Positions 1-64,000 of a stretch of 64,000 nt of DNA are shown here, one piece after another. A program made the translations under genes and the position numbers. The notes under the pieces were generated by a model, which did not search any database, had not been told where the DNA came from, and saw nothing but the letters and a program-made list of their open reading frames with translations. Source of the DNA: an uncultured Desulfobacterales bacterium (GTDB lineage: Bacteria > Desulfobacterota > Desulfobacteria > Desulfobacterales > C00003060). Numbering within the stretch: position 1 is the stretch's first letter; each line of letters begins with the position of its first letter. The DNA is taken from assembly GCA_964440795.1 (NCBI GenBank), contig CAYTTQ010000005.1, positions 1,415-65,414 on the forward strand. Reading direction: 5' to 3'.

Positions 1-1
1 G

Positions 2-2365
2 GGGACCAACATTCAGTTCGCCCATGACCCGAGAACCGGACGGGTCGTCGTCATCGAGATAAATCCCAGAACCTCCAGGTCTTCGGCCCTGGCGTCCAAG
101 GCCACCGGATTTCCCATCGCTTTGGTCTCCGCCATGCTGGCCGGAGGCATGACATTGGACGAAATCCCATACTGGCGAGCGGGGACCTTGGACAAGTACA
201 CACCGTGGGGCGATTATGTGGTGGTTAAGTTCGCTCGATGGGCCTTTGAAAAGTTTCACGGCGCCCAGGACAAACTGGGCACCCAGATGCGGGCGGTGGG
301 CGAGGTCATGAGTATCGGCAAAACGTACAAAGAGGCCTTTCAAAAAGCCATCCGGTCACTCGAAAACGGCCGCCACGGGCTGGGATTCGCCGAAAACTTC
401 CATACACAAACAGTGGACGAACTGATGGAACAGCTGGCGGAACCGACCAGTGAACGGCAGTTTGTTATGTACGAGGCCCTACGGAAAGGAGCCAGAGTCG
501 ATACGTTAAGCAAAAAGACGCACATCAAGAAATGGTTTGTGGAACAGATGAAGGAACTGGTGGACTTGGAAGAAGAGATACTGGCCTACCGCGGACAGGT
601 TCCGCCGGAACCGCTTCTTACCCGAGCCAAACGGGACGGATTCGCAGACGCCTATCTATCAAAGATTTTGGATATTCCGGAACGGGATGTCCGGCAACAC
701 CGCACGGCCCTGAAGGTGGTGGAATCATGGGAACCGGTACCCGTAAGCGGGGTGGAAGACGCAGCCTATTATTTTTCCACCTACAACGCACCCGACGCCG
801 TAGCCACCAGTTCGAAACGTAAGATCATGGTCTTGGGCGGGGGGCCCAACCGCATCGGACAAGGCATTGAGTTCGATTATTGTTGCGTCCACGCCGCCTT
901 CGCCTTGCGGGATGAAGGATTCGAATCCATTATGGTGAACTGCAATCCCGAAACCGTATCCACCGACTACGATACCGCCGACAAGCTCTACTTCGAGCCC
1001 CTCACCGTGGAGGATGTCCTCAGTATTTACGAAAAGGAACAACCCGAGGGGGTTATCGTCCAATTCGGCGGGCAAACTCCGTTAAACATCGCCAACGAAC
1101 TGGCTGAAACGGGGGTTCGGATCATCGGCACGTCTCCGGAAACCATCGACCTGGCGGAAGATCGGGACCAATTTCGTCAAAAGATGCGCAAGCTGGGAAT
1201 TGCACAGCCCGAATCGGGCATGGCCAGCCGACTGGAAGAGGCCTTGGATATTGCCGCCGACATCGGCTATCCCCTGATGGTTCGGCCATCCTACGTCCTG
1301 GGAGGACGGGCCATGGAGATCGTTCATGATGAAGAGATGCTCAGGGAATATGTGACGGCGGCCGTGGGGGTGTCACCGCAACGGCCGATCCTGATCGACA
1401 AATTTTTAGAAGATGCCATCGAGGTGGAAGCCGACGCCATAGCCGACGGTTCGGACGCCTTCGTACCGGCGGTGATGGAACATATCGAACGGGCCGGGGT
1501 CCACTCGGGTGACTCGGCCTGCGTCATCCCGCCGATCAGCATCCCAGCCAAACATGTGGACACCATTTGCGAATATACCCGGCGCATAGCCATGGAGCTC
1601 AACGTGGTGGGCCTCATGAACATACAGTACGCCATCGCCGATGATGTGGTTTACATCCTGGAAGCCAACCCGCGTGCTTCCCGGACAGTCCCCTTGGTCT
1701 CTAAGGTATGCAATATCTCTATGGCCCGCCTGGCCACTCAGCTCATGCTGGGCAAGCGACTGGCGGACCTGGACATAGGTCCTAAATCCGTTCCGCACTT
1801 CGGCGTGAAGGAAGCGGTTTTCCCCTTTAATATGTTTCCCGAAGTAGACCCGCTCTTGGGCCCGGAAATGCGAAGCACCGGTGAGGTCCTGGGGCTGGCG
1901 GACTCGTTTGGCCTGGCCTTTTACAAAGCCCAAGAAGCAACGCAACAGGTACTGCCTTCGGAGGGAACGGTACTGATCACCGTAGCGGAAAAAGACCGAT
2001 CGGCCGGCCTGGAGGTAGCCAAGCGATTCAAGGAATTGGGGTTTAACATTCTAGCCACCGGCGGCACCCATGCCTTTTTGGCCGGCCACGGGATTGAAGC
2101 CGAGGTGGTCCGTAAGATGCACGAAGGACGGCCCAACATCGTGGACGGAATAAAGAATGGCGAAATCCAGCTGGTTATCAATACCCCCAGCGGCAGGCTG
2201 AGCAAGCATGATGATTCCTACATTCGGAAAGCGGCCATCAAGCATAAAATACCCTACGTGACCACCACGGCGGCCGCTATCGCCGCCGCCAAGGGTATCA
2301 GCGCGTTCAGACAAGGTCACGGCCGGGTAAAATCGCTACAGCAGTATCACGGTGACATCGGATAG
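2..2365 (+). CDS. carB: Carbamoyl-phosphate synthase large subunit, C-terminal part (5' end lies outside the window)
   Basis: The frame is open from base 2 (GTNIQFAHDPRTGRVVVIEINPRTSRSSALASKATGFPIA precedes the listed ORF). Second ATP-grasp half is present (GPNRIGQGIEFDYCCVH, MVRPSYVLGGRAME, EANPRASRTVP), followed by an MGS-like tail. Confidence 0.95.
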   Translation, partial: GTNIQFAHDPRTGRVVVIEINPRTSRSSALASKATGFPIALVSAMLAGGMTLDEIPYWRAGTLDKYTPWGDYVVVKFARWAFEKFHGAQDKLGTQMRAVGEVMSIGKTYKEAFQKAIRSLENGRHGLGFAENFHTQTVDELMEQLAEPTSERQFVMYEALRKGARVDTLSKKTHIKKWFVEQMKELVDLEEEILAYRGQVPPEPLLTRAKRDGFADAYLSKILDIPERDVRQHRTALKVVESWEPVPVSGVEDAAYYFSTYNAPDAVATSSKRKIMVLGGGPNRIGQGIEFDYCCVHAAFALRDEGFESIMVNCNPETVSTDYDTADKLYFEPLTVEDVLSIYEKEQPEGVIVQFGGQTPLNIANELAETGVRIIGTSPETIDLAEDRDQFRQKMRKLGIAQPESGMASRLEEALDIAADIGYPLMVRPSYVLGGRAMEIVHDEEMLREYVTAAVGVSPQRPILIDKFLEDAIEVEADAIADGSDAFVPAVMEHIERAGVHSGDSACVIPPISIPAKHVDTICEYTRRIAMELNVVGLMNIQYAIADDVVYILEANPRASRTVPLVSKVCNISMARLATQLMLGKRLADLDIGPKSVPHFGVKEAVFPFNMFPEVDPLLGPEMRSTGEVLGLADSFGLAFYKAQEATQQVLPSEGTVLITVAEKDRSAGLEVAKRFKELGFNILATGGTHAFLAGHGIEAEVVRKMHEGRPNIVDGIKNGEIQLVINTPSGRLSKHDDSYIRKAAIKHKIPYVTTTAAAIAAAKGISAFRQGHGRVKSLQQYHGDIG

Positions 2366-2378
2366 CCACGGAACGCCC

Positions 2379-3074
2379 ATGAAGGAAGAGCAAATCTTTG
2401 AAAAGCATATTGAAGCGTTGACCCGGATCAGCAAGGCAATCACGTCCGATCGATATATTGAAGACATTCTGCGGCTTATCGTAACGGTTACCGCCGAAGC
2501 GATGCACTCTAAGATCTGCTCCCTCTGGTTATTGGATGAAACAGAGAGAATTCTCAAGTTACGGGCCACCCAGAGTATCAGTGAAGACTACCTGCAGGAA
2601 CGGTCTTTAAAAATGGGAGAGGGTATCGTGGGCAAGGTGGCACTCACCCGGAAACCCTGCTCGGTCATCAATGTGCTGGAAAACGACGCCTACAAAGAAA
2701 AGGAACTGGCCAAGAAAGAAGGGTTGGTCTCCATGTTGAGTGTTCCCATGGTGGTGAAGGATCGGGTGCTGGGCGTGGTCAATTGCTACACCTCCCGACC
2801 CCATGAATTTACGGAAACCGAGCAAAACGTCCTCGTCACGGTAGCCAACGAGGCGGCGGTAGCCATAGAAAATACGGAACTCATGGTCAAAAGCAAGGTG
2901 ATTCAAGAAGAATTGGAGACACGCAAATTGATTGAGCGGGCCAAAGATGTCCTCATGGCCCGCCGGGGCATGTCGGGCCAGGATGCCTTTCGATGGATGC
3001 AAAAGCGAAGTATGGACGTGAGAAAATCGATGCGAGAAGTGGCCGAGGCGGTCCTGTTGACTGAAGAACTGTGA
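2379..3074 (+). CDS. GAF domain plus ANTAR RNA-binding (antiterminator-type) regulator
   Basis: N-terminal GAF-like region (ICSLWLLDE..LKLRA..GEGIVG..VLGVVNCYT). C-terminal ANTAR signature (RKLIERAKDVLMARRGMSGQDAFRWMQKRSMDVRKSMREVAEAVL). The ATG at 2379 is preferred; an alternative GTG at 2352 would overlap the carB stop. Confidence 0.85.
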   Translation: MKEEQIFEKHIEALTRISKAITSDRYIEDILRLIVTVTAEAMHSKICSLWLLDETERILKLRATQSISEDYLQERSLKMGEGIVGKVALTRKPCSVINVLENDAYKEKELAKKEGLVSMLSVPMVVKDRVLGVVNCYTSRPHEFTETEQNVLVTVANEAAVAIENTELMVKSKVIQEELETRKLIERAKDVLMARRGMSGQDAFRWMQKRSMDVRKSMREVAEAVLLTEEL

Positions 3075-3092
3075 AAAGCCGGTTTAACGGTT

Positions 3093-3151
3093 TAACCCTT
3101 CGAACCTTTGAACCTTGAACCTTTGAACCTTGAACCTTGAACCGGGAACCC
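3093..3151. repeat. Tandem 7-8 nt repeat array with seven GAACC cores spaced 8,7,8,7,7,7 nt (CCTT(T)GAA units)
   Basis: Read directly: ...cttcGAACCtttGAACCttGAACCtttGAACCttGAACCttGAACCggGAACCc. It fills most of the ANTAR-iorA spacer and ends 7 nt before the iorA GGAGG RBS. Confidence 0.9.
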
Positions 3152-3170
3152 TGTTTATGGAGGTTAATCG

Positions 3171-5048
3171 ATGCATCCGCTTTTGACCGAAGAAACCGGC
3201 AAGACGGTGCTCCTGCTGGGAAACGAAGCAATCGTCCGAGGCGCCTTGGAGGCGGGGGTGGCATTTGCCACCACCTATCCGGGGACACCCTCCTCCGAAA
3301 TTGCCGAGAATTTTTTCCGCATCGCCCAAGAGTCGGAACTCTATTTCGAGTATTCCACCAATGAGAAGGTTGCCCTGGAAACGGCCGCCGGCGCCGCAGT
3401 TTCCGGAATACGCAGCATTTGCAGCATGAAACACGTGGGATTGAACGTAGCAGCGGACCCTTTGATGACCCTCGCCTATGTAGGGGTCCGCAGTGGTCTG
3501 GTCATTGTGACCGCTGATGATCCCTCCATGTTTTCCAGCCAAAACGAGCAAGACAATCGATATTATGCCCGGTTTTCCAGCCTTCCCATGCTGGAACCGT
3601 CGTCGGTCCAAGAAGCCAAGGAGATGACGAGAGAGGCGTTCCGTATCTCCGAGGAGCTGGAGCTGCCCGTACTGTTGCGCACCACGACACGCCTTAGCCA
3701 TGCCCGGGGAACGGTAACCCTGGGACCGCTGGTGGTTCCTCAGACCCAAGGCCGGTTTGAGAAAGAAAGCAGTCGGTTCGTCACCGTACCGTCAGTGGCC
3801 AGGACCCGTCATAAGATCCTCTTAGACCAGGCCGAGAAGGCCAAAGAGATGTCATGTCAATCCGACTTGAACCGTCTTGGCGGTACCGGTTCATATGGGA
3901 TTGCCACCAGCGGAATGGCCTATACCTACGTAAAAGACGCTTTGAAAGACCTCAATATGGAAGGTCGGGTACAACTGTTGAAATTGGGGTTTTCGTTCCC
4001 CCTCCCCGACACCCTGGCCTTGGAGTTTATTCGATCCACTCAAAAAATCCTGGTGGTGGAAGAGCTTGAACCGCTGTTAGAAGACGGCCTGAAAGCCCTG
4101 GCCCAGACGCATGGCCTTACCACACTCATTGCCGGGAAAAGACCGGATCTTTTCTCCCGGCTCTACGAATACCACCCCGGGCTGGTGCGGGACGTTATCG
4201 CCCGGTTTTTTGACATCGACTATACCCCGCCACAGCCGGTGGACGTCACCGAAGGGGCCGACCCCATACCGTTGCCTATCCGTCCGCCAAACCTTTGTGC
4301 GGGCTGTCCTCACCGTGCCAGCTATTACGCAGTCAACAGTGCCTTGGCGGAAATGGAAACGGAAGCCGTTTTTCCCACGGACATCGGCTGTTACACCTTG
4401 GGACTCTTGCCACCCTTACAGACAGCCGATTTCGTCATCTGTATGGGCTCCAGTGTCTCGTCGGCAGCGGGTATTTCCAGGGCCACGGCCAAGACCGTCA
4501 TCGCTTTTGTGGGAGACTCTACGTTTTTTCACTCCGGCATTACCGGACTGGTGAACGCCGTTCACAACCAACATCGCTTTGTGCTGATCATCTTGGACAA
4601 CGGCACCACCGCCATGACGGGGCATCAACCCCATCCCGGAGTCTCACTCACCCCGAAGGGATGGGACAAACCCACGGTTTCCATCGAAGCGATCGTCCGG
4701 GCCTGCGGGGTGGATAATGTTGCGGTGGTCAATCCCATCAACCTCGGTAAAATGAAGGCCGCTGTTCGGCAGGCCGTTTCGTCGAAAGCGCTTTCCGTCA
4801 TCCTGGCCAAGGCCCCCTGTCCCTTGTACGAAAGGCGGATCCTTGGATCGAAGCCAAAACGCAAGTTTGTGGTCGGACCCGAATGCAACACCGATTGCAC
4901 CATGTGTGTCGATTCTTTCGGTTGCCCGGCACTCTACAGAAACACCGACCCCGACGTCGAGACCACAATGACCATCGACCAACAGTTGTGCATCGGATGC
5001 GGGGTATGTATTCAAATCTGTAACAAGATCAGGCCGAAGAAGGCGTAA
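3171..5048 (+). CDS. iorA: Indolepyruvate:ferredoxin oxidoreductase alpha subunit
   Basis: 625 aa. TPP-binding block GDSTFFHSGITGLVNAV and C-terminal ferredoxin Cys motifs (CTMCVDSFGCP, CIGCGVCIQIC). GGAGG RBS lies 8 nt upstream of the ATG. Confidence 0.9.
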   Translation: MHPLLTEETGKTVLLLGNEAIVRGALEAGVAFATTYPGTPSSEIAENFFRIAQESELYFEYSTNEKVALETAAGAAVSGIRSICSMKHVGLNVAADPLMTLAYVGVRSGLVIVTADDPSMFSSQNEQDNRYYARFSSLPMLEPSSVQEAKEMTREAFRISEELELPVLLRTTTRLSHARGTVTLGPLVVPQTQGRFEKESSRFVTVPSVARTRHKILLDQAEKAKEMSCQSDLNRLGGTGSYGIATSGMAYTYVKDALKDLNMEGRVQLLKLGFSFPLPDTLALEFIRSTQKILVVEELEPLLEDGLKALAQTHGLTTLIAGKRPDLFSRLYEYHPGLVRDVIARFFDIDYTPPQPVDVTEGADPIPLPIRPPNLCAGCPHRASYYAVNSALAEMETEAVFPTDIGCYTLGLLPPLQTADFVICMGSSVSSAAGISRATAKTVIAFVGDSTFFHSGITGLVNAVHNQHRFVLIILDNGTTAMTGHQPHPGVSLTPKGWDKPTVSIEAIVRACGVDNVAVVNPINLGKMKAAVRQAVSSKALSVILAKAPCPLYERRILGSKPKRKFVVGPECNTDCTMCVDSFGCPALYRNTDPDVETTMTIDQQLCIGCGVCIQICNKIRPKKA

Positions 5049-5099
5049 GCCCCAATGTCAACGGGTTATCGGTTGAACCAGTGTAGGAGGAAATGAAAC

Positions 5100-5684
5100 A
5101 TGGCCGAATATCGGGTATATCTCACCGGCGTGGGTGGACAAGGAACGCTCCTGGCTACCAAGATCCTTGCCGAAGCCGCCATCCATGCGGGCCACCATAC
5201 GGTTGCCAGCGAAGTACATGGGATGGCCCAACGGGGGGGCATCGTCGAATCGACGGTCCTGGTGGGAGACGTGGGCAGTCCGATCATATCGGACGGAGAG
5301 GCAGACGTCTTGTTGGGATTCGAACCATTGGAGACCTATCGGGCCATGGCAAAGTGTTCCAAAGATTCGGTGGTCATCTCCAACAACGTCCCCGTCATGC
5401 CGTTCAGCGTGGCGATCGGGAAATCCACGTACCCGGACATCCCCCCCCTTTTTGATTTGATCCGAAAACAGGTGCGACAGTTAAGCACATTGAACGCGCA
5501 AGCCTTAGCCATGAAAGCAGGGGCGGCATTGTCCGCCAACATCGCCATGCTGGGTGCGCTGGCCCGAAGTCACATCCTTCCCATTCCCAAAGAGGCCTTT
5601 CAGGAAACAATCCGCAACAAGACCCGAGAGCAGTTTGTGGATGCCAATCTTGAGGCCTTCGAGTTGGGATATACGGCATCATGA
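5100..5684 (+). CDS. iorB: Indolepyruvate:ferredoxin oxidoreductase beta subunit
   Basis: 194 aa. 2-oxoacid:Fd oxidoreductase gamma-like N-terminus (LTGVGGQGTLLATKIL..SEVHGMAQRGG). AGGAGG RBS. Directly follows iorA. Confidence 0.9.
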   Translation: MAEYRVYLTGVGGQGTLLATKILAEAAIHAGHHTVASEVHGMAQRGGIVESTVLVGDVGSPIISDGEADVLLGFEPLETYRAMAKCSKDSVVISNNVPVMPFSVAIGKSTYPDIPPLFDLIRKQVRQLSTLNAQALAMKAGAALSANIAMLGALARSHILPIPKEAFQETIRNKTREQFVDANLEAFELGYTAS

Positions 5685-5794
5685 GGAAGGTGCGCCCCCC
5701 GAAAAGGCTTGACTTTTCCGGACCTGTCTTGTAGGAGACTTCGGTTGGACAGATTTCAAAAACACAACGGCGTGTTTTTTAGGTAATGACAAAG

Positions 5795-5833
5795 GAGTCC
5801 GTCACTCCCCTCAAGGGAGGTCGGACTTTTTTA
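5795..5833 (+). terminator. Possible intrinsic terminator or attenuator hairpin between iorB and the gltB-like gene
   Basis: GAGTCCG-TCA-CTCCC-ctcaa-GGGAG-GT-CGGACT followed by TTTTTT. It lies only ~35 nt upstream of the next start codon. Confidence 0.45.
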
Positions 5834-5870
5834 TTTACACGACAATCCGATTAAAGGAGGGACTAAGCGT

Positions 5871-7454
5871 ATGAATTTACACCAACCCAATGCCAACGAG
5901 GCCTTGCGGACGAAAAACCGATCTCGTAGCGTTGCTCCCCAGTCCGGGATTTGCAGCCGTTGCCTGGATGGATGTAAAGGCAACTGCGATTTGTTCAACG
6001 CCACGTTTCGGAGCCGTGAGCTGCTCTACCCGGCGCCTTTCGGTGAAGTGACGGCAGGTGCCGATAAGGACTATCCGGTCGATTATTCCCACCTCAACAT
6101 CATGGGATACGCGTTGGGCGCGCAAGGAGCAGCAGCGGATCCCGATTACGCCACGTTTCCGGCGGTAAGCACGGAAACCGCCTTCGGGGTCACCGACAAA
6201 GTCAAGATGAAGATTCCCATGTTTACGGGCGCTCTCGGGAGTACGGAGATCGCCCGGGCCAATTGGGAGCATTTCGCCATTGGGGCTGCGATTACCGGCA
6301 TTACCCTGGTTTGTGGTGAAAACGTCTGTGGTATCGACCCCAAATTGAAGTTTGACAAGAACGGCATGGTTAAAGAGGCGCCGGACATGAAGCGGCGAAT
6401 CGAAGAATATCGCCGCTACCACCAGGGATATGGAGACATCCTGGTCCAGTTGAACGTTGAGGACACCCGACTTGGGGTGGCTGAACACGTCATCGACAAG
6501 CTCGGGGTGGAAACCATCGAGTTGAAATGGGGGCAAGGTGCCAAGTGCATCGGCGGAGAGATCAAGGTCTCTTCTCTGGAACGGGCCTTGGAACTCAAAA
6601 AGCGGGGCTACATCGTCACCCCGGATCCGGAAAGCAAGGCCAATCAAGCCGCCTTCAAAGCGGGAGCTATAAAAGAGTTCGAGCGTCACTCCCGCCTCGG
6701 CTTTGTCGATCGGGAAAGCTTCATGGCCGAAGTATTGCGCTTGCGACAGTTAGGCGCCAAGCGGGTCACTCTCAAGACGGGCGCATATCCCATGCGGGAG
6801 CTGGCCATGGCCATCCGGTGGTCCTCCGATGCCAAGATAGACCTGTTGACCATTGACGGCGCCCCCGGCGGCACTGGGATGAGTCCGTGGCGGATGATGG
6901 CGGAATGGGGCATTCCGTCCATCTACCTGCATTCCATGGCTTACGAATTGTGTCGGCGATTGGCTGAAAAGGGCAAATGGGTACCGGACATCGCTTTTGC
7001 GGGCGGATTTTCATCGGAAGACCACATCTTCAAGGCCCTGGCCCTGGGTGCGCCTTACTGCAAGGCGGTCTGCATGGGACGGGCACTCATGATCCCGGGG
7101 ATGGTCGGAAAGAACATCCAACGATGGATCGACGGCCAGGACGGCGGCTTACCGAACACCATCTCCAAGTTCGGTACGACCAAGGAAGAGATCTTTGTAT
7201 GTTATGAAGAATTGCGAGAAAAATTCGGCAAAGAGGCTGATAAATTCCCCTTGGGCGCCGTCGGCATATACAGCGCCGGAGAGAAGATCCGTGTGGGCCT
7301 CCAACAGCTCATGGCAGGCGCTCGGAAGTGGCGGGTGGATCTAATTTCGAGAAATGATCTCGCCTCACTTACCGAAGAGGCCACCAAGATTACCGGCATT
7401 CCCTATATCATGGATGCATATCGAGACGAGGCCTTGAAGATTATCGACGCGTAA
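5871..7454 (+). CDS. FMN-binding glutamate synthase family protein (stand-alone GltB domain-2-like) with an N-terminal Cys4 motif
   Basis: 527 aa. Central TIM-barrel signature (IELKWGQGAK..GGEI, DGAPGGTGMSPW). N-terminal CSRCLDGCKGNC. AAAGGAGGG RBS. Confidence 0.85.
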   Translation: MNLHQPNANEALRTKNRSRSVAPQSGICSRCLDGCKGNCDLFNATFRSRELLYPAPFGEVTAGADKDYPVDYSHLNIMGYALGAQGAAADPDYATFPAVSTETAFGVTDKVKMKIPMFTGALGSTEIARANWEHFAIGAAITGITLVCGENVCGIDPKLKFDKNGMVKEAPDMKRRIEEYRRYHQGYGDILVQLNVEDTRLGVAEHVIDKLGVETIELKWGQGAKCIGGEIKVSSLERALELKKRGYIVTPDPESKANQAAFKAGAIKEFERHSRLGFVDRESFMAEVLRLRQLGAKRVTLKTGAYPMRELAMAIRWSSDAKIDLLTIDGAPGGTGMSPWRMMAEWGIPSIYLHSMAYELCRRLAEKGKWVPDIAFAGGFSSEDHIFKALALGAPYCKAVCMGRALMIPGMVGKNIQRWIDGQDGGLPNTISKFGTTKEEIFVCYEELREKFGKEADKFPLGAVGIYSAGEKIRVGLQQLMAGARKWRVDLISRNDLASLTEEATKITGIPYIMDAYRDEALKIIDA

Positions 7455-7484
7455 TAATTAATACCGGTACAATACGGAAGGAGC

Positions 7485-7519
7485 CGGTGAACCGCAAAAG
7501 CGGTTCGCCGGTTTTTTCT
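7485..7519 (+). terminator. Rho-independent terminator after the gltB-like gene
   Basis: CCGGTGAACCGC-aaaa-GCGGTTCGCCGG followed by TTTTTT. Confidence 0.75.
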
Positions 7520-7520
7520 A

Positions 7521-7955
7521 TTACCGATCACCCACGTTCATTTTGGGGACGTGCCAACAATAATCGTCGATGAAACAGTCGATCTTGGCTTTTTGACTCT
7601 CGGTCAGACCTTCAAAGCGAACACTGCATCGCCGGGTTCGCAGCTCATCGGAACCGGAGACGATCTCTGCGTCCGAAACGGTTCGGCAAGGCAGTTTTTC
7701 CATAAACCGAGTGCTGTCGGGCAATATCATCTCTAAATCTAAACTCTGGTTGAGCGCTTCGGGCACCCCGGTATAAGAAAAGGCGACCCCTCCCTTACCG
7801 ATGTCGGCAATTTCCGCAATCTTTGGAGAGTGTGTCTCATAGTAAGCAAAGACCCGACCTTCAACTTTAAATCGCTGGTGCTGCCGTCTATCCTTCATTG
7901 GCTCCTCTGGCATCCGAATTCGCTGTAGCGGTTTCTTTCCTGCTGGTTGACTCAT
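7521..7955 (-). CDS. PilZ domain protein (c-di-GMP receptor family)
   Basis: RRQHQRF (RxxxR) and DIGKGGVAF (D/NxSxxG-like) motifs with PilZ spacing. The start is ambiguous: the M at 7955, or an internal MKDRR preceded by GAGGAG. Confidence 0.75.
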   Translation of the reverse strand: MSQPAGKKPLQRIRMPEEPMKDRRQHQRFKVEGRVFAYYETHSPKIAEIADIGKGGVAFSYTGVPEALNQSLDLEMILPDSTRFMEKLPCRTVSDAEIVSGSDELRTRRCSVRFEGLTESQKAKIDCFIDDYCWHVPKMNVGDR

Positions 7956-8123
7956 GATTTATGCGCAAGCAAAAACCATGCGAGCCTGCAAGCGCCGTGT
8001 TTTCAACAGGTTAGTTTTGGGAAAACCAGAGAAAAGAGAAAACTAATGCCAACAGTTGGTACTTTGATTGACACCGGATGCAGAATCCTTCCCAATTTCC
8101 AGACTCACCCCCCCCGTGACCGG

Positions 8124-9209
8124 TTACCCGTACTTTTGGGCGAAAGTCTTCATAAAATCGACCAACGCCTTCACTGCATCCAGAGAGGTGGAATTATAGA
8201 TCGAGGCACGACACCCACCTACGGAACGATGTCCCTTGAGCCCTCCCATCCCGTTTTCCAGGGCCTCTTGAACGAACCGGCTTTCCAGGGATTCTTCCGA
8301 AAGCCGGAAGGTCACGTTCATGACCGAACGGCTATCCGTTTCAGCCGTCCCACGGTAGAAGGGGTCGGCGTCAATGGCTTCGTACAGGAGATCCGCCTTC
8401 TCCCGATTCCGTGCTTCCATCCGAGCCAGCCCCCCAATGGTTTCCTCCAGCCACTTCAGTACCAAGCTGACCGTATAGACGGCAAAACAAGGCGGCGTAT
8501 TGAACATGGAGTTTTTTTCGACAAACGTCGTATACTTCAACATGGTGGGGAGGTCTTCCGGCACCCGATCGAGCATGTCTCTGCGAAGGAGCACCAGGGT
8601 CGCCCCGGCAGGGCCCAGGTTCTTTTGGGCACCCGCATAAATCAATCCGAAGGGAGTCGGATCAAACACCCTGCTCATGATGTCGGACGACATATCACTG
8701 ACCAGAGGTACCTTTCCTGTCTCCGGAAAAGCAGACCATTGGGTCCCCTTGATCGTATTGTTCGAGGTTAGATGGACATAAGCGGCGTCTGGAGAAAAGC
8801 GAATTTCTTTGGGGATATAAGAAAAGTGCTTGTCCGCCGAAGAGGCAACCACATTTACCGATCTTCCCAGACCCTTGGCCTCTTTGATCGCCTTGGTAGA
8901 CCATGTCCCCGTGTCAACATAATCGGCGGGTTGGCCCGGCGGACACAAATTCATGGGGACCATACAAAACTGCAGGCTGGCCCCGCCCTGCAAAAACAAG
9001 ACATCAAATTGATCCTCGAGACCCAGAAGCCGCTTGGTCCTTGTCACGGCGTCTTCGATCACGTCATCAAACCACTTCGATCGATGACTTACCTCCGTGA
9101 CGGACATTCCTGATCCCTTGAAATCCAGGAACTCGGCCTGTATTTCTTCCAACACCGGCAGGGGAAGCGCGGCCGGTCCCGCGTTGAAGTTATAGATTCT
9201 ATTGCTCAT
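8124..9209 (-). CDS. serC: Phosphoserine aminotransferase
   Basis: MSNRIYNFNAGPAALP start with GGAGGTGGA RBS. The listed ORF's 49-aa N-terminal extension was rejected. Class-V aminotransferase body. Confidence 0.93.
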   Translation of the reverse strand: MSNRIYNFNAGPAALPLPVLEEIQAEFLDFKGSGMSVTEVSHRSKWFDDVIEDAVTRTKRLLGLEDQFDVLFLQGGASLQFCMVPMNLCPPGQPADYVDTGTWSTKAIKEAKGLGRSVNVVASSADKHFSYIPKEIRFSPDAAYVHLTSNNTIKGTQWSAFPETGKVPLVSDMSSDIMSRVFDPTPFGLIYAGAQKNLGPAGATLVLLRRDMLDRVPEDLPTMLKYTTFVEKNSMFNTPPCFAVYTVSLVLKWLEETIGGLARMEARNREKADLLYEAIDADPFYRGTAETDSRSVMNVTFRLSEESLESRFVQEALENGMGGLKGHRSVGGCRASIYNSTSLDAVKALVDFMKTFAQKYG

Positions 9210-9395
9210 ATCCACCTCCTCATTGTCATGGGAACCTATAAAGACAAAGCCCGAGGGTGTCAAGGCAAAAAGCCCCCCGAGGAAAGGCCGGACGGCCAAC
9301 ACGAGTCTTGACACTTGGGTATTTTGTCGGTAGAAAATAGATATCGGCGTGAACAAGCGTTATGTCGAAAATCGGCACACAAAGGAGACTTGGGG

Positions 9396-10976
9396 TTGAA
9401 AGTTTTGGTAAGTGACAAACTGGCTGAAGTGGGCGTTCATATGTTGCAGGAAGCGGAAGGTATCGATGTCGACGTAAACGTTGGTCTGCCTCCTGAAGAA
9501 TTGAAAACAATCATCGGAGACTATGACGGACTGGTCATCAGAAGCGCTACCAAGGTAACCGCTGAAATCCTGGAAGCGGCTCCCCGATTGAAGGTAATCG
9601 GCAGGGCCGGTATTGGGCTGGACAACGTGGATATCCCCGCGGCGACCAAACGAGGGGTCGTGGTCATGAACACCCCGGAAGGCAATGTCATAACGACGGC
9701 CGAACATGCGGTGGCCATGATGCTCGCGTTATCCCGAAATATCCCTCAAGGTACGGCGTCCCTGAAACAAGGACGGTGGGAAAAGAAGAAGCTGCAGGGA
9801 AAAGAAGTTTTTGGCAAGACCCTGGGGGTTCTGGGTTACGGCCGCATCGGTAGCATCGTTGCCGACCGGGCACGGGGACTAAAGATGAAAGTCATCGTCC
9901 ATGATCCCTATGCAAACCAGGAATTCATCGAACAGGGTGGGTGTGAAGTCGTATCCCGAGAAGAACTGTTTGCTCGGTCCGATTACATAACTATCCATGT
10001 GCCCAAGATGAAAGAAACGGTTAATCTCATCAACAAAGCGGCATTCGACCAAATGAAACCGGGCGTCATGTTGATTCACTGCGCCCGTGGAGGAATCGTC
10101 AGCGAAAAGGATCTGGATCAGGCCTTGGCGTCCGGCCAAGTGGGGGGCGTGGCGTTAGACGTTTTCGAAACCGAACCCCCGGGAGAAAGTCCATTGCTGA
10201 AACACGACAATGTCATATGCACGCCGCACCTGGGAGCGTCAACTGCAGAAGCCCAGACCAACGTTGCCGTCGCCGTTGCCGATCAGATCATCCGCTATCT
10301 TCAAACAGGCACCATCATTAACGCCGTCAATGTCCCTTCCGTCACCGGAGACGCACTCACGCTACTTCGACCCTATTTGACTCTGGCGGAACGTATGGGA
10401 TCGCTGCAGGGACAGTTGGGACAGAAGGCCCCTACAGAACTCAATATTAGATATGCCGGGGATTTCTCCGGCATCGATCTCACACCGGTGACAACAGCCG
10501 CCCTTAAGGGTATGCTCACCTGCTTTCTGAAAGACGCAGTCAACTTTATCAACGCGCCGGTAATAGCCAAGGAGCGACAAATAAAGGTCATCGAATCTCG
10601 AAGTGCCGAAGCGCAAGACTATAACACGCTCATCACCTTGGAGACTGTGTCGGCTGAAGGAACAAGTACGATTTCCGGGACCATATTCGGCAAGTTTGAC
10701 CCCCGCATCGTTCGAATCAATGATTTCAGACTCGAGGTGGTACCGGAAGGCCATCTCATCCTCATCCATAACGAGGACAAACCCGGGGCTATCGGGAGCA
10801 TTGGGACGGTGTTGGGAAAGCACCGGGTCAATATCGCCAGAATGCATGTAGGCCAAGAACATCACGGTCAAAGGAATGTCATATTTCTGGACACCGATAC
10901 CATCGCCCCGCCGGAGACCTTGGAAGAGCTGCGGAGTTTGCCCATGGTCAAATCGGTGATCCCGTTGGAATTGTAA
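9396..10976 (+). CDS. serA: D-3-phosphoglycerate dehydrogenase (long form with C-terminal ACT domain)
   Basis: TTG start at 9396, 8 nt after AAAGGAG (LKVLVSDKL...). NAD motif GVLGYGRIGS. ACT-type tail (LILIHNEDKPGAIGSIGTVLG). Divergent from serC. Confidence 0.93.
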   Translation: MKVLVSDKLAEVGVHMLQEAEGIDVDVNVGLPPEELKTIIGDYDGLVIRSATKVTAEILEAAPRLKVIGRAGIGLDNVDIPAATKRGVVVMNTPEGNVITTAEHAVAMMLALSRNIPQGTASLKQGRWEKKKLQGKEVFGKTLGVLGYGRIGSIVADRARGLKMKVIVHDPYANQEFIEQGGCEVVSREELFARSDYITIHVPKMKETVNLINKAAFDQMKPGVMLIHCARGGIVSEKDLDQALASGQVGGVALDVFETEPPGESPLLKHDNVICTPHLGASTAEAQTNVAVAVADQIIRYLQTGTIINAVNVPSVTGDALTLLRPYLTLAERMGSLQGQLGQKAPTELNIRYAGDFSGIDLTPVTTAALKGMLTCFLKDAVNFINAPVIAKERQIKVIESRSAEAQDYNTLITLETVSAEGTSTISGTIFGKFDPRIVRINDFRLEVVPEGHLILIHNEDKPGAIGSIGTVLGKHRVNIARMHVGQEHHGQRNVIFLDTDTIAPPETLEELRSLPMVKSVIPLEL

Positions 10977-11023
10977 GGTCCGCCCCTTCAAGGTACCGGA
11001 AAAGGCTTTATGGAGGAACAACC

Positions 11024-11440
11024 ATGTCAGAAGAAGAAAAAGGATTCGTTATAAAAGATAGACGCTCTTTCGGTTCGGAAACCGGTCAACCCGAGGCGGA
11101 GAGTCCTAAGACGGAAACCGCGGGAGACAAAGGCCAAGAGGAAGCGAAGACCGCGGGGCCTGAAAAGGAAAGATCGTCGGATGAAGATGTTCAGCTCCCC
11201 GAGATCAATTTTTCCACCTTTGTTTTTTCCCTGAGTTCTTCAGCCTTTCTCCATCTGGGAGAGGTGGAGGATCCCTCCACCGGAAAAAAGCAAAAGAGCC
11301 TGCCCATGGCCAAACATACCATAGATATCTTAGGAATGTTGGAGGAAAAGACCCAGGGGAATCTGACGGAAGACGAAGGTCAGCTTCTCAAGAATATCCT
11401 CTATGACTTGAGAATGCGCTATGTAAAGGAAAAATCATAA
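11024..11440 (+). CDS. DUF1844 family protein
   Basis: PEINFSTFVFSLSSSAFLHLGE...AKHTIDILGMLEEKTQGNLTEDE..LYDLRMRY matches my recollection of the DUF1844 signature. Confidence 0.7.
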   Translation: MSEEEKGFVIKDRRSFGSETGQPEAESPKTETAGDKGQEEAKTAGPEKERSSDEDVQLPEINFSTFVFSLSSSAFLHLGEVEDPSTGKKQKSLPMAKHTIDILGMLEEKTQGNLTEDEGQLLKNILYDLRMRYVKEKS

Positions 11441-11453
11441 AAGGAGATCCCCT

Positions 11454-12923
11454 ATGAGGTCACAAAATCGGCAACGAAGAAGCAGCCTCCGCCTACGGAT
11501 TTTTTTGGTCACCCTGGTATCAATGGGCCTCGGCGGCGGACTCTGGCTTACCCCGAAAACCATAGCGGCCGACCCGTCCACACAATATCGCGTACCGCAC
11601 AGTTTCGCCGAGGTCGCAGAACGGGTAAGCCCGGCAGTGGTCAATATCAGCACGGAAAAGACGGTACGTACTCCCGGAGGACGGCGTTTTAGACATTTCC
11701 AAAGCCCATTTGGTGAAAATGACCCGTTTCATGACTTTTTTGAAAGGTTTTTCGGCAACCAACCCCCTCGGGAATTCAAGGAACGCAGCCTGGGCTCCGG
11801 TTTTATCATCAACGAAGAGGGCTATATCGTAACGAACAACCACGTGGTGGAAAACGCCGACAAAATCAAGGTTAAGTTGACTAACGGCAGAGAGTACGAA
11901 GCCATGATCGTGGGCAGGGACCCGAAGACCGATATCGCCTTGCTCAAGGCGGAGGATCTGAAACTGATCAAGGCTTTAAAGATTGGGGATTCCGACGAAA
12001 TCAAAGTGGGCCAGTGGGTAGTGGCCATCGGCAGTCCCTTTGGGTTGGAACATACGGTAACGGCCGGTATTGTCAGCGCCAAGGGTCGCGTCATCGGCTC
12101 CGGGCCCTATGACGATTTTATCCAAACCGACGCGTCGATCAATCCGGGAAACAGTGGCGGCCCGCTGGTCAATATGAGCGGCGAAGTTGTGGGCATCAAT
12201 ACGGCGATTGTCTCCCGGGGAGGCGGTAATGTGGGAATCGGCTTCGCCATACCGATCAACATGGCCCGGGGAATTATCAACCAACTGCAAACGACCGGAT
12301 CGGTAACCCGCGGATGGTTGGGGGTAACCATTCAAGACCTAACTCCGGAACTGGCAGAATACTACGGCCTGGAAGGGGCGAAAGGTGCCATTGTCGGTGA
12401 GGTGTTCGAAGGAGATCCGGCTGATAAAGCAGGGATTCAGCCCAAGGACGTCATCGTGGAAGTTAAAGGAAAGACCATTGAAGATAGTCGGGACCTTTCA
12501 CGGGTCATCGCAGCTATCAAGGTGGGAGAAAAGATCACCATCAAGGTTTTGAGAGACGGCAAAAAGCGTACCTTCCGCATCAAGATAGCCAAGCGGACGG
12601 ATGACAAGGAAACCCTGGCCAGAGCCGACGCGGAGGAAGCCGGTGCACTGGGCATGGTGGTGTCCCCAGTGACCCCGGACCTGGCCCGGCGCTTTAATAT
12701 TCCCGATGGGGGCGGCGGCATTGTTGTGGTGGCCGTGGACGCCCAAAGCGAAGCAGACAAAGCCGGGATCGAAGAAGGGGATCTGGTTCTGGAAATCAAT
12801 CACAAACAGGTCAAGACCGTCGAAGACTATCAACAATATATTGACGACGTAAAAGAAGGGGAGACCATATCCCTTCTGATTCAGCGAAAAGCCGGTCTTT
12901 TTGCGGTCAATATCCGGAAATAG
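11454..12923 (+). CDS. htrA: Periplasmic serine endoprotease, DegP/HtrA (Do) family, two PDZ domains
   Basis: Signal-like N-terminus. Catalytic His/Asp/Ser blocks (TNNHVV, DIALLK, GNSGGPLVN). Two PDZ-like segments. Confidence 0.92.
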   Translation: MRSQNRQRRSSLRLRIFLVTLVSMGLGGGLWLTPKTIAADPSTQYRVPHSFAEVAERVSPAVVNISTEKTVRTPGGRRFRHFQSPFGENDPFHDFFERFFGNQPPREFKERSLGSGFIINEEGYIVTNNHVVENADKIKVKLTNGREYEAMIVGRDPKTDIALLKAEDLKLIKALKIGDSDEIKVGQWVVAIGSPFGLEHTVTAGIVSAKGRVIGSGPYDDFIQTDASINPGNSGGPLVNMSGEVVGINTAIVSRGGGNVGIGFAIPINMARGIINQLQTTGSVTRGWLGVTIQDLTPELAEYYGLEGAKGAIVGEVFEGDPADKAGIQPKDVIVEVKGKTIEDSRDLSRVIAAIKVGEKITIKVLRDGKKRTFRIKIAKRTDDKETLARADAEEAGALGMVVSPVTPDLARRFNIPDGGGGIVVVAVDAQSEADKAGIEEGDLVLEINHKQVKTVEDYQQYIDDVKEGETISLLIQRKAGLFAVNIRK

Positions 12924-12940
12924 GAACAAGAAAAGCATTG

Positions 12941-13055
12941 ATGGCCGTCCTGAACCTATAACCTTTTCAAAAAGTCGATCAAGTTTGGCATGACGATTGG
13001 AAGACTTTTACGACGCCGTCAAAATAGACTTTACGATTTGATCATTTTTGAACCG
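12941..13055 (+). repeat. Copy of a dispersed intergenic repeat family (see 53623, 59631, 59914-59980, 60250)
   Basis: ccgtcctgaacc-tataaccttttcaaAAAGTCGATCAAgtttgg...ttggaagac aligns base-by-base with 59914-59980. TTTTACGACGCCgTCAA matches 60305-60325. Confidence 0.75.
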
Positions 13056-13077
13056 CTGAATCGGTGACTTTCCACAA

Positions 13078-13929
13078 GTGAATCCTGTTACTCTGGCTTC
13101 GCCCGCCAAGATCAACCTCTACCTCAAGGTGCTGGGGAAACGACCCGACGGGTATCATGACCTGGAAAGTCTGATGTGCCGGGTAAACCTGTGTGACACG
13201 TTACGGCTATCCTTTGACACCCCAACCGGGACCACCATCTGTGACCATCCCGGCGTACCCGACGGATCGGCGAACCTGGCCCGGAAAGCCGCATCCGTCT
13301 TTTTTGAATCCCTGTCCACACCGGGGGACGTGACCATCTTCATCCACAAAAAGATCCCCGTGGCAGCCGGATTGGGCGGGGGCAGCAGCAACGCCGCGAC
13401 TATGTTACACGCACTTAACGCCTATTACGACAATCCGTTTTCCACGCCTCAACTCATGGACATGGGCCTTCGGATCGGCGCCGATGTTCCCTTTTTTCTG
13501 TTTGAACATACCGCCGTGGCCCAGGGAGTGGGGGAATCTTTGGAAGCCTGTTCGGGAATGTTCCCTTTTTGGGTGGTTCTCGTAAATCCCAGAATTAGAG
13601 TATCCACCACCTGGGTCTTCGGACAGCTAAATTTGGGATTGACAAATTGCCCCGAAACTTATAATGTTTCGGCGTTTTTGGAGGACCCCTCACGGATCAA
13701 GGGCTTTTTGTGTAATGATTTGGAGAAGGTAACTATCGGGGCATTCCCGGTAATATCCGCCGTAAAAGGGGCTCTCCTCGATTATGGCGCTGAGGGCGCA
13801 TTGATGTCTGGAAGCGGCCCTACGGTGTTTGGCCTCTTTTCAGCCTATGGTCAAGCGCGCCATGCGTATGAGGCGATTCAAAGCCGGGGGTGTTGGGATA
13901 CCTATTTAGCGGACCTGCTGCTTCCCTGA
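13078..13929 (+). CDS. ispE: 4-diphosphocytidyl-2-C-methyl-D-erythritol kinase
   Basis: GTG start. PAKINLYLKV, GHMP kinase motif PVAAGLGGGSSNAA. Conserved position before tRNA-Gln and prs. Confidence 0.9.
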   Translation: MNPVTLASPAKINLYLKVLGKRPDGYHDLESLMCRVNLCDTLRLSFDTPTGTTICDHPGVPDGSANLARKAASVFFESLSTPGDVTIFIHKKIPVAAGLGGGSSNAATMLHALNAYYDNPFSTPQLMDMGLRIGADVPFFLFEHTAVAQGVGESLEACSGMFPFWVVLVNPRIRVSTTWVFGQLNLGLTNCPETYNVSAFLEDPSRIKGFLCNDLEKVTIGAFPVISAVKGALLDYGAEGALMSGSGPTVFGLFSAYGQARHAYEAIQSRGCWDTYLADLLLP

Positions 13930-13941
13930 CGGGCTTTATGT

Positions 13942-14016
13942 TGGGGTGTCGTCAAGTGGTAAGACACAGGATTTTGGTTCCTGCATTCGGAGGTTCGAAT
14001 CCTCCCACCCCAGCCA
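13942..14016 (+). tRNA. tRNA-Gln (anticodon TTG)
   Basis: Cloverleaf folded by hand: acceptor TGGGGTG/CACCCCA, anticodon arm CAGGA-TTTTGGT-TCCTG, T-arm GGAGG-TTCGAAT-CCTCC, encoded CCA. Confidence 0.93.
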
Positions 14017-14081
14017 CGTGTTTGTGCCACGCACCGTCGAAGGTGCTGGAGATATCGTGACCATGAGATCAACGGTGAAAT

Positions 14082-15020
14082 ATGCACAGACTTGTTGTGT
14101 TTTCCGGCAATTCTAATCTTGACCTGGCCAAAAGTGTCTGTAACGACATCGGCATTCAATTAGGCCAAGCCAAGGTTCAAAAATTTAGCGACGGGGAAAC
14201 CCAAATCGAAATCAGCGAGAATGTTCGGGGTAAGGACGTCTTTATCATTCAATCCACCTGTGCCCCCGTAAATGACCATTTGGTGGAACTGTTGATGATG
14301 ATCGACGCCTTTAAGCGGTCGTCGACCAAGCGAATCACGGCGGTCATACCCTATTACGGCTATGCCCGGCAGGACAAGAAGGTGGCGCCTCGAGTGCCGA
14401 TCAGCGCCAAATTGGTTGCCGATCTGATCACCACCGCCGGAGCCGGCCGAGTGATTACTATGGACCTTCATGCCGGGCAGATACAAGGGTTTTTCGACAT
14501 TCCCGTAGATAACCTCTTTGCAGCCCCGACCATACTCGACTACATCAAACGCACCTTCGACAATGACACGGTCATTGTATCCCCTGACGCCGGTGGTGTT
14601 GAACGGGCCAGAGCCTTTGCCAAAAGACTTCACGCTCAATTGGCGATTATCGATAAACGCCGGCCGGCCCCCAATAAGGCCAGGGCCATGAACGTTGTAG
14701 GCAAGGTGGAAGGAAAGCGGGCGATCATCGTCGATGACATGGTGGACACCGCGGGTACACTTACCGAAGGCGCCTCGGCACTCATTGAACACGGCGCATC
14801 GGAAGTCCATGCCTGTTGCGCCCACGCGGTTCTTTCAGGTCCCGCAGTGGACAGAATTACCAATTCGCAAATCAAGACCCTCGTGGTTACCAACACCAAT
14901 CCGTTACAGGAAAATGCCCAAAAATGTGACAAGATACGGGTGCTATCCGTATCCAAGCTTTTGGCCGAGGCCATTCAGCGTTCACATACGGGCAGCTCAG
15001 TGAGTTCACTTTTTGTCTAG
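14082..15020 (+). CDS. prs: Ribose-phosphate pyrophosphokinase
   Basis: [46 protein letters not shown] motifs. Confidence 0.95.
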
Positions 15021-15034
15021 GGAGGTTACAACCA

Positions 15035-15691
15035 TTGGACGCATTCGATCTAAAAGCAACCAGGCGAGAAAAAACCGGCAAGGGTCAGGCCCGGGAACTG
15101 CGCCGGCAAGGCCTCGTCCCGGCCGTATTGTACGGCCCCAAGATAGACGCGGTGCCTTTGACCATATCGGTGAAGGCGCTCCAAAGCATCTACAAAGCAA
15201 GTGGCAGCGAACATATGGTCCTGAGTTTAATCATCAATAACGGCGGCACCCAAAGGAAGACGGCCATGATAAAGGAGCTTCAAAGGGCGCCGGCCACGAG
15301 CGATTACCTACACGTCGATTTTTATGAAGTTGCCTTGGATCAGGCCATTCAAGTCAATGTGCCTGTGGAGGTGGTGGGTACATCCAAGGGCGTCGAGCGT
15401 GGGGGATACCTGCAGGTGGTCCGTCATGACCTGGAGGTATCATGTTTACCCACTGACGTCCCGTCCAGTATCACCGTCGACATCTCGGACCTGGACATCG
15501 GCGATTCCATACATGTGGATAAAATCACTGTCGGTGACGAAGTCACCCTTCTGTATGAAACCAACTTTACGGTCATAACCGTGGTAGCACCCACGGCTGA
15601 GGAAGAAGAACCCGAAGAAGAGTTGGAAGAAGGTGAAGAAGCCGAAGTCAGTGAGGGTGAAGAAGAGACAGGAGAATCTGCGGAATCGTAG
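15035..15691 (+). CDS. rplY: 50S ribosomal protein L25 / general stress protein Ctc, with acidic C-terminal tail
   Basis: TTG start 9 nt after GGAGG. ATRREKTGKGQARELRRQGLVPAVLYG N-terminus. E-rich tail. Confidence 0.9.
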   Translation: MDAFDLKATRREKTGKGQARELRRQGLVPAVLYGPKIDAVPLTISVKALQSIYKASGSEHMVLSLIINNGGTQRKTAMIKELQRAPATSDYLHVDFYEVALDQAIQVNVPVEVVGTSKGVERGGYLQVVRHDLEVSCLPTDVPSSITVDISDLDIGDSIHVDKITVGDEVTLLYETNFTVITVVAPTAEEEEPEEELEEGEEAEVSEGEEETGESAES

Positions 15692-15699
15692 GATTTTAG

Positions 15700-16293
15700 A
15701 TGCCGGAGGATCGCGTTCGCTTGATTGTGGGGTTGGGCAACCCCGGACCGAAATATAGGTTGACTCGTCACAACGTGGGCTTCATGGTAGTAGACTGTTT
15801 GGTTCAACGTCACGGCTTGACGTTGGACCGACACAAGTTTGATACCCGTTACGTTCGTGGCAGGATGTGCGGATCGGCGGTTCTGGTCGCCAAGCCCATG
15901 ACATTTATGAATCGCGTCGGACCGGCGGTCAGGAATCTGGCCCACTTTTATCGGGTGGATACACAAGATATCACAGTCATCCATGATGATCTGGATCTTG
16001 TATTTGGCACAATAAAAATTAAAGAGAAAGGAGGGGATGGAGGACATAATGGCGTCAAGTCTTTGATCGTTGCGCTGGGAACTCAACGCTTTAACCGCAT
16101 CCGGGTCGGTATCGGTCGCCCCCAAGACCCACGCCAAGTCACGGGCTATGTCTTGGACCGGTTCGATACCACCCAGGAAAAGTGTGTGGCCGAGGTTGTC
16201 ACACAGGCAACGGATGCGCTGGAGATGCTGATTGCCGGCGGCGTATCGGAGGCAATGAATCGGTTTCATGGCAGAAACATTACGCAATGTTAG
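15700..16293 (+). CDS. pth: Peptidyl-tRNA hydrolase
   Basis: LIVGLGNPGPKY..TRHNVGF..FMNRVG..HDDLDL..GGHNG motifs. Confidence 0.93.
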   Translation: MPEDRVRLIVGLGNPGPKYRLTRHNVGFMVVDCLVQRHGLTLDRHKFDTRYVRGRMCGSAVLVAKPMTFMNRVGPAVRNLAHFYRVDTQDITVIHDDLDLVFGTIKIKEKGGDGGHNGVKSLIVALGTQRFNRIRVGIGRPQDPRQVTGYVLDRFDTTQEKCVAEVVTQATDALEMLIAGGVSEAMNRFHGRNITQC

Positions 16294-16308
16294 GTTGGGA
16301 GGAAAACT

Positions 16309-18351
16309 ATGAATGAATTGATTAATTGGGAACTTTACAGCACGCTGGTGGGTATTGCCGGAGTGGTTTTCGTGCTGTTTCTAATTGGTGTCGTAAAGAG
16401 TGCCCCATCTGGGGATGAAAAGATGAACGAGATTGCTGAAGCAATCAAGGAAGGGGCCATCGCTTACCTGAATCGTCAGTTAAAGACCGTTTTTATCGCT
16501 GCAGCCGTGATTGTCATCATTATCGGAGCCACCATGGGAATTCAAACAGCCATCGGCTTCTTGATCGGTGCTGCGGCCTCTTACATTGCAGGGTATATCG
16601 GCATGCGGGTTTCCGTTCTGGCCAATGTCCGTACCGCTGAGGCCTCCAAGAAAGGGCTGGCCGCCGGTTTGGGAATGGCCTTTAAGGGCGGTACCGTAAC
16701 CGGGATGATCGTGGCCGGCCTGGCCCTCACCTCGGTAGCCGGCTACTACACCATTACCCACGACATTCGAGCCCTGGTGGCTTTGGGGTTTGGTGGCAGC
16801 TTGATCTCTATCTTTGCCCGTCTCGGCGGCGGTATCTTTACCAAGGGCGCCGATGTGGGTGCCGACCTGGTCGGTAAGGTAGAAGCCGGGATTCCCGAAG
16901 ACGATCCGAGAAACCCGGCGACCATCGCCGACAACGTCGGCGACAATGTGGGTGATTGTGCCGGCATGGCGGCGGACCTTTTTGAGACCTATGCGGTAAC
17001 CGCCGTGGCGGCCATGATGCTGGCCCACCTTGTCTTTCCGGAAGCGAAAGTGGGCCCGGAAGTCTATCACAACGCCGTAACCTTCCCGCTCGTTCTGGGT
17101 GCGGTATCCATCATCGCATCGATTATCGCCAGCTTTTTTGTCCGGCTGGGGAGTGGAAGCGAATACATCATGGGGGCCCTCTATAAAGGCATGTTCGGCT
17201 CGGCCATCATTGCGGGCGCGGCTTTCTACTGGGTGACCCAGAAAATGATGGGCGGCATTGGCATTCCGATCATGAACATCTATCTGGCCACTCTCGTGGG
17301 TCTGGTACTCACCGTGGGTATCGTTATTGTCACCGAATATTACACCGGGGTCCGCGGCCCGGTAAAGGCCATCGCACAGGCCTCCACCACCGGACATGGG
17401 ACCAACATCATCGCCGGACTGGCCGTCAGCATGCAGTCCACGGCGATTCCGGTACTCCTGATTTGTGCCGCTATTCTGGCATCTTATCTCTTAGCGGGTC
17501 TCTTTGGCATCGGCCTGGCGGCTATGAGCATGCTGTCCATGACCGGTATGGTTATCGCCATTGACGCCTATGGTCCCATCACCGATAATGCCGGCGGGAT
17601 TGCTGAAATGGCGGGAATGGACGAAAGTGTGCGGGCGGTTACCGATCCCCTGGACGCCGTGGGAAACACCACCAAGGCCGTCACCAAGGGATACGCCATC
17701 GGTTCGGCCGGCCTCGCCGCCTTGGTACTCTTCGCTGCTTACATCCAGGACCTGGTAGCCGAGATGAGTCACGCCTCCGGTGGTGCAGAGGAACTCATCT
17801 TTGACCTGGGCAATGTGTATGTCATTGTCGGGCTTTTTCTCGGCGGCCTTCTGCCCTTCTTGTTCGCCTCCATCGCCATGAATGCGGTGGGCCGGGCGGG
17901 CGCTCAGGTCGTCACCGAGGTAAGGCGGCAATTCCGAGAGATTCCCGGTATTATGGAGGGAACCGCCAAACCCGATTATGCCACTTGTGTCGATATCGTA
18001 ACACGCTACGCCCTTAAGGAGATGATTGTTCCGGCACTCTTGCCGGTGGTGGTGCCCGTTCTTGTGGGATTCTTCCTTGGGAAAATCGCCCTCGGCGCAC
18101 TACTGATCGGCAGTATCGTGACCGGTATTTTCGTAGCCATTTCCATGACCACCGGCGGGGCGGCTTGGGATAACGCCAAGAAATATATCGAAGACGGTCA
18201 TTTCGGCGGCAAGGGCAGCGACGCCCACAAGGCAGCCGTAACGGGTGACACGGTCGGCGATCCGTACAAGGATACCGCCGGGCCGGCCATCAACCCGATG
18301 ATCAAGATCCTGAACGTTGTTGCCCTCCTGATGGTCCCCTTCTTGATTTAG
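16309..18351 (+). CDS. hppA: Membrane-bound proton-translocating pyrophosphatase (K+-independent type by the GNTTKA Lys)
   Basis: 680 aa polytopic protein. [19 protein letters not shown] and [19 protein letters not shown] motifs. Lys rather than Ala in GNTT(K/A)A is the classical K+-independence marker. Confidence 0.95.
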
Positions 18352-18395
18352 GCATACCGGGGCATCAGGGGCTTCAACGTAACAGCCCAGAGTAA

Positions 18396-18436
18396 AGGAT
18401 TGGCACCTCCACGGTGCCAATCCTTTTTCTTTTTGT
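18396..18436 (+). terminator. Rho-independent terminator after hppA
   Basis: GGATTGGCAC-ctccacg-GTGCCAATCC followed by TTTTTCTTTTT. Confidence 0.85.
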
Positions 18437-18632
18437 CTCCTCTTAACGAACACCTCCACCCGCCTAAACCGAGCACCCTGCCATACTGACGGGTTCCGTA
18501 GCCCATACTTCCTTTTTGTATTGATTGAATTCCAAGAAAATGCTATACAAAGATAGAATTCGGCGACGGTTTATCCAAATTTGGGCCCGATACGGGCATG
18601 TTTCTTTGGTAGTATACGATAGGAGTAAAAAC

Positions 18633-19121
18633 ATGTTTAAGATTGGCGACCTGGCAGTATACCCCGCGCACGGGGTAGGACGAATAGAATCGGTGGAGTC
18701 ACGGCAGGTATCGGGAAAAGATCAAGATTTTTACATAATGAAAATCTTGGAAAATGAAATGATTATCATGATTCCGGTAGACAAGGTCACCTCTGTCGGA
18801 CTTCGAGATATTATAGACGTGGCGGAGGTCACTAAGGTCTATGACATTATGAAAAAGCGGGATATTCCGTCGGACAACCAGACGTGGAACAGACGGTACC
18901 GGGAATATATGGAAAAGATCAAGACGGGATCGGTGTACGAAGTCGCGGAAGTATTGCGCGATTTGTATTTGCTCAAAGAGGAAAAGGACCTCTCCTTTGG
19001 GGAACGAAAACTACTGGATACTGCCCAGAGCCTCCTTCTTAAAGAGCTGTCTATTGCCAAAAAAACGGACGAGGGGGCCATTATGTCGGACATCAACACC
19101 ATATTCGACGTAGAAGAATAG
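18633..19121 (+). CDS. carD: CarD/CdnL family RNA-polymerase-binding transcription factor
   Basis: MFKIGDLAVYPAHGVGRIESVE start 8 nt after AGGAG. The listed 36-aa upstream extension was rejected. Confidence 0.88.
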   Translation: MFKIGDLAVYPAHGVGRIESVESRQVSGKDQDFYIMKILENEMIIMIPVDKVTSVGLRDIIDVAEVTKVYDIMKKRDIPSDNQTWNRRYREYMEKIKTGSVYEVAEVLRDLYLLKEEKDLSFGERKLLDTAQSLLLKELSIAKKTDEGAIMSDINTIFDVEE

Positions 19122-19134
19122 GCATTTCTATTGG

Positions 19135-20118
19135 TTGAAATCATCAGGTGTATCGGTCATCACATTTCGTGCAACTAACAGGGAAGCCGGGCGTCGACTG
19201 GATAGTGTGTTGGCCGCCCGGTTTGCTTTTCTATCCCGTTCTCAGGCCAATCAACTAATCCGGGAAAATCGGATCCGGGTCAACGGCACGGCCACAAAGG
19301 CAGCCTATCTTCTCAGACCTAACGATTCGGTACGGGGGGTCATTCCGCCGTTGTCGGATCCTCACTCTCCGCCTCTGGTAGAACCGGAACCGATCTCTCT
19401 TGACATCCTATTTGAAGACGATCAGATCATCGTATTGAACAAGCCTCCCGGGGTCATAGTCCATCCCGCGCCGGGCCACGCCGGCGGAACCCTGGTCAAC
19501 GCCTTGGTTTACCACCACCCCGACATCAGCAGGGTGGGAGATCCCGCCCGTCCGGGTATCATTCATCGTCTCGATAAGGATACCTCCGGCACCCTGATCG
19601 TTGCTAAAACAGCACCGGCTTATAATCACCTAAAAAAGGCGTTTAAGCATCGGCAGGTCCAGAAGCAATACTTGGCCCTGGTCTATGGGCGGATTGCGGA
19701 TACGGCCGGCGTCATTCAAACGCCCGTGGGCAGGCACCCCGTCCACCGAAAGAAGATGTCTACCGTAAGCCCTCGAGGGCGACCTGCAGAAACAGAGTGG
19801 CGTATACGAAGCGTGTTGAATTCCGCCACCCTGATCGATGTCCGGATACGAACGGGGCGAACTCACCAGATTCGCGTCCATTGCGCCGATATGGGGCATC
19901 CGGTTGTCGGAGACATCCGCTACGGCGGCAAAAAGCGCTGGAAGGAAGCAACCGCTTCGGAATATATCCGCCGAATGCTTCAGTCGGTAAACCGCCAGAT
20001 GCTCCATGCTTGGCGGCTGACATGTGTTCACCCATCGCTCGGTCGCGAGCTGTGCTTTGAATCTCCGGTACCGGAAGACATGGCCGGGGTCATCAAGGCC
20101 TTGCAATCGGTGGATTGA
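19135..20118 (+). CDS. rluD: RluA/RluD-family 23S rRNA pseudouridine synthase (S4 domain plus catalytic domain)
   Basis: S4-like N-terminus (RLDSVLA..SRSQANQLIRENRIRVNG). Catalytic HRLDKDTSG motif. TTG start, uncertain. Confidence 0.88.
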   Translation: MKSSGVSVITFRATNREAGRRLDSVLAARFAFLSRSQANQLIRENRIRVNGTATKAAYLLRPNDSVRGVIPPLSDPHSPPLVEPEPISLDILFEDDQIIVLNKPPGVIVHPAPGHAGGTLVNALVYHHPDISRVGDPARPGIIHRLDKDTSGTLIVAKTAPAYNHLKKAFKHRQVQKQYLALVYGRIADTAGVIQTPVGRHPVHRKKMSTVSPRGRPAETEWRIRSVLNSATLIDVRIRTGRTHQIRVHCADMGHPVVGDIRYGGKKRWKEATASEYIRRMLQSVNRQMLHAWRLTCVHPSLGRELCFESPVPEDMAGVIKALQSVD

Positions 20119-20122
20119 TAAT

Positions 20123-20587
20123 TCATCGCTGACACGGGAGAAACAGAATGTCCGATTGTGGCATATGACTTCCGTTGCACCACCGACGACGATACTTTGA
20201 TAATGCGGCTGTCGCCCACCGAAAATGGCTCCCATGTTCCTTGCCTTGGCCTGCCAGGTGATAAAAATGGAGGATATGATTGTAAATATACTCCGCACCC
20301 ATAGCCAGGTTTCTTAACAGCGTTCCGCCCCAAAGCACTTTCGCCCCGAAGGCCGCATCCAAGGCTCTGACACTGGCCATCTGATGAACGCTGTAACATA
20401 CACCGCAGAAACGGCTGGTCACAAAGGAGGCGTCCCTGGGATCTCTTCCCTGCAACAGGGCCTCAAATCCCCGGGCCATAGTACCGCTACTCCAAGCGTC
20501 TTTTACCTTGCCGTCTTCCACCTCAACCGTTATGCCAAGGTGTCCTTCAATTCGTGTTACCGGATCGACCGTAATCATCTTACCCAT
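20123..20587 (-). pseudogene. [NiFe]-hydrogenase large subunit, N-terminal stump only (homology ~20251-20587)
   Basis: VDPVTRIEGHLGITVEVEDGKV...RFCGVCYSVH (RxCGxC Ni-binding motif)...HFYHL, then unrelated residues up to a stop 4 nt from the convergent rluD stop. Retains a strong AAGGAGGTGAT RBS. Full-length large subunits are several-fold longer, and no small-subunit gene is present. Confidence 0.7.
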
Positions 20588-20796
20588 TTTATATCACCTC
20601 CTTTCATGCCTTCTCCTTCGTCCGTTTCCTGAGTATCCCCCGTGGGGTTATCCGGAATCGTTCCATTCGCTTCATTCATTGTATATATACTCGCCTCGGC
20701 TTTAAGTTTCGGGGCAAAGTCCCCACCACACAACTCGGGGGATTAACCCAGGTGTCAACACCGTGTAGCCAATCCCCCACATGATAATTCATCTAT

Positions 20797-22890
20797 CTAT
20801 ATGTCACGATCGTAACAGGTCAAACAGCACCGCATACACCGATTCGCCTCTTTTAAGGCATCCCCTTCGCTGATCGTCAAATCCACCTCGGCGTACGTAT
20901 GCTGTCGTTCATATGAACCCGGTTCCAGTTCGGGTTGGCCGATACGGCCCTTTTTCTGAACACCTTCCACATGTTCGAATATGGTCCCGGGGATATGCCC
21001 GGTCATCCGTCCCGAATCGACTCGAAGCCTTGTCTCGGGGAAGGCCATTTCCTCGCCCACAAGATACTTGTGGATGCCCCGGGCGGCCCGCCTCCCCGCC
21101 CCGATGGCGGTAACCAAAAGTCCCGGCGGTCCGGCGGAGTCACCACTTGAAAAGACATACGGAATATCCGTTTGCTGCGTGTCCGGATCACAGACAATGG
21201 CCCCTTTCTGTGTTGAAAGTCTGGCCACGGCGGCGCCTTCCTCATTGACAAAGGAAGAATCCGTTACCTGGCCGATCGCCAAGACAAAGTTGTCCAGGGG
21301 AAGCACCGTTTCCGACCCTTCGATGGGCACCGGTTTTTGCCGCCCGCTGGCGTCGGGTTCTCCAAGTTCGTTTTTCAGATACTCGATACCGGTAAGGTTC
21401 CCGTCTTCGTCCGTGACGAACTTGGTCGGCGTACACAGCGTAATAAATTCGATGCCTTCGTGCTTACACGCCTCGATTTCCACCTGATTTGCCGGCATGT
21501 CCTTGATCTCTCTTCGGTACAGGCAGTAAACCTTTTCGGCGCCTAAGCGCACACTGGTTCGCAGGGCATCCATGGCCACATTGCCGCCCCCGATGACACC
21601 GACGCGCTTGCCGATCGGATTGGCCTCACCCAGACCTTGGCGTCTCAAAAAGATCGTCGCCGGAATAACCCCTTTGACTTTGTCTTCGTCGGGAATACGT
21701 GCCGACGCGTGATTCCATGCACCGATAGATGTAAGTACGGCGTCGTACCCAGCGCCCACGAGGGATTCCAAATCGAAGTCCACGCCGAACTTCACCCCCG
21801 TTTTGACTTGAACCCCAAGGTCGAGTATCCGTTGCACATCCTGACCCAGTATCTTCTTGGGCAGGCGATATTCCGGAATCCCATAGTAAATCATACCCCC
21901 GAGCTCCGGCATCCACTCATAGATCTTCACCTGGTGACCCAGCCGCCTCAAGAAAAATGCCGCACTCAAACCACTCGGACCGCCGCCCACAACGGCCACT
22001 TTGAATCCGGTATCCGGCGCCACCGGGATATTAATGGGCGCATTGTTATCAAATACCCAGTCGGAGCAAAACCGTTTTAGCTGGTTGATGGAAACGGGGT
22101 CGTCACCGCCCACCGCCCGGCGGCATGCGTCTTCACAGGGATGCGGACAAACCCGACCGATGGAAAGAGGCATGGGATTTCGTTCCATGATCGTCAGATA
22201 GGCCTGATCATATTCTTCATGTTTAATGTGGTCGATATACTTCGGGATATTGATTTCGGCAGGGCAGGTCTGCCGACAAGGGGCCAACCGATCCGTTCGC
22301 TCATGAAATCGCAAGACCCGCTGAGAAGGCGTTCTCACCTGCATGATGCCTTTGGGACATACGGACTGGCAAGCGCCGCAACCGACACAATTTTCAACCT
22401 TCACCACCGGGACGTTATCCGGCCCCATCTCCAGGGCGTCGAATAGACATGACTTAACACAAGTGCCGTATCCCAGACACCCGACGGTACACTCCTTGGC
22501 GCCCCCATAGAGCTGGGCGGCGGCTCGACAATCACTGATGCCCATATAATAGTACTTTTCCGGCGCCCGGAACCCTCCCGTACAGGTATTTTCGGACGTC
22601 AACGGTTCGGCGGCACCCACTTCCATGCCCATGACCGCCGCCGCACGGGTTGCGGAACCGGCTCCCCCGACGATGCAGGCGCTCACCGGGGCTTCCCCGG
22701 ACACAATAGCGGCGGCACAAGCACTGCATCCGGTATATCCGCACCCCCCGCAATTGGCACCGGCCAAACAGTCCTCAACTTCGGCAATCCGCGGGTCTTC
22801 CCAAACATAAAAGACCTTTGAGGCAATCCCCAGCAGGGTTCCCGAAACAGTCCCCAATCCCAACATGACAAGCAAGGCGTCTATCATCAT
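20797..22890 (-). CDS. rnfB: RnfB-like Fe-S subunit fused to a GltD/NfnB-type FAD/NAD(P)H oxidoreductase (697 aa)
   Basis: aa 1-~190: RnfB N-terminus (TM helix, AGANCGGCGYTGCSACAAA) plus a 2x[4Fe-4S] ferredoxin region (CVKSC.., CVGCGACQSVCP). aa ~200-697: CRQTCPAEINIPKYI..VCPHPCEDACRR, then VAVVGGGPSGLSAA and VGVIGGGNVAMD Rossmann motifs. Last gene of the rnf operon. Confidence 0.85.
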   Translation of the reverse strand: MMIDALLVMLGLGTVSGTLLGIASKVFYVWEDPRIAEVEDCLAGANCGGCGYTGCSACAAAIVSGEAPVSACIVGGAGSATRAAAVMGMEVGAAEPLTSENTCTGGFRAPEKYYYMGISDCRAAAQLYGGAKECTVGCLGYGTCVKSCLFDALEMGPDNVPVVKVENCVGCGACQSVCPKGIMQVRTPSQRVLRFHERTDRLAPCRQTCPAEINIPKYIDHIKHEEYDQAYLTIMERNPMPLSIGRVCPHPCEDACRRAVGGDDPVSINQLKRFCSDWVFDNNAPINIPVAPDTGFKVAVVGGGPSGLSAAFFLRRLGHQVKIYEWMPELGGMIYYGIPEYRLPKKILGQDVQRILDLGVQVKTGVKFGVDFDLESLVGAGYDAVLTSIGAWNHASARIPDEDKVKGVIPATIFLRRQGLGEANPIGKRVGVIGGGNVAMDALRTSVRLGAEKVYCLYRREIKDMPANQVEIEACKHEGIEFITLCTPTKFVTDEDGNLTGIEYLKNELGEPDASGRQKPVPIEGSETVLPLDNFVLAIGQVTDSSFVNEEGAAVARLSTQKGAIVCDPDTQQTDIPYVFSSGDSAGPPGLLVTAIGAGRRAARGIHKYLVGEEMAFPETRLRVDSGRMTGHIPGTIFEHVEGVQKKGRIGQPELEPGSYERQHTYAEVDLTISEGDALKEANRCMRCCLTCYDRDI

Positions 22891-22897
22891 CTATCTC

Positions 22898-23545
22898 CTA
22901 AATCATCCCCTTGAATCCCAGAAAGGCCAGCGACATGAATCCCGCCGTCACCAATGCAATGGCCACGTCCTGCAAGGGCCCCGACACCCGCCCGATGGTG
23001 ACCCGGTCGCGCATCCTCTTGTCGATCAAGGCAACGCCGGTCCTTTTTCGGGCCGTCACCCGTCCGACATTGATTCGCTCCCGAAGGCCGGCGAAAAGAA
23101 TAAGCGCCAACCCAAAACCGGCAGAATAGGACAAAGAAGAAACCAGCATCTCCAGAAAATTGTACTCCTCCGTGACATTGATCAAACAGACCCCCATGAC
23201 GGCGCAGTTGGTGGTGATCAGAGGCAGGAAAATCCCGAGACCGGCATACAACGCCGGTATGGTCTTTTTGAGGAACAACTCCACGAATTGGACCAACGAA
23301 GCGATTACCAGAATAAACACGATCGTTCGAATATATTCCAGGCCCAGCGGCTTAAGGAACACCATCTCCAAAATCCATGTAACGATGCCGGCCATGGCCA
23401 GCACGAAGATCACCGCCATGGCCATGCCTGTGGCCGTCTCCATCTTTTTGGAGGTTCCCAGAAAGGGGCAGTTGCCCAAATACTGAATCAACAAGATGTT
23501 GTTCACTAGGATGGCGCTTACGGCCAGCAACATGTAATCTCCCAT
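22898..23545 (-). CDS. rnfA: Rnf complex subunit A
   Basis: ILVNNILLIQYLGNCPFLG..LPLITTNCAVMG..LVTAGFMSLAFLGF. Carries a ~22-aa basic insertion before the last helix. Confidence 0.9.
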   Translation of the reverse strand: MGDYMLLAVSAILVNNILLIQYLGNCPFLGTSKKMETATGMAMAVIFVLAMAGIVTWILEMVFLKPLGLEYIRTIVFILVIASLVQFVELFLKKTIPALYAGLGIFLPLITTNCAVMGVCLINVTEEYNFLEMLVSSLSYSAGFGLALILFAGLRERINVGRVTARKRTGVALIDKRMRDRVTIGRVSGPLQDVAIALVTAGFMSLAFLGFKGMI

Positions 23546-23627
23546 CAGATGACTCCTTCATCGCCTCCGTTTTTCAGAAGGACGGCTAACCAGAAACCCT
23601 TTTATCGCCAAATCGGTCCACCAGTGT

Positions 23628-24242
23628 CTATCCCTTATTCCCCACCAGGTCCATCAACCCCAGCATCAGGCCCAAACAGACAAAAGCCCCGGGCGCCTCC
23701 ACCATAAACGTGAAGGGCTGGAAAGAGGGCCCGAAAAGCGGAATCACTTGGTCTGTTAAAGGAATGGAGACCGTTCCGTTGCCCAGGATTTCGCGAACAG
23801 CACCAACCGCGGTCAGCGAAAGAGTAAACCCCAGACCGATGCCGAGCCCGTCTGCGGCCGCATAGGTCACACGGTTCTTGAAGGCAAAGGCTTCGGCGCG
23901 CCCCAAAATGACACAGTTCACCACAATGAGCGGTATGAAAATGCCCAGCTGCAGAAACAAAGGATAAGCGACCGCCTGCATCACCAGCTCCACCACCACA
24001 ACAAAGGTGGCGATAATAATGATAAAACAGGGCACCCGAACCTTAACCGGGATTATGGATCGCAGTATGGAGACCAGAACGTTGGAACACAACAGTACGA
24101 AGGTGGCGGCCACCCCCATGCCGAACCCGTTGGCCACCGATTTGGTTACCGCCAAAATCGGACACAGGCCCAGCACCAGCCGGAAGGGTGGGATCTCTTC
24201 CCACAACCCCTTGGTGAATTCTTGAACAATCGTCTTGGCCAT
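23628..24242 (-). CDS. rnfE: Rnf complex subunit E
   Basis: FRLVLGLCPILAVT..IPLIVVNCVILGRAEAFA signature. Position between rnfG and rnfA. Confidence 0.9.
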   Translation of the reverse strand: MAKTIVQEFTKGLWEEIPPFRLVLGLCPILAVTKSVANGFGMGVAATFVLLCSNVLVSILRSIIPVKVRVPCFIIIIATFVVVVELVMQAVAYPLFLQLGIFIPLIVVNCVILGRAEAFAFKNRVTYAAADGLGIGLGFTLSLTAVGAVREILGNGTVSIPLTDQVIPLFGPSFQPFTFMVEAPGAFVCLGLMLGLMDLVGNKG

Positions 24243-24253
24243 TATTTCTCCCC

Positions 24254-24835
24254 CTAGTCGGTAACGGACTTCGCCTTTTCAACGATTTTCGGTTTCAGTC
24301 GTTCGTAGAAATCGGCGCTCTTGTTAATTCCCGTACACACACCTTTAGACGTAATGGTTGCTCCGGAAACGGCGTCCACATCATCAACCTCGATGGGGTC
24401 TTTTAAGGAAAGCCCCTGGAAACTGTTTTTGAACGCCTGGTCGGTTTTGGCTCTGGCGCCCAAGCCGGGCGTTTCGGAGTGAGTGGTAATGCCTACCCCT
24501 ACGAGTTGGTCGGTTTTGAGATCCACCCCGACCATGATGCCGATATCTCCGCCGTAACCCTTTCCAAAGGCCTCGTAGGCAACGGCCGTCGGTCTATTTT
24601 CAAACTTGCCCACAAAAAACGTCCGTTCCGTATCCCCGTCCATGAGCTTGAATCGATCCTGAATGGGATCGTTGGCTGCACCTTCCAAAATTGCTTTTAT
24701 GGCCGGCCCTTTTACAAATTTAAGCTGCTGGACCTCAATCTGTTTCGCCGTCCCGGACTTAACGGCCGCCAGCAACGCGCCGGAACATGCGGCCAGGAGG
24801 CCGAGAACCACGATCATCCGGATGATATCACGCAT
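24254..24835 (-). CDS. rnfG: Rnf complex subunit G (FMN-binding)
   Basis: Start at MRDIIRM with AAGGTGG RBS. Covalent-FMN motif DAVSGATITSKG. Confidence 0.88.
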   Translation of the reverse strand: MRDIIRMIVVLGLLAACSGALLAAVKSGTAKQIEVQQLKFVKGPAIKAILEGAANDPIQDRFKLMDGDTERTFFVGKFENRPTAVAYEAFGKGYGGDIGIMVGVDLKTDQLVGVGITTHSETPGLGARAKTDQAFKNSFQGLSLKDPIEVDDVDAVSGATITSKGVCTGINKSADFYERLKPKIVEKAKSVTD

Positions 24836-25805
24836 TTTCAACCACCTTTCCAACCGCTTTCGGTCTAATTTTGTCGAGGAGAGGGTTGGCGAGATTCAAC
24901 AACAGAATGGAAAATGGAACGCCGTCTACGTAGGCCCCCACATTACGAATCAACACGGTCATGAGGCCGGCCAGGCCGCCGAATATCAGCATGGGAATAA
25001 GGTTGACCGGGGATGAGGAATCTTCCGGAACCAGGAAAAATGCGGCGATCAACGTATAACCGGTAAACAAGTGGAATAGGGGACCGGCGTATGCGGTGGA
25101 ATCGGACAGATTAAACAGCCATGCCGTGATGAAGACACCCGCCAAGAAAGAAAGGGAGAGTTCCCACCGTACGTACCCTCTCAGGATCAGGTATATGCCT
25201 CCGATCACCAGTCCCAGCCCGAAAGTGGACCCGACCCCGCCGATCTGCTTGCCCATAAACAAGTCACCGACACTAAAGTGGGCAATACCCGCCGTTCCCA
25301 GGGCCTTCAAGTCGGCAAGGGGATAGGTCATGGCAAACCCCAATTCGTAATTACGCAGGGCCGTATTGAAGTCAAAGATACTTGCAAACGAAATGACCAG
25401 CATCGCCAAGGCCAGCAAGGGGGGATTTAAGGGGTTCAGACCGAGGCCGCCGAATATTTGTTTGCCTATGATGATCGCCAAAAACGTGCCCAAAACGACA
25501 ATCCACCAAGGTGCGGTCGCGGGTAACAGCATCCCGAACAAGAGGCCGGTTACCGCCGCGCTTCCGTCACCGATGGAAATACGCTTGCCGAGCAACAAGT
25601 TCATGATAAATTCCCAAATGACGGCCGACGCCGTCGCCAGGGAGATCATGCCCAGCGCCGGACTGCCATATTGGCTGATTCCCATGATTACTGCAGGAAG
25701 TGCAGCAAGCATCATCTGCCGATGCCTGGATGAAACCGTTCTGCCGTCATGCCAGTAGGGGGCATAAGAAACAACCAGTTTTTCACCACTTAAGTCCCTA
25801 TTCAT
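24828..25805 (-). CDS. rnfD: Rnf complex subunit D
   Basis: Polytopic NqrB/RnfD-like protein. The start overlaps the rnfC stop (ATGAATAG). Confidence 0.9.
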   Translation of the reverse strand: MNRDLSGEKLVVSYAPYWHDGRTVSSRHRQMMLAALPAVIMGISQYGSPALGMISLATASAVIWEFIMNLLLGKRISIGDGSAAVTGLLFGMLLPATAPWWIVVLGTFLAIIIGKQIFGGLGLNPLNPPLLALAMLVISFASIFDFNTALRNYELGFAMTYPLADLKALGTAGIAHFSVGDLFMGKQIGGVGSTFGLGLVIGGIYLILRGYVRWELSLSFLAGVFITAWLFNLSDSTAYAGPLFHLFTGYTLIAAFFLVPEDSSSPVNLIPMLIFGGLAGLMTVLIRNVGAYVDGVPFSILLLNLANPLLDKIRPKAVGKVVENA

Positions 25806-27090
25806 TTTCTGCCTCCGCGGCTTCCCTTAGGCCCAGTTCGCGCTTTGCCATCTGAATATACTGAAAAATTGGAATCCTGGACGGACACACATATGCACAC
25901 AAGCCGCATTCAATACAACATGCCAATTCATACATATCTCTGGCATCTTCGTAAAGGCTTGCTTCCAAAAAGCGAATGAGCATGTTTACCGGTATCTTAA
26001 CCGGACAGATCTTAATGCACTCTCCACAGTTGATGCAGGGATGATCCGCCAACAGCGGGCTTTCCTGCTGATCTTGTACCACCAGGCCGTCTGTTTGGGG
26101 CTCTACGGGCAGTTCGTCCGAGTAGGTAGCGTTCCCTCTCATCGGGCCACCCAAGACCAGCCGGTCGCGATCCTTGACGGTAATACCACAGGCCCCAAGC
26201 AGTGCTCGTAAGGGAGTCCCGATCCTGACTTTCAGATTGGTGGCCTTTCCGCCTTTCCTGACAACGCTGACCATTTTAGTGACGCACAGTCGGCCCGTGT
26301 CCACGCAGGCCCCCAAGGCGGCAACCGCTTCTGCGCTGATAAAGAACGCCCCGGCCTCCTCCGGTGTCTGACCTTCCGGTATCACGGTTCCCACAACGTC
26401 TTTCATAATCATGTGCGGTAGGCCGGACGGATACTCGACGCTCAAGGCCTTCGCCTCCGCACCGGTCGAAATCGCTTGTTGCACCATACCCTCGGGGACA
26501 GTGAGTAAAATGCGATCCACACCCGTCATATCTTTGAGCGCCTTAACTCCTGCCTTGACGGCGTCAAGCTCGTTGTGGATGATAATTTGATTGGCGGTCA
26601 AAAGCAAATCCTGGTCCTGGCCGCATATGACGATCATCCGTATTGAGGTGTTCGGATCGGCAAAGGTGCGGAAGGACGGGTTGCCCGGCAGATATTCAAA
26701 GAAGCGAAGGGCGGTGTCCAGTGAGGCGCCCCCCGTATATTCATCATCCCATTCGTCTTTTTCGTCAGCAGCGATGGTTATGGCGGTATACGATTGTTCA
26801 AATATGCCTCCGTAGGGATAGACTTCCCCGAAAGAACCGACATAGGGAAATAGACTGGAGATGGTCCCGGTTACGGAAGAAATGACATAGGTTGAGCTTT
26901 CGGCGGACTTACTCAATCTCTGGCCGGTTTTCACCTTGGCCCCGACCTCGAGATCCCCCCCCGCTTCGGGATTGTCGTCTCTCAACAGTAGGGTCACACT
27001 CTTCGGCACTTTAAGCTCTTGAACTTCATCCGGAACCACGTTGTAGTTCAGTTTCGGCCTCATAATTCCCAGAAACGGTCTTTTTATCAT
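25798..27090 (-). CDS. rnfC: Rnf complex subunit C-like, with a degenerate NADH/FMN-binding region
   Basis: Start MIKRPFLGIM at 27090; the listed 95-aa extension overlaps the cytochrome gene and was rejected. RnfC_N barrel and C-terminal 2x[4Fe-4S] (CINCGECIKICP, CIECGLCAYVCP) are present. The expected GxGGAGFP / ECEPY blocks read YLPGNPSFRTF / CGQDQDL. Confidence 0.85.
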   Translation of the reverse strand: MIKRPFLGIMRPKLNYNVVPDEVQELKVPKSVTLLLRDDNPEAGGDLEVGAKVKTGQRLSKSAESSTYVISSVTGTISSLFPYVGSFGEVYPYGGIFEQSYTAITIAADEKDEWDDEYTGGASLDTALRFFEYLPGNPSFRTFADPNTSIRMIVICGQDQDLLLTANQIIIHNELDAVKAGVKALKDMTGVDRILLTVPEGMVQQAISTGAEAKALSVEYPSGLPHMIMKDVVGTVIPEGQTPEEAGAFFISAEAVAALGACVDTGRLCVTKMVSVVRKGGKATNLKVRIGTPLRALLGACGITVKDRDRLVLGGPMRGNATYSDELPVEPQTDGLVVQDQQESPLLADHPCINCGECIKICPVKIPVNMLIRFLEASLYEDARDMYELACCIECGLCAYVCPSRIPIFQYIQMAKRELGLREAAEAENE

Positions 27091-27124
27091 AATACGATCC
27101 CCTGTGTTGGTATCCCTGTTGGCC

Positions 27125-27496
27125 TTAGTACTGCAAGTGGCATGTAGCGCATTCAACCGGACCGGCGCCGCTTTCTTCATGACAGCCCTGGCAATTGGTA
27201 TGGAAGGCATCCGATCGGGTGGGTTCGGTGTCCGCACCATGGCAGTAAGGTCCGCCACACCCCATGCCTCCGTCATCTTGCTCGTAGTGATGACAATCCT
27301 CGCAGTAAAAGCCGTAACCATCCTCGGACAAATGGGTTTGATGATCAAACAGGACCTTACCGGCACTTGTGTCAAATACCAGTCTTACCGGTTCATCGGG
27401 AACTTCCTGGGGAAACGATGCGTAACACACTACGCCGATAATGAGCAAGATGGCCGCCAGGCCATAAATAAACAACAGTTCCATCTTTGATGTCAT
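27125..27496 (-). CDS. Membrane-anchored tetraheme cytochrome c (c3-like)
   Basis: N-terminal hydrophobic anchor (LLFIYGLAAILLIIGVV). Four heme motifs: CEDCH, CGGPYCH (CX4CH), CQGCH, CATCH. First gene of the rnf operon. Confidence 0.8.
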   Translation of the reverse strand: MTSKMELLFIYGLAAILLIIGVVCYASFPQEVPDEPVRLVFDTSAGKVLFDHQTHLSEDGYGFYCEDCHHYEQDDGGMGCGGPYCHGADTEPTRSDAFHTNCQGCHEESGAGPVECATCHLQY

Positions 27497-27894
27497 TGTA
27501 TCAAACGTTCCTTTCGTCGTTTGAATCCCGATTGTTCAGAAACCAGGGAAAGTACAGGTCCGTTTATCTGCCGTGGAAGGATGTGTGTGATAGAAAACCG
27601 GGCAATTCCGCTCTTTGGCAACATTATCACCCTCGGTTGCGTAGGATACATCGTCAGGAAATGGTGATGATACAAGCTTCGTAGAGTTCGTCGGCCTTAT
27701 ATGACAAGTAGGCACTAATGTCAAGAAGAGATTTTCCGGGAGGCGGCACCCAGACGGTTCAGCGGAAAGGCGATAATTCCGACCCGCAGGTAGGAGACCC
27801 AGTGTCGGGCGGGCGTCTTGCCCATTTGAAACCGTGAGGTCCGGACCTCATGGACAGCGCCCATATCGGGGCATATCCCCATCTTCCGGCTTGG

Positions 27895-28329
27895 TTAACG
27901 GGCGTTCAAGGTCTCGTTAACCACCTTGATCAGTTCAGCCGGGTCGATCGGCTTCTCGATGTAGCCGTCCGGAACCGTATACTTGGAAAGCCCCGTCGTC
28001 TCCACAAACTTCTTTTCATCCCGCATCGGCTGTTTGAACATGAAGTTTCGAAAATCAACACCTGTAACGTCCGACACACCCGTTACGATGATGACCGGGA
28101 TATCACTCAGTTCAGGATCTTTTCTCAGCTCCTGAAACATGGTAATCCCGCTTTTTTTGGGCATCATGAGATCGAGCAACACCAAGTCCGGTTTCTCTTT
28201 CCGCAACAGTTCCAGCCCCTCCGTCCCGTCCTTGGCACTCACGCTTTCATAACCGTTCTCCTCAAGAAGCGCACTGAGAAAAGTAATGATGTCTAGCTCG
28301 TCATCCACAATCAGAATTTTCTTGGACAT
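27895..28329 (-). CDS. Single-domain response regulator (CheY-like receiver)
   Basis: MSKKILIVDDELD..DLVLLDLMMPKKSG..IVTG. GGAGGAAAAGG RBS. The listed 20-aa extension was rejected. Confidence 0.88.
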   Translation of the reverse strand: MSKKILIVDDELDIITFLSALLEENGYESVSAKDGTEGLELLRKEKPDLVLLDLMMPKKSGITMFQELRKDPELSDIPVIIVTGVSDVTGVDFRNFMFKQPMRDEKKFVETTGLSKYTVPDGYIEKPIDPAELIKVVNETLNAR

Positions 28330-28530
28330 CCTTTTCCTCCTTTCGGTACCAACAATCGGGCACGAACCATGGTGCGTTCGCTCTCGCACCGAAAACTATT
28401 TCACAGGCTGCTTTTTGCGTCTGCGGGAAAACATTTGATCACTTGATCACTCTGTTCCAGTATGTTATGTATCCGCGTCATGCGGAAGTTTTCTATACCA
28501 TTGAGAGAGTGACTGTGTCAAGGACTATGA

Positions 28531-28767
28531 GTGCCGCAGAGGAAATTGTCCCATGAACGAGTCCGGGAACCGGAAGACCTCTGCATCGAATTGCCCCTGG
28601 GCCTTTCCGAGGTCTTCGAGGCTTTGAAACAGATCTCATCGGGAAATCCCGAACCCCGGGTATCGGAAGAATCCAACCTGGAACTCATCTCCAAACTGAA
28701 GCACCTGGTGGCGGTGGTTTCCGACACGGGTGAGGGAATATCGACAACAAGGGGAGCCCAAAGATGA
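28531..28767 (+). CDS. Small hypothetical protein with a HAMP-like segment (78 aa), translationally coupled to the following kinase
   Basis: GTG start 6 nt after AAGGA. The stop overlaps the next ATG (ATGA). LSEVFEALKQISSGNPEPRVSEESNLELISKLKHLV resembles the N-terminus of the protein at 50100. Confidence 0.45.
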   Translation: MPQRKLSHERVREPEDLCIELPLGLSEVFEALKQISSGNPEPRVSEESNLELISKLKHLVAVVSDTGEGISTTRGAQR

Positions 28768-29918
28768 AACTGCTCATCATTGACGATGAAAAACCGGTCC
28801 TGGAAATGTTGGAACATAGCCTGATCAGTGAAGGCTATGAAGTTCTTACGGCGCAAAGCGGTCAGGAAGGACTTGAAATCTTCGCGGAGGAGTCACCCCA
28901 AATCGTCATCACGGATATCAACATGCCCGGAATAGACGGCATAGACGTGCTCAAGCGAATCAATGAGTCCGGCAGCGAAACCGAGGTCATTGTCATTACC
29001 GGCCACGGGGACATGGATTCGGCCATACGGGCGCTTCAAAACGGGGCTTCCGATTTTATTGCCAAGCCCCTGCGTGACGAAGTGCTTATGTTGTCGCTGG
29101 AAAGAGCCAAAAAAAAGCTCACCATGGCCCAACAGCTTAGGGACTATACGGAAAATTTGGAAGATAAGGTCGAAGCCTGCAGGATCGATCTGGAAGAAGC
29201 CCAGGAGGAGCTCATTCTAAATGAACGGCTTGCCACCATCGGCGAAACAGTGGCCGGCTTGGCCCATTACATCAAAAATATCCTTACCGGTTTGCGAGGT
29301 GGCATGTACATGGTGAACGTGGGTTTGAAAAAGGACAAACCCAAAATGTTGCGCGAGGGGTGGGGAGTGGTCAGCCGAAATGTGGAACGGGTATCCGAAC
29401 TGGTTATGGACTTGTTGACATACTCCAAAGACAGAAAACCGGAGCCCACGGACTGCGATCCGAAGGAACTGGTTTCCGATGTATTAGACCTGGTAAAAGA
29501 TTACGCGGCAGATCACCAGGTCGAATTGAAAACAGAACTCGATCCCTCAATTAATCACGCCCGATTGGACAAATCGGGTATCCACCGGGTTCTTCTCAAT
29601 TTGGTCTCCAATGCCATCGACGCGTGCATTTTCGATCCCGACAACACCAAGGACTGGCAGGTTGAGGTACGAACCCGCATTGGCGACGATGACGACGACA
29701 CATTGGTTTTCGAGGTAAGCGACAACGGCGTGGGGATGACTCCGGAGATTCGAAAGAAGCTATTTTCCCGTTTTTTCAGTACCAAAGAAGGGCGGGGAAC
29801 CGGACTGGGGTTGCTGATTACCCAGAAGATTGTTGAAGAGCATGGCGGCCAAATCGAAGTTTCTTCCACCTCCGGGAAGGGAACAACTTTTTCCGTTCGC
29901 CTTAAGGCAGTTCTCTGA
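28764..29918 (+). CDS. Hybrid receiver-histidine kinase (REC-HisKA-HATPase_c)
   Basis: MKLLIIDDE..VITDINMPGIDG receiver. H-box ETVAGLAHYIKN. N/G boxes LVSNAIDA, DNGVGM, GTGLGL. Confidence 0.9.
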   Translation: MKLLIIDDEKPVLEMLEHSLISEGYEVLTAQSGQEGLEIFAEESPQIVITDINMPGIDGIDVLKRINESGSETEVIVITGHGDMDSAIRALQNGASDFIAKPLRDEVLMLSLERAKKKLTMAQQLRDYTENLEDKVEACRIDLEEAQEELILNERLATIGETVAGLAHYIKNILTGLRGGMYMVNVGLKKDKPKMLREGWGVVSRNVERVSELVMDLLTYSKDRKPEPTDCDPKELVSDVLDLVKDYAADHQVELKTELDPSINHARLDKSGIHRVLLNLVSNAIDACIFDPDNTKDWQVEVRTRIGDDDDDTLVFEVSDNGVGMTPEIRKKLFSRFFSTKEGRGTGLGLLITQKIVEEHGGQIEVSSTSGKGTTFSVRLKAVL

Positions 29919-29979
29919 TCGGCTTCAGCCCTCTTTGGATGAAAAACGGGTATATTTCATCTTGCGGAAAAAGATCCGT

Positions 29980-30465
29980 CTACATCCCCAATAGCGTGCC
30001 GATTTCCGGATGCTTGCCGATTACTTTCAAGAATTGGGCCGTTCTGCGTTCCAGACGATTTTCCAAGATCCGTGCCGCCTTCTTCATGACCATATATCCC
30101 GTTTCTCGTTCCCGACCGAGAAATGCCGTCAGTTCCTGTCCGGAAAAAACGAACACTTCACTTGGCTCCGAGCAGACCGCGTAGGAGCTATGGGGCGCAT
30201 TCGGCAAAAACAGGGCCGACCATCCAAAGGAATATCCCGGTTTGATGGCGCCTACGGAGATGATGAAGTTCGGAGCAAGCTCTGACTCCAGCAATACTTT
30301 CCCCCGCTTTAGAGAGTAGAAGTTATCGGCCTCCATGCCGGGCTCGTAAATGATCTGCCGTTCTTCCATGGATTGTTCTTCCACCAGCGGAAGCAGCCGC
30401 TCCAGAAAATCGTCCGGCAAATCTTCAAACAGAATCACTTCTTTTAAGTTTTGTACAGAAGCCAT
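29980..30465 (-). CDS. Cyclic-nucleotide-binding domain protein without a DNA-binding domain
   Basis: Start MASVQNLKEVILFEDLPDDFL. cNMP-binding beta-barrel features (YSLKRGKV.., FGWSALF). 161 aa, no HTH. Follows the last mrp-like gene. Confidence 0.8.
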   Translation of the reverse strand: MASVQNLKEVILFEDLPDDFLERLLPLVEEQSMEERQIIYEPGMEADNFYSLKRGKVLLESELAPNFIISVGAIKPGYSFGWSALFLPNAPHSSYAVCSEPSEVFVFSGQELTAFLGRERETGYMVMKKAARILENRLERRTAQFLKVIGKHPEIGTLLGM

Positions 30466-30590
30466 ATATCTTTGTCTCTCCTTCCGTACCGATCCTGAAA
30501 CCGTTTCAGCACCGTGCGCCGATCTGTCCAATCGGCTGTTAACCGAGGAGGTCTTCCTCCCATGCTCATGGCCTTTTTTCCATATCCATA

Positions 30591-32366
30591 TCACATCAAG
30601 AGGAAAACCAACACCAGAAAAATCGTGGCCACTGCCGCGCTGATGCCCACGGGCGCCGTACCCGTTTCCAGGGCCGCTCGCGTCCTGGCGATCTTGCGCT
30701 GCAACGCCTCGCCTTTTGTCCCGACGGCGGACCAGAGCGGAACCAAGGTTCCCAACGTTAAAATCTCGGGCAACCGCCTGGAAAGTCGACCCAGGACCCT
30801 AGGCACCCCCCGGGCGAAAAGGCGGTCTGACACACCGTTGATGCCGTTAAATACCTTGTCCGCTGCGTAATAGAATAGACGGCCACCCATCCGGTAAAAC
30901 CGGTCCACATCCAGGTTCACACACCGCTTCTCCGGCGGATAGACGCCCGCAAGCATCAGAAGAACAAAGGCCGCCGCCGCAAACAGAAGAAGTTGGGCCA
31001 TCCCCACTACGTGGGCGCCGGTGTAAGGGGCGAAATCCACCACCGGATAAGGCAACAGGTCATACAGCGGATAGGGATAAAGACCGATGGCAATGCACAA
31101 AAAGGCGGCGATCCCCATGGCAAAACGCATGTTGAGCGGTGCCTCTTTGGGCCGCATTCCGGAGTCGTGCCCGAAGAAGGCGAAATAGGGGACCTTGATA
31201 CCGGCGTGCTCCAGCACCCCAACGGAGGCGAACATCAACAGAAACCAGACCACCACCATGTGATGATTGCCCACCGCCGTTATGGTCATCGACTTGGTGA
31301 CGAATCCGCTCAGCAAGGGAAACCCGGATATGGATGCCGCAGCGATGATACAGCATGTCGCCGTGAAAGGCATCGTTCGGTACAGTCCGCCCAGAGCGGT
31401 GCAATTGATCTTGCCGGTTCGGTGGAGGACCGCCCCCATGGACATGAACAACAGGGCCTTGTAGATACAGTGGGCAAAGACGTGAGATACGGCACCGTTG
31501 ATGGCCATCTGTGTGCCGACGCCGATGCCGCACACCATATAACCGACCTGGTTGATCAGGCTGTAACTCAATACCCGTCGCAAGTTGTTTTCGATAACGG
31601 CAAAAAAGACCGGAAACACGGTCATGATGGCGCCTATCCAAATCAGGATTTCCGTGCCGGCAAACCCTCTGGCCAAGGTATAGACGGCTGTCTTGGTCGT
31701 ATAAACGCTCAAAAAAACCGTTCCCGTGGGAGTGGCTTCAGGATAGGCGTCAGGGAGCCACGCATGGAAAATCGGCCAAGCCGAGTTTATCCCGAAGCCC
31801 AGGAAGATCAATAGGGACGACGTCCCGTTCAACCCGATATGTCCAAATTCGATACTCCCCGTTTCTTTCAGGTGCAGCACGATTCCCGCCAAGAGCACCA
31901 GCCCGCCCACGGCGTGAACCAAAACGTAGCGATATCCCGCCCGGGTGGACTGAGTCGTCCGGCGGGACCAGATAAGAATGGCCGAACCGACGGTGAGCAT
32001 CTCCCAGAAGAGAAACAGTGAAAGGAGATCTCCTGCGAAAACGACACCCAGGGCGCTTCCCGAATAGATGAGCCCCGCCACGTGTTGCAGGTCGTCTTTG
32101 ACATGCAGGGCATAGAGTAAGGAGGTAAAAGCGATGATATGGTAGACATATCCAAAGAGGAGGCTCATCTTGTCCATTCTGCCGAAGACGATATCCTGGC
32201 CAAAGGCGGAAACGACGAAATGTGTGCCCTCGGGGATATGGATCAGGTTGAGGAAACCGATCACCGGCACAAGCAACATGAAGGCGCTTTTCCACTTGCC
32301 TTTGATCAGCGGAACCAGCAGGCCCCCGACAATGAATATGGCCGCCGGCGGTACGGTGCTAATCAT
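30591..32366 (-). CDS. Antiporter-like subunit (NuoL/MrpA/MrpD family) with a C-terminal amphipathic extension and terminal TM helix
   Basis: Proton_antipo_M-type body (LFLFWEMLTVGS..). The extra ~100-aa tail (RFYRMGGRLFYYAADKVFNG...GISAAVATIFLVLVFLL) recalls a NuoL-type lateral helix. The ATG overlaps the upstream stop (ATGATTAG). Confidence 0.85.
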   Translation of the reverse strand: MISTVPPAAIFIVGGLLVPLIKGKWKSAFMLLVPVIGFLNLIHIPEGTHFVVSAFGQDIVFGRMDKMSLLFGYVYHIIAFTSLLYALHVKDDLQHVAGLIYSGSALGVVFAGDLLSLFLFWEMLTVGSAILIWSRRTTQSTRAGYRYVLVHAVGGLVLLAGIVLHLKETGSIEFGHIGLNGTSSLLIFLGFGINSAWPIFHAWLPDAYPEATPTGTVFLSVYTTKTAVYTLARGFAGTEILIWIGAIMTVFPVFFAVIENNLRRVLSYSLINQVGYMVCGIGVGTQMAINGAVSHVFAHCIYKALLFMSMGAVLHRTGKINCTALGGLYRTMPFTATCCIIAAASISGFPLLSGFVTKSMTITAVGNHHMVVVWFLLMFASVGVLEHAGIKVPYFAFFGHDSGMRPKEAPLNMRFAMGIAAFLCIAIGLYPYPLYDLLPYPVVDFAPYTGAHVVGMAQLLLFAAAAFVLLMLAGVYPPEKRCVNLDVDRFYRMGGRLFYYAADKVFNGINGVSDRLFARGVPRVLGRLSRRLPEILTLGTLVPLWSAVGTKGEALQRKIARTRAALETGTAPVGISAAVATIFLVLVFLLM

Positions 32367-32619
32367 AGTAATCCTCTCGTCTCTCAACTATCGGCCGCAG
32401 AATGTATTTGGCCACCACCACCACGAATACGAAGGCGACAAAACCAAAAACCGCATAAAACTCGGGCCAGTTCTCCCACGGGAAATGGGCGTGCTTGTGA
32501 ATCACAAAATCGGCGATCAACAAGAGGGCGAGCACGGCCAAACAACATCCCATGATGATCTTCACGTTCCTCGGGTTGTCGAAAAAATAACCCTTTTCTT
32601 CAGATGTGTGCTGTGCCAT
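32359..32619 (-). CDS. Small two-TM membrane protein (86 aa), function unknown
   Basis: Two hydrophobic helices (IIMGCCLAVLALLLIADFVI, FYAVFGFVAFVFVVVVA). Tightly packed in the operon, with a GGGAGA RBS. Confidence 0.55.
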   Translation of the reverse strand: MAQHTSEEKGYFFDNPRNVKIIMGCCLAVLALLLIADFVIHKHAHFPWENWPEFYAVFGFVAFVFVVVVAKYILRPIVERREDYYD

Positions 32620-32639
32620 GCCCAGGTCTCCCGCTTCGC

Positions 32640-32786
32640 CTACAGGGTGGCGGCAAAGATCACCGCCAGGTATACGGCCCCGATGGCGGTTACCACAAAA
32701 AGGATCTTCTTGAAAGGCGGTACACCGTCATGCTGGAGTACCATTTTTCCTTCTATTTCATCACTTCTTTCGATCGTCATCGTCAT
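32640..32786 (-). CDS. Small single-TM protein (48 aa), function unknown
   Basis: The ATG overlaps the upstream stop (ATGA). One helix (ILFVVTAIGAVYLAVIFAATL). The longer listed ORF overlaps the mrpD-like gene and was trimmed. Confidence 0.45.
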   Translation of the reverse strand: MTMTIERSDEIEGKMVLQHDGVPPFKKILFVVTAIGAVYLAVIFAATL

Positions 32787-34264
32787 ATTCCCACAATCCG
32801 ATTCACCGTCATGGTGGCCAGCTCTAGAAAAGGCTGGGGATAAAACAACAGGGCGATGGAGATTATCGCTGTAATCACCAGCGGTACCACGCAAAAAGCC
32901 GGTGCCTCTTTTACTTTGTTCTCAAAAAGGGCGTCTTCGGGCTTACAAAAGAAGGCCTTGTAGACGATCGGCATAAAGTATGCGGCGTTCAGCAGCGAAC
33001 TGAGAAGTAACACCACCACGATGGCCCCTTGACCGGCTTCCAACGATCCCAACAGAAGATACCACTTACTCCAAAATCCCCCGCCCGGGGGAAGCCCCGT
33101 AATACTTAAGGCGGCAATAAAAAAAGCGGCCATCGTCACCGGCATTCTCCTGCCGATGCCGATCATCTCGCTGATGTTTTTCCGCCCGGTGGCCACGAAT
33201 ATCGCCCCGGCACAAAAGAAGAGGGTAATCTTCCCGAAGGCATGCATGGCGATATGGAGCATGCCCCCTGTCATCCCTTTCGGCGATAACAGGCCCACAC
33301 CGAGTACGATGTAAGACAGCTGGGCAATCGTCGAAAACGCCAAGAGCCGCTTAAGGTTATCTTGGGACAGCGCGATCAATGAACCGATGAGAATCGTCGC
33401 CGAGGCGGCCACGAGCAAAATCCAGTTCAGATTGAGGGAAAGCAACAGGTCTGTTCCGAAGACGCCCGTAACGACCCGCACTACGCTGAACACGCCGACC
33501 TTGACCACGGCTACCGCGTGCAGCAGGGCGCTGACCGGCGTAGGAGCCACCATGGCCGCAGGCAACCATGAATGGAATGGCATGATCGCCGCCTTGGCAA
33601 ACCCAAAAACCAGTAACACCAAGAGGAGGGCCATTAACCCTTTGGATCCCGTTCCCGCCAGGAACCCCTGCCGACCGAACTCGAGCGTGCCCGAAAGATC
33701 ATAGCAAATCAGCATTGCCGGCAAGACAAACCCGATGGACGTGCCCATAATGTACAACAGATACTTCCGACCGGAACGGCGGGCTTCCTCGTCTTGATGA
33801 TGGGTAACCAGGGGATAGGTAGCCAGGGAAAGCATTTCATAAAAGAGATACATGGTTAAAAGGTTGGCGGAAAAGGCGACACCGATGGTGGCGGACAGGG
33901 CAAGGGCAAAAAAGCAAAAATATCGCGTCTGACTGTGTTCGTTCTCCCCGCGCATGTATCCAATGGAATAAGCGGAAGTAATGATCCACAAAGATGAAGA
34001 AACCAGGGCAAAGAGCATTCCCAGGGAATCGACTCGAAACTGAATGGCCGCCCCCGGCAGGAACTCGGCCACGGTGTATACGATTTCCGTACCTTTTAGA
34101 ATGGTCGGAACCATCGACAACACGATCAGGAATTTTACGCCGGCGGCCGCAAAAGTCCAGGCTTCCCTCACATTCGGCGCCCTGCTCGACGCCAGGATGG
34201 GCGTCACCATCAAGGAAACCAAAACGGCGAGAAGCGGTTTTACGGATACGATGGTATCGGTCAC
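32783..34264 (-). CDS. mrpD: Antiporter-like subunit, MrpD/NuoM/N family (copy 2)
   Basis: 493 aa. LYLFYEMLSLATYPLV, HSWLPAAMVAPTPVSALLHAVAVVK motifs. The GTG start overlaps the upstream TAG. Confidence 0.88.
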   Translation of the reverse strand: MTDTIVSVKPLLAVLVSLMVTPILASSRAPNVREAWTFAAAGVKFLIVLSMVPTILKGTEIVYTVAEFLPGAAIQFRVDSLGMLFALVSSSLWIITSAYSIGYMRGENEHSQTRYFCFFALALSATIGVAFSANLLTMYLFYEMLSLATYPLVTHHQDEEARRSGRKYLLYIMGTSIGFVLPAMLICYDLSGTLEFGRQGFLAGTGSKGLMALLLVLLVFGFAKAAIMPFHSWLPAAMVAPTPVSALLHAVAVVKVGVFSVVRVVTGVFGTDLLLSLNLNWILLVAASATILIGSLIALSQDNLKRLLAFSTIAQLSYIVLGVGLLSPKGMTGGMLHIAMHAFGKITLFFCAGAIFVATGRKNISEMIGIGRRMPVTMAAFFIAALSITGLPPGGGFWSKWYLLLGSLEAGQGAIVVVLLLSSLLNAAYFMPIVYKAFFCKPEDALFENKVKEAPAFCVVPLVITAIISIALLFYPQPFLELATMTVNRIVGI

Positions 34265-35757
34265 TAGATGAGCCCCTTCGGTATGGCAATTCGAATGATG
34301 TGATCCACAATATCTCCCGTGTATAGGCCGACCAGAATGAGTCCGGCAGCTACGATCAACAGCGGAAGGACCATACTGAGCGGCGCTTCGTTCATCGGTT
34401 CGGGATGATGGTCGTGACCGTGATGGTCGGAAAAAGGCTCAAAATAGCCGATTTCGATGACCCGAAAGAAGAGCACAACACTCACCAGACTGCTGAACAG
34501 GAGCGCGACCATGAAGTGATACTGTCCGGATTGGATGGCCCCGGTAATAAGATACCATTTACTGAAGAAACCGCAGGTCGGTGGCACGCCGATAATGGAA
34601 ATGGCTCCAATGACGAATCCCCCCATGGTAAAGGGCATTTTCTTGAACAGCCCCTGGAGATTCTCGAAGTGGTGGCCCTTTTTCCGGTATACGATATTGC
34701 CTACAGCCAAAAAGACACACAGCGTCATGAGGGCATCGTTTACGATGTGCAGAATCGCCCCGGTCATTCCCGCCCGGTTTCCAAGCCAGGCACCCCCCAC
34801 CATGTACCCGACCTCGGCAACAATGATGTAGGTCAACATCTTCTTGAGACTCCGCTCCTTCAAGGCAAGGAAAGCGGCCACCACGATGGCGACGACGGCA
34901 AACCACACCACCGCCTTGCTGATGGCCAGCGTGGTGAAGGTGAAATCCGGGGTGAATACGGTCAGGATCAATCGAATCATGACATAGATCATCACCTTCG
35001 TGGCCAAAGGTGCGATGAGGCTGCTGGACGGAGAAGGTGCATGGGTATACGAATTGGGCAACCAGGCATGAAGCGGGAAAAAACCCATCTTCAACCAGAC
35101 CCCTACCATACAGATGACGAAGGCGGCCACCACGGCCTTGGACTCGTAAATGGACGGCAACCGTTCGGCGATGTCCACCATATTCAAGGACCCCGTCATG
35201 ATGTAGAGATAGCCCACGCCGAGCAGATAAAAGCAGGCCCCGATGGTTCCCATGTACAGGTAATTCAGGGTGGCCAGCGGTGCGCGGCCTTCTTCTCCCA
35301 TGGCCAGCAATCCATATCCGGTCAGTGCGGCGATTTCCAGGAGCACATAGAGGTTAAAGGCGTCCCCGGTGGCCACGATACCCAGCAATCCGGTAACCAT
35401 GAGAACGTACAGGGTGTAAAAGGCGCCTTGATTGTCGGGAAACTTCTGTTCGATGCTCTTTTTCGCCGGAATGAGGTTGGCCAGTGCCACGACCGAAACC
35501 ACCACGAGCACCAACGCATTCAGGTGATCGACATAATAAGCGATTCCCCACGGGGGGTCCCATCCCGCCAGCCGGTAAACGATGACGCCCTCGTTGATGA
35601 CCCGAAACAGGAGCCCGACGGCCGAAGCGGTGGCCGTCACCAGAGCCGCAAGTGCGATCGGAAAGCAGAGCCGCTTGTTCGCCCATCCGGCAGCGCTGAT
35701 CAGTAACGCGGACAGGAGGGGGACAACGACCACGAGTGCGGGATATTGTTGACTCAT
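34264..35757 (-). CDS. mrpD: Antiporter-like subunit, MrpD/NuoM/N family (copy 1)
   Basis: 497 aa. LYVLLEIAALTGY, HAWLPNSYTHAPSPSSSLIAPLATK motifs. ATGA overlap with mrpC. Confidence 0.88.
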   Translation of the reverse strand: MSQQYPALVVVVPLLSALLISAAGWANKRLCFPIALAALVTATASAVGLLFRVINEGVIVYRLAGWDPPWGIAYYVDHLNALVLVVVSVVALANLIPAKKSIEQKFPDNQGAFYTLYVLMVTGLLGIVATGDAFNLYVLLEIAALTGYGLLAMGEEGRAPLATLNYLYMGTIGACFYLLGVGYLYIMTGSLNMVDIAERLPSIYESKAVVAAFVICMVGVWLKMGFFPLHAWLPNSYTHAPSPSSSLIAPLATKVMIYVMIRLILTVFTPDFTFTTLAISKAVVWFAVVAIVVAAFLALKERSLKKMLTYIIVAEVGYMVGGAWLGNRAGMTGAILHIVNDALMTLCVFLAVGNIVYRKKGHHFENLQGLFKKMPFTMGGFVIGAISIIGVPPTCGFFSKWYLITGAIQSGQYHFMVALLFSSLVSVVLFFRVIEIGYFEPFSDHHGHDHHPEPMNEAPLSMVLPLLIVAAGLILVGLYTGDIVDHIIRIAIPKGLI

Positions 35758-36164
35758 TTCTTCCTTATCTGTGCCAGGATTTCATCTTCTTCGAGCGTGT
35801 TGTAGTGCTTGTACACCCGAAGGGCCAGGGCCAGCGCCACACCCAGCGTTGCCACTCCGACGACAATAGCTGTGAGCATGAGCACATGGGGCAAGGGATT
35901 CATGTAATCCGCCGCGTGGACCGCATGAGAACCGGCCCCGTGCGCCGCCGGTCCGTGACCATGTTCCAGAATCGGAATGGTGGCTCCTTTTTTGGCTCCT
36001 ATGGATACGTAAAAAAGGACGATCGCGGTCTGAAAGATATTCATGCCCAGGATCTTTTTCACCAGGTTATTTTTTGAAATGATCGCATAGAGGCCGATCA
36101 TCATCAGGGTAATGTAAATCCAGTAGTTATATTTTGCGACCACCAGTTCGAGAAAGTCGGGCAT
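35754..36164 (-). CDS. mrpC: MrpC/MnhC (NuoK-like) subunit
   Basis: NYWIYITLMMIGLYAIISKNNLVKKILGMNIFQTAIVLFYV signature. Confidence 0.85.
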   Translation of the reverse strand: MPDFLELVVAKYNYWIYITLMMIGLYAIISKNNLVKKILGMNIFQTAIVLFYVSIGAKKGATIPILEHGHGPAAHGAGSHAVHAADYMNPLPHVLMLTAIVVGVATLGVALALALRVYKHYNTLEEDEILAQIRKK

Positions 36165-36167
36165 GAT

Positions 36168-36998
36168 TTAGAGTCCCTCGTCGTATTTGCCCCTGGACGA
36201 GACATTGTTGTAAATCCAGACCATGGCCGTCGTCACCGCAATGGCCACACCGATTTCCACAATAAGGATGCCGTGAGATCGCGCCATCACGGGCCCCACC
36301 CTGAGCACCGGGGCGAGGGCACTGTAATCGAGAAAGTTGAGACCCAGCAAGAGACACAAGGCACCCGTACCCGCATACAGCAAGACTCCCATGGCACATA
36401 AGACCCCCACCACTTTTTCTCCGATTCGCCGGAGCTCCGTACGCAAATCGTGGGACATGGCCAAGACGATGATGCTCGCCCCTAAGATCACCCCGCCTTG
36501 AAACCCGCCCCCGGGGCTATGGTGACCGTGGGCGACCACGTACAGGGCGAAGATCTGGATAAAGGGAACCAAGATCCGGCATATGGTCTTGATGATGAGA
36601 TCGTGGGGAGTCCAGGAATCGTCGATCCGCTCAAAGTCATCGGAGGGCGGTATCTTTCCGCCTTCTTTGACTCGAACCGTCACCCCTGTCAGCACGTGCC
36701 TGTAGAGCCGTTCTTTGCGTTCGTCCTCTTTCAAGAACGTGCGCAAAATAAAGAAACAAGCCACGGCTGCGGAAAAGATCACCGCTGTTTCGAACATGGT
36801 ATCGAAGGTACGATAATCTGCCAGCACGGCGGTAACGATATTGGGAACGGAGGTTTCCTCCATGGTCTTTTCGATGAAATGGGGAGAAACGTGTGTGCTG
36901 GCGGGTGATTGGGGATCCCCCCAATCGGGAAAGTCCACCGCCGCATAGACCAAAAAAACGCCCGTTGTGAAAGCGATGACAAGACCTAGAAATTTCAA
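36168..36998 (-). CDS. mrpB: MnhB/MrpB-domain membrane subunit
   Basis: TTG start overlapping the upstream TGA (TTGA), with a GGAGG RBS. NIVTAVLADYRTFDT and ALYVVAHGHHSPGGGFQGG motifs typical of the MnhB domain. Confidence 0.8.
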   Translation of the reverse strand: MKFLGLVIAFTTGVFLVYAAVDFPDWGDPQSPASTHVSPHFIEKTMEETSVPNIVTAVLADYRTFDTMFETAVIFSAAVACFFILRTFLKEDERKERLYRHVLTGVTVRVKEGGKIPPSDDFERIDDSWTPHDLIIKTICRILVPFIQIFALYVVAHGHHSPGGGFQGGVILGASIIVLAMSHDLRTELRRIGEKVVGVLCAMGVLLYAGTGALCLLLGLNFLDYSALAPVLRVGPVMARSHGILIVEIGVAIAVTTAMVWIYNNVSSRGKYDEGL

Positions 36999-37240
36999 TC
37001 CTTGGTCCTCCTGGTGGTCCTGAAAACAGCCGCAACGAAGAAAACCGTGCTTACCCCGGCCCCGACCGAAGCCTCTGTAAAAGCCACATCCACCGCACCC
37101 ATGATGGTCCAAAGCAGACACATCATAAAACTGTACGAACCGAAAAGTATGGCGGCACCCAACAGATCCCTGACCATGAGCGACCCGATAGCGGCAATCA
37201 CCACCAAAGTAAGAATGGCCAAGTCAAGTTGCCAGATCAC
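36995..37240 (-). CDS. DUF4040-type small subunit (MrpA C-terminal / MbhD-like)
   Basis: 81 aa, three helices. AILFGSYSFMMCLLWTIMGAVDVAFTEASVGAG resembles DUF4040. Confidence 0.75.
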   Translation of the reverse strand: MIWQLDLAILTLVVIAAIGSLMVRDLLGAAILFGSYSFMMCLLWTIMGAVDVAFTEASVGAGVSTVFFVAAVFRTTRRTKD

Positions 37241-37243
37241 GGG

Positions 37244-37567
37244 CTACCTCCTCCTTTCCCCTTTGACCCACGGCTCCAGGCCCGCCCGGACACCGGCATC
37301 GACGATGGCGTGCGTGGCCGTAGGGCTGGCCAAGAAAACAAAAACGACGATCAAGAGAATCTTGATGCTGGTCAGCAAAGAACCCAAAGAAAAGTGATGC
37401 AGACCGAACAGGGCCAGAGCGGTCATCGACAACAGCAGACCCAGGGTATCCAGCTTTCCGGCGGGATGAAGTCTGGAATAAAAGTCCGGGAATCGCAGTA
37501 TACCGACGGCACCGCCGGTAAAAAAGAACAACCCGGCAAGTAGGAGAAAAATCACGATTACATCCAT
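37244..37567 (-). CDS. mrpG: MrpG/MnhG subunit
   Basis: GAVGILRFPDFYSRLHPAGKLDTLG signature. Confidence 0.85.
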   Translation of the reverse strand: MDVIVIFLLLAGLFFFTGGAVGILRFPDFYSRLHPAGKLDTLGLLLSMTALALFGLHHFSLGSLLTSIKILLIVVFVFLASPTATHAIVDAGVRAGLEPWVKGERRR

Positions 37568-37591
37568 TTTTGATCCCTCCGCGGCAAGGAT

Positions 37592-37870
37592 CTACGCCTC
37601 ATCGTACAATCCTTTGCGTTTCTGGAAATATCTGGAAGCCGCCAATACGGCGATGAAGTTCAACATGGCATAAGCGAGTGCAATGTCTACAAACATCTCC
37701 ACACGGTGATACATATACCCGATCAAAATCAGCAAAACAGTCGTCTTGCTTCCTATGGCGTTGACGCCGATCATCCGATCCGCCACTGTGGGACCGAAGA
37801 CCCCCCTGTAGAGGGACAAGATCATGAGAAAGGCCAGGTATAAGCCGGAAAACAAAAAGAACGTGTCCAT
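37592..37870 (-). CDS. mrpF: MrpF/MnhF subunit
   Basis: Start MDTFFLF (the listed extension was rejected). GPTVADRMIGVNAIGSKT signature. Confidence 0.8.
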   Translation of the reverse strand: MDTFFLFSGLYLAFLMILSLYRGVFGPTVADRMIGVNAIGSKTTVLLILIGYMYHRVEMFVDIALAYAMLNFIAVLAASRYFQKRKGLYDEA

Positions 37871-37871
37871 T

Positions 37872-38447
37872 TCAGACCTCGTTGAACGCCCTAGCCACCC
37901 GGGTTTCCATTTCTCCCGGCAGGGGACCCCCGGAGGCGGGATCGATGGCGTGGACCTTAAAGTCTCCGTCAACTGACACATAGACGGTAACTGTGCCCGG
38001 GGTGAGCGTAATCGAATTGGCAAATGTAACCAGCGCCAAATCCCTTTTGAGGTGACTGCGAAACTTAACAATCTTTGGGTCGATGAGTTCCATCATCCGG
38101 GGGTGAAATACCAGGTACGTAACATGGAAGCTCGCCTTAAAAACCTGTACCAACAGCCACGAAATGTACCGTATGAAACGCACCCACTGCGAAAAGCGGC
38201 TTTGTTGGGCACGGGGGGAAAAGAGCAGATCCGATGAGAGGTAGGCAACAATGGCACAGGAGATAAGACCCAAGCTCAAATGAAAGCCATCGAATTTTCC
38301 GGACAGAAGTATCCAGACGGCGAACATGATGACGAAGGTAAGTACAAAGGGCTCAAAATTGAGTCGTCTGGACGACGACTTCCCGCTTGTGCCGGTTTCT
38401 CCGGGAGCCTCCCGACTGATTCTATTTTCCGGATCTGGTCTGTCCAC
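37872..38447 (-). CDS. mrpE: MrpE/MnhE subunit with an N-terminal hydrophilic extension
   Basis: GTG start. FVIMFAVWILLSGKFDGFHLSLGLI and ITLTPGTV motifs. First gene downstream of the sigma-54 promoter. Confidence 0.8.
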   Translation of the reverse strand: MDRPDPENRISREAPGETGTSGKSSSRRLNFEPFVLTFVIMFAVWILLSGKFDGFHLSLGLISCAIVAYLSSDLLFSPRAQQSRFSQWVRFIRYISWLLVQVFKASFHVTYLVFHPRMMELIDPKIVKFRSHLKRDLALVTFANSITLTPGTVTVYVSVDGDFKVHAIDPASGGPLPGEMETRVARAFNEV

Positions 38448-38529
38448 GTTTACCTTATCCCTCCGGTGACGACGAATCTAGCAATCAACCGCCCGTAGGC
38501 CTTAATAAAGACGGACTATTGGGGGCTTG

Positions 38530-38545
38530 AGCAAGTCATGTGCCA
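38530..38545 (-). promoter_or_regulatory. Sigma-54 (-24/-12) promoter for the mrp-like operon
   Basis: The minus strand reads TGGCAC-ATGAC-TTGCT, which fits TGGCAC-N5-TTGC(A/T). It lies ~80 nt upstream of the mrpE start, with a sigma-54 activator gene divergent from it. Confidence 0.72.
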
Positions 38546-38780
38546 AGCCCGCGAATCTGCCTTTTGAAGCCACAACCTGCTAATATCGCACTTTTAATCA
38601 TCGGCCGGTCCCCAAAGGACGTCCCACCTATACCGGCATATTTTTGCCTCAATTGATCGCAGCGGGTAAAAGTTGACATGTTTATGCCGCTTTGATAAAA
38701 GGGCCGAGGTTTTTTCGCACCCGGTTGCCCGCTTGAAAACCCGGCGGCGGCAAAGGGGGCGGTCCCGGTTTCGGGAGCGT

Positions 38781-38796
38781 TGGTAACGGTTTGGCC
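38781..38796. promoter_or_regulatory. Perfect 16-bp palindrome TTGGCCGGCCGGCCAA (candidate activator binding site)
   Basis: Read directly. It lies ~240 bp upstream of the sigma-54 promoter (minus sense) and ~75 bp upstream of the activator gene start. Confidence 0.35.
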
Positions 38797-38869
38797 GGCC
38801 GGCCAAAGGCAGTCGGCCACGCCGAAGAAAGACGGCAAAAAACAACTCAAACGTGGGAGGTAGCGGACC

Positions 38870-39952
38870 ATGTGCCCTCATAGGGTCGCCCTGCACGACC
38901 GGATAGAACCGGATGTTTTCCCAGAGTTTGTCGTGGTCAGCGCGCACATGCGCGCTGTCATGAAAGCGGTTCAGCAGATCGCCCGCTTTGATGCCAACGT
39001 ATTGATATACGGGGAGTCGGGAACAGGGAAAGAACTGATGGCACGTATCGTGCACCAAAAGAGTGGGCGCAACGACAAACCTTTTGTCCCCGTAAATTGC
39101 GGCACGCTTTCGGGAGAATTGTTTGAAAGCAAGCTTTTCGGCCACGAGATGGGCGCCTTTACAGGAGCCACCAAACGCACAAAAGGCAGATTTGAACAGG
39201 CCCACCGGGGCACGCTTTTTCTCGATGAGGTTTCGGAAATCTCCCTGCCGAACCAGGCAAACTTTCTTCGTGTGCTGGAAGATGGGTGTTTTCGCAGGAT
39301 CGGAGGCGAGGCTCCCACACAGGTGGACGTACGGATCATCGCCGCAACAAACAAAAACCTGGTGGAATCGGTAGAGGCGGGACTCTTCAGGAAGGACCTT
39401 TACTATCGGCTACAGGTCATTCCCATCAACCTGTTGCCGTTGAGAAAAAGGAAAGAGGCTATCCCCCACTTGGCGGCATATTTTACGGAACGCTTTGCCA
39501 AAATATACCAGAAAGAAAAGATCACGCTCAGCAACGACGCCGTCGAACACTTGGTGAATTACGACTGGCCCGGCAACATCCGTCAACTCAAGAACCTGAT
39601 GGAACGCTTGTCCTTGATGGCCCCAGAGACATGGGTCACGCCGGAGGATTTTCCGGAAGAACTTACGTCGTCCGTCTCCCAACGGGAAGCGCGGGAGACC
39701 TCCTCGGCGGACCAACCGGAAGAAGCCGCCACCGGTTATCCCGTTCCCGGAGGCGTTGAGCCGCTGCGTACGGCCCGGCACCGAATTGAAAAAACCTTGA
39801 TTGTTCGCGCCTTAGAAATAACCAAAGGGAGGCGGGTCGCCGCAGCGGAACTATTGGAAATCAAGCCGCGCACGTTGAGACAGAAAATGAGTGATTATAA
39901 TATTAAGTTTCAACGGAAAAGGGCCACGGACACCGCGGTGAGTGATAGATGA
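38870..39952 (+). CDS. Sigma-54-dependent transcriptional activator with AAA+ and Fis-type HTH only (no N-terminal sensory/receiver domain)
   Basis: Walker A GESGTGKE begins ~aa 45. GAFTGA loop (GHEMGAFTGAT). C-terminal HTH (AAELLEIKPRTLRQKM). GGGAGG RBS. Confidence 0.9.
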   Translation: MCPHRVALHDRIEPDVFPEFVVVSAHMRAVMKAVQQIARFDANVLIYGESGTGKELMARIVHQKSGRNDKPFVPVNCGTLSGELFESKLFGHEMGAFTGATKRTKGRFEQAHRGTLFLDEVSEISLPNQANFLRVLEDGCFRRIGGEAPTQVDVRIIAATNKNLVESVEAGLFRKDLYYRLQVIPINLLPLRKRKEAIPHLAAYFTERFAKIYQKEKITLSNDAVEHLVNYDWPGNIRQLKNLMERLSLMAPETWVTPEDFPEELTSSVSQREARETSSADQPEEAATGYPVPGGVEPLRTARHRIEKTLIVRALEITKGRRVAAAELLEIKPRTLRQKMSDYNIKFQRKRATDTAVSDR

Positions 39953-40085
39953 CGACAAGAAACCTTGTGCGCATCCGTCTTAAAAAACGACGGCCCATAC
40001 TCAAACGCGAGGAGCCTCAAAGTCGCTCACCCGGAGGAAAAACGGGAGTTCTCCGACAGGCGGCTGGGCAGGCAGCGAGTTATTA

Positions 40086-40553
40086 TTGGGACTGATGGCC
40101 TCAGCAAAACCAAATGCCAGCCCCAGGCTGCTGCTCGTCGACGACGAGGAAATGTACCTGGAATATCTTTCCCGACGCCTGATCAATCGGGGCTATGAGG
40201 TAACCACATGTCTTTCCGGCGAGGAGGCTCTGGAAAAGGCGGGGCGCCACACCTTTGATGTCATCGTCCTGGATGTGCTGCTTCCCGGAATCGACGGCAT
40301 AGAAACCTTGCGGGAAATCAAACGAACAACCCCACTGGCCGAGGTAATCATGCTCACCGGGAACGCCTCCCTGGAGTCCGGCATTGAGGGAATGAAACTC
40401 GGGGCGTATGACTATCTGCGAAAACCCTGTGATACGGCCGATCTGGTAGCTGCGATCAATGACGCATACGGCAAAAAACGGGCGCAAGAACAGCGCATCG
40501 AAGAAACCCTGGAGCGGTATAATGTGCAAGAAAACGGCGGCTCACAGCCTTGA
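40086..40553 (+). CDS. Stand-alone response-regulator receiver protein
   Basis: RLLLVDDEEMYLE..DVIVLDVLLPGIDG..MLTG..KLGAYDYLRKP. Start is either TTG 40086 or ATG 40095. Confidence 0.85.
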   Translation: MGLMASAKPNASPRLLLVDDEEMYLEYLSRRLINRGYEVTTCLSGEEALEKAGRHTFDVIVLDVLLPGIDGIETLREIKRTTPLAEVIMLTGNASLESGIEGMKLGAYDYLRKPCDTADLVAAINDAYGKKRAQEQRIEETLERYNVQENGGSQP

Positions 40554-40608
40554 ACAATCATAGCCTTGACCAATCGTAGTTTTGAACAATCGTAGTTTTG
40601 AACAACAA
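40548..40608. repeat. Tandem 16-bp repeat, about 3.5 units (CCTTGAACAATCATAG / CCTTGACCAATCGTAG / TTTTGAACAATCGTAG / TTTTGAACAAC..)
   Basis: Read directly. It lies in the convergent 3' spacer between the receiver gene and the PAS kinase gene. Confidence 0.85.
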
Positions 40609-40631
40609 GACACCTTCATCAGCGTTTCTCG

Positions 40632-41804
40632 TCAGATGGCGGGGAGGGCCACGATAAAGGTCGTCCCCTGACCTTCCCGGCTGTCGAACCCGATGGTTCC
40701 CCCCAGGTTATTGATAATGTTTTGGCAAATGGACAAGCCTAGGCCGGTTCCTTTTCCGGGAGGTTTCGTCGTATAAAAAAGGCTAAACACATCAGGCTGT
40801 ATGGCTTTCGGTATTCCCCCGCCGTTATCTTCAATACGTATTTCAATCTCAGAGTCGACACGTGCCGTCGTTAACTTAACATAGCCGCCGGTTTCCCGAT
40901 TTTCCGAAACCGCGTGAATCGCGTTGGTAATCAGATTGACAAACACCTGTTCCGACAGTACTGGATCGGATACGACGGAAAGCGGTGTTTCGGGGAAGTC
41001 AAATTCGACCTCGACACTGGCGTGTTTAAGTTCCGATCGCAACAGCTCCACGGTCTCTCGAAGTAGGGCATGGACATCCAGTTCAACCTTGGACGGCGCC
41101 GAATCCCGCACAAAATCGAGCAGCTTGTGAGTAATGTTTCGGCACCGCTTGGTCTGAGCGTTGATTTTGTGGACGGTATCCAGCAGCTCTTGACGATCCT
41201 CCGGTTTTAGCCCTTCGGTATCGCTGATTATTTCTTCAGCCCACCCGGAAGCCTCATTAATTATCGCCAGTGGATTGTTGATTTCATGGGCCAGGCCTGA
41301 AGCCATGCGACCCATTTCCGCCAAGCGGTCAATTTGCACCAAGTCTTCCTGAAGCTTTTTCCAATGCGTTACGTCCTGACAGACACCGATCGTGCCGACT
41401 CTATTGTTTTTACGGTTGATCAGTTCCATCAAACAGACATGGCAATCCACCGGCCGCCCGTCTTTATGGCGAAAGATCACGCCTGCACAACTGGCCTTGC
41501 CGTCCTTCTGACACTGCTCCATCAAGGCTTCAAAGGCGTCCGGATCTTGAGCCAAGTCTCGAACCGGTCGGCCGATAACCTCTTCCATGGTGTACCCCAG
41601 GGAGTTTTCCGCCCCCTTGCTGAAGGATACGACCAAACCGGTCACTTCCGTCATGAAAATCATGTCGGTGGAATTTTGTAAAACGGAATGGAGATATTTC
41701 CGGGTCTGGTCCAGCTCTACCTTATAGCTGGCAACCTCTCTGGCAAGCTTTCTTAATTCATCTGGTACCGAACTAGTCGATTCCATAGATTCTGCGTAGC
41801 TCAA
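40632..41804 (-). CDS. PAS-domain sensor histidine kinase
   Basis: PAS segment (STDMIFMTEVTGLVVSFSKGAENSLGY). H-box GLAHEINNPL. N/G boxes LITNAIHA, DNGGGIP, GTGLGLSI. Confidence 0.9.
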   Translation of the reverse strand: MSYAESMESTSSVPDELRKLAREVASYKVELDQTRKYLHSVLQNSTDMIFMTEVTGLVVSFSKGAENSLGYTMEEVIGRPVRDLAQDPDAFEALMEQCQKDGKASCAGVIFRHKDGRPVDCHVCLMELINRKNNRVGTIGVCQDVTHWKKLQEDLVQIDRLAEMGRMASGLAHEINNPLAIINEASGWAEEIISDTEGLKPEDRQELLDTVHKINAQTKRCRNITHKLLDFVRDSAPSKVELDVHALLRETVELLRSELKHASVEVEFDFPETPLSVVSDPVLSEQVFVNLITNAIHAVSENRETGGYVKLTTARVDSEIEIRIEDNGGGIPKAIQPDVFSLFYTTKPPGKGTGLGLSICQNIINNLGGTIGFDSREGQGTTFIVALPAI

Positions 41805-41816
41805 TCTTTGGCCCGA

Positions 41817-42302
41817 TCAGGGGGCCACAGCCTTTGTGGCCTGGAACACCTCTCCAATAAGGGCGTCTTTCAAGATTATTCCCACCACTGATTGTTCCGC
41901 AACCACGGGGAGCCAATCCGTGCCCTGCAAGTGCATCAGATGAACCGCCTCCGTTAAGGTACCGGTTTCGTGGATTACCCGCGTAACCGGAGACATGACA
42001 TCCGCGACGGCGTTACCGAAAACAGCCTCACATTCCTCCTGAAACTGGCCCTGCCAGAATATGGGGAGTTCATCCGCCGGCTCTCGGGAAGACTCCATGT
42101 GACTGAGAAGCGTTTCGGGCGACAACATCCCGAGAATCTCTTCTTTCTGATCGACCACCTCCACCACCAACAAAAAAGCGGGCAACCCCTGGTACTTTCT
42201 GGTTTTTAAAACCTTGACGGCATGGCCGACCTTTTCTTGGGGGGATATATGCGAAAAGGCTTCCAAAGAAAGCATTAAATCTTTTATACGCTTTTCCGCC
42301 AT
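41817..42302 (-). CDS. CBS-domain pair protein
   Basis: ATG at 42302 with GGGAGA RBS (the listed TTG at 42323 is also possible). Two CBS-like repeats. Co-oriented with, and 12 nt upstream of, the PAS kinase gene. Confidence 0.78.
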   Translation of the reverse strand: MAEKRIKDLMLSLEAFSHISPQEKVGHAVKVLKTRKYQGLPAFLLVVEVVDQKEEILGMLSPETLLSHMESSREPADELPIFWQGQFQEECEAVFGNAVADVMSPVTRVIHETGTLTEAVHLMHLQGTDWLPVVAEQSVVGIILKDALIGEVFQATKAVAP

Positions 42303-42362
42303 ATGGCGTCTCCCGTTACCCAAGCCTGAATGATGGAGGCTCCCTCGCTACAGTGAGGACTA

Positions 42363-42378
42363 AGCAAGCCACGTGCCA
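42363..42378 (-). promoter_or_regulatory. Sigma-54 (-24/-12) promoter for the CBS/PAS-kinase operon
   Basis: The minus strand reads TGGCAC-GTGGC-TTGCT. It is identical to the 38530 promoter at 14 of 16 positions and lies ~60 nt upstream of the CBS gene ATG. Confidence 0.7.
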
Positions 42379-42604
42379 CTAAGCTCACAGCCCGCAAAAG
42401 AACTTAAGGATTTAACTTTACAGGCACTTCTAAAACATCGCCGCTAAAAAGGGGGGGGTGTACAGAATGGGCAAAAACCTGCCGCTAGCCACGTAACGAG
42501 ATCTATGGACGGACGGTGAAGCGAGGGCGTCGATGTGGATCCTCAATGTACGGACGCAAAAAACGCATCATGGGAGCGATCGGTGGTATGGCATTTTTCC
42601 CTCA

Positions 42605-44698
42605 TCACGCCGGTTTTGGCGGTTCAGGGGGCTTATTTATCAGAAGCCGCAACCCGCAACGCAGACAGCGATTCGCTTCAGACCGAGCGGTCTCTTCGTC
42701 AAAAACGGCTTCCACTTCAGGAAATGACGGACGTATTCTTTGATCGATGGGGATGGTCTGCACCTTCGCTCTGGCCAGCGCCGAAAAGTCGTCAACGGTC
42801 CCCAAGCAGCCGTCCGGCGTTTCGATGCGCGCAATGGGCTCAAATATCTCTCCGGTTCCACCCAAGTACTTGTCAATGTCCACAGCCGCCGCCTGTCCCT
42901 GCTTTATCGCTCCCACCACCGTGGCGGGACCGGTTACGGCATCTCCCCCGGCAAAGAGACCGGGCCGCTTACAAGACGATGCCCCGCCCCCTTCTGTTCG
43001 TATTCGTCCCCGATCATCCGTGTCCGCACAAAGGCTTGCGGGTATTTCCGAACGCTGCCCGATCGCCATAATCAAATAGTCGAGTTCCAACCCGAACCGA
43101 GACCCTTCCACAGGAATCGGCTTTCGTCGGCCACTGGCATCCGGACTCCCCAATTCCATATGTATACAGTCGACGTTGATTTTACCGTTCGACTGCGTAA
43201 CCGCCACCGGTGCGGTAAGATAACGGAAAGCCACACCTTCTTCCTGGGCCGCGCCTATCTCATGGGCAAATGCGGGCATTTCTTCACGGGTGCGCCGATA
43301 CAAAAGGGTCACATTCGTCACCCCGATTCTGAGCAGACTCCGAGACACATCCACCGCTACATTGCCCCCACCGACCACGGCAACGGATTGTCCCAATTCA
43401 ACGTTTTCCCCTAAATTGATCTGATAGAGCACGTCAATGCCGTCGAGCACACGAGGAGAGTCACCGCCGGGAATATTCATGTGGACACCCTTGGGGGCAC
43501 CGGGGGCCAAAAAAACCGCATCCGCCCCCTCCTGAAAGAGACGGTCCACCGATTCGATTTTAGTATTCGTTCTTATGTCGACGCCCAATTCGGTGATGGC
43601 TTGAATCTCGCAATCCAACGCCTCATCGGGCAACCGATATGGCGGAATACCCGCTCGCATCATCCCGCCCGCTTTGGGGCCCATTTCATAGACGACGATG
43701 TCGTGTCCTTTTTTTCTTAAAAACCATGCAGCCGTCAACCCGGCCGGACCACTTCCGACAATGGCTACGTGCTTCCCGGTATCCGGGCTCACGGTTATCT
43801 TGTCCTTCCAATCGCCGGAATCCGTCTCGGCCACATATCGCTTCAGATCCTTGATGCAGATGGCCTCATTGACTTCACGTCGGCGGCAGACGTCCTCACA
43901 CGGATGTGGGCACACACATCCCAACGACAAGGGGAACGGCACCTTTTCCCGAATGACATTCAACGCATCTTGATACCGTTGCCCGGCGATCAGGTTGACA
44001 TACCGGGGCACATCAATACCGGCGGGACAGGCCACCCGACAAGGCACCAGGGTGTTTTCACGATTTTGGGCATCTACCGGCTGTTTTTCCCGCAAAGCCC
44101 CGGTCGGACACACTTCCACACATGCCCCACAAAAACGGCACACCGTTTCCCGCAAGGGCCGATCATAACTTGTAGCCACATAACTTTTAATGCCCCGATT
44201 GGCCAGGCCGATGGCGCTGATTCCCCGAATCTCTTTACAAGCCCGATGACAACGTCCACAGAGAATACACAAATTAAGGTCCCGAATGAACAGGGGGTCA
44301 TCTTCGTGTACGGGAACCTGCTTTCGTTCGGGAACAAAGCCGGGTAGTACATCTTTAAGACCGATATAATCGACGACCTTCTTGAACTGGGTTCCTTCGC
44401 GCAGCTCGTCTTCGGGACATTCCGTGAGGAGCAACCATATCAGGTCCTGTCGCAGTTGCCTGAGTTTTTCCGTATCCGTTCTAACGATCATCCCCTCCGT
44501 GGCCTGAACGGTGCACGAGGGCGGCAAGCCTCTCATTCCGTCGATTTCCACGACACAGAGCCGACACGCACCCAACGGCTCCAAGTCCGGATGGTAACAT
44601 AAATTGGGAATATAGATGCCTGCACCGAGACATGCCTCCAGGACGGTGGCACCGGCTTCAGCTTGAATATCTTTGCCGTCTACATTGATGGTAACCAT
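42605..44698 (-). CDS. [2Fe-2S]/[4Fe-4S] N-terminal module fused to a GltD/NfnB-type FAD/NAD(P)H oxidoreductase (Bfu 'A'-type subunit, StnC/NfnC-like)
   Basis: The MVTINVDGKDIQAEAGATVLEAC..CRLCVVEI 2Fe-2S fold resembles NuoG/HydA N-termini. Fe-S Cys clusters follow. Then CRVACPAGIDVPRYV..VCPHPCEDVCRR, VAIVGSGPAGLTAA, VAVVGGGNVAVD. Confidence 0.85.
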   Translation of the reverse strand: MVTINVDGKDIQAEAGATVLEACLGAGIYIPNLCYHPDLEPLGACRLCVVEIDGMRGLPPSCTVQATEGMIVRTDTEKLRQLRQDLIWLLLTECPEDELREGTQFKKVVDYIGLKDVLPGFVPERKQVPVHEDDPLFIRDLNLCILCGRCHRACKEIRGISAIGLANRGIKSYVATSYDRPLRETVCRFCGACVEVCPTGALREKQPVDAQNRENTLVPCRVACPAGIDVPRYVNLIAGQRYQDALNVIREKVPFPLSLGCVCPHPCEDVCRRREVNEAICIKDLKRYVAETDSGDWKDKITVSPDTGKHVAIVGSGPAGLTAAWFLRKKGHDIVVYEMGPKAGGMMRAGIPPYRLPDEALDCEIQAITELGVDIRTNTKIESVDRLFQEGADAVFLAPGAPKGVHMNIPGGDSPRVLDGIDVLYQINLGENVELGQSVAVVGGGNVAVDVSRSLLRIGVTNVTLLYRRTREEMPAFAHEIGAAQEEGVAFRYLTAPVAVTQSNGKINVDCIHMELGSPDASGRRKPIPVEGSRFGLELDYLIMAIGQRSEIPASLCADTDDRGRIRTEGGGASSCKRPGLFAGGDAVTGPATVVGAIKQGQAAAVDIDKYLGGTGEIFEPIARIETPDGCLGTVDDFSALARAKVQTIPIDQRIRPSFPEVEAVFDEETARSEANRCLRCGLRLLINKPPEPPKPA

Positions 44699-44710
44699 TT
44701 TTAAATTTCC

Positions 44711-46465
44711 TCACCGGATCGCCATAAACTCACAGGCCAATATACAGGATTTACATTTTATACATTTTTCTTTGTCGATCTTGGCATACGACTTTTTCTT
44801 CCAGGTGACGGCCTCTGCAGGACACACGTGGGCACACCGCCCACACTTCGTGCACTTGGTTTCATCCACCTCAAAGTGTAACAAGGCCGTACAGACATGC
44901 GCTGGGCATTCCCGTTGCTCAACATGGGCTTCATATTCATCCCCAAAGTACCTGAGCGTGGTGAGCACTGGATTGGGAGCCGTGTTTCCCAGACCGCAAA
45001 GGGAGGTATTCTTTATCGTCTCGGACATGCTTTGGAGAAAACCGATGTGTTCTGTTTTACCCCTACCTTCGGTAATTTCCGTCAACACCTCGTGAAGTCT
45101 TTTGAGGCCGACGCGACAAGGAACACACTTACCGCACGACTCCTCCACCGTGAAGTTAAGGAAGTATCGGGCCACATCCACCATACACGTCTTGGCATCC
45201 ACCACAATAATGCCGCCCGAACCCATGATCGCCCCGGTTTCATTAATCGATTGATAGTCGATGGGCAGATCATGAAGGTCGGCGGGAATACATCCGCCGG
45301 AGGGCCCGCCCATTTGCACCGCCTTTACCCCCGCTCGCTTGTTTAGAGGGCCACCCCCGGGACCGAATACAAGGTCATGGATAGAGGTTCCCATTGGAAC
45401 TTCCACCAGGCCCGTATTTTTGATCTTCCCCGCCAAGGCAAACACCTTGGTCCCCTTTGATTTTTCGGTACCGATGCCGGCGAACCATCCGGCCCCTCGG
45501 GTAACGATATGCCTGACATTGGCCAGGGTTTCAACATTGTTGATGTTTGTCGGCTTGCCGTACAAGCCCTTCTGAGCCGGAAAGGGTGGCCGTACCCGGG
45601 GCATGCCCCGCTGGCCCTCAATCGAGGCCATCAGGGCCGTTTCCTCCCCGCAAACAAAGGCACCGGCGCCCTGAACGATCGACACCTCAAAAGAAAAGTC
45701 CGTTCCCAGAATATTCGCGCCGAGCAAGCCCTCGTGTCTGGCTTGATCGATGGCAATGTTAAGGCGCTTCACCGCTAAGGGGTACTCCGCCCGACAGTAG
45801 ATATATCCCTCCGAAGAGCCCATGGCATAGGCACCGATGGCCATCCCCTCCAATACTGCATGAGGGTCGCCTTCCAGGACGCTCCTGTCCATAAATGCGC
45901 CCGGATCGCCTTCGTCGGCGTTACAAATCATATATTTAATGTCTCCCGGTGCCGCCCTGGCAAACTGCCACTTCAACCCCGTACTAAACCCGGCGCCACC
46001 CCGGCCGCCGAGGCCTGAATCCTTCACTTGCGCTATTACTTCATCAGGCGTCATCTCTAGGGCCTTAACCAGGGCCTCATAGCCACCGACCGCCCGGTAT
46101 TGGTCTATACGCTCCGGATCAATCTCTCCACAGTTGGCGAGGACCACCCGCATTTGTCCCTCAAAAAACCGTTCATAATCCTTACCGGCCAGCCGATTGT
46201 CGACACACACCCCGTCTCGAAGATGCTGTGTCACAATAGTGGAAACATCCTCGGCGGTTACGTATTCATAGGTCACCCGTTGGTCATCTTCAAATACGAT
46301 ATCGACGAGGACGTCCCTGAAAAGGCCTCTGTCCCCCACCCTAACCACCTCATAATCGCTCGTCAGGCCCTGGTGGATCAGTTCCCTTTCAAATGCTTCC
46401 GCCACATCAAGCGCGCCGGCGGAAATCCCACTGGAACCCGTACAGATCAAAATCCTGTTCGCCAT
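44711..46465 (-). CDS. NuoF/HydB-like NADH-binding flavoprotein subunit with a C-terminal 2x[4Fe-4S]
   Basis: GRGGAGFSTGLKWQF FMN/NADH loop, CGKCVPCRVG (N3 cluster), CTKCGRCAHVCP and CIKCKSCILACE. Confidence 0.9.
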   Translation of the reverse strand: MANRILICTGSSGISAGALDVAEAFERELIHQGLTSDYEVVRVGDRGLFRDVLVDIVFEDDQRVTYEYVTAEDVSTIVTQHLRDGVCVDNRLAGKDYERFFEGQMRVVLANCGEIDPERIDQYRAVGGYEALVKALEMTPDEVIAQVKDSGLGGRGGAGFSTGLKWQFARAAPGDIKYMICNADEGDPGAFMDRSVLEGDPHAVLEGMAIGAYAMGSSEGYIYCRAEYPLAVKRLNIAIDQARHEGLLGANILGTDFSFEVSIVQGAGAFVCGEETALMASIEGQRGMPRVRPPFPAQKGLYGKPTNINNVETLANVRHIVTRGAGWFAGIGTEKSKGTKVFALAGKIKNTGLVEVPMGTSIHDLVFGPGGGPLNKRAGVKAVQMGGPSGGCIPADLHDLPIDYQSINETGAIMGSGGIIVVDAKTCMVDVARYFLNFTVEESCGKCVPCRVGLKRLHEVLTEITEGRGKTEHIGFLQSMSETIKNTSLCGLGNTAPNPVLTTLRYFGDEYEAHVEQRECPAHVCTALLHFEVDETKCTKCGRCAHVCPAEAVTWKKKSYAKIDKEKCIKCKSCILACEFMAIR

Positions 46466-46502
46466 TCACATATCCTCTTTCAATTGCGTATTTCCGTCGC
46501 AA

Positions 46503-46973
46503 TCATTCCTTGCACCGGCATTCCTCTACCAGCACTTTGCTTTTGGCAATCGAAGACTTTCCGTAAAGCTTGTCATCGATATTGATCACCGGGGCCATGC
46601 CACAACATCCCAAACAAGCCACCGTTTCCAGAGTGAACATCCCGTCATGTGTTGTTTCGCCTACCGAAACGTCGAGCGTGGTCTTAAGTTGTTCCAGGAT
46701 CTCCCGACCACCCATTATATAGCACGCCGTCCCTTGACAGGCCCGGATCGTATGTTTTCCCCGTGGTGTGAGATAAAACTGCGAATAGAAGGTGAGGACA
46801 CCGTACGTGTCAACGGCGGGAATCCCGAATTCTTCGTAGATCAATTCCACCACCCCGGGGGGAACGTAGCCGAAGGTTTCCTGGATGTCCTGTAATAGGG
46901 GAATTAGGATTCCTTTCTTGTTCCTGTAAAAATCGAGTACCGGCCTAAGCTGAGAAAGATCTATGTCCGCCAT
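46503..46973 (-). CDS. NuoE/HydC-like thioredoxin-fold [2Fe-2S] subunit
   Basis: IRACQGTACYIMG ... CLGCCGMAPV Cys pattern. Confidence 0.9.
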   Translation of the reverse strand: MADIDLSQLRPVLDFYRNKKGILIPLLQDIQETFGYVPPGVVELIYEEFGIPAVDTYGVLTFYSQFYLTPRGKHTIRACQGTACYIMGGREILEQLKTTLDVSVGETTHDGMFTLETVACLGCCGMAPVINIDDKLYGKSSIAKSKVLVEECRCKE

Positions 46974-47148
46974 GTCACGCTCCTTACCAAACGTTGCCCC
47001 CCCGAATAGAGGGATATTTCTTAATCCATATCACTATCTTTCCTTCAGGTCCAGGCCTTCGATTCTTGGAACGCCTGTTCCGGCCGGCAGTGGTCGTTTT
47101 TCCGCTCTTGGCTTACACCTTATCAAAGCTCACCCGGGAGCATCGCAT

Positions 47149-48561
47149 CTACCCCTTACCCCGCATCATGGCCAAGACCGCACCGATGATCGCCACCCCC
47201 GCGGCGGCTACCAGGGACAACCTGAACGCCGACATGAACGCCGGTTCCAAAGAATCCGTGTAACTCCGGAAGGTCTCCCCACCAGTGAGACGGGAAAAGG
47301 TACTATTGAAAATGGCCCCGGCTTGGGCTACGCCGATCACCATACCCAGATTACGAGCCATGGCCACCGTGGCCGCGGCGGTCCCACGTCGGGCTACCGG
47401 TACGGCCGTCATGGCCGCAGAGCTGTTCGGTGGTAAAAAGACCGCCGTTCCGATTCCGATCAATGCCAAACGCCAAAGAATTTGCGTGATCGACGCCGAA
47501 GCGGCGAGTCCCGATAGGGCAAAAAGCCCCGCAGCCAAAAATATCATCCCCACCGTGCAAAGGGACCTGGATCCCAGAAAGTCATAGATCCATCCTGAAA
47601 GGGGGGAAAGAAAGAAAAGAAAGACAAACGGGGTCACCATGATCATTCCCACCGTGTCTACGCCGAACCCGCACGGATGAACCAGATAAAAAGGCATGAG
47701 GAATACCACGGCAAAAAGGGTAATAAACAGCATCACGGCACTCATGACCGGAAACGTAAACAAACGAATGGTGAACAGGGAAAGGTCCATGACGGGACAG
47801 GGAATCCGCTTTTCCGCATGTATAAAAACCCCCAACGAGACGATCCCTATAACCGCCAGGGCAAGGGTCCGAAGGGATGCATACCCCCAGGAATATCCAT
47901 GACTGAGGCAAACCAGCAAAGCGGCGAGAGAAAACACCAGCAACAATGCCCCGACCCAATCAAACCTTTCTTCAACACCTTGATCAGCGTGGCCTCCCCG
48001 AAGAAGCCTGGAGATAACCAAGGCGGACACCAGTCCGATGGGGACATTGACATAGAAGATAACCGGCCAGGGAAACAGATGCAACAACACCCCACCCAAG
48101 GCGGGACCCGCCGTTAACCCGGCGGCGACAACGGTGCCCACCATACCGAGCGCCTTGCCACGTTGCGAGGCCGGAAAGGTATCCACGATCAAGGCCGGCG
48201 TGCATGCCATGATCATGGAAGCACCCACACCCTGCACGAGGCGAAAAGCAATGAGCCAAGGCGCGCTTTGAGCAAGGCCGCAAAGCAGAGAAGCAATGGA
48301 AAAAACGATCAATCCCCGGCTATACACCCACCTCCTACCTCGGATATCACTCAGTCTCCCAAAATTGAGGAGAAGGGAGGAAACGGTCAGCAAGTAGATC
48401 ACCACCACCCATTCCATTGTCGATAAAGGCACATTGAAGTCTTCCATGATGGTCGGCAGGGCCACGTTGACGATACTGCTGTCTAAAGTGGACATAAAGA
48501 TGCCGATGGCCACAAAACAAAAGACCAGCCATTTGCTCGGTTGTCTTAAGTCGTTTTCCAT
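47149..48561 (-). CDS. MFS transporter, DHA2/EmrB-like (14 TM)
   Basis: Start MENDLRQPSKW. LDSSIVNVALPTI and GRLSDIRGRR motifs. Confidence 0.88.
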   Translation of the reverse strand: MENDLRQPSKWLVFCFVAIGIFMSTLDSSIVNVALPTIMEDFNVPLSTMEWVVVIYLLTVSSLLLNFGRLSDIRGRRWVYSRGLIVFSIASLLCGLAQSAPWLIAFRLVQGVGASMIMACTPALIVDTFPASQRGKALGMVGTVVAAGLTAGPALGGVLLHLFPWPVIFYVNVPIGLVSALVISRLLRGGHADQGVEERFDWVGALLLVFSLAALLVCLSHGYSWGYASLRTLALAVIGIVSLGVFIHAEKRIPCPVMDLSLFTIRLFTFPVMSAVMLFITLFAVVFLMPFYLVHPCGFGVDTVGMIMVTPFVFLFFLSPLSGWIYDFLGSRSLCTVGMIFLAAGLFALSGLAASASITQILWRLALIGIGTAVFLPPNSSAAMTAVPVARRGTAAATVAMARNLGMVIGVAQAGAIFNSTFSRLTGGETFRSYTDSLEPAFMSAFRLSLVAAAGVAIIGAVLAMMRGKG

Positions 48562-48716
48562 AAATGAAGTCCGGTCTGCAAATATATCCAGAACCTCATA
48601 ACACAATGCCATAAGCGGATAAAGGGCATCGCCGGGGTATTGTCAGGAAACTCCCGGCGTGTTATCATGTGGGCGCAGTCATTCAGTGAAATATCCCCAG
48701 AGCTTACGAGGTAGCC

Positions 48717-48992
48717 ATGAAGACCCGGTTGATTGAAATGCTTTGCCCCAAGTCGTTTATGCACGATGAGAAACCGATATACACGCTGGCCTCCGGCCGC
48801 CGGAGCCAATATTATATCAATTGCAAGCCCACGACGTTACATCCCAAAGGCATGTTTCTGGTGGGACACCTGGTACTGGAGCGCATTAAGGATCCCCATG
48901 TGGAAGGCGTCGGTGGCCTTACTTTCGGCGCCGATCCGGTGGCCATGGCAACCGCCTTTGCCTCCTACCTGGAGAAAAGTGGACGAATATAG
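48717..48992 (+). pseudogene. Orotate phosphoribosyltransferase-like N-terminal stump (91 aa)
   Basis: [16 protein letters not shown]-type N-terminus and [11 protein letters not shown] are present. The ORF stops before any PRPP-binding (VxxVDDVxTTG) motif, and no continuation appears in any frame. Confidence 0.6.
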
Positions 48993-48993
48993 C

Positions 48994-49746
48994 GTGAAAG
49001 AAGACGGTATCAAACAGGCCGCTCGAAACGACCTGCCGGCGGTACAAAACCATATGGGTGGACGCATCTGTCTCGCCTGTGGGTGTACCCCCCTGCCCAA
49101 GCGAAGGCGGCGGTATTGTAGTGATAAATGCAAACAGCGCCTCGATTTTGCACTTTACATCTGCACAGGGCTCTTACAGGCCTTGCGTTGCCGATATGCC
49201 GCTTTTTCCTACACGTCAAGCATCCTGATTTTGGATGTATTGCCCGTCGGCTCGGAGGTCATCTCCCGGTTTGTATGGCAACGAAACGGGGCGGGCAAAG
49301 TGGCCGACGAACTGCTGCAAATGGTTGATCATGCCGGTCGACAATGGTACCGGAAGGAAAGTGAAACCGGTTCGAGTTGGTGGGCGTCACAACATCTGCT
49401 GGATGAAACTCTTCGCAAAGACATCCCCGTGAACACGGTCGTTCCTGTCTCCAAAAAGAGGCCCCAACTCAACGAGGCTCAGACACGGGCCCTGAAGCTT
49501 TTAAAACTGACCAAGGAACAGATTTTGTCCGGTAACGGGGTGGAGTCACTGAAATCGGCATACAGAAAAAAAGCCAAACAACACCATCCGGACAAAGGCG
49601 GTATGCGCAGCCGTTTCGTCCGTATCAACGAGGCCCATGCCCAACTCTTGAACTGGGCCAAAAACCCAAAATTCTCTTCCAAGGCGGCCCTCTACAACAG
49701 CTGGTGTTACGATGCCGCCAAAGCACGCTGGGTGCCGCCGGCCTAA
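48994..49746 (+). CDS. Zinc-ribbon plus C-terminal J-domain (DnaJ-like) protein, function unknown
   Basis: CLACGC...CSDKC Cys4 near the N-terminus. C-terminal LKSAYRKKAKQHHPDKGG...INEAHAQL J-domain with HPD. The start is uncertain (GTG 48979/48994 or ATG ~49054). The first 87 codons of the listed ORF overlap the pyrE stump out of frame. Confidence 0.6.
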   Translation: MKEDGIKQAARNDLPAVQNHMGGRICLACGCTPLPKRRRRYCSDKCKQRLDFALYICTGLLQALRCRYAAFSYTSSILILDVLPVGSEVISRFVWQRNGAGKVADELLQMVDHAGRQWYRKESETGSSWWASQHLLDETLRKDIPVNTVVPVSKKRPQLNEAQTRALKLLKLTKEQILSGNGVESLKSAYRKKAKQHHPDKGGMRSRFVRINEAHAQLLNWAKNPKFSSKAALYNSWCYDAAKARWVPPA

Positions 49747-50099
49747 AGGCTCGCGGAAAGGGCGTCTTCGCCTGTGTTTGTTGGGACCAACATGGACATT
49801 GGCTGACCGAGCCTTCCCATGACTCACCGCAACCATGAGGTACTCTACCCAACGGCGTCGATGTCAACGTGTTGACAAATCAGGAGCATATAGACCATTT
49901 ACCCGGCCCGCCACCGGGAACCCCGCCGCCCCCTAAACACTCAACTGATTGATGTTGCTAGATAAATATAACTGTAGCCATTAATGGCATGCTTCATGCA
50001 TTAAAGATGCGACAGTCAGGGGCAGGGGCAACAAACCCCATGATTTATTCGATAATTCGAATCGAGTCCCCGCACAGAGAGTCACGGGCAGCATGAACA

Positions 50100-52244
50100 A
50101 TGAATAGACCAATGATTACCACTGACAACATACAAAATGCCGACAACGAATACGCTCAGAGCATTCTACGGGCGTCTGTCGAACCCGGTTTTACCGAACT
50201 GAAAGCCGCTCTGACCGAGGTGTGTGACGCGTTAATGGCAATTTCATCGGGGAACCCGGCCTGCCGTGTTTCGGAAAAAGGTGACGCGGAACCGATCAGG
50301 ACATTAAAACGGGCGGTGAATGAAACAGCCGAGGGTTGCGGTCAAATGGTTGAAATGGCCCATGAGTTCGCCATCGGCATGGCCGAACTCTTTGATGTCT
50401 TCAATCGGGTGGCCGCAGGCGATCTCACCGCACGAATGCAAGGCCACTCGGACATGGAGCTGATGAATCTGCTAAAAGAACGGTCCAATCAGATGATTCA
50501 CAGCGTTTCTACCGAGATTGAGCGGCGCAAAGAGGCACAAGAGGCGCTGGGCGGCCTCCACAAAGAATTGGAAGACCGAGTCAAACAACGAACCGCACAG
50601 TTGTCCAGAGCCAACAAAAAGTTGAGAAGTCAAGTCAGGGAACGCAGACAGACCGTAGATGAGCTGCGCCTGGCCAACCGGAAGATCGTAGAACAGCAAC
50701 GGGCCGTGGTTCAGGGAGAAAAGCTCGATGTACTGGTTCAGATGGCCGGAGCTACCGCACATGAATTGAATCAACCGCTGACGGTTCTATTGGCCAACAT
50801 TGATCTTCTCAACAAGCACTTGAACGACCCAAAAAGATTTTCAGAATACGTCTCCCGGATAGAAAGTGCGGGAACCCGCATTGCCGACATTGTCAAAAAG
50901 GTGGGCAACATTCGTCATAACGATGTTCGCCCCTATGTGGGCCGTACGGCGGTCATTGACCTGGATCAAAAAATCAAAGTCCTGTTGGTGGAAAGCCCGG
51001 CAAATTACCTTCAGAAACTCAACGGTATCTTGCAAGACAATGCACAAATCGATGTCACTCGGGTGGCAAGCATTGAGGAGGCGGGAAAACGGGTGGAGTC
51101 CGACTCTTTCGACGTCATCTTTTCCACCCATATCATTGATGATGGGAATTCCTTTTCCCTGATGGAATACCTGCAAGAAAGGCGGGTGGAAACACCGGTG
51201 GTGGTATTTACGCAACGAGCAAATGAGGTCATCGCTTCACAGGTCATCCGGGCCGGCGCTTGCGATTCCATGCCTGTCGACCAAGTCGATGCGGAAACCG
51301 TCTACCTGGCTATCGGCGGGGCTCTGGAAAAGGCCCGATTGAAGAGACAAACCAAAATGATTGCCCAGAGAATCGGCCTCTTGACAACCAGAGACCAACT
51401 GACCGGCCTTTTGACCCGCCCGCGTTTCATGGAAATGCTGGGACACCGGATCGCCGTTCATCAAAAAGGCAGTGGGAATTTGGCTCTCCTCATTGCCGAC
51501 ATCGACGGCCTGAAAGACATTAACGACCGATATGGGTATGGTGCCGGCAATGCCGTGTTACGCGACGTGGCCGGCATATTGTCGGAATCTATCGAAGAGG
51601 GAGACTTGACTTGTCGCTACGGTGGCCAAGAATTCACGGCTCTTTTGCGAAATACCAGCCCGAAAAAGACTCGTTCCATATGCGAAAGATTTAAAAACCG
51701 CGTAGAACAAGAAAAGTTCCGGGCCCGCACATCCGAGATTTCTGCGACGGTGAGCATCGGCTATGCAAATTATCACCAGTTAACCCGAGCGTCAGCCGCC
51801 GAATTCGTGGAAAAGGCTTGTCAGGCATTGGCCCGCGCCAAGGATAATGGAAAAAATCGCCTGATGGCCTATTCCCACCACCTGCCGTGGCAGGCACCCC
51901 GGCTGGGACGACTCTTGGTATCAGAAGGTATCGTAACGGAAAGACAACTCGACAAAGCCTTGTCCGAGCAAAAACGTCGGTTTGGAGAAACGCTCGTTAA
52001 CGGCGGGCGCATCGAGCCGGACCAACTCGAAGAGGCCCTGAAAGTCCAAAATCAGACTTCCGAGAAGCTCGGACAAATCCTCAAACGTCTGGGACACATC
52101 ACTACCGGCGATATCATGTGGGCCGTAAACACCATGAAACGAAAGCTCGGCGCCATCATGCAAGAAAATGGGTTTCTCACCCACTATGAACTCCATCAGG
52201 CGCTGGCCATGCAGCAATATCGCCCCCGATGGACCTCGTCATAA
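50100..52244 (+). CDS. Multidomain c-di-GMP signalling protein: HAMP-like, coiled coil/DHp, pseudo-receiver, GGDEF-family domain (GGQEF), tandem MshEN-type motifs
   Basis: H-box-like AGATAHELNQPL with no HATPase domain. Receiver-like fold lacking the acidic pocket (LLVESP, DVIFSTH). RYGGQEF at 51621-51635. C-terminal RLGRLLVSEGIVTERQLDKALSEQ plus three further 24-residue repeats. Confidence 0.88.
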   Translation: MNRPMITTDNIQNADNEYAQSILRASVEPGFTELKAALTEVCDALMAISSGNPACRVSEKGDAEPIRTLKRAVNETAEGCGQMVEMAHEFAIGMAELFDVFNRVAAGDLTARMQGHSDMELMNLLKERSNQMIHSVSTEIERRKEAQEALGGLHKELEDRVKQRTAQLSRANKKLRSQVRERRQTVDELRLANRKIVEQQRAVVQGEKLDVLVQMAGATAHELNQPLTVLLANIDLLNKHLNDPKRFSEYVSRIESAGTRIADIVKKVGNIRHNDVRPYVGRTAVIDLDQKIKVLLVESPANYLQKLNGILQDNAQIDVTRVASIEEAGKRVESDSFDVIFSTHIIDDGNSFSLMEYLQERRVETPVVVFTQRANEVIASQVIRAGACDSMPVDQVDAETVYLAIGGALEKARLKRQTKMIAQRIGLLTTRDQLTGLLTRPRFMEMLGHRIAVHQKGSGNLALLIADIDGLKDINDRYGYGAGNAVLRDVAGILSESIEEGDLTCRYGGQEFTALLRNTSPKKTRSICERFKNRVEQEKFRARTSEISATVSIGYANYHQLTRASAAEFVEKACQALARAKDNGKNRLMAYSHHLPWQAPRLGRLLVSEGIVTERQLDKALSEQKRRFGETLVNGGRIEPDQLEEALKVQNQTSEKLGQILKRLGHITTGDIMWAVNTMKRKLGAIMQENGFLTHYELHQALAMQQYRPRWTSS

Positions 52245-52266
52245 GCAAGACTTTTTCAATCGGAAG

Positions 52267-53568
52267 CTAGTCGTCGAAGTCGCCCCCAGGGCCCTTATCT
52301 TTGGAAAGGGCCACGCCCCGTTGTCTGATCTTTTCTTCGGTCCACTCCTCGGCGGGTTCGATTCGACCCACCTTATCACCCGGATCGAAGCCCCCTGCTT
52401 GAAGAATACGGCCAATGGCTACGTCCGCCGTGTCCTTGGCGTTAAACACGTTGACCAACATCCCATACACGAAGTCTTCCACCCGTCGGACCATTCGTTC
52501 CCGGACTGCATTTTCCTGTCCCAGGAGCTTGTTTTCAAACGGCAGGTTTAGTTTCTTGTAGTCTCCTTTCTTCCACCCCCGTTCGTTTGCATAGGCGACC
52601 ATTTCTTGCCACATCTGTTCGGTAACGCCTTCCCCTTCTACCTTTTTGAAGTTTCCTTCCGCGTCGAGACTTGCGTTTCCATAGTCATTGACCTCGAGGC
52701 CCCAGGACAGCATCTGCAATGCTGTGGCCACATTGGCTTTGGTGGTTCGGGTCTTTTCCGCGATCTCTCGGAGTCGATCCGAACTATTCCCTGAAGTCCC
52801 GTGCTGCGCCCCGGATACCGCATACTTTTTGAGGGCTTCGTGGATCTGCCGGGTTAAATCGACCTGAATCCCCTTGTCACTGGCTTCGATTCCGTGGGTC
52901 GTTCCATTATTTAAGGCAATCCAGTTGGGATGAATACCGTTGGCGTTTAACCCTTGAATCAAGAATGTCGCCTCTTCCGGGGTGGAGAGGCCCTCCTTTC
53001 CCTTTATTTCTCCAACCTCTGTTTCCAGACCCGCCCACTTAGGAATACACGGGTTGAGTTCGATGCTTGCAAGCAAATTGGCGTCATCGGGTAGGTGGGA
53101 AGCATCTACGGCAATGGACGTCATTCCCGCCTCGAACAGGGTGGGAATCTCCACCTTAGCGGGCCCGATATCGGCTTCCTTCTTGATTCCATAGTGATCG
53201 GCATGAATGGCCACGGGGACGGTAATACCCATTTCGTTACAAAAGGCGTCAACTAGTCGGGCAATATTCCAGTAATTCACCGCACAATACGGATTGGCTC
53301 CGCCTTCTGAACGAGCGATTTCCATGATCAAACAGGCATTCGCCTTCTGAGCGGCTCGCAAAGCACCTCGAATGACGAATGAATTACGGCCGTTTGCCGC
53401 CATGGCAATCGCTTTTCCTTTTTCAATCATGGCCAAATCGATGAACTTGCCACTCACAATCAGCGCCTTCGAATTGGGAAAAAGATGGGCGATGTTGGGT
53501 GGACGGCCTATCTCGAGCGCTCTTTGAAAGTCAGCCGAATACTCTACCTTTTGTGTCACCATAACCAA
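52267..53568 (-). CDS. fba: Class II fructose-bisphosphate aldolase family protein (long form)
   Basis: IHADHYG, SIAVDASH, LNNGTTHG, GAQHGTSG metal/substrate motifs. Confidence 0.88.
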   Translation of the reverse strand: MVMVTQKVEYSADFQRALEIGRPPNIAHLFPNSKALIVSGKFIDLAMIEKGKAIAMAANGRNSFVIRGALRAAQKANACLIMEIARSEGGANPYCAVNYWNIARLVDAFCNEMGITVPVAIHADHYGIKKEADIGPAKVEIPTLFEAGMTSIAVDASHLPDDANLLASIELNPCIPKWAGLETEVGEIKGKEGLSTPEEATFLIQGLNANGIHPNWIALNNGTTHGIEASDKGIQVDLTRQIHEALKKYAVSGAQHGTSGNSSDRLREIAEKTRTTKANVATALQMLSWGLEVNDYGNASLDAEGNFKKVEGEGVTEQMWQEMVAYANERGWKKGDYKKLNLPFENKLLGQENAVRERMVRRVEDFVYGMLVNVFNAKDTADVAIGRILQAGGFDPGDKVGRIEPAEEWTEEKIRQRGVALSKDKGPGGDFDD

Positions 53569-53622
53569 ACCTCCTTTTCCAGTCCCACATCACAGGGTGC
53601 ACTCGCAACAAGTCAAGCGGAC

Positions 53623-53710
53623 GGTTTCATCACACCACGGTGGATCAAGTTCGTTGTCGACAGGAAGCCGCGGGGCGGCTTAACCCCGCTTCTTCCGAAG
53701 CCGTTAACGG
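53623..53710 (+). repeat. Copy of the dispersed palindromic intergenic repeat (family R)
   Basis: GGTTTCATCACACCACGGTGGATCAAGTTCGTTGTCGACAGGAAGCCGCGGGGCGGCTTAAC... aligns with the reverse complement of 59631-59710 and with 60250-60331. Contains the hairpin AAGCCGC-ggg-GCGGCTT. Confidence 0.8.
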
Positions 53711-53712
53711 AC

Positions 53713-55293
53713 TCAAACCGATTTCTTGGACATATTCTTTCCCGAATTGCCCATTTTCGTTATCTCTGAAACCTTCTTTTCCATGATTAACACCTTGTCA
53801 ACCACCATCTCAAGGGATTTCTTGTTGGGATCATTGTCACGCATATTCTTGCTGATTCTCCGCGCGAATCCGCCCACCGCGGTCAACGGATTCCGAAGTT
53901 CGTGGGCCACCGTATTGGCCATCTGCCCCAAGGCGGCAAGCCTTTCGGCCTCCACCAGTTGCCGATTTTTGTTTTTAAGTTCCTCGGTCCGTTCCCGGAC
54001 CTTTTCTTCGAGTTCCAGGTTAAAGGCTTCCAATTCGTCGTGGGCCTTCCGCAACGCCTCTTCGGCTTCCTTTCGTTCTGTAACATCCTGGACCAGACCA
54101 TCATAGGACAACAACCGACCATGGCGGTCATAGTTTAAAACCAACGTACTCTTGGCCCACCGGGTCACACCGTCCTTGCGTATGATTCGATGTTCCAAAG
54201 CAGGCGCTTTGGCGCCCGACAATGCTTGTTCGGCCTGCTCTTCAACCGCCTGTCGGTCATCGGGATGCACCATCTGAATCCATAGATAGGAATTATTTTG
54301 GAAGTCTTCGGCCGTATACCCGGTCACTGCCGCACAGGCGGGCCCGTGAATCGTTTCCACTGCGTGGCCGTCTTGCACCAGTACGGTATAAATATAGTCC
54401 GTAATGGCCTCGGTAATGCGCCGGTAGCGATCTTTATTTTCCCGCAATTCCGCTTCCGCCCGCTTACGCTCGGTAATGTCCATGGCGGTAAAGGTAATCC
54501 AGTCTTTCATGTCATCCATTTGGATGGGTGTGGAACTCAAAAGCACATCGATGATCGTAGCGTCCTTGCGCTTCCAGCACGTCTCGATGGTCCCTATCCC
54601 GTACTTGTTGATCTGCGCATACTTTTCCTTTCCCACCCGGGCGTATTCCTCCGGTGTGGGGTAGAGCATCTCGGCCTTTTGCCCCAACAGTTCGTCCTCG
54701 CTGTATCCGGTCATCTCACAGATACGCTCATTGATCCGTTTGAAAATCCGATCGCTAACCAAACCGATGCCTGTAGGGGCGGCCTTGAAAAGGCTGTCCA
54801 ACGTTGCATCCCTTTTACAAAGCGTTTCTTCAACCCGTTTTCGCTTGGTGATATCCAGGGCGACGGACATTGCCCCGATGACATTGCCGGCCGGGTCGTG
54901 GAGTGGGGAGTTATTCCATTCGCAGACGATGATCTTACCGCTCTTGGTCAGATTTTCATTTATGGAGTGATTGGGAAGTTTGCCGTTGACCAGACCAGCA
55001 ACCACATCCTCTACATGACCTTTTTCCGAGTGCGGAATTAAAAAAGAAAAGAAGTTGCGGCCCAGGGCCTCTTCCTTGGTCCAACCGAAGAGTTCCTCCG
55101 CCTTTTTGTTCCAATCGGTGACCCGGGTCTCCAGATCCCAGATGACGAATGCCAGCGGTGCCGTATCATAGAGGTTGCGAAAGAGTTCTTCGCTCTTGCG
55201 AAGGGGCTGCTGGACCTGTGAACATTTTGCCGCCGCAGTTTCCAGTTCCTTGACCTTCAGCTCCAGTGCTTCGTAAGACGGCTTTTCATCCAT
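53713..55293 (-). CDS. Triple-PAS sensor protein ending in a HisKA (DHp) domain, with no ATPase domain
   Basis: Three PAS-like repeats. H-box QMANTVAHELRNPLTAVGGFARRI. The ORF ends ~60 aa later with no N/G1/G2 boxes. Confidence 0.85.
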   Translation of the reverse strand: MDEKPSYEALELKVKELETAAAKCSQVQQPLRKSEELFRNLYDTAPLAFVIWDLETRVTDWNKKAEELFGWTKEEALGRNFFSFLIPHSEKGHVEDVVAGLVNGKLPNHSINENLTKSGKIIVCEWNNSPLHDPAGNVIGAMSVALDITKRKRVEETLCKRDATLDSLFKAAPTGIGLVSDRIFKRINERICEMTGYSEDELLGQKAEMLYPTPEEYARVGKEKYAQINKYGIGTIETCWKRKDATIIDVLLSSTPIQMDDMKDWITFTAMDITERKRAEAELRENKDRYRRITEAITDYIYTVLVQDGHAVETIHGPACAAVTGYTAEDFQNNSYLWIQMVHPDDRQAVEEQAEQALSGAKAPALEHRIIRKDGVTRWAKSTLVLNYDRHGRLLSYDGLVQDVTERKEAEEALRKAHDELEAFNLELEEKVRERTEELKNKNRQLVEAERLAALGQMANTVAHELRNPLTAVGGFARRISKNMRDNDPNKKSLEMVVDKVLIMEKKVSEITKMGNSGKNMSKKSV

Positions 55294-55452
55294 CTACGTA
55301 TCTCTCTCCCATCAGGCAAAACCGAAGAAGGCCCATCGTGATGGTATGTGTCATACCTACGCTTGGGCCTTCATCTGTTCCGTGACACGACGTCAACCTT
55401 TCTGAAACAGCAGGGCATGCCGGGGCTACCGGTAGCGTCCGTACCCAGGAAT

Positions 55453-55528
55453 TGGTGCCCCCGGCAGGAATCGAACCTGCGGCGCAAGGATTAGGAATCC
55501 TTTGCTCTATCCCCTGAGCTACGGGGGC
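55453..55528 (-). tRNA. tRNA-Arg (anticodon CCT)
   Basis: The reverse complement folds as GCCCCCG/CGGGGGC acceptor, AAGGA-TTCCTAA-TCCTT anticodon arm, GCAGG-TTCGATT-CCTGC T-arm, encoded CCA. Confidence 0.92.
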
Positions 55529-55567
55529 GAAGCGGTAATTTACAAATATTCTTTCTCGCCGCCGCAG

Positions 55568-57463
55568 TTATTTTGCATCAACCAAAAGGGTTTGTCCAGG
55601 ATATATCTTGGATCGAGGAGTCAGTTGGTTAATCCGCAGGAACCGTTCCAGTTCCATGTTGTGTAATGTGGCAATTCGATACGGGCTATCTCCTTTTTTA
55701 ACTTGGTAACTCCGCGTCCCCTCCAACGCCGTTTCATCCACCCCCTGACGAACCACCAGAACTTGACCCACATGAAGTCGGGTGGAGGTCATGTTATTGA
55801 GGCGCATGATTTCGCGTATGTTCGTGTTGTAAGCCCTGGCAAGCAACCAGAGTGATTCACCTCTTTTGACCCGGTGGCGAAGGGGTTTTGAAGAATCGGC
55901 TTCAGCCGCCTGTCTTGCCAGGACATATGTCCGGCTCTTCCCACGGGCCGGAATCTTCAACCTTTGGCCGACTCTCACATAATTGGCTCTTCGCAGGTTA
56001 TTTGCGTCCATGATAGCTCGAATACTGGTGTGATAGCGATCCGCCAGGTGAGACAACGTCTCTCCGCGGCGGACACGATGATGCGTATAATAGGTTCGTG
56101 GCGGCACATAGGCGGGAATTTCATCAAGCTTGGCCACAAGCGTGGTTCTCTTGCCCTCGGGGACCTTTAGCTCATACGCCTTGGGCGGGGTGACCTTGTA
56201 ACGGAGTTCTGCATTTAACAGCTGCATCTCTGTTTTCGACACCCCCAAAGACTTAGCGACATCCGCCAAACGGACCTGCTTGGATACCTCGACAACTTCA
56301 TACCGAAGCGGCTCGGCGGGGGCATCCAGTTCGACCCCGAACTTTTCCGGGTTGTTGATGATATGCAATGCCGCAAGAAAGCGGGGAACGTAGCGAGCGG
56401 TTTCATAGGGCAGTTGCCGAAACAGATCCCAAAAATCGTCCAGATAATTGATGTTCTGATTTCGAATCAGCCTAAGGACCCTGAACTCACCACAGTTGTA
56501 AGCAGCCAACACGGTACTCCAATCCCCGAATATGTTGTGGAGTTCCTTTAAATAGGCAATAGCGGCGTGGGTCGATTTGCTGACATCCATACGTTCATCA
56601 ACCCAACGATCTCTCGTAAGGCCGAACTTGTATCCCGTGGACGGAATGAACTGCCACAGACCCAAGGCCCTGGCCCGGGAAAGGGCCCTCACTTTGAACC
56701 CACTTTCAATCAATGGCAGCCACGAAAGCTCCTCGGGAATGCCCGCGTCTTTCAGCGCCTGTAAGATAAACGGGCGAAACCTGCCGGCCCGTTCGTAAGA
56801 CTCGAGCAAGAAACGCTTCTCCGGACCTTGAAACCGCTTTATCTCTTTTTCCACATGCTCATTCATGACGGTCGGAATGGCATTGTGGTTACCGTTTACC
56901 GCCGTGCGTTGGGACGCATATATCTCCAACATCCGTTTACAGATCACGAAACGAATTTCTTCCTTTTGCTGAATAAACCGGGGGCGCTCCTTGGTCTCGG
57001 CCTCCAACAGCAGGCTGTACGCCTCATCCAGAGAAGCGATGGCGTTATCAAAATCCCCTTTACTCCAAAAATCTCGGGACGCTTCACAAAACTCCAAGGC
57101 TTCGTCGAGAATCATTTGGGGATCTTTGACGGGCTCGGCTTCCATTGTCCCTTCCGGGGCAAGCGTCGGGCCTGAAGCGACATCGGACAACGACGACGAC
57201 ACCGTACTTCCCGGAGCAGGCACTGGTTTTAAACGACCAACCCCGGAATTCTTGGCGGTGTCCTCGGCCGACAAGGCACCCAAGTCGGCCGGAGTCAAAT
57301 TCGATGGCACCGCTTTGTCGCCTCCACCGGAGCGGGTCGTTTCCAAAACCTCACGGGACGGGCCCGCCGAACCGACGGGTCCCGATTGATGACCCGTCGA
57401 GGAACAAGCACTGATCAAACAACACATCCCAATCAGTAGGCCTTCCTTAAGATATAAACTCAT
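55568..57463 (-). CDS. Lipoprotein lytic transglycosylase (SLT domain) with 3-4 C-terminal LysM repeats (MltD-like)
   Basis: Start MSLYLKEGLLIGMCCLISAC (lipobox). SLT motif ESGFKVRALSRARALGLWQFIPSTG. LysM repeats (HRVRRGETLSHLADRY, HRVKRGESLWLLARAY, YQVKKGDSPYRIA). Confidence 0.88.
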   Translation of the reverse strand: MSLYLKEGLLIGMCCLISACSSTGHQSGPVGSAGPSREVLETTRSGGGDKAVPSNLTPADLGALSAEDTAKNSGVGRLKPVPAPGSTVSSSLSDVASGPTLAPEGTMEAEPVKDPQMILDEALEFCEASRDFWSKGDFDNAIASLDEAYSLLLEAETKERPRFIQQKEEIRFVICKRMLEIYASQRTAVNGNHNAIPTVMNEHVEKEIKRFQGPEKRFLLESYERAGRFRPFILQALKDAGIPEELSWLPLIESGFKVRALSRARALGLWQFIPSTGYKFGLTRDRWVDERMDVSKSTHAAIAYLKELHNIFGDWSTVLAAYNCGEFRVLRLIRNQNINYLDDFWDLFRQLPYETARYVPRFLAALHIINNPEKFGVELDAPAEPLRYEVVEVSKQVRLADVAKSLGVSKTEMQLLNAELRYKVTPPKAYELKVPEGKRTTLVAKLDEIPAYVPPRTYYTHHRVRRGETLSHLADRYHTSIRAIMDANNLRRANYVRVGQRLKIPARGKSRTYVLARQAAEADSSKPLRHRVKRGESLWLLARAYNTNIREIMRLNNMTSTRLHVGQVLVVRQGVDETALEGTRSYQVKKGDSPYRIATLHNMELERFLRINQLTPRSKIYPGQTLLVDAK

Positions 57464-57804
57464 GTCGTCTCCCTTGTCATTTTGATCGCGATCGGAACCA
57501 TCCAAGAAGCTTAGGACCATCCGTGAAGCTTCGGATTATGATAAAGCCTGTTGTAGACTTGGGCGGCACTTGTTACCAGTCCCCAACTATCTTGTCAACC
57601 TCCATACACCCCCGGCGGGGATAAACCTCTCCTGATAACCCGCGTGTTATCGGCTGAACCTGCACGGCTTTCCAAGTCTTGCGATCTTTTTTCACACCTT
57701 CCGGGCCACGTCAAGTTCTGCCCGTGTTTCTCGCCGGAAGTCATAATGCTTGCAAGCAAGCTTCATGCCCTGCAAAAAAGAAGGGGACTTTCTTCGACAG
57801 GATG

Positions 57805-57990
57805 CTAAGGGTTCGCGCAAAAATAACTTCACAGAATGGGCGCTCGGATTTGGTTCGGATTTGCCCGATCCGATTGAGCAAAATCGCAGGCATAGCAGGC
57901 TATGTCGAGGTTTTGCGAGTGAGGTATCGGGCAAAGACGGGCGGAAGCCGAGATGGCAAAATGTGAAGTTATTTTTGCGCGAGCCCTAAG
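57805..57990. repeat. 186-bp palindromic element with 29-nt terminal arms pairing at 27 of 29 positions (inner 21 perfect)
   Basis: Left arm CTAAGGGTTCGCGCAAAAATAACTTCACA (57805-57833). Right arm TGTGAAGTTATTTTTGCGCGAGCCCTAAG (57962-57990). The right arm covers the hflX stop codon. Confidence 0.85.
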
Positions 57991-59680
57991 TGCCGCCCAC
58001 ATGGGCTTCAATCTTTTCAAGCAACGGCCCCAGCGACTCTTTGTCTTGTGCCGAGATGGCAATACCTCCCCATCTACGGGAAAGCCGCTGCACGGCCGCA
58101 CCGGCGAGGCGGTCTTTTTTGTTGAACACGCGAACCAACGGTATCCGATCCAGCTGAAGCTCTTCCAATATGCGTTCCACCGATTCGATCTGACTCGGGA
58201 AATCCGGATTGCTCAAATCAATCAAATGAATAAGCACGTCGGCATCGCCGAGTTCCTCCAGGGTGGCCCGAAATGCCGTCACCAATTCCCGGGGCAGCTT
58301 TCGGATGAAACCGACGGTATCGGTGACAATGATCTCGGCATCTTTGGGGAGGCGTTTTCGCCGGGTGGTGGGATCCAAGGTCGCAAATAATTTGCTCTCC
58401 ACCAAAACAGAACTATTGGTCAGTGTGTTGAGCAGGGTCGACTTACCGGCATTCGTATAACCGACGATAGATACAATCGGCAACCCTTTCTTTTTTCTCT
58501 TGGCCCGCCGCTGGTCACGTTGTTTCCGAAAACCTTTTAACAGCTTTTCGAGTTGGGCGATTCGTTTTCGGACCCGACGACGATCCACCTCTAACTTGGT
58601 CTCCCCCGGTCCACGCCCCCCGATACCACCGGTGAGACGAGACATGGCGGTCCCTTTACCGACCAAGCGGGGCAACAGGTACTTGAGCTGGGCCAATTCC
58701 ACCTGAATCTTTCCCTCGCGGCTCTGGGCCCTCTGGGCAAAAATGTCCAGGATGAGCTGGGTGCGATCGATCACCCTCAAGTCCGTACAGTCGGTTATGG
58801 AACGCACCTGAGAGGGATTGAGTTCTTGGTCGAAGATCAACAGATCCGCCCCCTTTTGAAGTGCCAGGATCACCAACTCACTCAGTTTTCCCTTTCCCAT
58901 CAGAAACCGGGGGCTGACCGCCCGCCGTCGCTGAATGACCGTATCCACCGCACCGATCCCGCAGGTTCCGGCCAATTGCCTGAGCTCATGAGTCGAGGCT
59001 TGCGCTTCCTTCCGGGGCCGGGTTGATACGCTTACCACGATGGCACGATCCCCCTGACGCTTGATTTTTTGAACCGGTAATTGGGATGCAAATTCGGATT
59101 CGAGAGACCGGATAAGGCGCTGGCAATCAAGATCCAACTCAGCCGGCCTTACAGGAGACAAGACCTCCCAGTTTTCTTTGCCCGTGTCTTGGGGAAGCAG
59201 ATGGGCCACATGCAGGTTTTCCGGGTTTCCGTCTTCCCCGATCGTGACTGCCGCCATCAGATCCAACCGCAAAAACGTCAGATCCATAAGGTCGTCGTGG
59301 GAAAGGGCCTCGTGTTTCAAATGGGTATGGATACACCGCAAGCCCTTCAGCCGCTGTCCCCCGGTACGATACTTGTCTAAACTCGGAATGACGATTCCTT
59401 GGTAATTGCCGACCACTACGTATACGATCCGACCCCGTCGGTCGATCAGGAGACCGATCTGCCGGCGCATTTCCGCCGACAACCGGCAGATGGTTTTGGT
59501 AAGCTCATAGGAAAGCACGTCTGCTGGGGACGTCTTGCGGCGATACAGGTTTCCTAAACGCCGGACCTGGTTTGCCTTTAACCCCCCCGTATTGCCATAA
59601 ACCCTAATATATTCACCCCTCAACGTTGATGGTGTCGTAAAAAGTCGAGTTAAGCCGCGCCGCTGGCCTCCTGTTGACAA
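57986..59680 (-). CDS. hflX: GTPase HflX (long form with N-terminal extension)
   Basis: G1 VGYTNAGKST, G3 DTVGF, G4 NKKD. HflX N-domain. The start is uncertain (TTG 59680 or TTG 59623), because the first ~17 codons lie inside a repeat-family copy. Confidence 0.88.
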   Translation of the reverse strand: MSTGGQRRGLTRLFTTPSTLRGEYIRVYGNTGGLKANQVRRLGNLYRRKTSPADVLSYELTKTICRLSAEMRRQIGLLIDRRGRIVYVVVGNYQGIVIPSLDKYRTGGQRLKGLRCIHTHLKHEALSHDDLMDLTFLRLDLMAAVTIGEDGNPENLHVAHLLPQDTGKENWEVLSPVRPAELDLDCQRLIRSLESEFASQLPVQKIKRQGDRAIVVSVSTRPRKEAQASTHELRQLAGTCGIGAVDTVIQRRRAVSPRFLMGKGKLSELVILALQKGADLLIFDQELNPSQVRSITDCTDLRVIDRTQLILDIFAQRAQSREGKIQVELAQLKYLLPRLVGKGTAMSRLTGGIGGRGPGETKLEVDRRRVRKRIAQLEKLLKGFRKQRDQRRAKRKKKGLPIVSIVGYTNAGKSTLLNTLTNSSVLVESKLFATLDPTTRRKRLPKDAEIIVTDTVGFIRKLPRELVTAFRATLEELGDADVLIHLIDLSNPDFPSQIESVERILEELQLDRIPLVRVFNKKDRLAGAAVQRLSRRWGGIAISAQDKESLGPLLEKIEAHVGGT

Positions 59681-59710
59681 CGAACTGGATCAACCGTGGT
59701 GTGTCAAACC
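59631..59710 (-). repeat. Copy of dispersed repeat family R (inverted relative to the copy at 60250)
   Basis: The reverse complement reads GGTTTGACACACCACGGTTGATCCAGTTCGTTGTCAACAGGAGGCCAGCGGCGCGGCTTAACTCGACTTTTTACGACACCATCAACGTTG. Confidence 0.8.
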
Positions 59711-59724
59711 GTATTGCCGCGTAA

Positions 59725-59928
59725 GGTTCAGGACGGTCTCAGATTTTAATGCTGCTAAAACTCAGCCGTAAGAGTCCCTAAGTTTCGTTGCGGCCGGGTT
59801 TGTTAAATTGACCATGTGGATTTGCCAAGATATGTGGTGCCTGTTGAATGTCAAAGGAACAACGAAACCAAGGGACTCTAACGGCTTCAAACAGTTAGCC
59901 CCATTAAAATCTGAGACCGTCCTGAACC
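59725..59928. repeat. 204-bp palindromic (MITE-like) element with perfect 27-bp terminal inverted repeats and a second imperfect stem
   Basis: GGTTCAGGACGGTCTCAGATTTTAATG (59725-59751) pairs with CATTAAAATCTGAGACCGTCCTGAACC (59902-59928). The inner arms 59764-59790 and 59860-59886 pair with 3 mismatches. Confidence 0.88.
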
Positions 59929-59962
59929 GATAACGTTTTCATAAAGTCGATCAACTTGGGCT

Positions 59963-60139
59963 AAGTTCGTTGGAAGTCCAATATCTGCGTTGCGCTGCAT
60001 CCCTCGTCACTGCGGCGTACGCTAAGTACGCCTCATTCCTCAGGATTTGCGGCGCCTTGTTGGAGCGAAGCGGAAATCCCGCTATCGGGGATCTTGAACT
60101 TTTTACTTAGCCATCTAAAATCGGACTTCCAACGAAGTT
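59963..60139. repeat. Second inverted-repeat unit (17-nt arms, 14 perfect pairs) enclosing ~140 bp with further small hairpins
   Basis: AAGTTCGTTGGAAGTCC (59963-59979) pairs with GGACTTCCAACGAAGTT (60123-60139). Internal hairpin GGCGTAC-gctaa-GTACGCC. Confidence 0.7.
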
Positions 60140-60249
60140 GACTTGTCTTGTTTGAGAAGGTCGCGCGTTGGGGCCGCTTCAAATTTCAAGGCGCCTAAAA
60201 CTCGGCCCCAACGCTTGTAGGTCAGGTTAGGCCGCCAGGCGTTACCTGA

Positions 60250-60331
60250 CAAGTCGGTGATCAAGTTCGTTACCGATAGGAAGCCGCGGTAGCGGCTTAA
60301 ACCGGCTTTTTACGACGCCATCAACTTTGGG
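60250..60331 (+). repeat. Copy of dispersed repeat family R, immediately 3' of dnaB
   Basis: CAAGTCGGTGATCAAGTTCGTTACCGATAGGAAGCCGCGGTAGCGGCTTAAACCGGCTTTTTACGACGCCATCAACTTTGGG. Hairpin AAGCCGC-ggta-GCGGCTT. Confidence 0.8.
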
Positions 60332-60337
60332 CTTCAC

Positions 60338-61696
60338 TTATTCCACGGCCATGGATCGATTTTCAAAGCGAGTAAACTCTTCCAGGAAGGTCAGATTCAC
60401 GGTTCCTGTGGGCCCGTTTCGTTGCTTCGCCACGGAGAGTTCCGCCAATCTCATTTTGGCCTGATCCACCTGTTTGTTGTATACTTCTTCGCGGTAGACA
60501 AAAATGATTACATCGGCGTCCTGTTCAATGGCACCGGATTCTCTGAGATCCGATAGCACGGGTCGCTTGTTGGTACGGTCTTCCACCTTACGGTTGAGCT
60601 GGGACAACGCTATGACCGGAATAGCAAGTTCTTTGGCCAAGGCCTTTAAGGATCTTGAAATCTCGGATATTTCCAGCTCTCGTCGTTCCGCTGAGGTACG
60701 CCCCTTCATTAATTGCAGGTAATCAATGGCGATTAGACCCAGACCTTTTTCCATCTTCATTCGACGGGCTTTGGCCCGAATCTCCAAGGCGGAAATCGAC
60801 GGCGTGTCATCAATAAACAAGTTCGTGTCGTAAAGAACGCCTGCCGCTCGATTGATTTTTTCCAAATCTTCCTGGTTTAAGAAACCGCCTCGCATTCGCG
60901 TGGAGTCCACCCCCGCTTCCGAGGAGAGCATGCGTAGCGACAACTGTTCCTTGGACATTTCAAGAGAAAAAATGGCGGCGGGCTCACCGGATTCCTGCGC
61001 CGCATTGCGGGCGATATTCAATGCAAGGGCCGTTTTCCCCATGGCGGGTCGACCGGCGATAATAATCAGATCGCCCCGTTGAAACCCGGACGTCTTCTGA
61101 TCCAAGTCCTTAAATCCACTGGAAATTCCCGTAACAAGCGCCTTGTTCTCATATGCCTCCTCGACCGCACGGTAGGTGTCCGTCAATATGTCTTTCAAGG
61201 CATAAAACGACGGTTTGACCTTATTTTCCGAAATTTCGAATATACTGCGTTCCGCAAAGTCCAGGATACCTTCGGTGTCCCCCTTGTCCTCGAAACACCG
61301 GGTGGTAATGGCGGCCGATTTCTCAATGAGCCTCCTGAGAATTGCTTTTTCCTGCACAATTTTCGCATATTGACTGGCATTCACCGCCATGGGCACCACG
61401 TCCACCAAATCCGCCAAATAGGAGGCACCCCCGACAGCCTCCAATTGTCCTTGTTGTTTGAGCAGATTGGTCAGGGTGATCAGGTCGGCGGGCTCGTTGC
61501 GTTCAAACAGGTCCACCATGGCCTTAAAAATCTTCCCGTGGATTTCCCGATAGAAGTCTTGCGGAGACAGGACCTCCAGGACCTCGGGGAGGACTTGATT
61601 GTCAATCAAGACAGCGCTGAGAATCGACTGCTCTGCATCCACGCTGTTGGGGGGGACCTTTTGTAACCAGGAATCCTGTGTCGCCATATTGCCCAT
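60338..61696 (-). CDS. dnaB: Replicative DNA helicase
   Basis: PPNSVDAEQSILSAVL N-terminus, Walker A AGRPAMGKTA, DYLQLM. Start is ATG 61696 (TAATG overlap with rplI) or ATG 61687. The listed 73-aa extension was rejected. Confidence 0.93.
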   Translation of the reverse strand: MGNMATQDSWLQKVPPNSVDAEQSILSAVLIDNQVLPEVLEVLSPQDFYREIHGKIFKAMVDLFERNEPADLITLTNLLKQQGQLEAVGGASYLADLVDVVPMAVNASQYAKIVQEKAILRRLIEKSAAITTRCFEDKGDTEGILDFAERSIFEISENKVKPSFYALKDILTDTYRAVEEAYENKALVTGISSGFKDLDQKTSGFQRGDLIIIAGRPAMGKTALALNIARNAAQESGEPAAIFSLEMSKEQLSLRMLSSEAGVDSTRMRGGFLNQEDLEKINRAAGVLYDTNLFIDDTPSISALEIRAKARRMKMEKGLGLIAIDYLQLMKGRTSAERRELEISEISRSLKALAKELAIPVIALSQLNRKVEDRTNKRPVLSDLRESGAIEQDADVIIFVYREEVYNKQVDQAKMRLAELSVAKQRNGPTGTVNLTFLEEFTRFENRSMAVE

Positions 61697-62151
61697 TACT
61701 CTTCCGGAAGGACTTCCACCGTGATTTCCGGTTTTACCTCCGGATACAGCTGAATGGCAACGGTGTACGATCCGACAGATTTGATCGGTTCGGTGAGCAG
61801 AATCATTTTCTTGTCTACGTCGAGTCCCAATTCTTGTAACTTCGCCTCGATATCTCTGACGCCGACGGAACCATAGAGCCGATCTTCCTCGGAAACTTTG
61901 GCCACAATTTGACACACGGTGCCTTCCACTTGCTTGGCCATCTCTTCCGCCTTTTTTCTATCCTTCATGGCCCGAAGCTCAAGGTGTTTCCACTCTTGTT
62001 CGATCATTTTTCTATTGGTCGGGCTCGCCGGGACCGCTTTTTTTTGGGGAAGGAGGTAGTTTCTCGCATATCCCTTGGCCACCACCACCTCATCTCCGAC
62101 GCTGCCCAACGATTCGACCGCCTCTTTAAGAATTACTTTCATTGTCGTCAC
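61696..62151 (-). CDS. rplI: 50S ribosomal protein L9
   Basis: MKVILKE.V..LG..G..V.V..GYARNYLLP signature. Confidence 0.92.
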   Translation of the reverse strand: MTTMKVILKEAVESLGSVGDEVVVAKGYARNYLLPQKKAVPASPTNRKMIEQEWKHLELRAMKDRKKAEEMAKQVEGTVCQIVAKVSEEDRLYGSVGVRDIEAKLQELGLDVDKKMILLTEPIKSVGSYTVAIQLYPEVKPEITVEVLPEE

Positions 62152-63100
62152 TCACCCCTTTTTTCATTCGTCTGAAATCAACCCATAAATCAAAGAATCC
62201 CAATGCAATCACCAGCAGCAGTATAAACTGTTGTAATACAATAAGCCCGTAAAGAATGACGCGGAGTAATCGCGGAAACCGCTTTTTCTCAAAAAAGAAA
62301 GAAACAATGGCGATACCCTGAAAAAAATATACCATCATCATGATGATGAGCATATTGATGCCCAAAAACTTGAGGCCGTTGTGTGGAATAAGGAGCAAAA
62401 ACCCCGAAAATATAGCCACCCAAACCAACCGTTCCGGCGCCTTCCACTCATTGAGCGCCCCGAAGGCGGGATAAAAGAGTTTTCTGCTGCGCAACAGCGG
62501 GCGGGCTAAAAGCAGATTGCCCCAGACGACCAAAAGCACGGACACCACGACGATGGCGGGCATGATGCGCACCATCACGTACAAGATACCTTCCATAGAC
62601 TGGGAGAGCGCATTGATCTGGTCTGCAGGGATATCCATCTGTCGATACATGTCCATCGCCAGCTCAAGATTTCGGGAAAGATATTGAGTCAACCGATCCC
62701 ACAACGTACCGGTCGAAAACATTTCGTAGATCGCCACCACGGCCAGGCCCACCAAAAGTACCAAGCCGGTGGTAAGCCCTATCGTCTTTTCCAGAGACAG
62801 ATCGCGTTCAAACATCTCGGACAAGACAAACCCGATGAGCCCCAGCTCGAAGAAAAAAACGGCCGGGGTCAGGGAACGCCACTGCATGGCAAAGGCCACG
62901 ATCACCGTAACACAAACCAGGATCAAGGCTCCCTGAGAACGACCCAGCCTCGACCTGTAGAAGAGAACCGGCAGGGGGACAAACACACTTATAAAGAGAC
63001 CGATCACGGGAAGGTATAGGCCCGCCAAAGCAAGGAGGGCAGTGATTCCCGTGGCGGTCAAAAACTCCTTGTGCCCTTTTCGTACGTCCGTATCGTTCAC
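62126..63100 (-). CDS. DUF2232 (YybS-like) polytopic membrane protein
   Basis: Multi-TM protein in the conserved slot between rpsR and rplI. Confidence 0.72.
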   Translation of the reverse strand: MNDTDVRKGHKEFLTATGITALLALAGLYLPVIGLFISVFVPLPVLFYRSRLGRSQGALILVCVTVIVAFAMQWRSLTPAVFFFELGLIGFVLSEMFERDLSLEKTIGLTTGLVLLVGLAVVAIYEMFSTGTLWDRLTQYLSRNLELAMDMYRQMDIPADQINALSQSMEGILYVMVRIMPAIVVVSVLLVVWGNLLLARPLLRSRKLFYPAFGALNEWKAPERLVWVAIFSGFLLLIPHNGLKFLGINMLIIMMMVYFFQGIAIVSFFFEKKRFPRLLRVILYGLIVLQQFILLLVIALGFFDLWVDFRRMKKGVSDDNESNS

Positions 63101-63163
63101 TGGACCCTTTTCCTCCCCCTACCTCCCGTCCTTGCGGAAGGCCGTGAACGGACGAAGACCCAT

Positions 63164-63439
63164 CTATCCGAAGCTGAGCCTGGCGGCGTAAGGCATAAGC
63201 GCAATCGTGCGGGCCCTTTTGATTGCTACCGTCAACTGACGTTGGTGTTTTGCACAATTCCCCGATATCCGCCGAGGAATAATCTTGCCGCGTTCGGTGG
63301 TAAAGAGTCTCAGGGTTCGCGGATCCTTGTAATCAATTGCCATGTTTCGATCGGCACAAAAACGGCAGATTTTTTTTCGCCGGCGAAAAACCCGACGTCC
63401 GCCCTTCTGGGGCCTGCCCTTCGGTCTAAATGCTGTCAT
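63164..63439 (-). CDS. rpsR: 30S ribosomal protein S18
   Basis: [15 protein letters not shown]...[33 protein letters not shown]. Start at MTAFRPKG, overlapping the rpsF 3' end by 14 nt. Confidence 0.9.
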
Positions 63440-63914
63440 TCGGAGTCGCCTCCTTTTCACTGGTTTCTACGCTGTCCGACGGAACCGAAGACGTATCCTC
63501 TGAGGGTGTCTCCGTGGTGCCGGCCTCCACTGATGAAGCCGGGGTCTCTTGCTCGGCAACGGTTTCGGTCTCCGTCTCTTTCGGCTTCGCGGCCTCGATT
63601 TCCGCCTTGACCGCTTCCTTGTCAACTTCTTGAGACGTGCAGATGGTCATGTACTTTAAGGAACGGTCATCCAAGCGGATATTTCGTTCTACTTCTTTGA
63701 CCAGCGGCCCGTCTCCACAAAACTCGAAGAAACCGTAGTACCCCCGGGTTTCCTTCTTGATTTCATAGGCAAGTCGGCGTTGCCCCCACTCTTCGAACCG
63801 AATCAAGAGCCCGCCGGAGCTGGAAATCAGTGCGATCACTTTGTCAAAAAAGGCTTGGCGTTCTTCCTGGGAAACGGACGGACGGACAATAATGGTGGTC
63901 TCGTATCTTCTCAT
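63426..63914 (-). CDS. rpsF: 30S ribosomal protein S6 with an acidic/T-E-rich C-terminal extension
   Basis: [13 protein letters not shown]...[12 protein letters not shown] core, then an ~60-aa E/T/S-rich tail. Confidence 0.9.
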
Positions 63915-64000
63915 ATATCCTCCTTCTGGATGTTATTAGCCCCCGCATGGAGCAAGGAGTTGGAAAAATGATTAATTTACATGCCGTTTGTTGCATTGTC

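Follow-up and report, generated by a model that had tools for sequence, protein, structure and literature searches.

Locus and domain architecture

The window, a 64-kb stretch of DNA from an uncultured Desulfobacterales bacterium, contains on the forward strand (+) at 50100..52244, stop codon included, an ORF for a 714-aa soluble signaling protein (ORF listing), present as an earlier note on this DNA had given it. No transmembrane helix was found in the 714-aa protein (maximum Kyte-Doolittle 19-mer, 0.98). From N to C terminus it carries a helical region, a coiled coil, a HisKA/DHp segment without an ATPase, a pseudo-receiver, a GGDEF domain (GGQEF) and four MshEN-type motifs. The gene's sequences come from microbial-mat metagenomes and Deltaproteobacteria MAGs. 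The closest orthologue (P0001, 95% identical) lies on syntenic metagenome contigs, and the window protein and P0001-P0004 make up a five-member GGQEF clade (73-95% identity), set apart by a long branch that a rough NJ tree supports at 100/100. A genome-contig scan returned no orthologue, its sole match being an unrelated HisKA.

Every domain of the protein is under purifying selection and is counted here as still functional. Whole-gene dN/dS is 0.135, and domain by domain it is 0.05-0.36 in the comparison with the 95% orthologue and 0.02-0.12 in that with the 73% one; the lowest values of the gene (0.05 and 0.02) fall in the coiled coil/DHp stretch. A PAS-HisKA protein is encoded next to the gene. 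The gene context offers no identifiable output partner, an Rfam scan of the 64-kb window yielded two tRNAs and zero c-di-GMP riboswitches, and scans for promoters and terminators near the gene stayed at background level.

The N-terminal helical region (aa 1-117, 50100..50450, +), a candidate input region, is modeled by AF2 with pLDDT <57 throughout and occurs in the GGQEF clade only, relatives having a REC or PAS at the same place. The HAMP-like segment reported earlier (aa 100-117) was not confirmed at threshold: it spans 18 residues of this low-confidence model, has no upstream transmembrane helix and scores 15.9 bits with Pfam HAMP against a cutoff of 25. The coiled coil then runs into a HisKA/DHp hairpin (aa 118-269, 50451..50906, +; AF2 helices 118-239 and 244-269), whose H-box AHELNQPL holds His221 (50760-50762) and is near-invariant across the family. 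HisKA scores 33.7 bits (cutoff 26.9) and HATPase_c has no Pfam match in the protein, in line with the DHp without ATPase noted before; the protein has the HisKA/DHp and H-box histidine of a histidine kinase and lacks its HATPase_c. PF02518 is likewise absent from the precomputed Pfam domains of the HisKA-REC-GGDEF relatives listed (P0001-P0063). In one relative the operon also encodes a full histidine kinase and a REC-REC protein.

The pseudo-receiver (aa 292-415, 50973..51344, +) is recognized by Pfam Response_reg (36.8 bits, cutoff 30.2), and the AF2 model has the beta/alpha pattern of a REC fold over aa 292-392. In columns compared with 36 relatives, which have D (or E) and K there, the acceptor Asp is replaced by T343, the conserved Lys by V393 and the second acidic residue by S299 (E298/S299 for ED), while Thr371 is retained. 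The receiver-like fold without a phospho-acceptor pocket is thus as first described, and judged by these residues the receiver of the GGQEF protein is no longer phosphorylatable.

A GGDEF domain with altered catalytic and inhibitory sites

The degenerate GGDEF domain (aa 430-590, 51387..51869, +) belongs to the GGDEF fold: PF00990 matches over profile positions 2-161 of 161 (E 4.1e-33), TIGR00254 scores 126 bits, and PDB diguanylate cyclases match down to 4e-25. In the Pfam scan that the earlier note had called for, GGDEF, Response_reg and HisKA all exceed their cutoffs. The signature RYGGQEF occupies aa 506-512 (51615-51635); the note read the motif correctly and assigned it to 51621-51635, which covers the GGQEF pentapeptide only. 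The third motif residue, an acid in active diguanylate cyclases (PleD E370), is Q510. GGQEF is limited to the window protein and P0001-P0004 and is fixed in all five.

Further changes (PleD numbering) are H340 to Y480, D344 to N484 and R446 to K585. The first is fixed in the GGQEF clade, the second is found in all members but P0003, and the position of R446 varies (K/E/F/E/Q); by comparison with PleD they include one guanine-contact and one phosphate-contact position. The I-site, sought as an RxxD that precedes the GG motif by five residues, reads EEGD instead (E499-E-G-D502, 51594-51605), which bears out the earlier statement that it is missing; within the clade the R of RxxD survives in P0003 only. 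Two papers list the DgcZ variant with GGEEF changed to GGQEF (E208Q) as inactive in catalysis (PMC8262984, PMC11452175). Because of this precedent, the altered substrate and phosphate contacts and the loss of the I-site, the cyclase of the GGQEF clade has likely lost catalysis.

Motif degeneracy is an imperfect guide to inactivity, as GGDQF and GNDEF domains are reported to be active (PMC12900916). The same paper's claim of an active 'GGQEF' appears to mean the natural GGDQF of ZMO1055, whose Q is the fourth motif residue, and we retain it only as a caution of this general sort. The window protein retains D467, K472, N475, R506, E511 and K581 (PleD D327, K332, N335, R366, E371 and K442), by alignment most of the GTP- and metal-binding residues, which weighs against the dead cyclase of our preferred reading. 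An alternative, in our view unlikely, is that the protein is still a weak or conditional diguanylate cyclase with its C-terminal tail serving as a high-affinity product-feedback or product-retention element, a role the tail presumably has in the relatives with intact motifs. The retained ligands, the activity of certain non-canonical motifs and purifying selection on the GGDEF domain (dN/dS 0.12-0.13) speak for it, and the combination is real, since four relatives (P0006, P0007, P0129 and P0144) join the same tail to an intact GGDEF/GGEEF with all catalytic residues and receivers intact. Against it stand the inactivation of DgcZ by the exact Glu-to-Gln change and the signs of relaxed catalytic constraint in D344 to N, H340 to Y, a freely varying R446 and the loss of both I-site and receiver phosphorylation.

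The C-terminal MshEN-type cassette

The tail contains four 24-residue MshEN-type motifs on the + strand: M1 (aa 601-624, 51900..51971, RLGRLLVSEGIVTERQLDKALSEQ), M2 (aa 627-650, 51978..52049, RFGETLVNGGRIEPDQLEEALKVQ), M3 (aa 656-679, 52065..52136, KLGQILKRLGHITTGDIMWAVNTM) and M4 (aa 682-705, 52143..52214, KLGAIMQENGFLTHYELHQALAMQ). Four consecutive repeats had been placed at 51900-52214, and their places stand; they are not strictly contiguous, the spacers between them being 2, 5 and 2 residues long (M1-M2, M2-M3 and M3-M4). M1 fits the strict consensus RLGxx(L/V/I)(L/V/I)xxG(L/V/I)(L/V/I)xxxxLxxxLxxQ at every defined position, as had been claimed for it; when all six frames of the 64-kb window were translated, this regular expression matched M1 alone. 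M2 matches 5 of 6 ligand-contact positions exactly (L2 to F); M4 also keeps 5 of 6, with K at position 1; and M3 is the most degenerate (Q24 to M, L17 to I, L21 to V). Galperin's relaxed motif is passed by M1 alone, the misfits being R11 in M2, K7, H11 and M24 in M3, and Q7 in M4. The extended consensus accepts K at position 1 (R/K/L), where it is compatible with c-di-GMP binding and even favorable (PMC11731258).

Profile and structure searches place the tail in the same family. The NCBIfam model NF053729 ('c-di-GMP_motif, MshE-related', 53 positions) scores 86.4 bits (E 7.9e-25), a signal far beyond chance given its cutoff of 38, and its best stretch (aa 627-673) starts at M2; the HMM check proposed earlier thus assigns the tail to the MshE-related c-di-GMP motif family. 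With phmmer against the PDB, the tail matches PilF (6f8l, 5e-9), PilB (5zfr) and MshE (5htl, 1e-5). The AF2 model of the tail (pLDDT 85.8) is a predicted helical bundle like 5HTL. Foldseek with this model returned MshEN/GSPII domains at all of ranks 1-12; the best 11 have probabilities of 0.89-1.00, ten of them being c-di-GMP-bound structures, and eight of the 12 superpose at 0.7-0.9 A rmsd over 48-50 columns. With so short an aligned unit, the Foldseek E-values are weak (0.15-2.7). The match is placed on M2-M3 solely by the fit of the reported 33-34% identity to that register (hand-counted, ~32% for M2-M3 and ~50% for M1-M2). M2-M3 is the only pair with the canonical 5-residue spacer and contains the most degenerate motif, M3; in the best-conserved pair, M1-M2, the spacer is 2 residues long, and one continuous helix is predicted for this pair by only one of two AF2 models. 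PF05157 (MshEN/T2SSE_N) and PF00437 have no Pfam match in the 714-aa protein, which ends 9 residues beyond M4 and, having no MshEN_C subdomain, is not a full MshEN. Pfam DUF4388 and FumaraseC_C, considered as separate domains on the tail and its relatives, proved to be sub-threshold or cross-matches to the motif.

What had been taken for a loose tandem array is a discrete ~115-aa cassette, spaced 2/5/2, and it is found again in at least 67 protein clusters. With the tail as sole query, a word-index homolog search gave 10 candidates, none significant; an exhaustive HMMER profile search gave 67 full-length cassette matches, 60 of them at the extreme C terminus. Hits at E<=1e-10 numbered 1,257. 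Carriers include Guanylate_cyc proteins, a glycosyltransferase, a PIN-like protein and stand-alone proteins of 116-131 aa, and an NfrB-like glycosyltransferase (P0121) has cassette-like repeats. Database names for tail-bearing proteins are merely 'diguanylate cyclase' or 'cell cycle response regulator'. Across the 67 proteins the M1 and M2 contacts are kept at 99-100% (G3), 93-100% (L21) and 99-100% (Q24), with all three at 100% in M1 and Q24 at 99% in M2. Q24 is conserved in 64% of M4 and in none of M3, where M is found in 48%. Its motifs and profile match predict that the tail binds one or more c-di-GMP molecules. The earlier note had regarded an MshEN, usually the N terminus of secretion ATPases, as odd at the tail of a GGDEF protein. 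It is C-terminal here, and the position is less odd than claimed since the promiscuity of the MshEN_N module, found on many outputs and at C termini too, was known before (NfrB, TrxB-MshEN_N; Wang 2016 Suppl. Table 4).

Non-binding relatives of MshEN are documented, namely XpsE and the PilF GSPII-A domain, in which one motif is good and the other degenerate (Wang 2016; PMC11731258). The tail could by analogy be a degenerate, non-binding repeat for dimerization or partner docking, as suggested by the failure of three of its four motifs even on the relaxed motif and by 2-residue spacers unlike those of every characterized binder (5 in MshE, 4 in NfrB). We rate this as rather improbable: the six near-invariant M1/M2 contact positions in 67 diverse proteins are hard to explain without a ligand, the NCBIfam score exceeds its cutoff more than twofold, and I-site loss is seen only where the tail is present.

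A different nucleotide could also be sensed, either 3'3'-cGAMP at the tail or GTP at the GGDEF domain as in GTP-activated GGDEF-EAL proteins. Deltaproteobacteria use cGAMP made by Hypr GGDEF enzymes, and the lineage of this gene is deltaproteobacterial. According to a section heading of Wang 2016, MshEN can bind cGAMP as well. Replacement of the guanine-specifying D344 by Asn, with GTP-contact residues largely kept, would also suit such a sensor. The tail motifs, however, fit the c-di-GMP consensus, P0003 keeps D344 within the GGQEF clade, and Pfam identifies no EAL or other GTP-regulatable enzymatic output in the protein, leaving this explanation very improbable.

A proposed route from writer to reader, and comparison with known systems

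Retention of the I-site differs between relatives with and without the tail. RxxD is kept in 46 of 46 tail-less relatives, including the 10 degenerate ones (every catalytic residue is kept in the other 36), and is lost in 4 of 10 tail-bearing lineages (p=0.0006, with kinship ignored and samples from different searches). Catalytic degeneration is found in 6/10 tail-bearers and 10/46 tail-less relatives (p=0.024, with the same neglect of kinship and the same difference in searches). The first contrast suggests, from sequence comparison, that the tail took over c-di-GMP sensing from the I-site. Since the tail is present on intact GGDEF/GGEEF relatives, the sensor-only state is by this comparison derived, having arisen by degeneration from a cyclase that already bore the tail. 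One gain of the tail with later decay was not supported, as tail-bearers are non-monophyletic (0/100 bootstraps, rough NJ tree). The earlier proposal of a c-di-GMP sensor made from normally catalytic parts therefore survives in part: a probable dead GGDEF with an MshEN-type tail agrees with the HMMs, the PDB sequence and fold matches, the DgcZ precedent and the residues lost from catalytic site and I-site, whereas assembly from dead parts conflicts with the intact tail-bearing relatives.

The best explanation, to which we assign a probability of about 0.6, is a probably dimeric cytoplasmic scaffold with a dead cyclase, in which c-di-GMP is read by the C-terminal cassette. The ancestor would have been a phosphorylation-controlled diguanylate cyclase (sensor, coiled coil, DHp without ATPase, receiver and GGDEF), of which the GGQEF clade would have lost catalysis, I-site and receiver phosphorylation. 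The four-motif MshEN_N-type helix-turn-helix cassette would read c-di-GMP in place of the GGDEF domain, and ligand at the tail would change the geometry of the dimer formed by the degenerate GGDEF and receiver and the DHp. The changed geometry might then alter interaction or phosphotransfer with a putative partner. We infer from the sequence and models binding and its stoichiometry, inactivity of the cyclase, dimerization and the nature of the output.

A bolder and doubtful proposal is a c-di-GMP-gated phosphotransfer/phosphatase hub, in which the highly conserved, ATPase-less DHp would exchange phosphoryl groups through His221 with separate regulators or kinases and the cassette would switch it via the dead GGDEF and pseudo-receiver, possibly with two ligands (non-canonical M1/M4 or M1/M2 pairing). 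If true, it would couple the level of a second messenger directly to a two-component phosphorelay, unlike CckA or ShkA.

In c-di-GMP networks many enzymes write the signal, and comparatively few readers have been identified. The scaffold reading suggests a route from writer to reader in which a cyclase family gains a high-affinity MshEN_N-type cassette, after which the I-site and, in several lineages, catalysis may become dispensable. The C-terminal four-motif 2/5/2 cassette defined here is missed by Pfam's MshEN model. In Desulfobacterota and elsewhere it could point to overlooked c-di-GMP effectors among nucleotide cyclases, glycosyltransferases and short free-standing proteins. The advance is an incremental one, not a conceptual one, since mobile MshEN sensors and degenerate GGDEF receivers were both established already.

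The parent family, cyclases of the PleD/WspR/DgcR type, likewise has REC-GGDEF, preceded by a FixL-like DHp, and the ATPase-less DHp resembles DHp-only phosphotransfer proteins such as LvrB; the NCBIfam PleD, DgcR and LvrB models match below their cutoffs. Compared with these the 714-aa protein has no acceptor Asp or ATPase, an unrelated helical N terminus and an added tail. PelD, PopA, SgmT, CdgA and PssE are degenerate-GGDEF receptors that bind c-di-GMP at a retained RxxD I-site. The window protein is like them in having a GGDEF apparently without catalysis and recruited to c-di-GMP reading, and unlike them in having lost the I-site (E499) and in carrying its candidate sensor as a separate MshEN_N cassette.

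E. coli NfrB, a c-di-GMP-activated glycosyltransferase, also joins an enzyme domain to a C-terminal MshEN-type sensor, and its NCBIfam model also matches the tail. In NfrB two motifs lie 4 residues apart and MshEN_C follows them, as opposed to four motifs here, and its output is an active glycosyltransferase whereas the enzyme domain of the 714-aa protein looks dead. Closer in layout are the (MshEN_N)2 proteins of Wang et al. 2016, cce_1044, Glov_2742 ((MshEN_N)2-CheX) and MXAN_7396 ((MshEN_N)2-REC-ACyc), which have four MshEN_N motifs in series without a C subdomain and, like the cassette, are stand-alone or fused to signaling domains, one of them a nucleotide cyclase. Glov_2742 has two canonical units (spacing 5/~4/5), while the tail has 2/5/2 in another register (half-full-half); the C-terminal position of the cassette is a further difference, and the MshEN_N architecture table of Wang 2016 lists no GGDEF partner. 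The best PDB sequence and fold matches to the tail are V. cholerae MshE (PDB 5HTL) and T. thermophilus PilF GSPII-B (8PDK/8PFA), which share its 24-residue motif (R/K/L)LGxx(L/V/I)(L/V/I)xxG..xxxxLxxxLxxQ and, in the model, its helix-turn-helix pairs in a small helical bundle. One predicted 53-residue unit, likely M2, 5 aa and M3, superposes on MshE/PilF at ~0.7 A. The tail departs from them in having four motifs rather than two, 2/5/2 spacers and an M3 without the terminal Gln, and in being a C-terminal element with no MshEN_C (T2SSE_N1) and no attachment to a secretion ATPase.

Architecture and a recurrent C-terminal cassette

A Pfam scan of the protein encoded by the GGQEF gene (50100-52244, + strand, 714 codons) recovered HisKA (aa 214-267), Response_reg (aa 294-389) and GGDEF (aa 430-587, E = 4e-33) domains and no HATPase_c match, in line with the domains and the ATPase-less DHp/H-box that the earlier note had read from the DNA. 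The HAMP-like segment it had also described scored 15.9 bits, below the Pfam cutoff of 25, and no hydrophobic segment was found in the protein. An AlphaFold2 model of the full-length protein (pLDDT 74.7) has a helical, poorly defined N-terminus, a very long helix (118-239) leading into the DHp hairpin and, C-terminal to the hairpin, a REC fold, a long linker helix, a GGDEF fold and a helical tail.

The decisive item for a predicted MshEN_N-type identity of this tail is the match to NF053729 ('cyclic di-GMP-binding domain-containing protein, MshE-related'; NCBIfam, 86.4 bits, cutoff 38), made up of three stretches all within the final 115 residues; NfrB models in NCBIfam cross-match more weakly. 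The four 24-residue motifs reported there, M1 (51900-51971), M2 (51978-52049), M3 (52065-52136) and M4 (52143-52214, all + strand), have the strings and positions originally given but are not strictly adjacent, being separated by spacers of 2 (M1-M2), 5 (M2-M3) and 2 (M3-M4) residues. M1 fits the strict published consensus, as had been stated, and is the only match to it in a six-frame translation of the 64-kb window; M2-M4 do not fit it.

The c-di-GMP site consists of two motifs joined by a 5-residue spacer, with six key residues per motif (R1, L2, G3, L17, L21, Q24) (Wang et al. 2016). All six are present in M1, five in M2 (L2F), five in M4 (R1K), and two of six exactly in M3 (K, L, G, I, V, M). 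Work on PilF GSPII-B extended position 1 to R/K/L, with K or L increasing affinity, and found that a single Q-to-E substitution leaves binding 77- to 158-fold weaker but still present (PMC11731258). Searching PDB sequences by phmmer with the last 124 residues retrieved PilF (6f8l, 5e-9), PilB (5zfr) and MshE (5htl, 1e-5). The tail was also modelled with AlphaFold2 from eight homologous tails (pLDDT 85.8, pTM 0.74), and in a Foldseek comparison of this model with the PDB, ranks 1-12 were all MshEN/GSPII domains. The 11 best matches have probabilities of 0.89-1.00, and 10 of these 11 are c-di-GMP-bound structures. The alignments span ~50 columns, equivalent to one 53-residue unit, at 0.7-0.9 Å in 8 of 12 cases; their E-values are weak (0.15-2.7) because the aligned unit is short. 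From a count of identities rather than a program output, we infer that the 33-34% identity Foldseek reports to 5HTL would fit an M2-spacer-M3 alignment and not M1+M2. In the tail model the continuous helix runs through a different 2-residue junction than in the full-length model.

An exhaustive HMMER search of 1.84 billion cluster representatives with an eight-tail profile gave 11,964 matches at E ≤ 1e-3, 1,257 at E ≤ 1e-10 and 66 at E ≤ 1e-30. Among the best 150 matches, 67 contain the whole four-motif profile in a single stretch, and in 60 of these 67 the cassette ends ≤25 residues from the C-terminus. The cassette is shared by other members of the HisKA-REC-GGDEF family (P0003, P0129, P0136, P0139, P0144, P0152, P0159). 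Other partners are a zinc-ribbon plus class III nucleotide cyclase (P0179, P0195) and a PIN-like protein (P0142); numerous ~195-aa proteins also carry the cassette, and it stands alone in proteins of 116-131 aa. Cassette-like repeats occur in the NfrB-like glycosyltransferase P0121. In every cassette protein the best NF053729 stretch starts at M2, and the canonical 53-residue unit therefore corresponds to M2 - 5 aa - M3, with M1 and M4 on either side. Across the family, contact residues are near-invariant in M1 (G3, L21 and Q24, 100%) and M2 (Q24, 99%) and weaker in M4 (Q24, 64%); Gln is absent at Q24 of M3, where 48% have Met. Judged by its sequence, this tail forms a cassette of its own that recurs across proteins and is distinct from the known (MshEN_N)2.

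The Pfam MshEN model has no match on the cassette. PF10415 (FumaraseC_C) and PF14332 (DUF4388) cross-match the MshEN_N motif in 38/101 and 57/101 cassette proteins, mostly below cutoff, and can mislead automatic annotation of these tails.

Degeneration of the GGDEF and receiver domains

The GGQEF site lies at 51621-51635, where the earlier note had placed it. Among the family members compared, GGQEF is confined to this protein and the four homologs nearest to it (73-95% identity), and the others, a few exceptions aside, have GG(D/E)EF. In PleD numbering, D327, K332, N335, R366, E371 and K442 are kept, and E370Q, H340Y, D344N and R446K are altered; position 446 reads K/E/F/E/Q across the clade, which indicates apparently relaxed constraint. 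E. coli DgcZ with the same substitution, E208Q (in G206-G207-E208), is entered as 'catalytically inactive' in PMC8262984 Table 3, and the change also belongs to the standard dead mutant of PMC11452175; a caveat is that motifs departing from the canonical one, GGDQF for example, can stay active (PMC12900916). The GGDEF domain is probably dead. Its I-site position reads EEGD, and the RxxD is missing as first described.

The receiver motifs FDLILLDY...PVVVITG...YDYLPK of relatives become FDVIFS(T/V/A)H...PVVVFT...CDSMPV in the GGQEF clade, with the acceptor Asp and Lys lost, Thr retained and the acidic pair reduced to ES, DN or EN. The domain is a pseudo-receiver, matching the initial description of a receiver-like fold lacking its phospho-acceptor pocket. 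The H-box segment QMAGATAHELNQPL of the DHp is near-invariant family-wide and has the gene's lowest dN/dS (0.05 and 0.02), and no HisKA-REC-GGDEF family member compared has an ATPase domain. Related proteins P0005-P0063 form a sizeable family laid out as (REC or PAS) - DHp without ATPase - REC - GGDEF, which suggests that phosphotransfer from REC via His to REC, within one molecule or as a relay, may control the cyclase. In several of these the second-REC acceptor Asp is replaced by Glu.

P0005-P0007 (43-47% identity) combine REC - DHp - REC - GGDEF with the same tail. GGEEF, RxxD and receiver are all intact in P0006 and P0007, and upstream of the P0006 gene, in the same orientation, are genes for a REC-REC protein and a complete PAS histidine kinase; a phosphorelay-controlled cyclase is therefore taken as the ancestral state, and the GGQEF clade as derived and degenerate. 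In a rough tree this clade is supported 100/100 and its branch is long. The tail-bearers do not come out as monophyletic there, and we do not claim a single tail gain.

Among 59 complete family members, with tail-bearing and tail-less samples drawn from different searches and statistics that ignore phylogeny, 6/10 tail-bearing lineages and 10/46 tail-less ones show changes at catalytic positions (Fisher p = 0.024, phylogeny-uncorrected) and RxxD is lost in 4/10 versus 0/46 (p = 0.0006, phylogeny-uncorrected). The I-site pattern appears the more telling, RxxD being kept in 46/46 tail-less proteins, all ten degenerate ones included. Read most simply, these patterns mean that the cassette would provide c-di-GMP sensing, whereupon the I-site, then catalysis, would become dispensable. 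Compared with the 95% orthologue, dN/dS is 0.11 for the N-terminus, 0.05 for the DHp, 0.36 for the receiver, 0.13 for the GGDEF domain and 0.14 for the tail. Every domain is under purifying selection; the gene is therefore not decaying.

Proposed mechanism and gene context

We propose that the coiled coil and DHp would form a parallel dimer, and that the probably dead GGDEF domain and the pseudo-receiver would relay conformational changes or offer an interaction surface. Binding of c-di-GMP by the C-terminal cassette would rearrange these two domains, and the output would be protein contact or phosphotransfer at the H-box His221.

Gene context indicates no partner gene. The GGQEF gene seems to be monocistronic and is convergent with a gene for a class II aldolase, and the order gene - aldolase - PAS-HisKA is kept in the 73% and 95% orthologous loci, with a variable upstream side. 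The conserved PAS-PAS-PAS-HisKA gene beside them, two genes downstream of the GGQEF gene (53713-55293, - strand), encodes a 526-aa protein also without an ATPase domain, ending 63 residues past its H-box AHELRNPL. It is the second ATPase-less DHp protein at this locus and a possible phosphotransfer partner.

In the syntenic, 95% identical contigs L002 and L003, the GGQEF gene is immediately preceded by three ABC-transporter genes (periplasmic binding protein, permease, ATPase). The window lacks them (49747-49838 versus L002 5371-7740), and the difference therefore represents an indel polymorphism between close strains. A 184-bp element at 57805-57988, with terminal inverted repeats of ~27 bp (CTAAGGGTTCGCGCAAAAATAACTTCACA ... 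TGTGAAGTTATTTTTGCGCGAGCCCTA), looks MITE-like; a second copy (L002 10169-10352, inverted, 97% identical) directly follows the GGQEF-gene stop codon, a place at which the window's intergenic DNA is just 22 bp long. Another 330 bp of L002 (4266-4595) are missing from the window at junction 48972-48979, so that a phosphoribosyltransferase gene (48717-48992) has lost its 3' portion and may be truncated or inactivated (ORF of 91 aa versus 192 aa in relatives). Two tRNA genes (55456-55528, - strand; 13942-14013, + strand) are the only Rfam matches in the 64-kb window, which contains no c-di-GMP riboswitch match.

Relation to known c-di-GMP receptors

Degenerate GGDEF receptors are already established, and the known examples bind c-di-GMP via the I-site. 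MshEN is itself an established, highly promiscuous c-di-GMP sensor, fused to REC, HD-GYP, CheA, CheX, adenylate cyclase, kinases and glycosyltransferases, placed N- and C-terminally and also found as tandem MshEN_N units (Wang 2016); its position at the tail, at first considered unusual, has precedents in these C-terminal fusions. A GGDEF-MshEN_N fusion is absent from the architecture table of Wang 2016, and we found no published report of one in a literature coverage that is incomplete and not proof of absence. Existing annotations of relatives go no further than 'diguanylate cyclase' or 'cell cycle response regulator'. The trajectory of the GGQEF clade from writer to reader is suggestive, and interest would rise if the cassette bound two ligands in a new geometry or gated phosphotransfer. 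Motif spacing is 5/~4/5 in Glov_2742 (Wang 2016 Suppl. Fig. 3), and in E. coli NfrB two motifs lying 4 residues apart precede a C subdomain, whereas the cassette has four motifs spaced 2/5/2. What is new beside these systems is no new principle but the GGDEF-MshEN_N architecture together with a distinct cassette register.

Follow-up and report, generated by a model that had tools for sequence, protein, structure and literature searches.

The dnaB–hflX spacer of a Desulfobacterales genome is probably an accumulation of mobile palindromic elements, among them copies of an order-wide covarying hairpin

In the source MAG (a 3.07-Mb Desulfobacterales genome), the co-directional genes hflX (57986–59599, minus strand; Pfam GTP-bdg_N, GTP-bdg_M, and MMR_HSR1) and dnaB (60338–61915, minus strand; Pfam DnaB and DnaB_C) are separated by a gap of 738 bp, in which an ORF scan detected no reading frame of more than 49 amino acids. 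The question is what this gap consists of and how it arose; it is addressed here within the whole 64,000-nucleotide stretch of DNA analyzed (the window) and in the remainder of the assembly. HflX translated from the ATG at 59599 aligns from residue 1–2 with HflX of at least 10 relatives, which makes this codon, rather than the TTG at 59680, most likely the start. The hflX start of the source genome is corrected accordingly, and the leftmost repeat of the spacer (R−) would thus lie outside the hflX coding sequence. Adjacent to hflX, a remnant of the original unique spacer is left (59600–59627, with a repeat depth of 0 up to ~59618), the last six nucleotides of which (AACGTT, 59622–59627) constitute the left target-site duplication (TSD). 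At the other end (60323–60337, delimited by the drop in repeat depth), the right TSD (AACTTT, 60323–60328) is followed by 9 nt of unique spacer up to the dnaB stop codon.

Adjacency of dnaB and hflX is kept across the order. The spacer in relatives usually comprises 34–100 bp (e.g., 34 bp in G009 and 76 bp in a second genome of the same genus, locus L012), and in other families mostly 55–230 bp, with one spacer of 553 bp. One genome of the same genus, G017, carries a different MITE, of the E3 type, between dnaB and hflX, and relatives have no E2 hairpin (see below) in their orthologous spacers. Because these spacers are short, the block found in the source genome has to be regarded as an insertion. 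Its units had been predicted to be dispersed, multi-copy elements, which genome-wide BLAST confirmed. Every base of 59626–60325 has between 12 and 53 other copies in the genome (flanking coding DNA has none), so no unit is unique to this locus. This multi-copy status is far beyond chance. Repeats present at least five times form 338 islands in the genome, of which the block is the largest.

The five palindromic components originally read from the spacer were all recovered at their predicted positions. The outer repeats, R− and R+, pair as 72-nt arms (78%; 59621–59692 with 60258–60329). The 204-bp element (59725–59928) has perfect 27-nt terminal inverted repeats (TIR), extendable to 34 nt at 94%, and a second stem of 27 nt at 89% (59764–59790 with 59860–59886). 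Downstream of it, 59963–59982 is complementary to 60120–60139 (20 nt, 90%), GCGTTGGGGCCG/CGGCCCCAACGC is a perfect pair (60165–60176 with 60203–60214), and the hairpin GTCAGGT.../...ACCTGAC is located at 60221–60250. Two unrelated repeat systems are present in the block: R−, R+, and the E3 unit belong to an A-arm MITE superfamily, whereas the 204-bp element represents the second system, E2.

Read along the plus strand, the block begins with the R− unit (59628–59693; 25–37 copies in the genome), which is composed of an A-arm TIR (GATGGTGTCGTAAAAAG, 59628–59644), a small GC hairpin, and an inverted B-arm (CCTCCTGTTGACAACGAACTGGATCAA). Linker L1 (59694–59724; ~20 copies, conserved in the flank alignment), the constant companion of E2a/b on this side, leads to E2a (59725–59928), an intact, rod-like hairpin of 204 nt belonging to the E2 family. 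Linker L2 together with the long B-arm GATCAACTTGGGCTAAGTTCGTTGGAAG (59949–59976) occupies 59929–59976 and ends a composite, R−/L1/E2a/L2/arm, that was found by BLAST (59625–59977, 86–96% identity) on at least eight contigs (listed are C77, C25, C95, C135, C62, C9, and C39). It is followed by the E3 core (59977–60125), the cargo of an A-arm MITE of the ~125-bp “X” family. E3 occupies at least 14 genomic loci, canonical copies being 152 bp long with A-arms and 6–7-bp TSDs, and the E3-type family is also present in many other genomes. The core at dnaB–hflX has no outer A-arms but has kept, internally, its original right TIR (CTTTTTACTTAGCCATC, 60099–60115). The short inverted B-arm CTTCCAACGAAGTTGA and linker L3 (60126–60164) form the left end of an E2d-type composite, a segment conserved to the left of five out of five full E2d copies. 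E2d′ (60165–60214) is a copy of the E2d subfamily from which the middle is deleted; it was detected by covariance model R1 (E = 8.6e-5), and 66 nt are 100% identical to the left part of the full E2d at C11. Linker L4 (60215–60258), containing the hairpin GTCAGGTTAGGCC/GGCGTTACCTGAC, has at least 24 copies, invariably between E2c/d and an R unit. The block is closed by the R+ unit (60259–60322; 42–45 BLAST matches in the genome), the inverted partner of R−, with a B-arm, a GC hairpin, and an inverted A-arm (CTTTTTACGACGCCATC, 60306–60322).

The block, hence, contains three arm-bounded units (R−, the E3 core between B-arms, and R+) and two E2 copies between them. Both R−/L1/E2a/L2/arm and arm/L3/E2d/L4/R+ recur elsewhere in the genome as composites, and at dnaB–hflX they stand mirror-wise around the E3 core; a paralogous composite elsewhere in the genome contains no E2d at all. 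The original prediction that one element had been inserted inside another drew on 12941–13024 as a contiguous site devoid of any insert. Rather than a clean empty site, this locus is a degenerate, deletion-riddled relative, which contains the right end of E2, a linker, and a B-type arm, the last of these being fused directly to an A-arm. The spacer does contain mobile palindromes that are nested or juxtaposed, but the 12941 locus alone does not prove the insertion of one into another.

The A-arm TIR (consensus GATGRNNTCGTAAAAAG, 17 nt) is found at both ends of the block and on R-AA, E3, and other units. The motif is present in 150 of 201 genomes of the order, in up to 159 + 158 copies per genome (the reversed-pattern control yielded ~0), and occurs in MAGs of Desulfobacterales, Desulfobulbales, and Syntrophales worldwide. 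The spacing of inverted A-arm pairs clusters at 100–170 bp, and 43 of 82 public pairs have an exact 6–7-bp TSD immediately next to GAT...ATC; when the flanks were shifted by 1, 2, or 3 bases as a control for the 6-bp test, 8, 0, and 0 matches were obtained, respectively. In the source genome, six of eight informative pairs have a TSD. Target duplications of the superfamily are 6 bp long and AT-rich. The A-arm elements are a MITE superfamily spanning the Desulfobacterota, which is newly defined here by its conserved 17-nt terminus, its 6-bp TSD, and its presence in three quarters of the sampled Desulfobacterales genomes; a literature search found no account of these repeats in Desulfobacterales, the motif string giving unrelated matches only.

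The block itself has TIRs and a TSD of fixed length, and is small, non-coding, and multi-copy, as is typical of MITEs. That R copies bracket it as an inverted pair was correctly predicted: one TIR pair bounds the whole block, and its outermost arms are flanked by AACGTT/AACTTT, a 5/6 TSD match, the chance of which (~0.005 to 0.05 by our own estimate) is not negligible because the target is AT-biased. The outer 17-nt TIRs, together with these flanks, indicate that the block originated as a single A-arm element or is mobile as one. The recurrent composites end on one side at GGAAG, without a proper TIR end, and no TSD was seen around them; simple cut-and-paste therefore fails to explain their spread. 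Chimeric junctions invariably coincide with the inner end (...AAAAG/...GGAAG) of an arm; like the deletion derivatives, they may have resulted from recombination between homologous A- and B-arms and from slippage across long palindromes.

No transposase was originally read in the window, and none tied to the repeats was found in the spacer or elsewhere in the assembly, with some of the window ORFs scanned against Pfam. An autonomous element with A-arm TIRs was detected neither in the source genome nor at 116 public loci, although absence from fragmented MAGs is weak evidence. Inverted arm pairs 0.6–5 kb apart, again in the source genome and at the 116 public loci, enclose ordinary genes only, and ORFs beside solo A-arms do not form a recurrent family. 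Elements of the ISDol1 group make 6–7-bp TSDs. A link to this group was considered and dropped, as A-arms are absent from the ISNCY_1, ISNCY_2, and IS66 transposase loci of the source genome and of high-copy genomes; the literature retrieved on ISDol1 gave no further information.

E2 behaves differently from the units around it. The source genome contains 20 full-length copies in four subfamilies, the E2a copies being 98–99% identical to each other. E2a scores 234 bits with covariance model R1 and folds at −104 kcal/mol (z = −12 to −14). Among the copies of the source genome, 23 of 60 pairs are compensatory; across genomes (39 aligned matches, i.e., 36 distinct elements from ~28 genomes), double changes occur in 58 of 60 pairs, and 87.9% of the alignment cells are paired, compared with 53% after shuffling and 31–42% after sliding. 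The stems of E2, hence, covary strongly. GC content varies between 0.31 and 0.67, and the loops (AAACTC, YAAG, CTAA, and CTCARACAGTT) are conserved. On the modeled strand, 104 mismatches are A.C and 35 are G.U; A.C exceeds G.U in 26 elements, the reverse applies to 7, and 3 are tied. This asymmetry could also stem from strand-biased mutation instead of selection. Covarying stems, conserved loops, and the excess of wobble-compatible mismatches on one strand suggest that E2 acts as a folded single strand, which could be single-stranded DNA during mobilization, or RNA. Inspection of E2 by eye for sigma-54 boxes, for an IHF site, and for a hammerhead-like core gave poor matches in each case, and all three were dropped.

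Of the 201 genomes examined in the order, 36 contain E2, compared with only 2 of ~290 elsewhere in the phylum. Its core is kept while outer arms and TIRs differ between genomes, various MITE backbones being involved, so E2 may ride different backbones in different genera. In G059, the core lies inside a ~290-bp MITE (TIR GTAACTTCTCAA) with an exact or near-exact (7/8) 8-bp TSD in seven of nine copies. This element thereby combines GTAA... termini with an 8-bp TSD, which are features of the IS66 family; a search for IS66 in G059 gave no match, and the two IS66 genes of the source genome do not have such termini. No TSD of E2 was seen in the source genome. E2-like elements have no conserved neighbor gene, only coincidental thiolase and YhhQ paralogues. 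It is conceivable, though rather doubtful, that the E2 core is a previously undescribed, ~200-nt Desulfobacterales-specific structured module (four covarying helices around the loops AAACUC/CUCARACAGUU and YAAG/CUAA) that is functional itself, as a folded single-strand signal in replication, recombination, or mobilization or as a non-coding RNA, and that unrelated MITE backbones have acquired it time and again. Repeated capture would explain why the core is conserved and the termini are not.

Three other explanations of the spacer have to be weighed. Part of it, chiefly E2a, could be a functional structured RNA for which mobility is secondary. It would serve the dnaB–hflX transcript as a leader or in processing, or else be a small RNA gene. 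The very strong covariation, the unpaired motifs conserved across 22 genera, and the persistence of E2 cores irrespective of their outer arms and TIRs fit such a role, as does the strand that tolerates wobble, which at this locus is sense for both dnaB and hflX. In addition, the center of E2a (59827–59854, minus strand) contains a putative sigma-70-like promoter facing hflX (TTGACA, 16-nt spacer, TATCTT; a pattern match of 10/12 in a consensus scan). However, E2 is present in at least 20 copies per genome at unrelated loci and missing from the orthologous spacer of relatives, and intra-element gene conversion can keep palindrome arms complementary without selection. In co-directional gene contexts, by crude ORF calls, E2 orientation was “same” in 13 and “opposite” in 12 cases; with orientation relative to flanking ORFs being random, the notion that E2 is a part of mRNAs was dropped. 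No Rfam family matches either: a search of 59500–60450 against Rfam 15 returned nothing at E ≤ 10, a gathering-threshold scan of the window returned two tRNAs only, and a permissive scan of 20 E2-like loci from other genomes returned only sub-threshold plant miRNA-precursor hairpins. A dedicated RNA is, thus, very unlikely to account for the spacer.

Assigning the block to the BIMEs, i.e., to a cluster of REPs/REPINs spread and maintained by a RAYT (Y1/HUH) acting on single-stranded hairpins, is not supported either, and we give this explanation little credence; the original prediction had named BIMEs alongside nested MITEs. Like E. coli BIMEs, the block is a mosaic of alternating orientation with recurrent, specific linkers; G110 contains arrays of four alternating E2-like hairpins, the source genome encodes 3–5 Y1_Tnp proteins, and E2 combines one-strand wobble asymmetry with the lack of a TSD in the source genome. 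Yet, the 6-bp TSDs of the arm units and the 8-bp TSDs of the E2-like element in G059 are signatures of DDE rather than HUH enzymes, and the units (65–300 bp, moderately AT-rich) do not resemble GC-rich REPs of 20–40 nt. Moreover, a RAYT gene flanked by its own REPs, for which a search elsewhere in the genome had been proposed, was not found: around the five Y1_Tnp matches of the genome, the nearest 4 kb are free of repeat modules. Lastly, the 700-bp arrangement could be an artifact of short-read MAG assembly, in which sequences were joined chimerically or a repeat was collapsed or expanded. Of the 420 ends of the 210 contigs, 40 fall within these modules, several relatives have a contig break directly after dnaB, and the E2a copies are nearly identical; the repeats emerge as the cause of many contig breaks in the source genome. 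The internal order of near-identical modules was read from this same short-read assembly. Against an artifact stand the agreement of the dnaB–hflX join with order-wide synteny, the coherent mirror architecture with TIR and TSD matching at both outer ends, and the intact component composites on other contigs, which render it highly improbable.

The block (59628–60322) is, therefore, probably selfish, non-coding mobile DNA that accumulated in an original spacer of ~35–40 bp. Its elements would have been mobilized in trans by one or more DDE-type transposases absent from the assembly. For the host, the effect is probably neutral to mildly regulatory, as 700 nt of strong hairpins now lie between hflX and dnaB, and the block may supply the putative promoter facing hflX. 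Mobile DNA, thus, explains the long dnaB–hflX gap, and neither a hidden gene nor a dedicated regulator has to be invoked. The pile-up is real and mostly ordinary; the order-wide E2 module is more unusual than the pile-up around it. With covarying stems, conserved loops, one favored strand, and interchangeable termini, E2 shows the opposite of the normal MITE pattern, which makes it a concrete candidate for a new structured RNA or single-stranded DNA element, hosted by environmentally important sulfate reducers.

MITEs are non-autonomous derivatives of DDE insertion sequences, such as the Correia elements of Neisseria (PMC3184786). The elements described here share with them TIRs, short TSDs, a length of 65–300 bp, the lack of an ORF, and tens to hundreds of intergenic copies, as well as, putatively, hairpin-forming transcripts and, sometimes, promoters or protein-binding sites. 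In contrast to MITEs, the A-arm elements have no known parent IS, one TIR type serves many unrelated cargoes order-wide, and the arms come in two homologous, recombining variants (A and B). Whereas ordinary MITEs conserve their termini, E2 conserves an internal structured core. With the BIMEs of E. coli and the REP-REPIN-RAYT system (PMC3184786), the block has in common the palindrome mosaic with alternating orientation and recurrent linker motifs, the position between genes of one operon, and long-term inheritance within a lineage; unlike BIMEs, the elements make TSDs, are much longer, and are not GC-rich REPs, and the RAYT-like genes of the source genome do not have these repeats alongside. 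In Geobacter metallireducens and its relatives, numerous intergenic, multi-copy, and often palindromic families, some of them cross-genus, were catalogued by BLAST, without TSD, TIR, or covariation analysis (PMC2700814). This is a related anaerobic “deltaproteobacterial” lineage; no sequence relationship of its families to the present repeats was found.

The conservation pattern of E2 matches that of integron attC sites and of the end hairpins of IS200/IS605 elements. Both preserve their structure despite sequence variation, keep particular unpaired bases, and are active as folded single-stranded DNA of one specific strand. E2 differs from these in being three to four times longer, in not being linked to an integrase or TnpA, and in being carried, in at least one genome, by a MITE that makes TSDs.

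On the minus strand of the window (contig C5:1415-65414 of a 3.07-Mb MAG with 210 contigs and 98.7% completeness), rplI is followed by dnaB (60338-61915), a spacer, and hflX. By the relatives recovered in this analysis, the MAG belongs to Desulfobacterales. When read from the ATG at 59599, HflX aligned with that of many relatives from residue 1-2, which sets the hflX start there; thus, the true spacer is 59600-60337 (738 bp), and the R- repeat lies outside the coding sequence. The longest hflX ORF (from TTG 59680, reaching into R-) was discarded as spurious because the alignment with relatives begins at ATG 59599. In keeping with the original prediction, no spacer ORF is longer than 49 aa, and all inverted repeats listed for it were recovered in place. 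The stop codon of hflX is overlapped by a 186-bp palindrome (57804-57996) of the genome's most abundant repeat family, with the terminal inverted repeat (TIR) TAAGGGYTCGCGCAAAAATAACTTCACA and anchors 148 bp apart within inverted pairs; 86 anchors, i.e., at least 43 copies, were counted (depth 43-78), many at contig ends. With the block upstream, hflX therefore has MITEs at both ends.

The units of the block had been expected to be multi-copy, and BLAST against the whole assembly bore this out: 12-53 extra copies per base were found across 59626-60325, whereas the coding DNA on either side had none. When the genome was compared with itself, repeats with at least five copies made up 1.24% of the assembly, distributed over 338 islands (median 81 bp), the block (700 bp) being the largest; at 40 of the 420 contig ends, a block module is no more than 250 bp away. 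The adjacency of DnaB and HflX is kept across the order. Their genes are separated by 34 and 76 bp in two genomes of the same genus (G009 and the one with locus L012, respectively); in other families, gaps of 55-230 bp prevail, with a single one of 553 bp. In another species of the genus (G017), the gap is 311 bp and contains an element of the E3 type, in opposite orientation; further congeners have unrelated repeats or a contig break directly after dnaB. The block is an insertion, and the dnaB-hflX spacer is a recurrent landing site. In a further congener, G008 (locus L015), dnaB is directly followed by a hairpin element bounded by GTAACTTCTCAAAAAGTT and AAGTTTTTGAGAACTTAC, the TIR type which carries the E2 core in G059 (see below).

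The anatomy of the block was derived from aligned genomic copies and their flanks, and from annotating all islands with a module library. It begins with R- (59628-59693; A-arm, hairpin, inverted B-arm), followed by linker L1 (59694-59724), the intact hairpin element E2a (59725-59928), linker L2 with a long B-arm (59929-59976), the E3 core (59977-60125), a short inverted B-arm with linker L3 (60126-60164), a copy of subfamily E2d with its middle deleted (60165-60214), the L4 hairpin (60215-60258), and R+ (60259-60322; B-arm, hairpin, inverted A-arm). The two types of arm, A (TTGATGGCGTCGTAAAAAG) and B (TGATCAAGTTCGTTGCCGACAGGAAG), are homologous variants; they differ by a 7-nt indel and are interchangeable at the ends of one cargo; E3 cores have A/A, B/A and, in the window, B/B arms. 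The left composite (R- to long B-arm) recurs on at least eight contigs with 86-96% identity and the right one (L3-E2d-L4-R+) on at least five; in the window they are mirror images with the E3 core between them. One paralogous composite in this genome precisely lacks E2d, CCTAC being joined directly to GCGCGACC. Two more islands of these families lie elsewhere in the window: an R unit (53621-53702) has a degenerate A-arm but an intact B-arm and first L1 bases, and a degenerate remnant of E2 end, L2, B-arm and A-arm lies upstream of ispE (12945-12989).

The elements with arms belong to a very widespread superfamily of MITEs. With at most one mismatch, the pattern TGATSRHGTCGTAAAAAG was present in 150 of the 201 sampled genomes of the order (99 of 125 genera), about equally often forward and reverse (up to 159 + 158 per genome), and the reversed-pattern control yielded ∼0. 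With one genome per species, the motif was almost confined to Desulfobacterales, Desulfobulbales, Syntrophales and unclassified "delta" MAGs. Inverted arm pairs lie 100-170 bp apart around a few cargo families, one of which (∼125 bp) includes E3. Directly abutting GAT...ATC, an exact 6-bp target-site duplication (TSD; 7 bp in seven cases) was found for 43 of 82 pairs; in the 6-bp test, shifting the flanks by 1, 2 or 3 bases left 8, 0 and 0 matches. TSDs accompany 6/8 informative pairs in this genome, and the duplicated sites are AT-rich (roughly AANNTT). The outer arms of the block are flanked by AACGTT (59622-59627) and AACTTT (60323-60328), a 5/6 match with a chance probability, by our own estimate, of ∼0.005, or ∼0.05 if the terminal TT reflects target preference. 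Solo A-arms or the composite GGAAG end also precede start codons at distances of a few to tens of bases (C9:47340, C62:10460, C26:24705, C6:45166, C77:1791-1820), the downstream genes including lgt, rpsB and a response regulator with its ATG 8 nt after GGAAG; there, they may supply or displace the 5' UTR or Shine-Dalgarno sequence.

E2, the ∼200-nt rod hairpin, is structurally constrained. The 20 full-length copies of this genome (four subfamilies, 67-100% identity) showed compensatory changes, 23 of 60 predicted pairs being altered on both sides and still paired. When 39 matches from about 28 genomes, representing 36 distinct elements, were aligned, the paired share of cells was 87.9%, versus 53% after shuffling and 31-42% with slid partners. 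Double changes affected 58/60 pairs, and the covariation score was 0.71 versus 0.17. Having been fitted to the model, this alignment leans towards the structure; the margin is nevertheless very large. GC content (0.31-0.67) tracks the host genome, the unpaired motifs AAACTC, YAAG, GTAA, CTAA and CTCARACAGTT are fixed, and mini-versions (∼87 nt) comprise the outer stem and first internal loop only. On the modelled strand, A.C mismatches outnumbered G.U (104 vs 35; commoner in 26 and 7 elements, respectively, three tied; our sign test, which ignores shared ancestry, gave p ∼0.002). The changes are thus wobble-compatible on the complementary strand; at the block, this strand has the same sense as dnaB and hflX. 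A sigma-70-like sequence inside E2a, facing hflX, is a pattern match only. No match to E2 was obtained in Rfam.

By covariance model, 36 of the order's 201 genomes (22/125 genera) have full-length E2 relatives, but only 2 of about 290 elsewhere in the phylum do, both from one family. Orientation towards neighbouring ORFs was random in co-directional contexts (13 vs 12), and no recurrent neighbouring gene was found. E2 is independent of the arm superfamily because it occurs in genomes without any A-arms (G019, G024, G162, G203). In G059, its core sits within a ∼290-bp MITE (TIR GTAACTTCTCAA), 7/9 copies of which have an 8-bp TSD that is exact or nearly so, and in other genomes the hairpin runs on into outer arms of unrelated sequence. 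G110 has 1.1-kb non-coding arrays of four alternating E2-like hairpins at three dispersed loci (L195, L196, L197; 83-86% identical to one another), with a tandem unit of 545 bp that comes in two types.

Orthologous sites lack the block, and the elements are repeated and have TIRs and TSDs. They would be mobilized in trans by DDE-type enzymes, chimeras and deletion derivatives probably arising by arm-to-arm recombination and palindrome slippage; the active form of E2 may be single-stranded. No transposase with these termini was found. The few transposase-like genes of the assembly (contigs C158, C174, C146, C65, C15, C80) encode a 502-aa DDE protein, two transposases of the IS66 family and three Y1_Tnp proteins with 214-386 aa. 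The DDE gene adjoins a 294-aa ORF for a putative TniB-like ATPase, in an arrangement like that of Tn552/Tn5053. No association with the studied repeats was found for any of these genes, nor was any connection found for the Y1_Tnp genes of the genome in general.

No description of these repeats was found in the literature. The block is a real feature; as a pile-up, it is ordinary biology, and it is the E2 core that merits follow-up. The block behaves like nested MITEs, its elements having the properties of MITEs apart from a known parent IS, and the mosaic is reminiscent of the BIMEs of E. coli. Of the BIME/nested-MITE behavior originally predicted, the nesting and the BIME-like mosaic are supported; an assignment to REP/RAYT systems fails on the TSDs and on RAYT association. 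As a lead rather than a claim of membership, we take the logic of E2 conservation to resemble that of integron attC sites or IS200/IS605 end hairpins.
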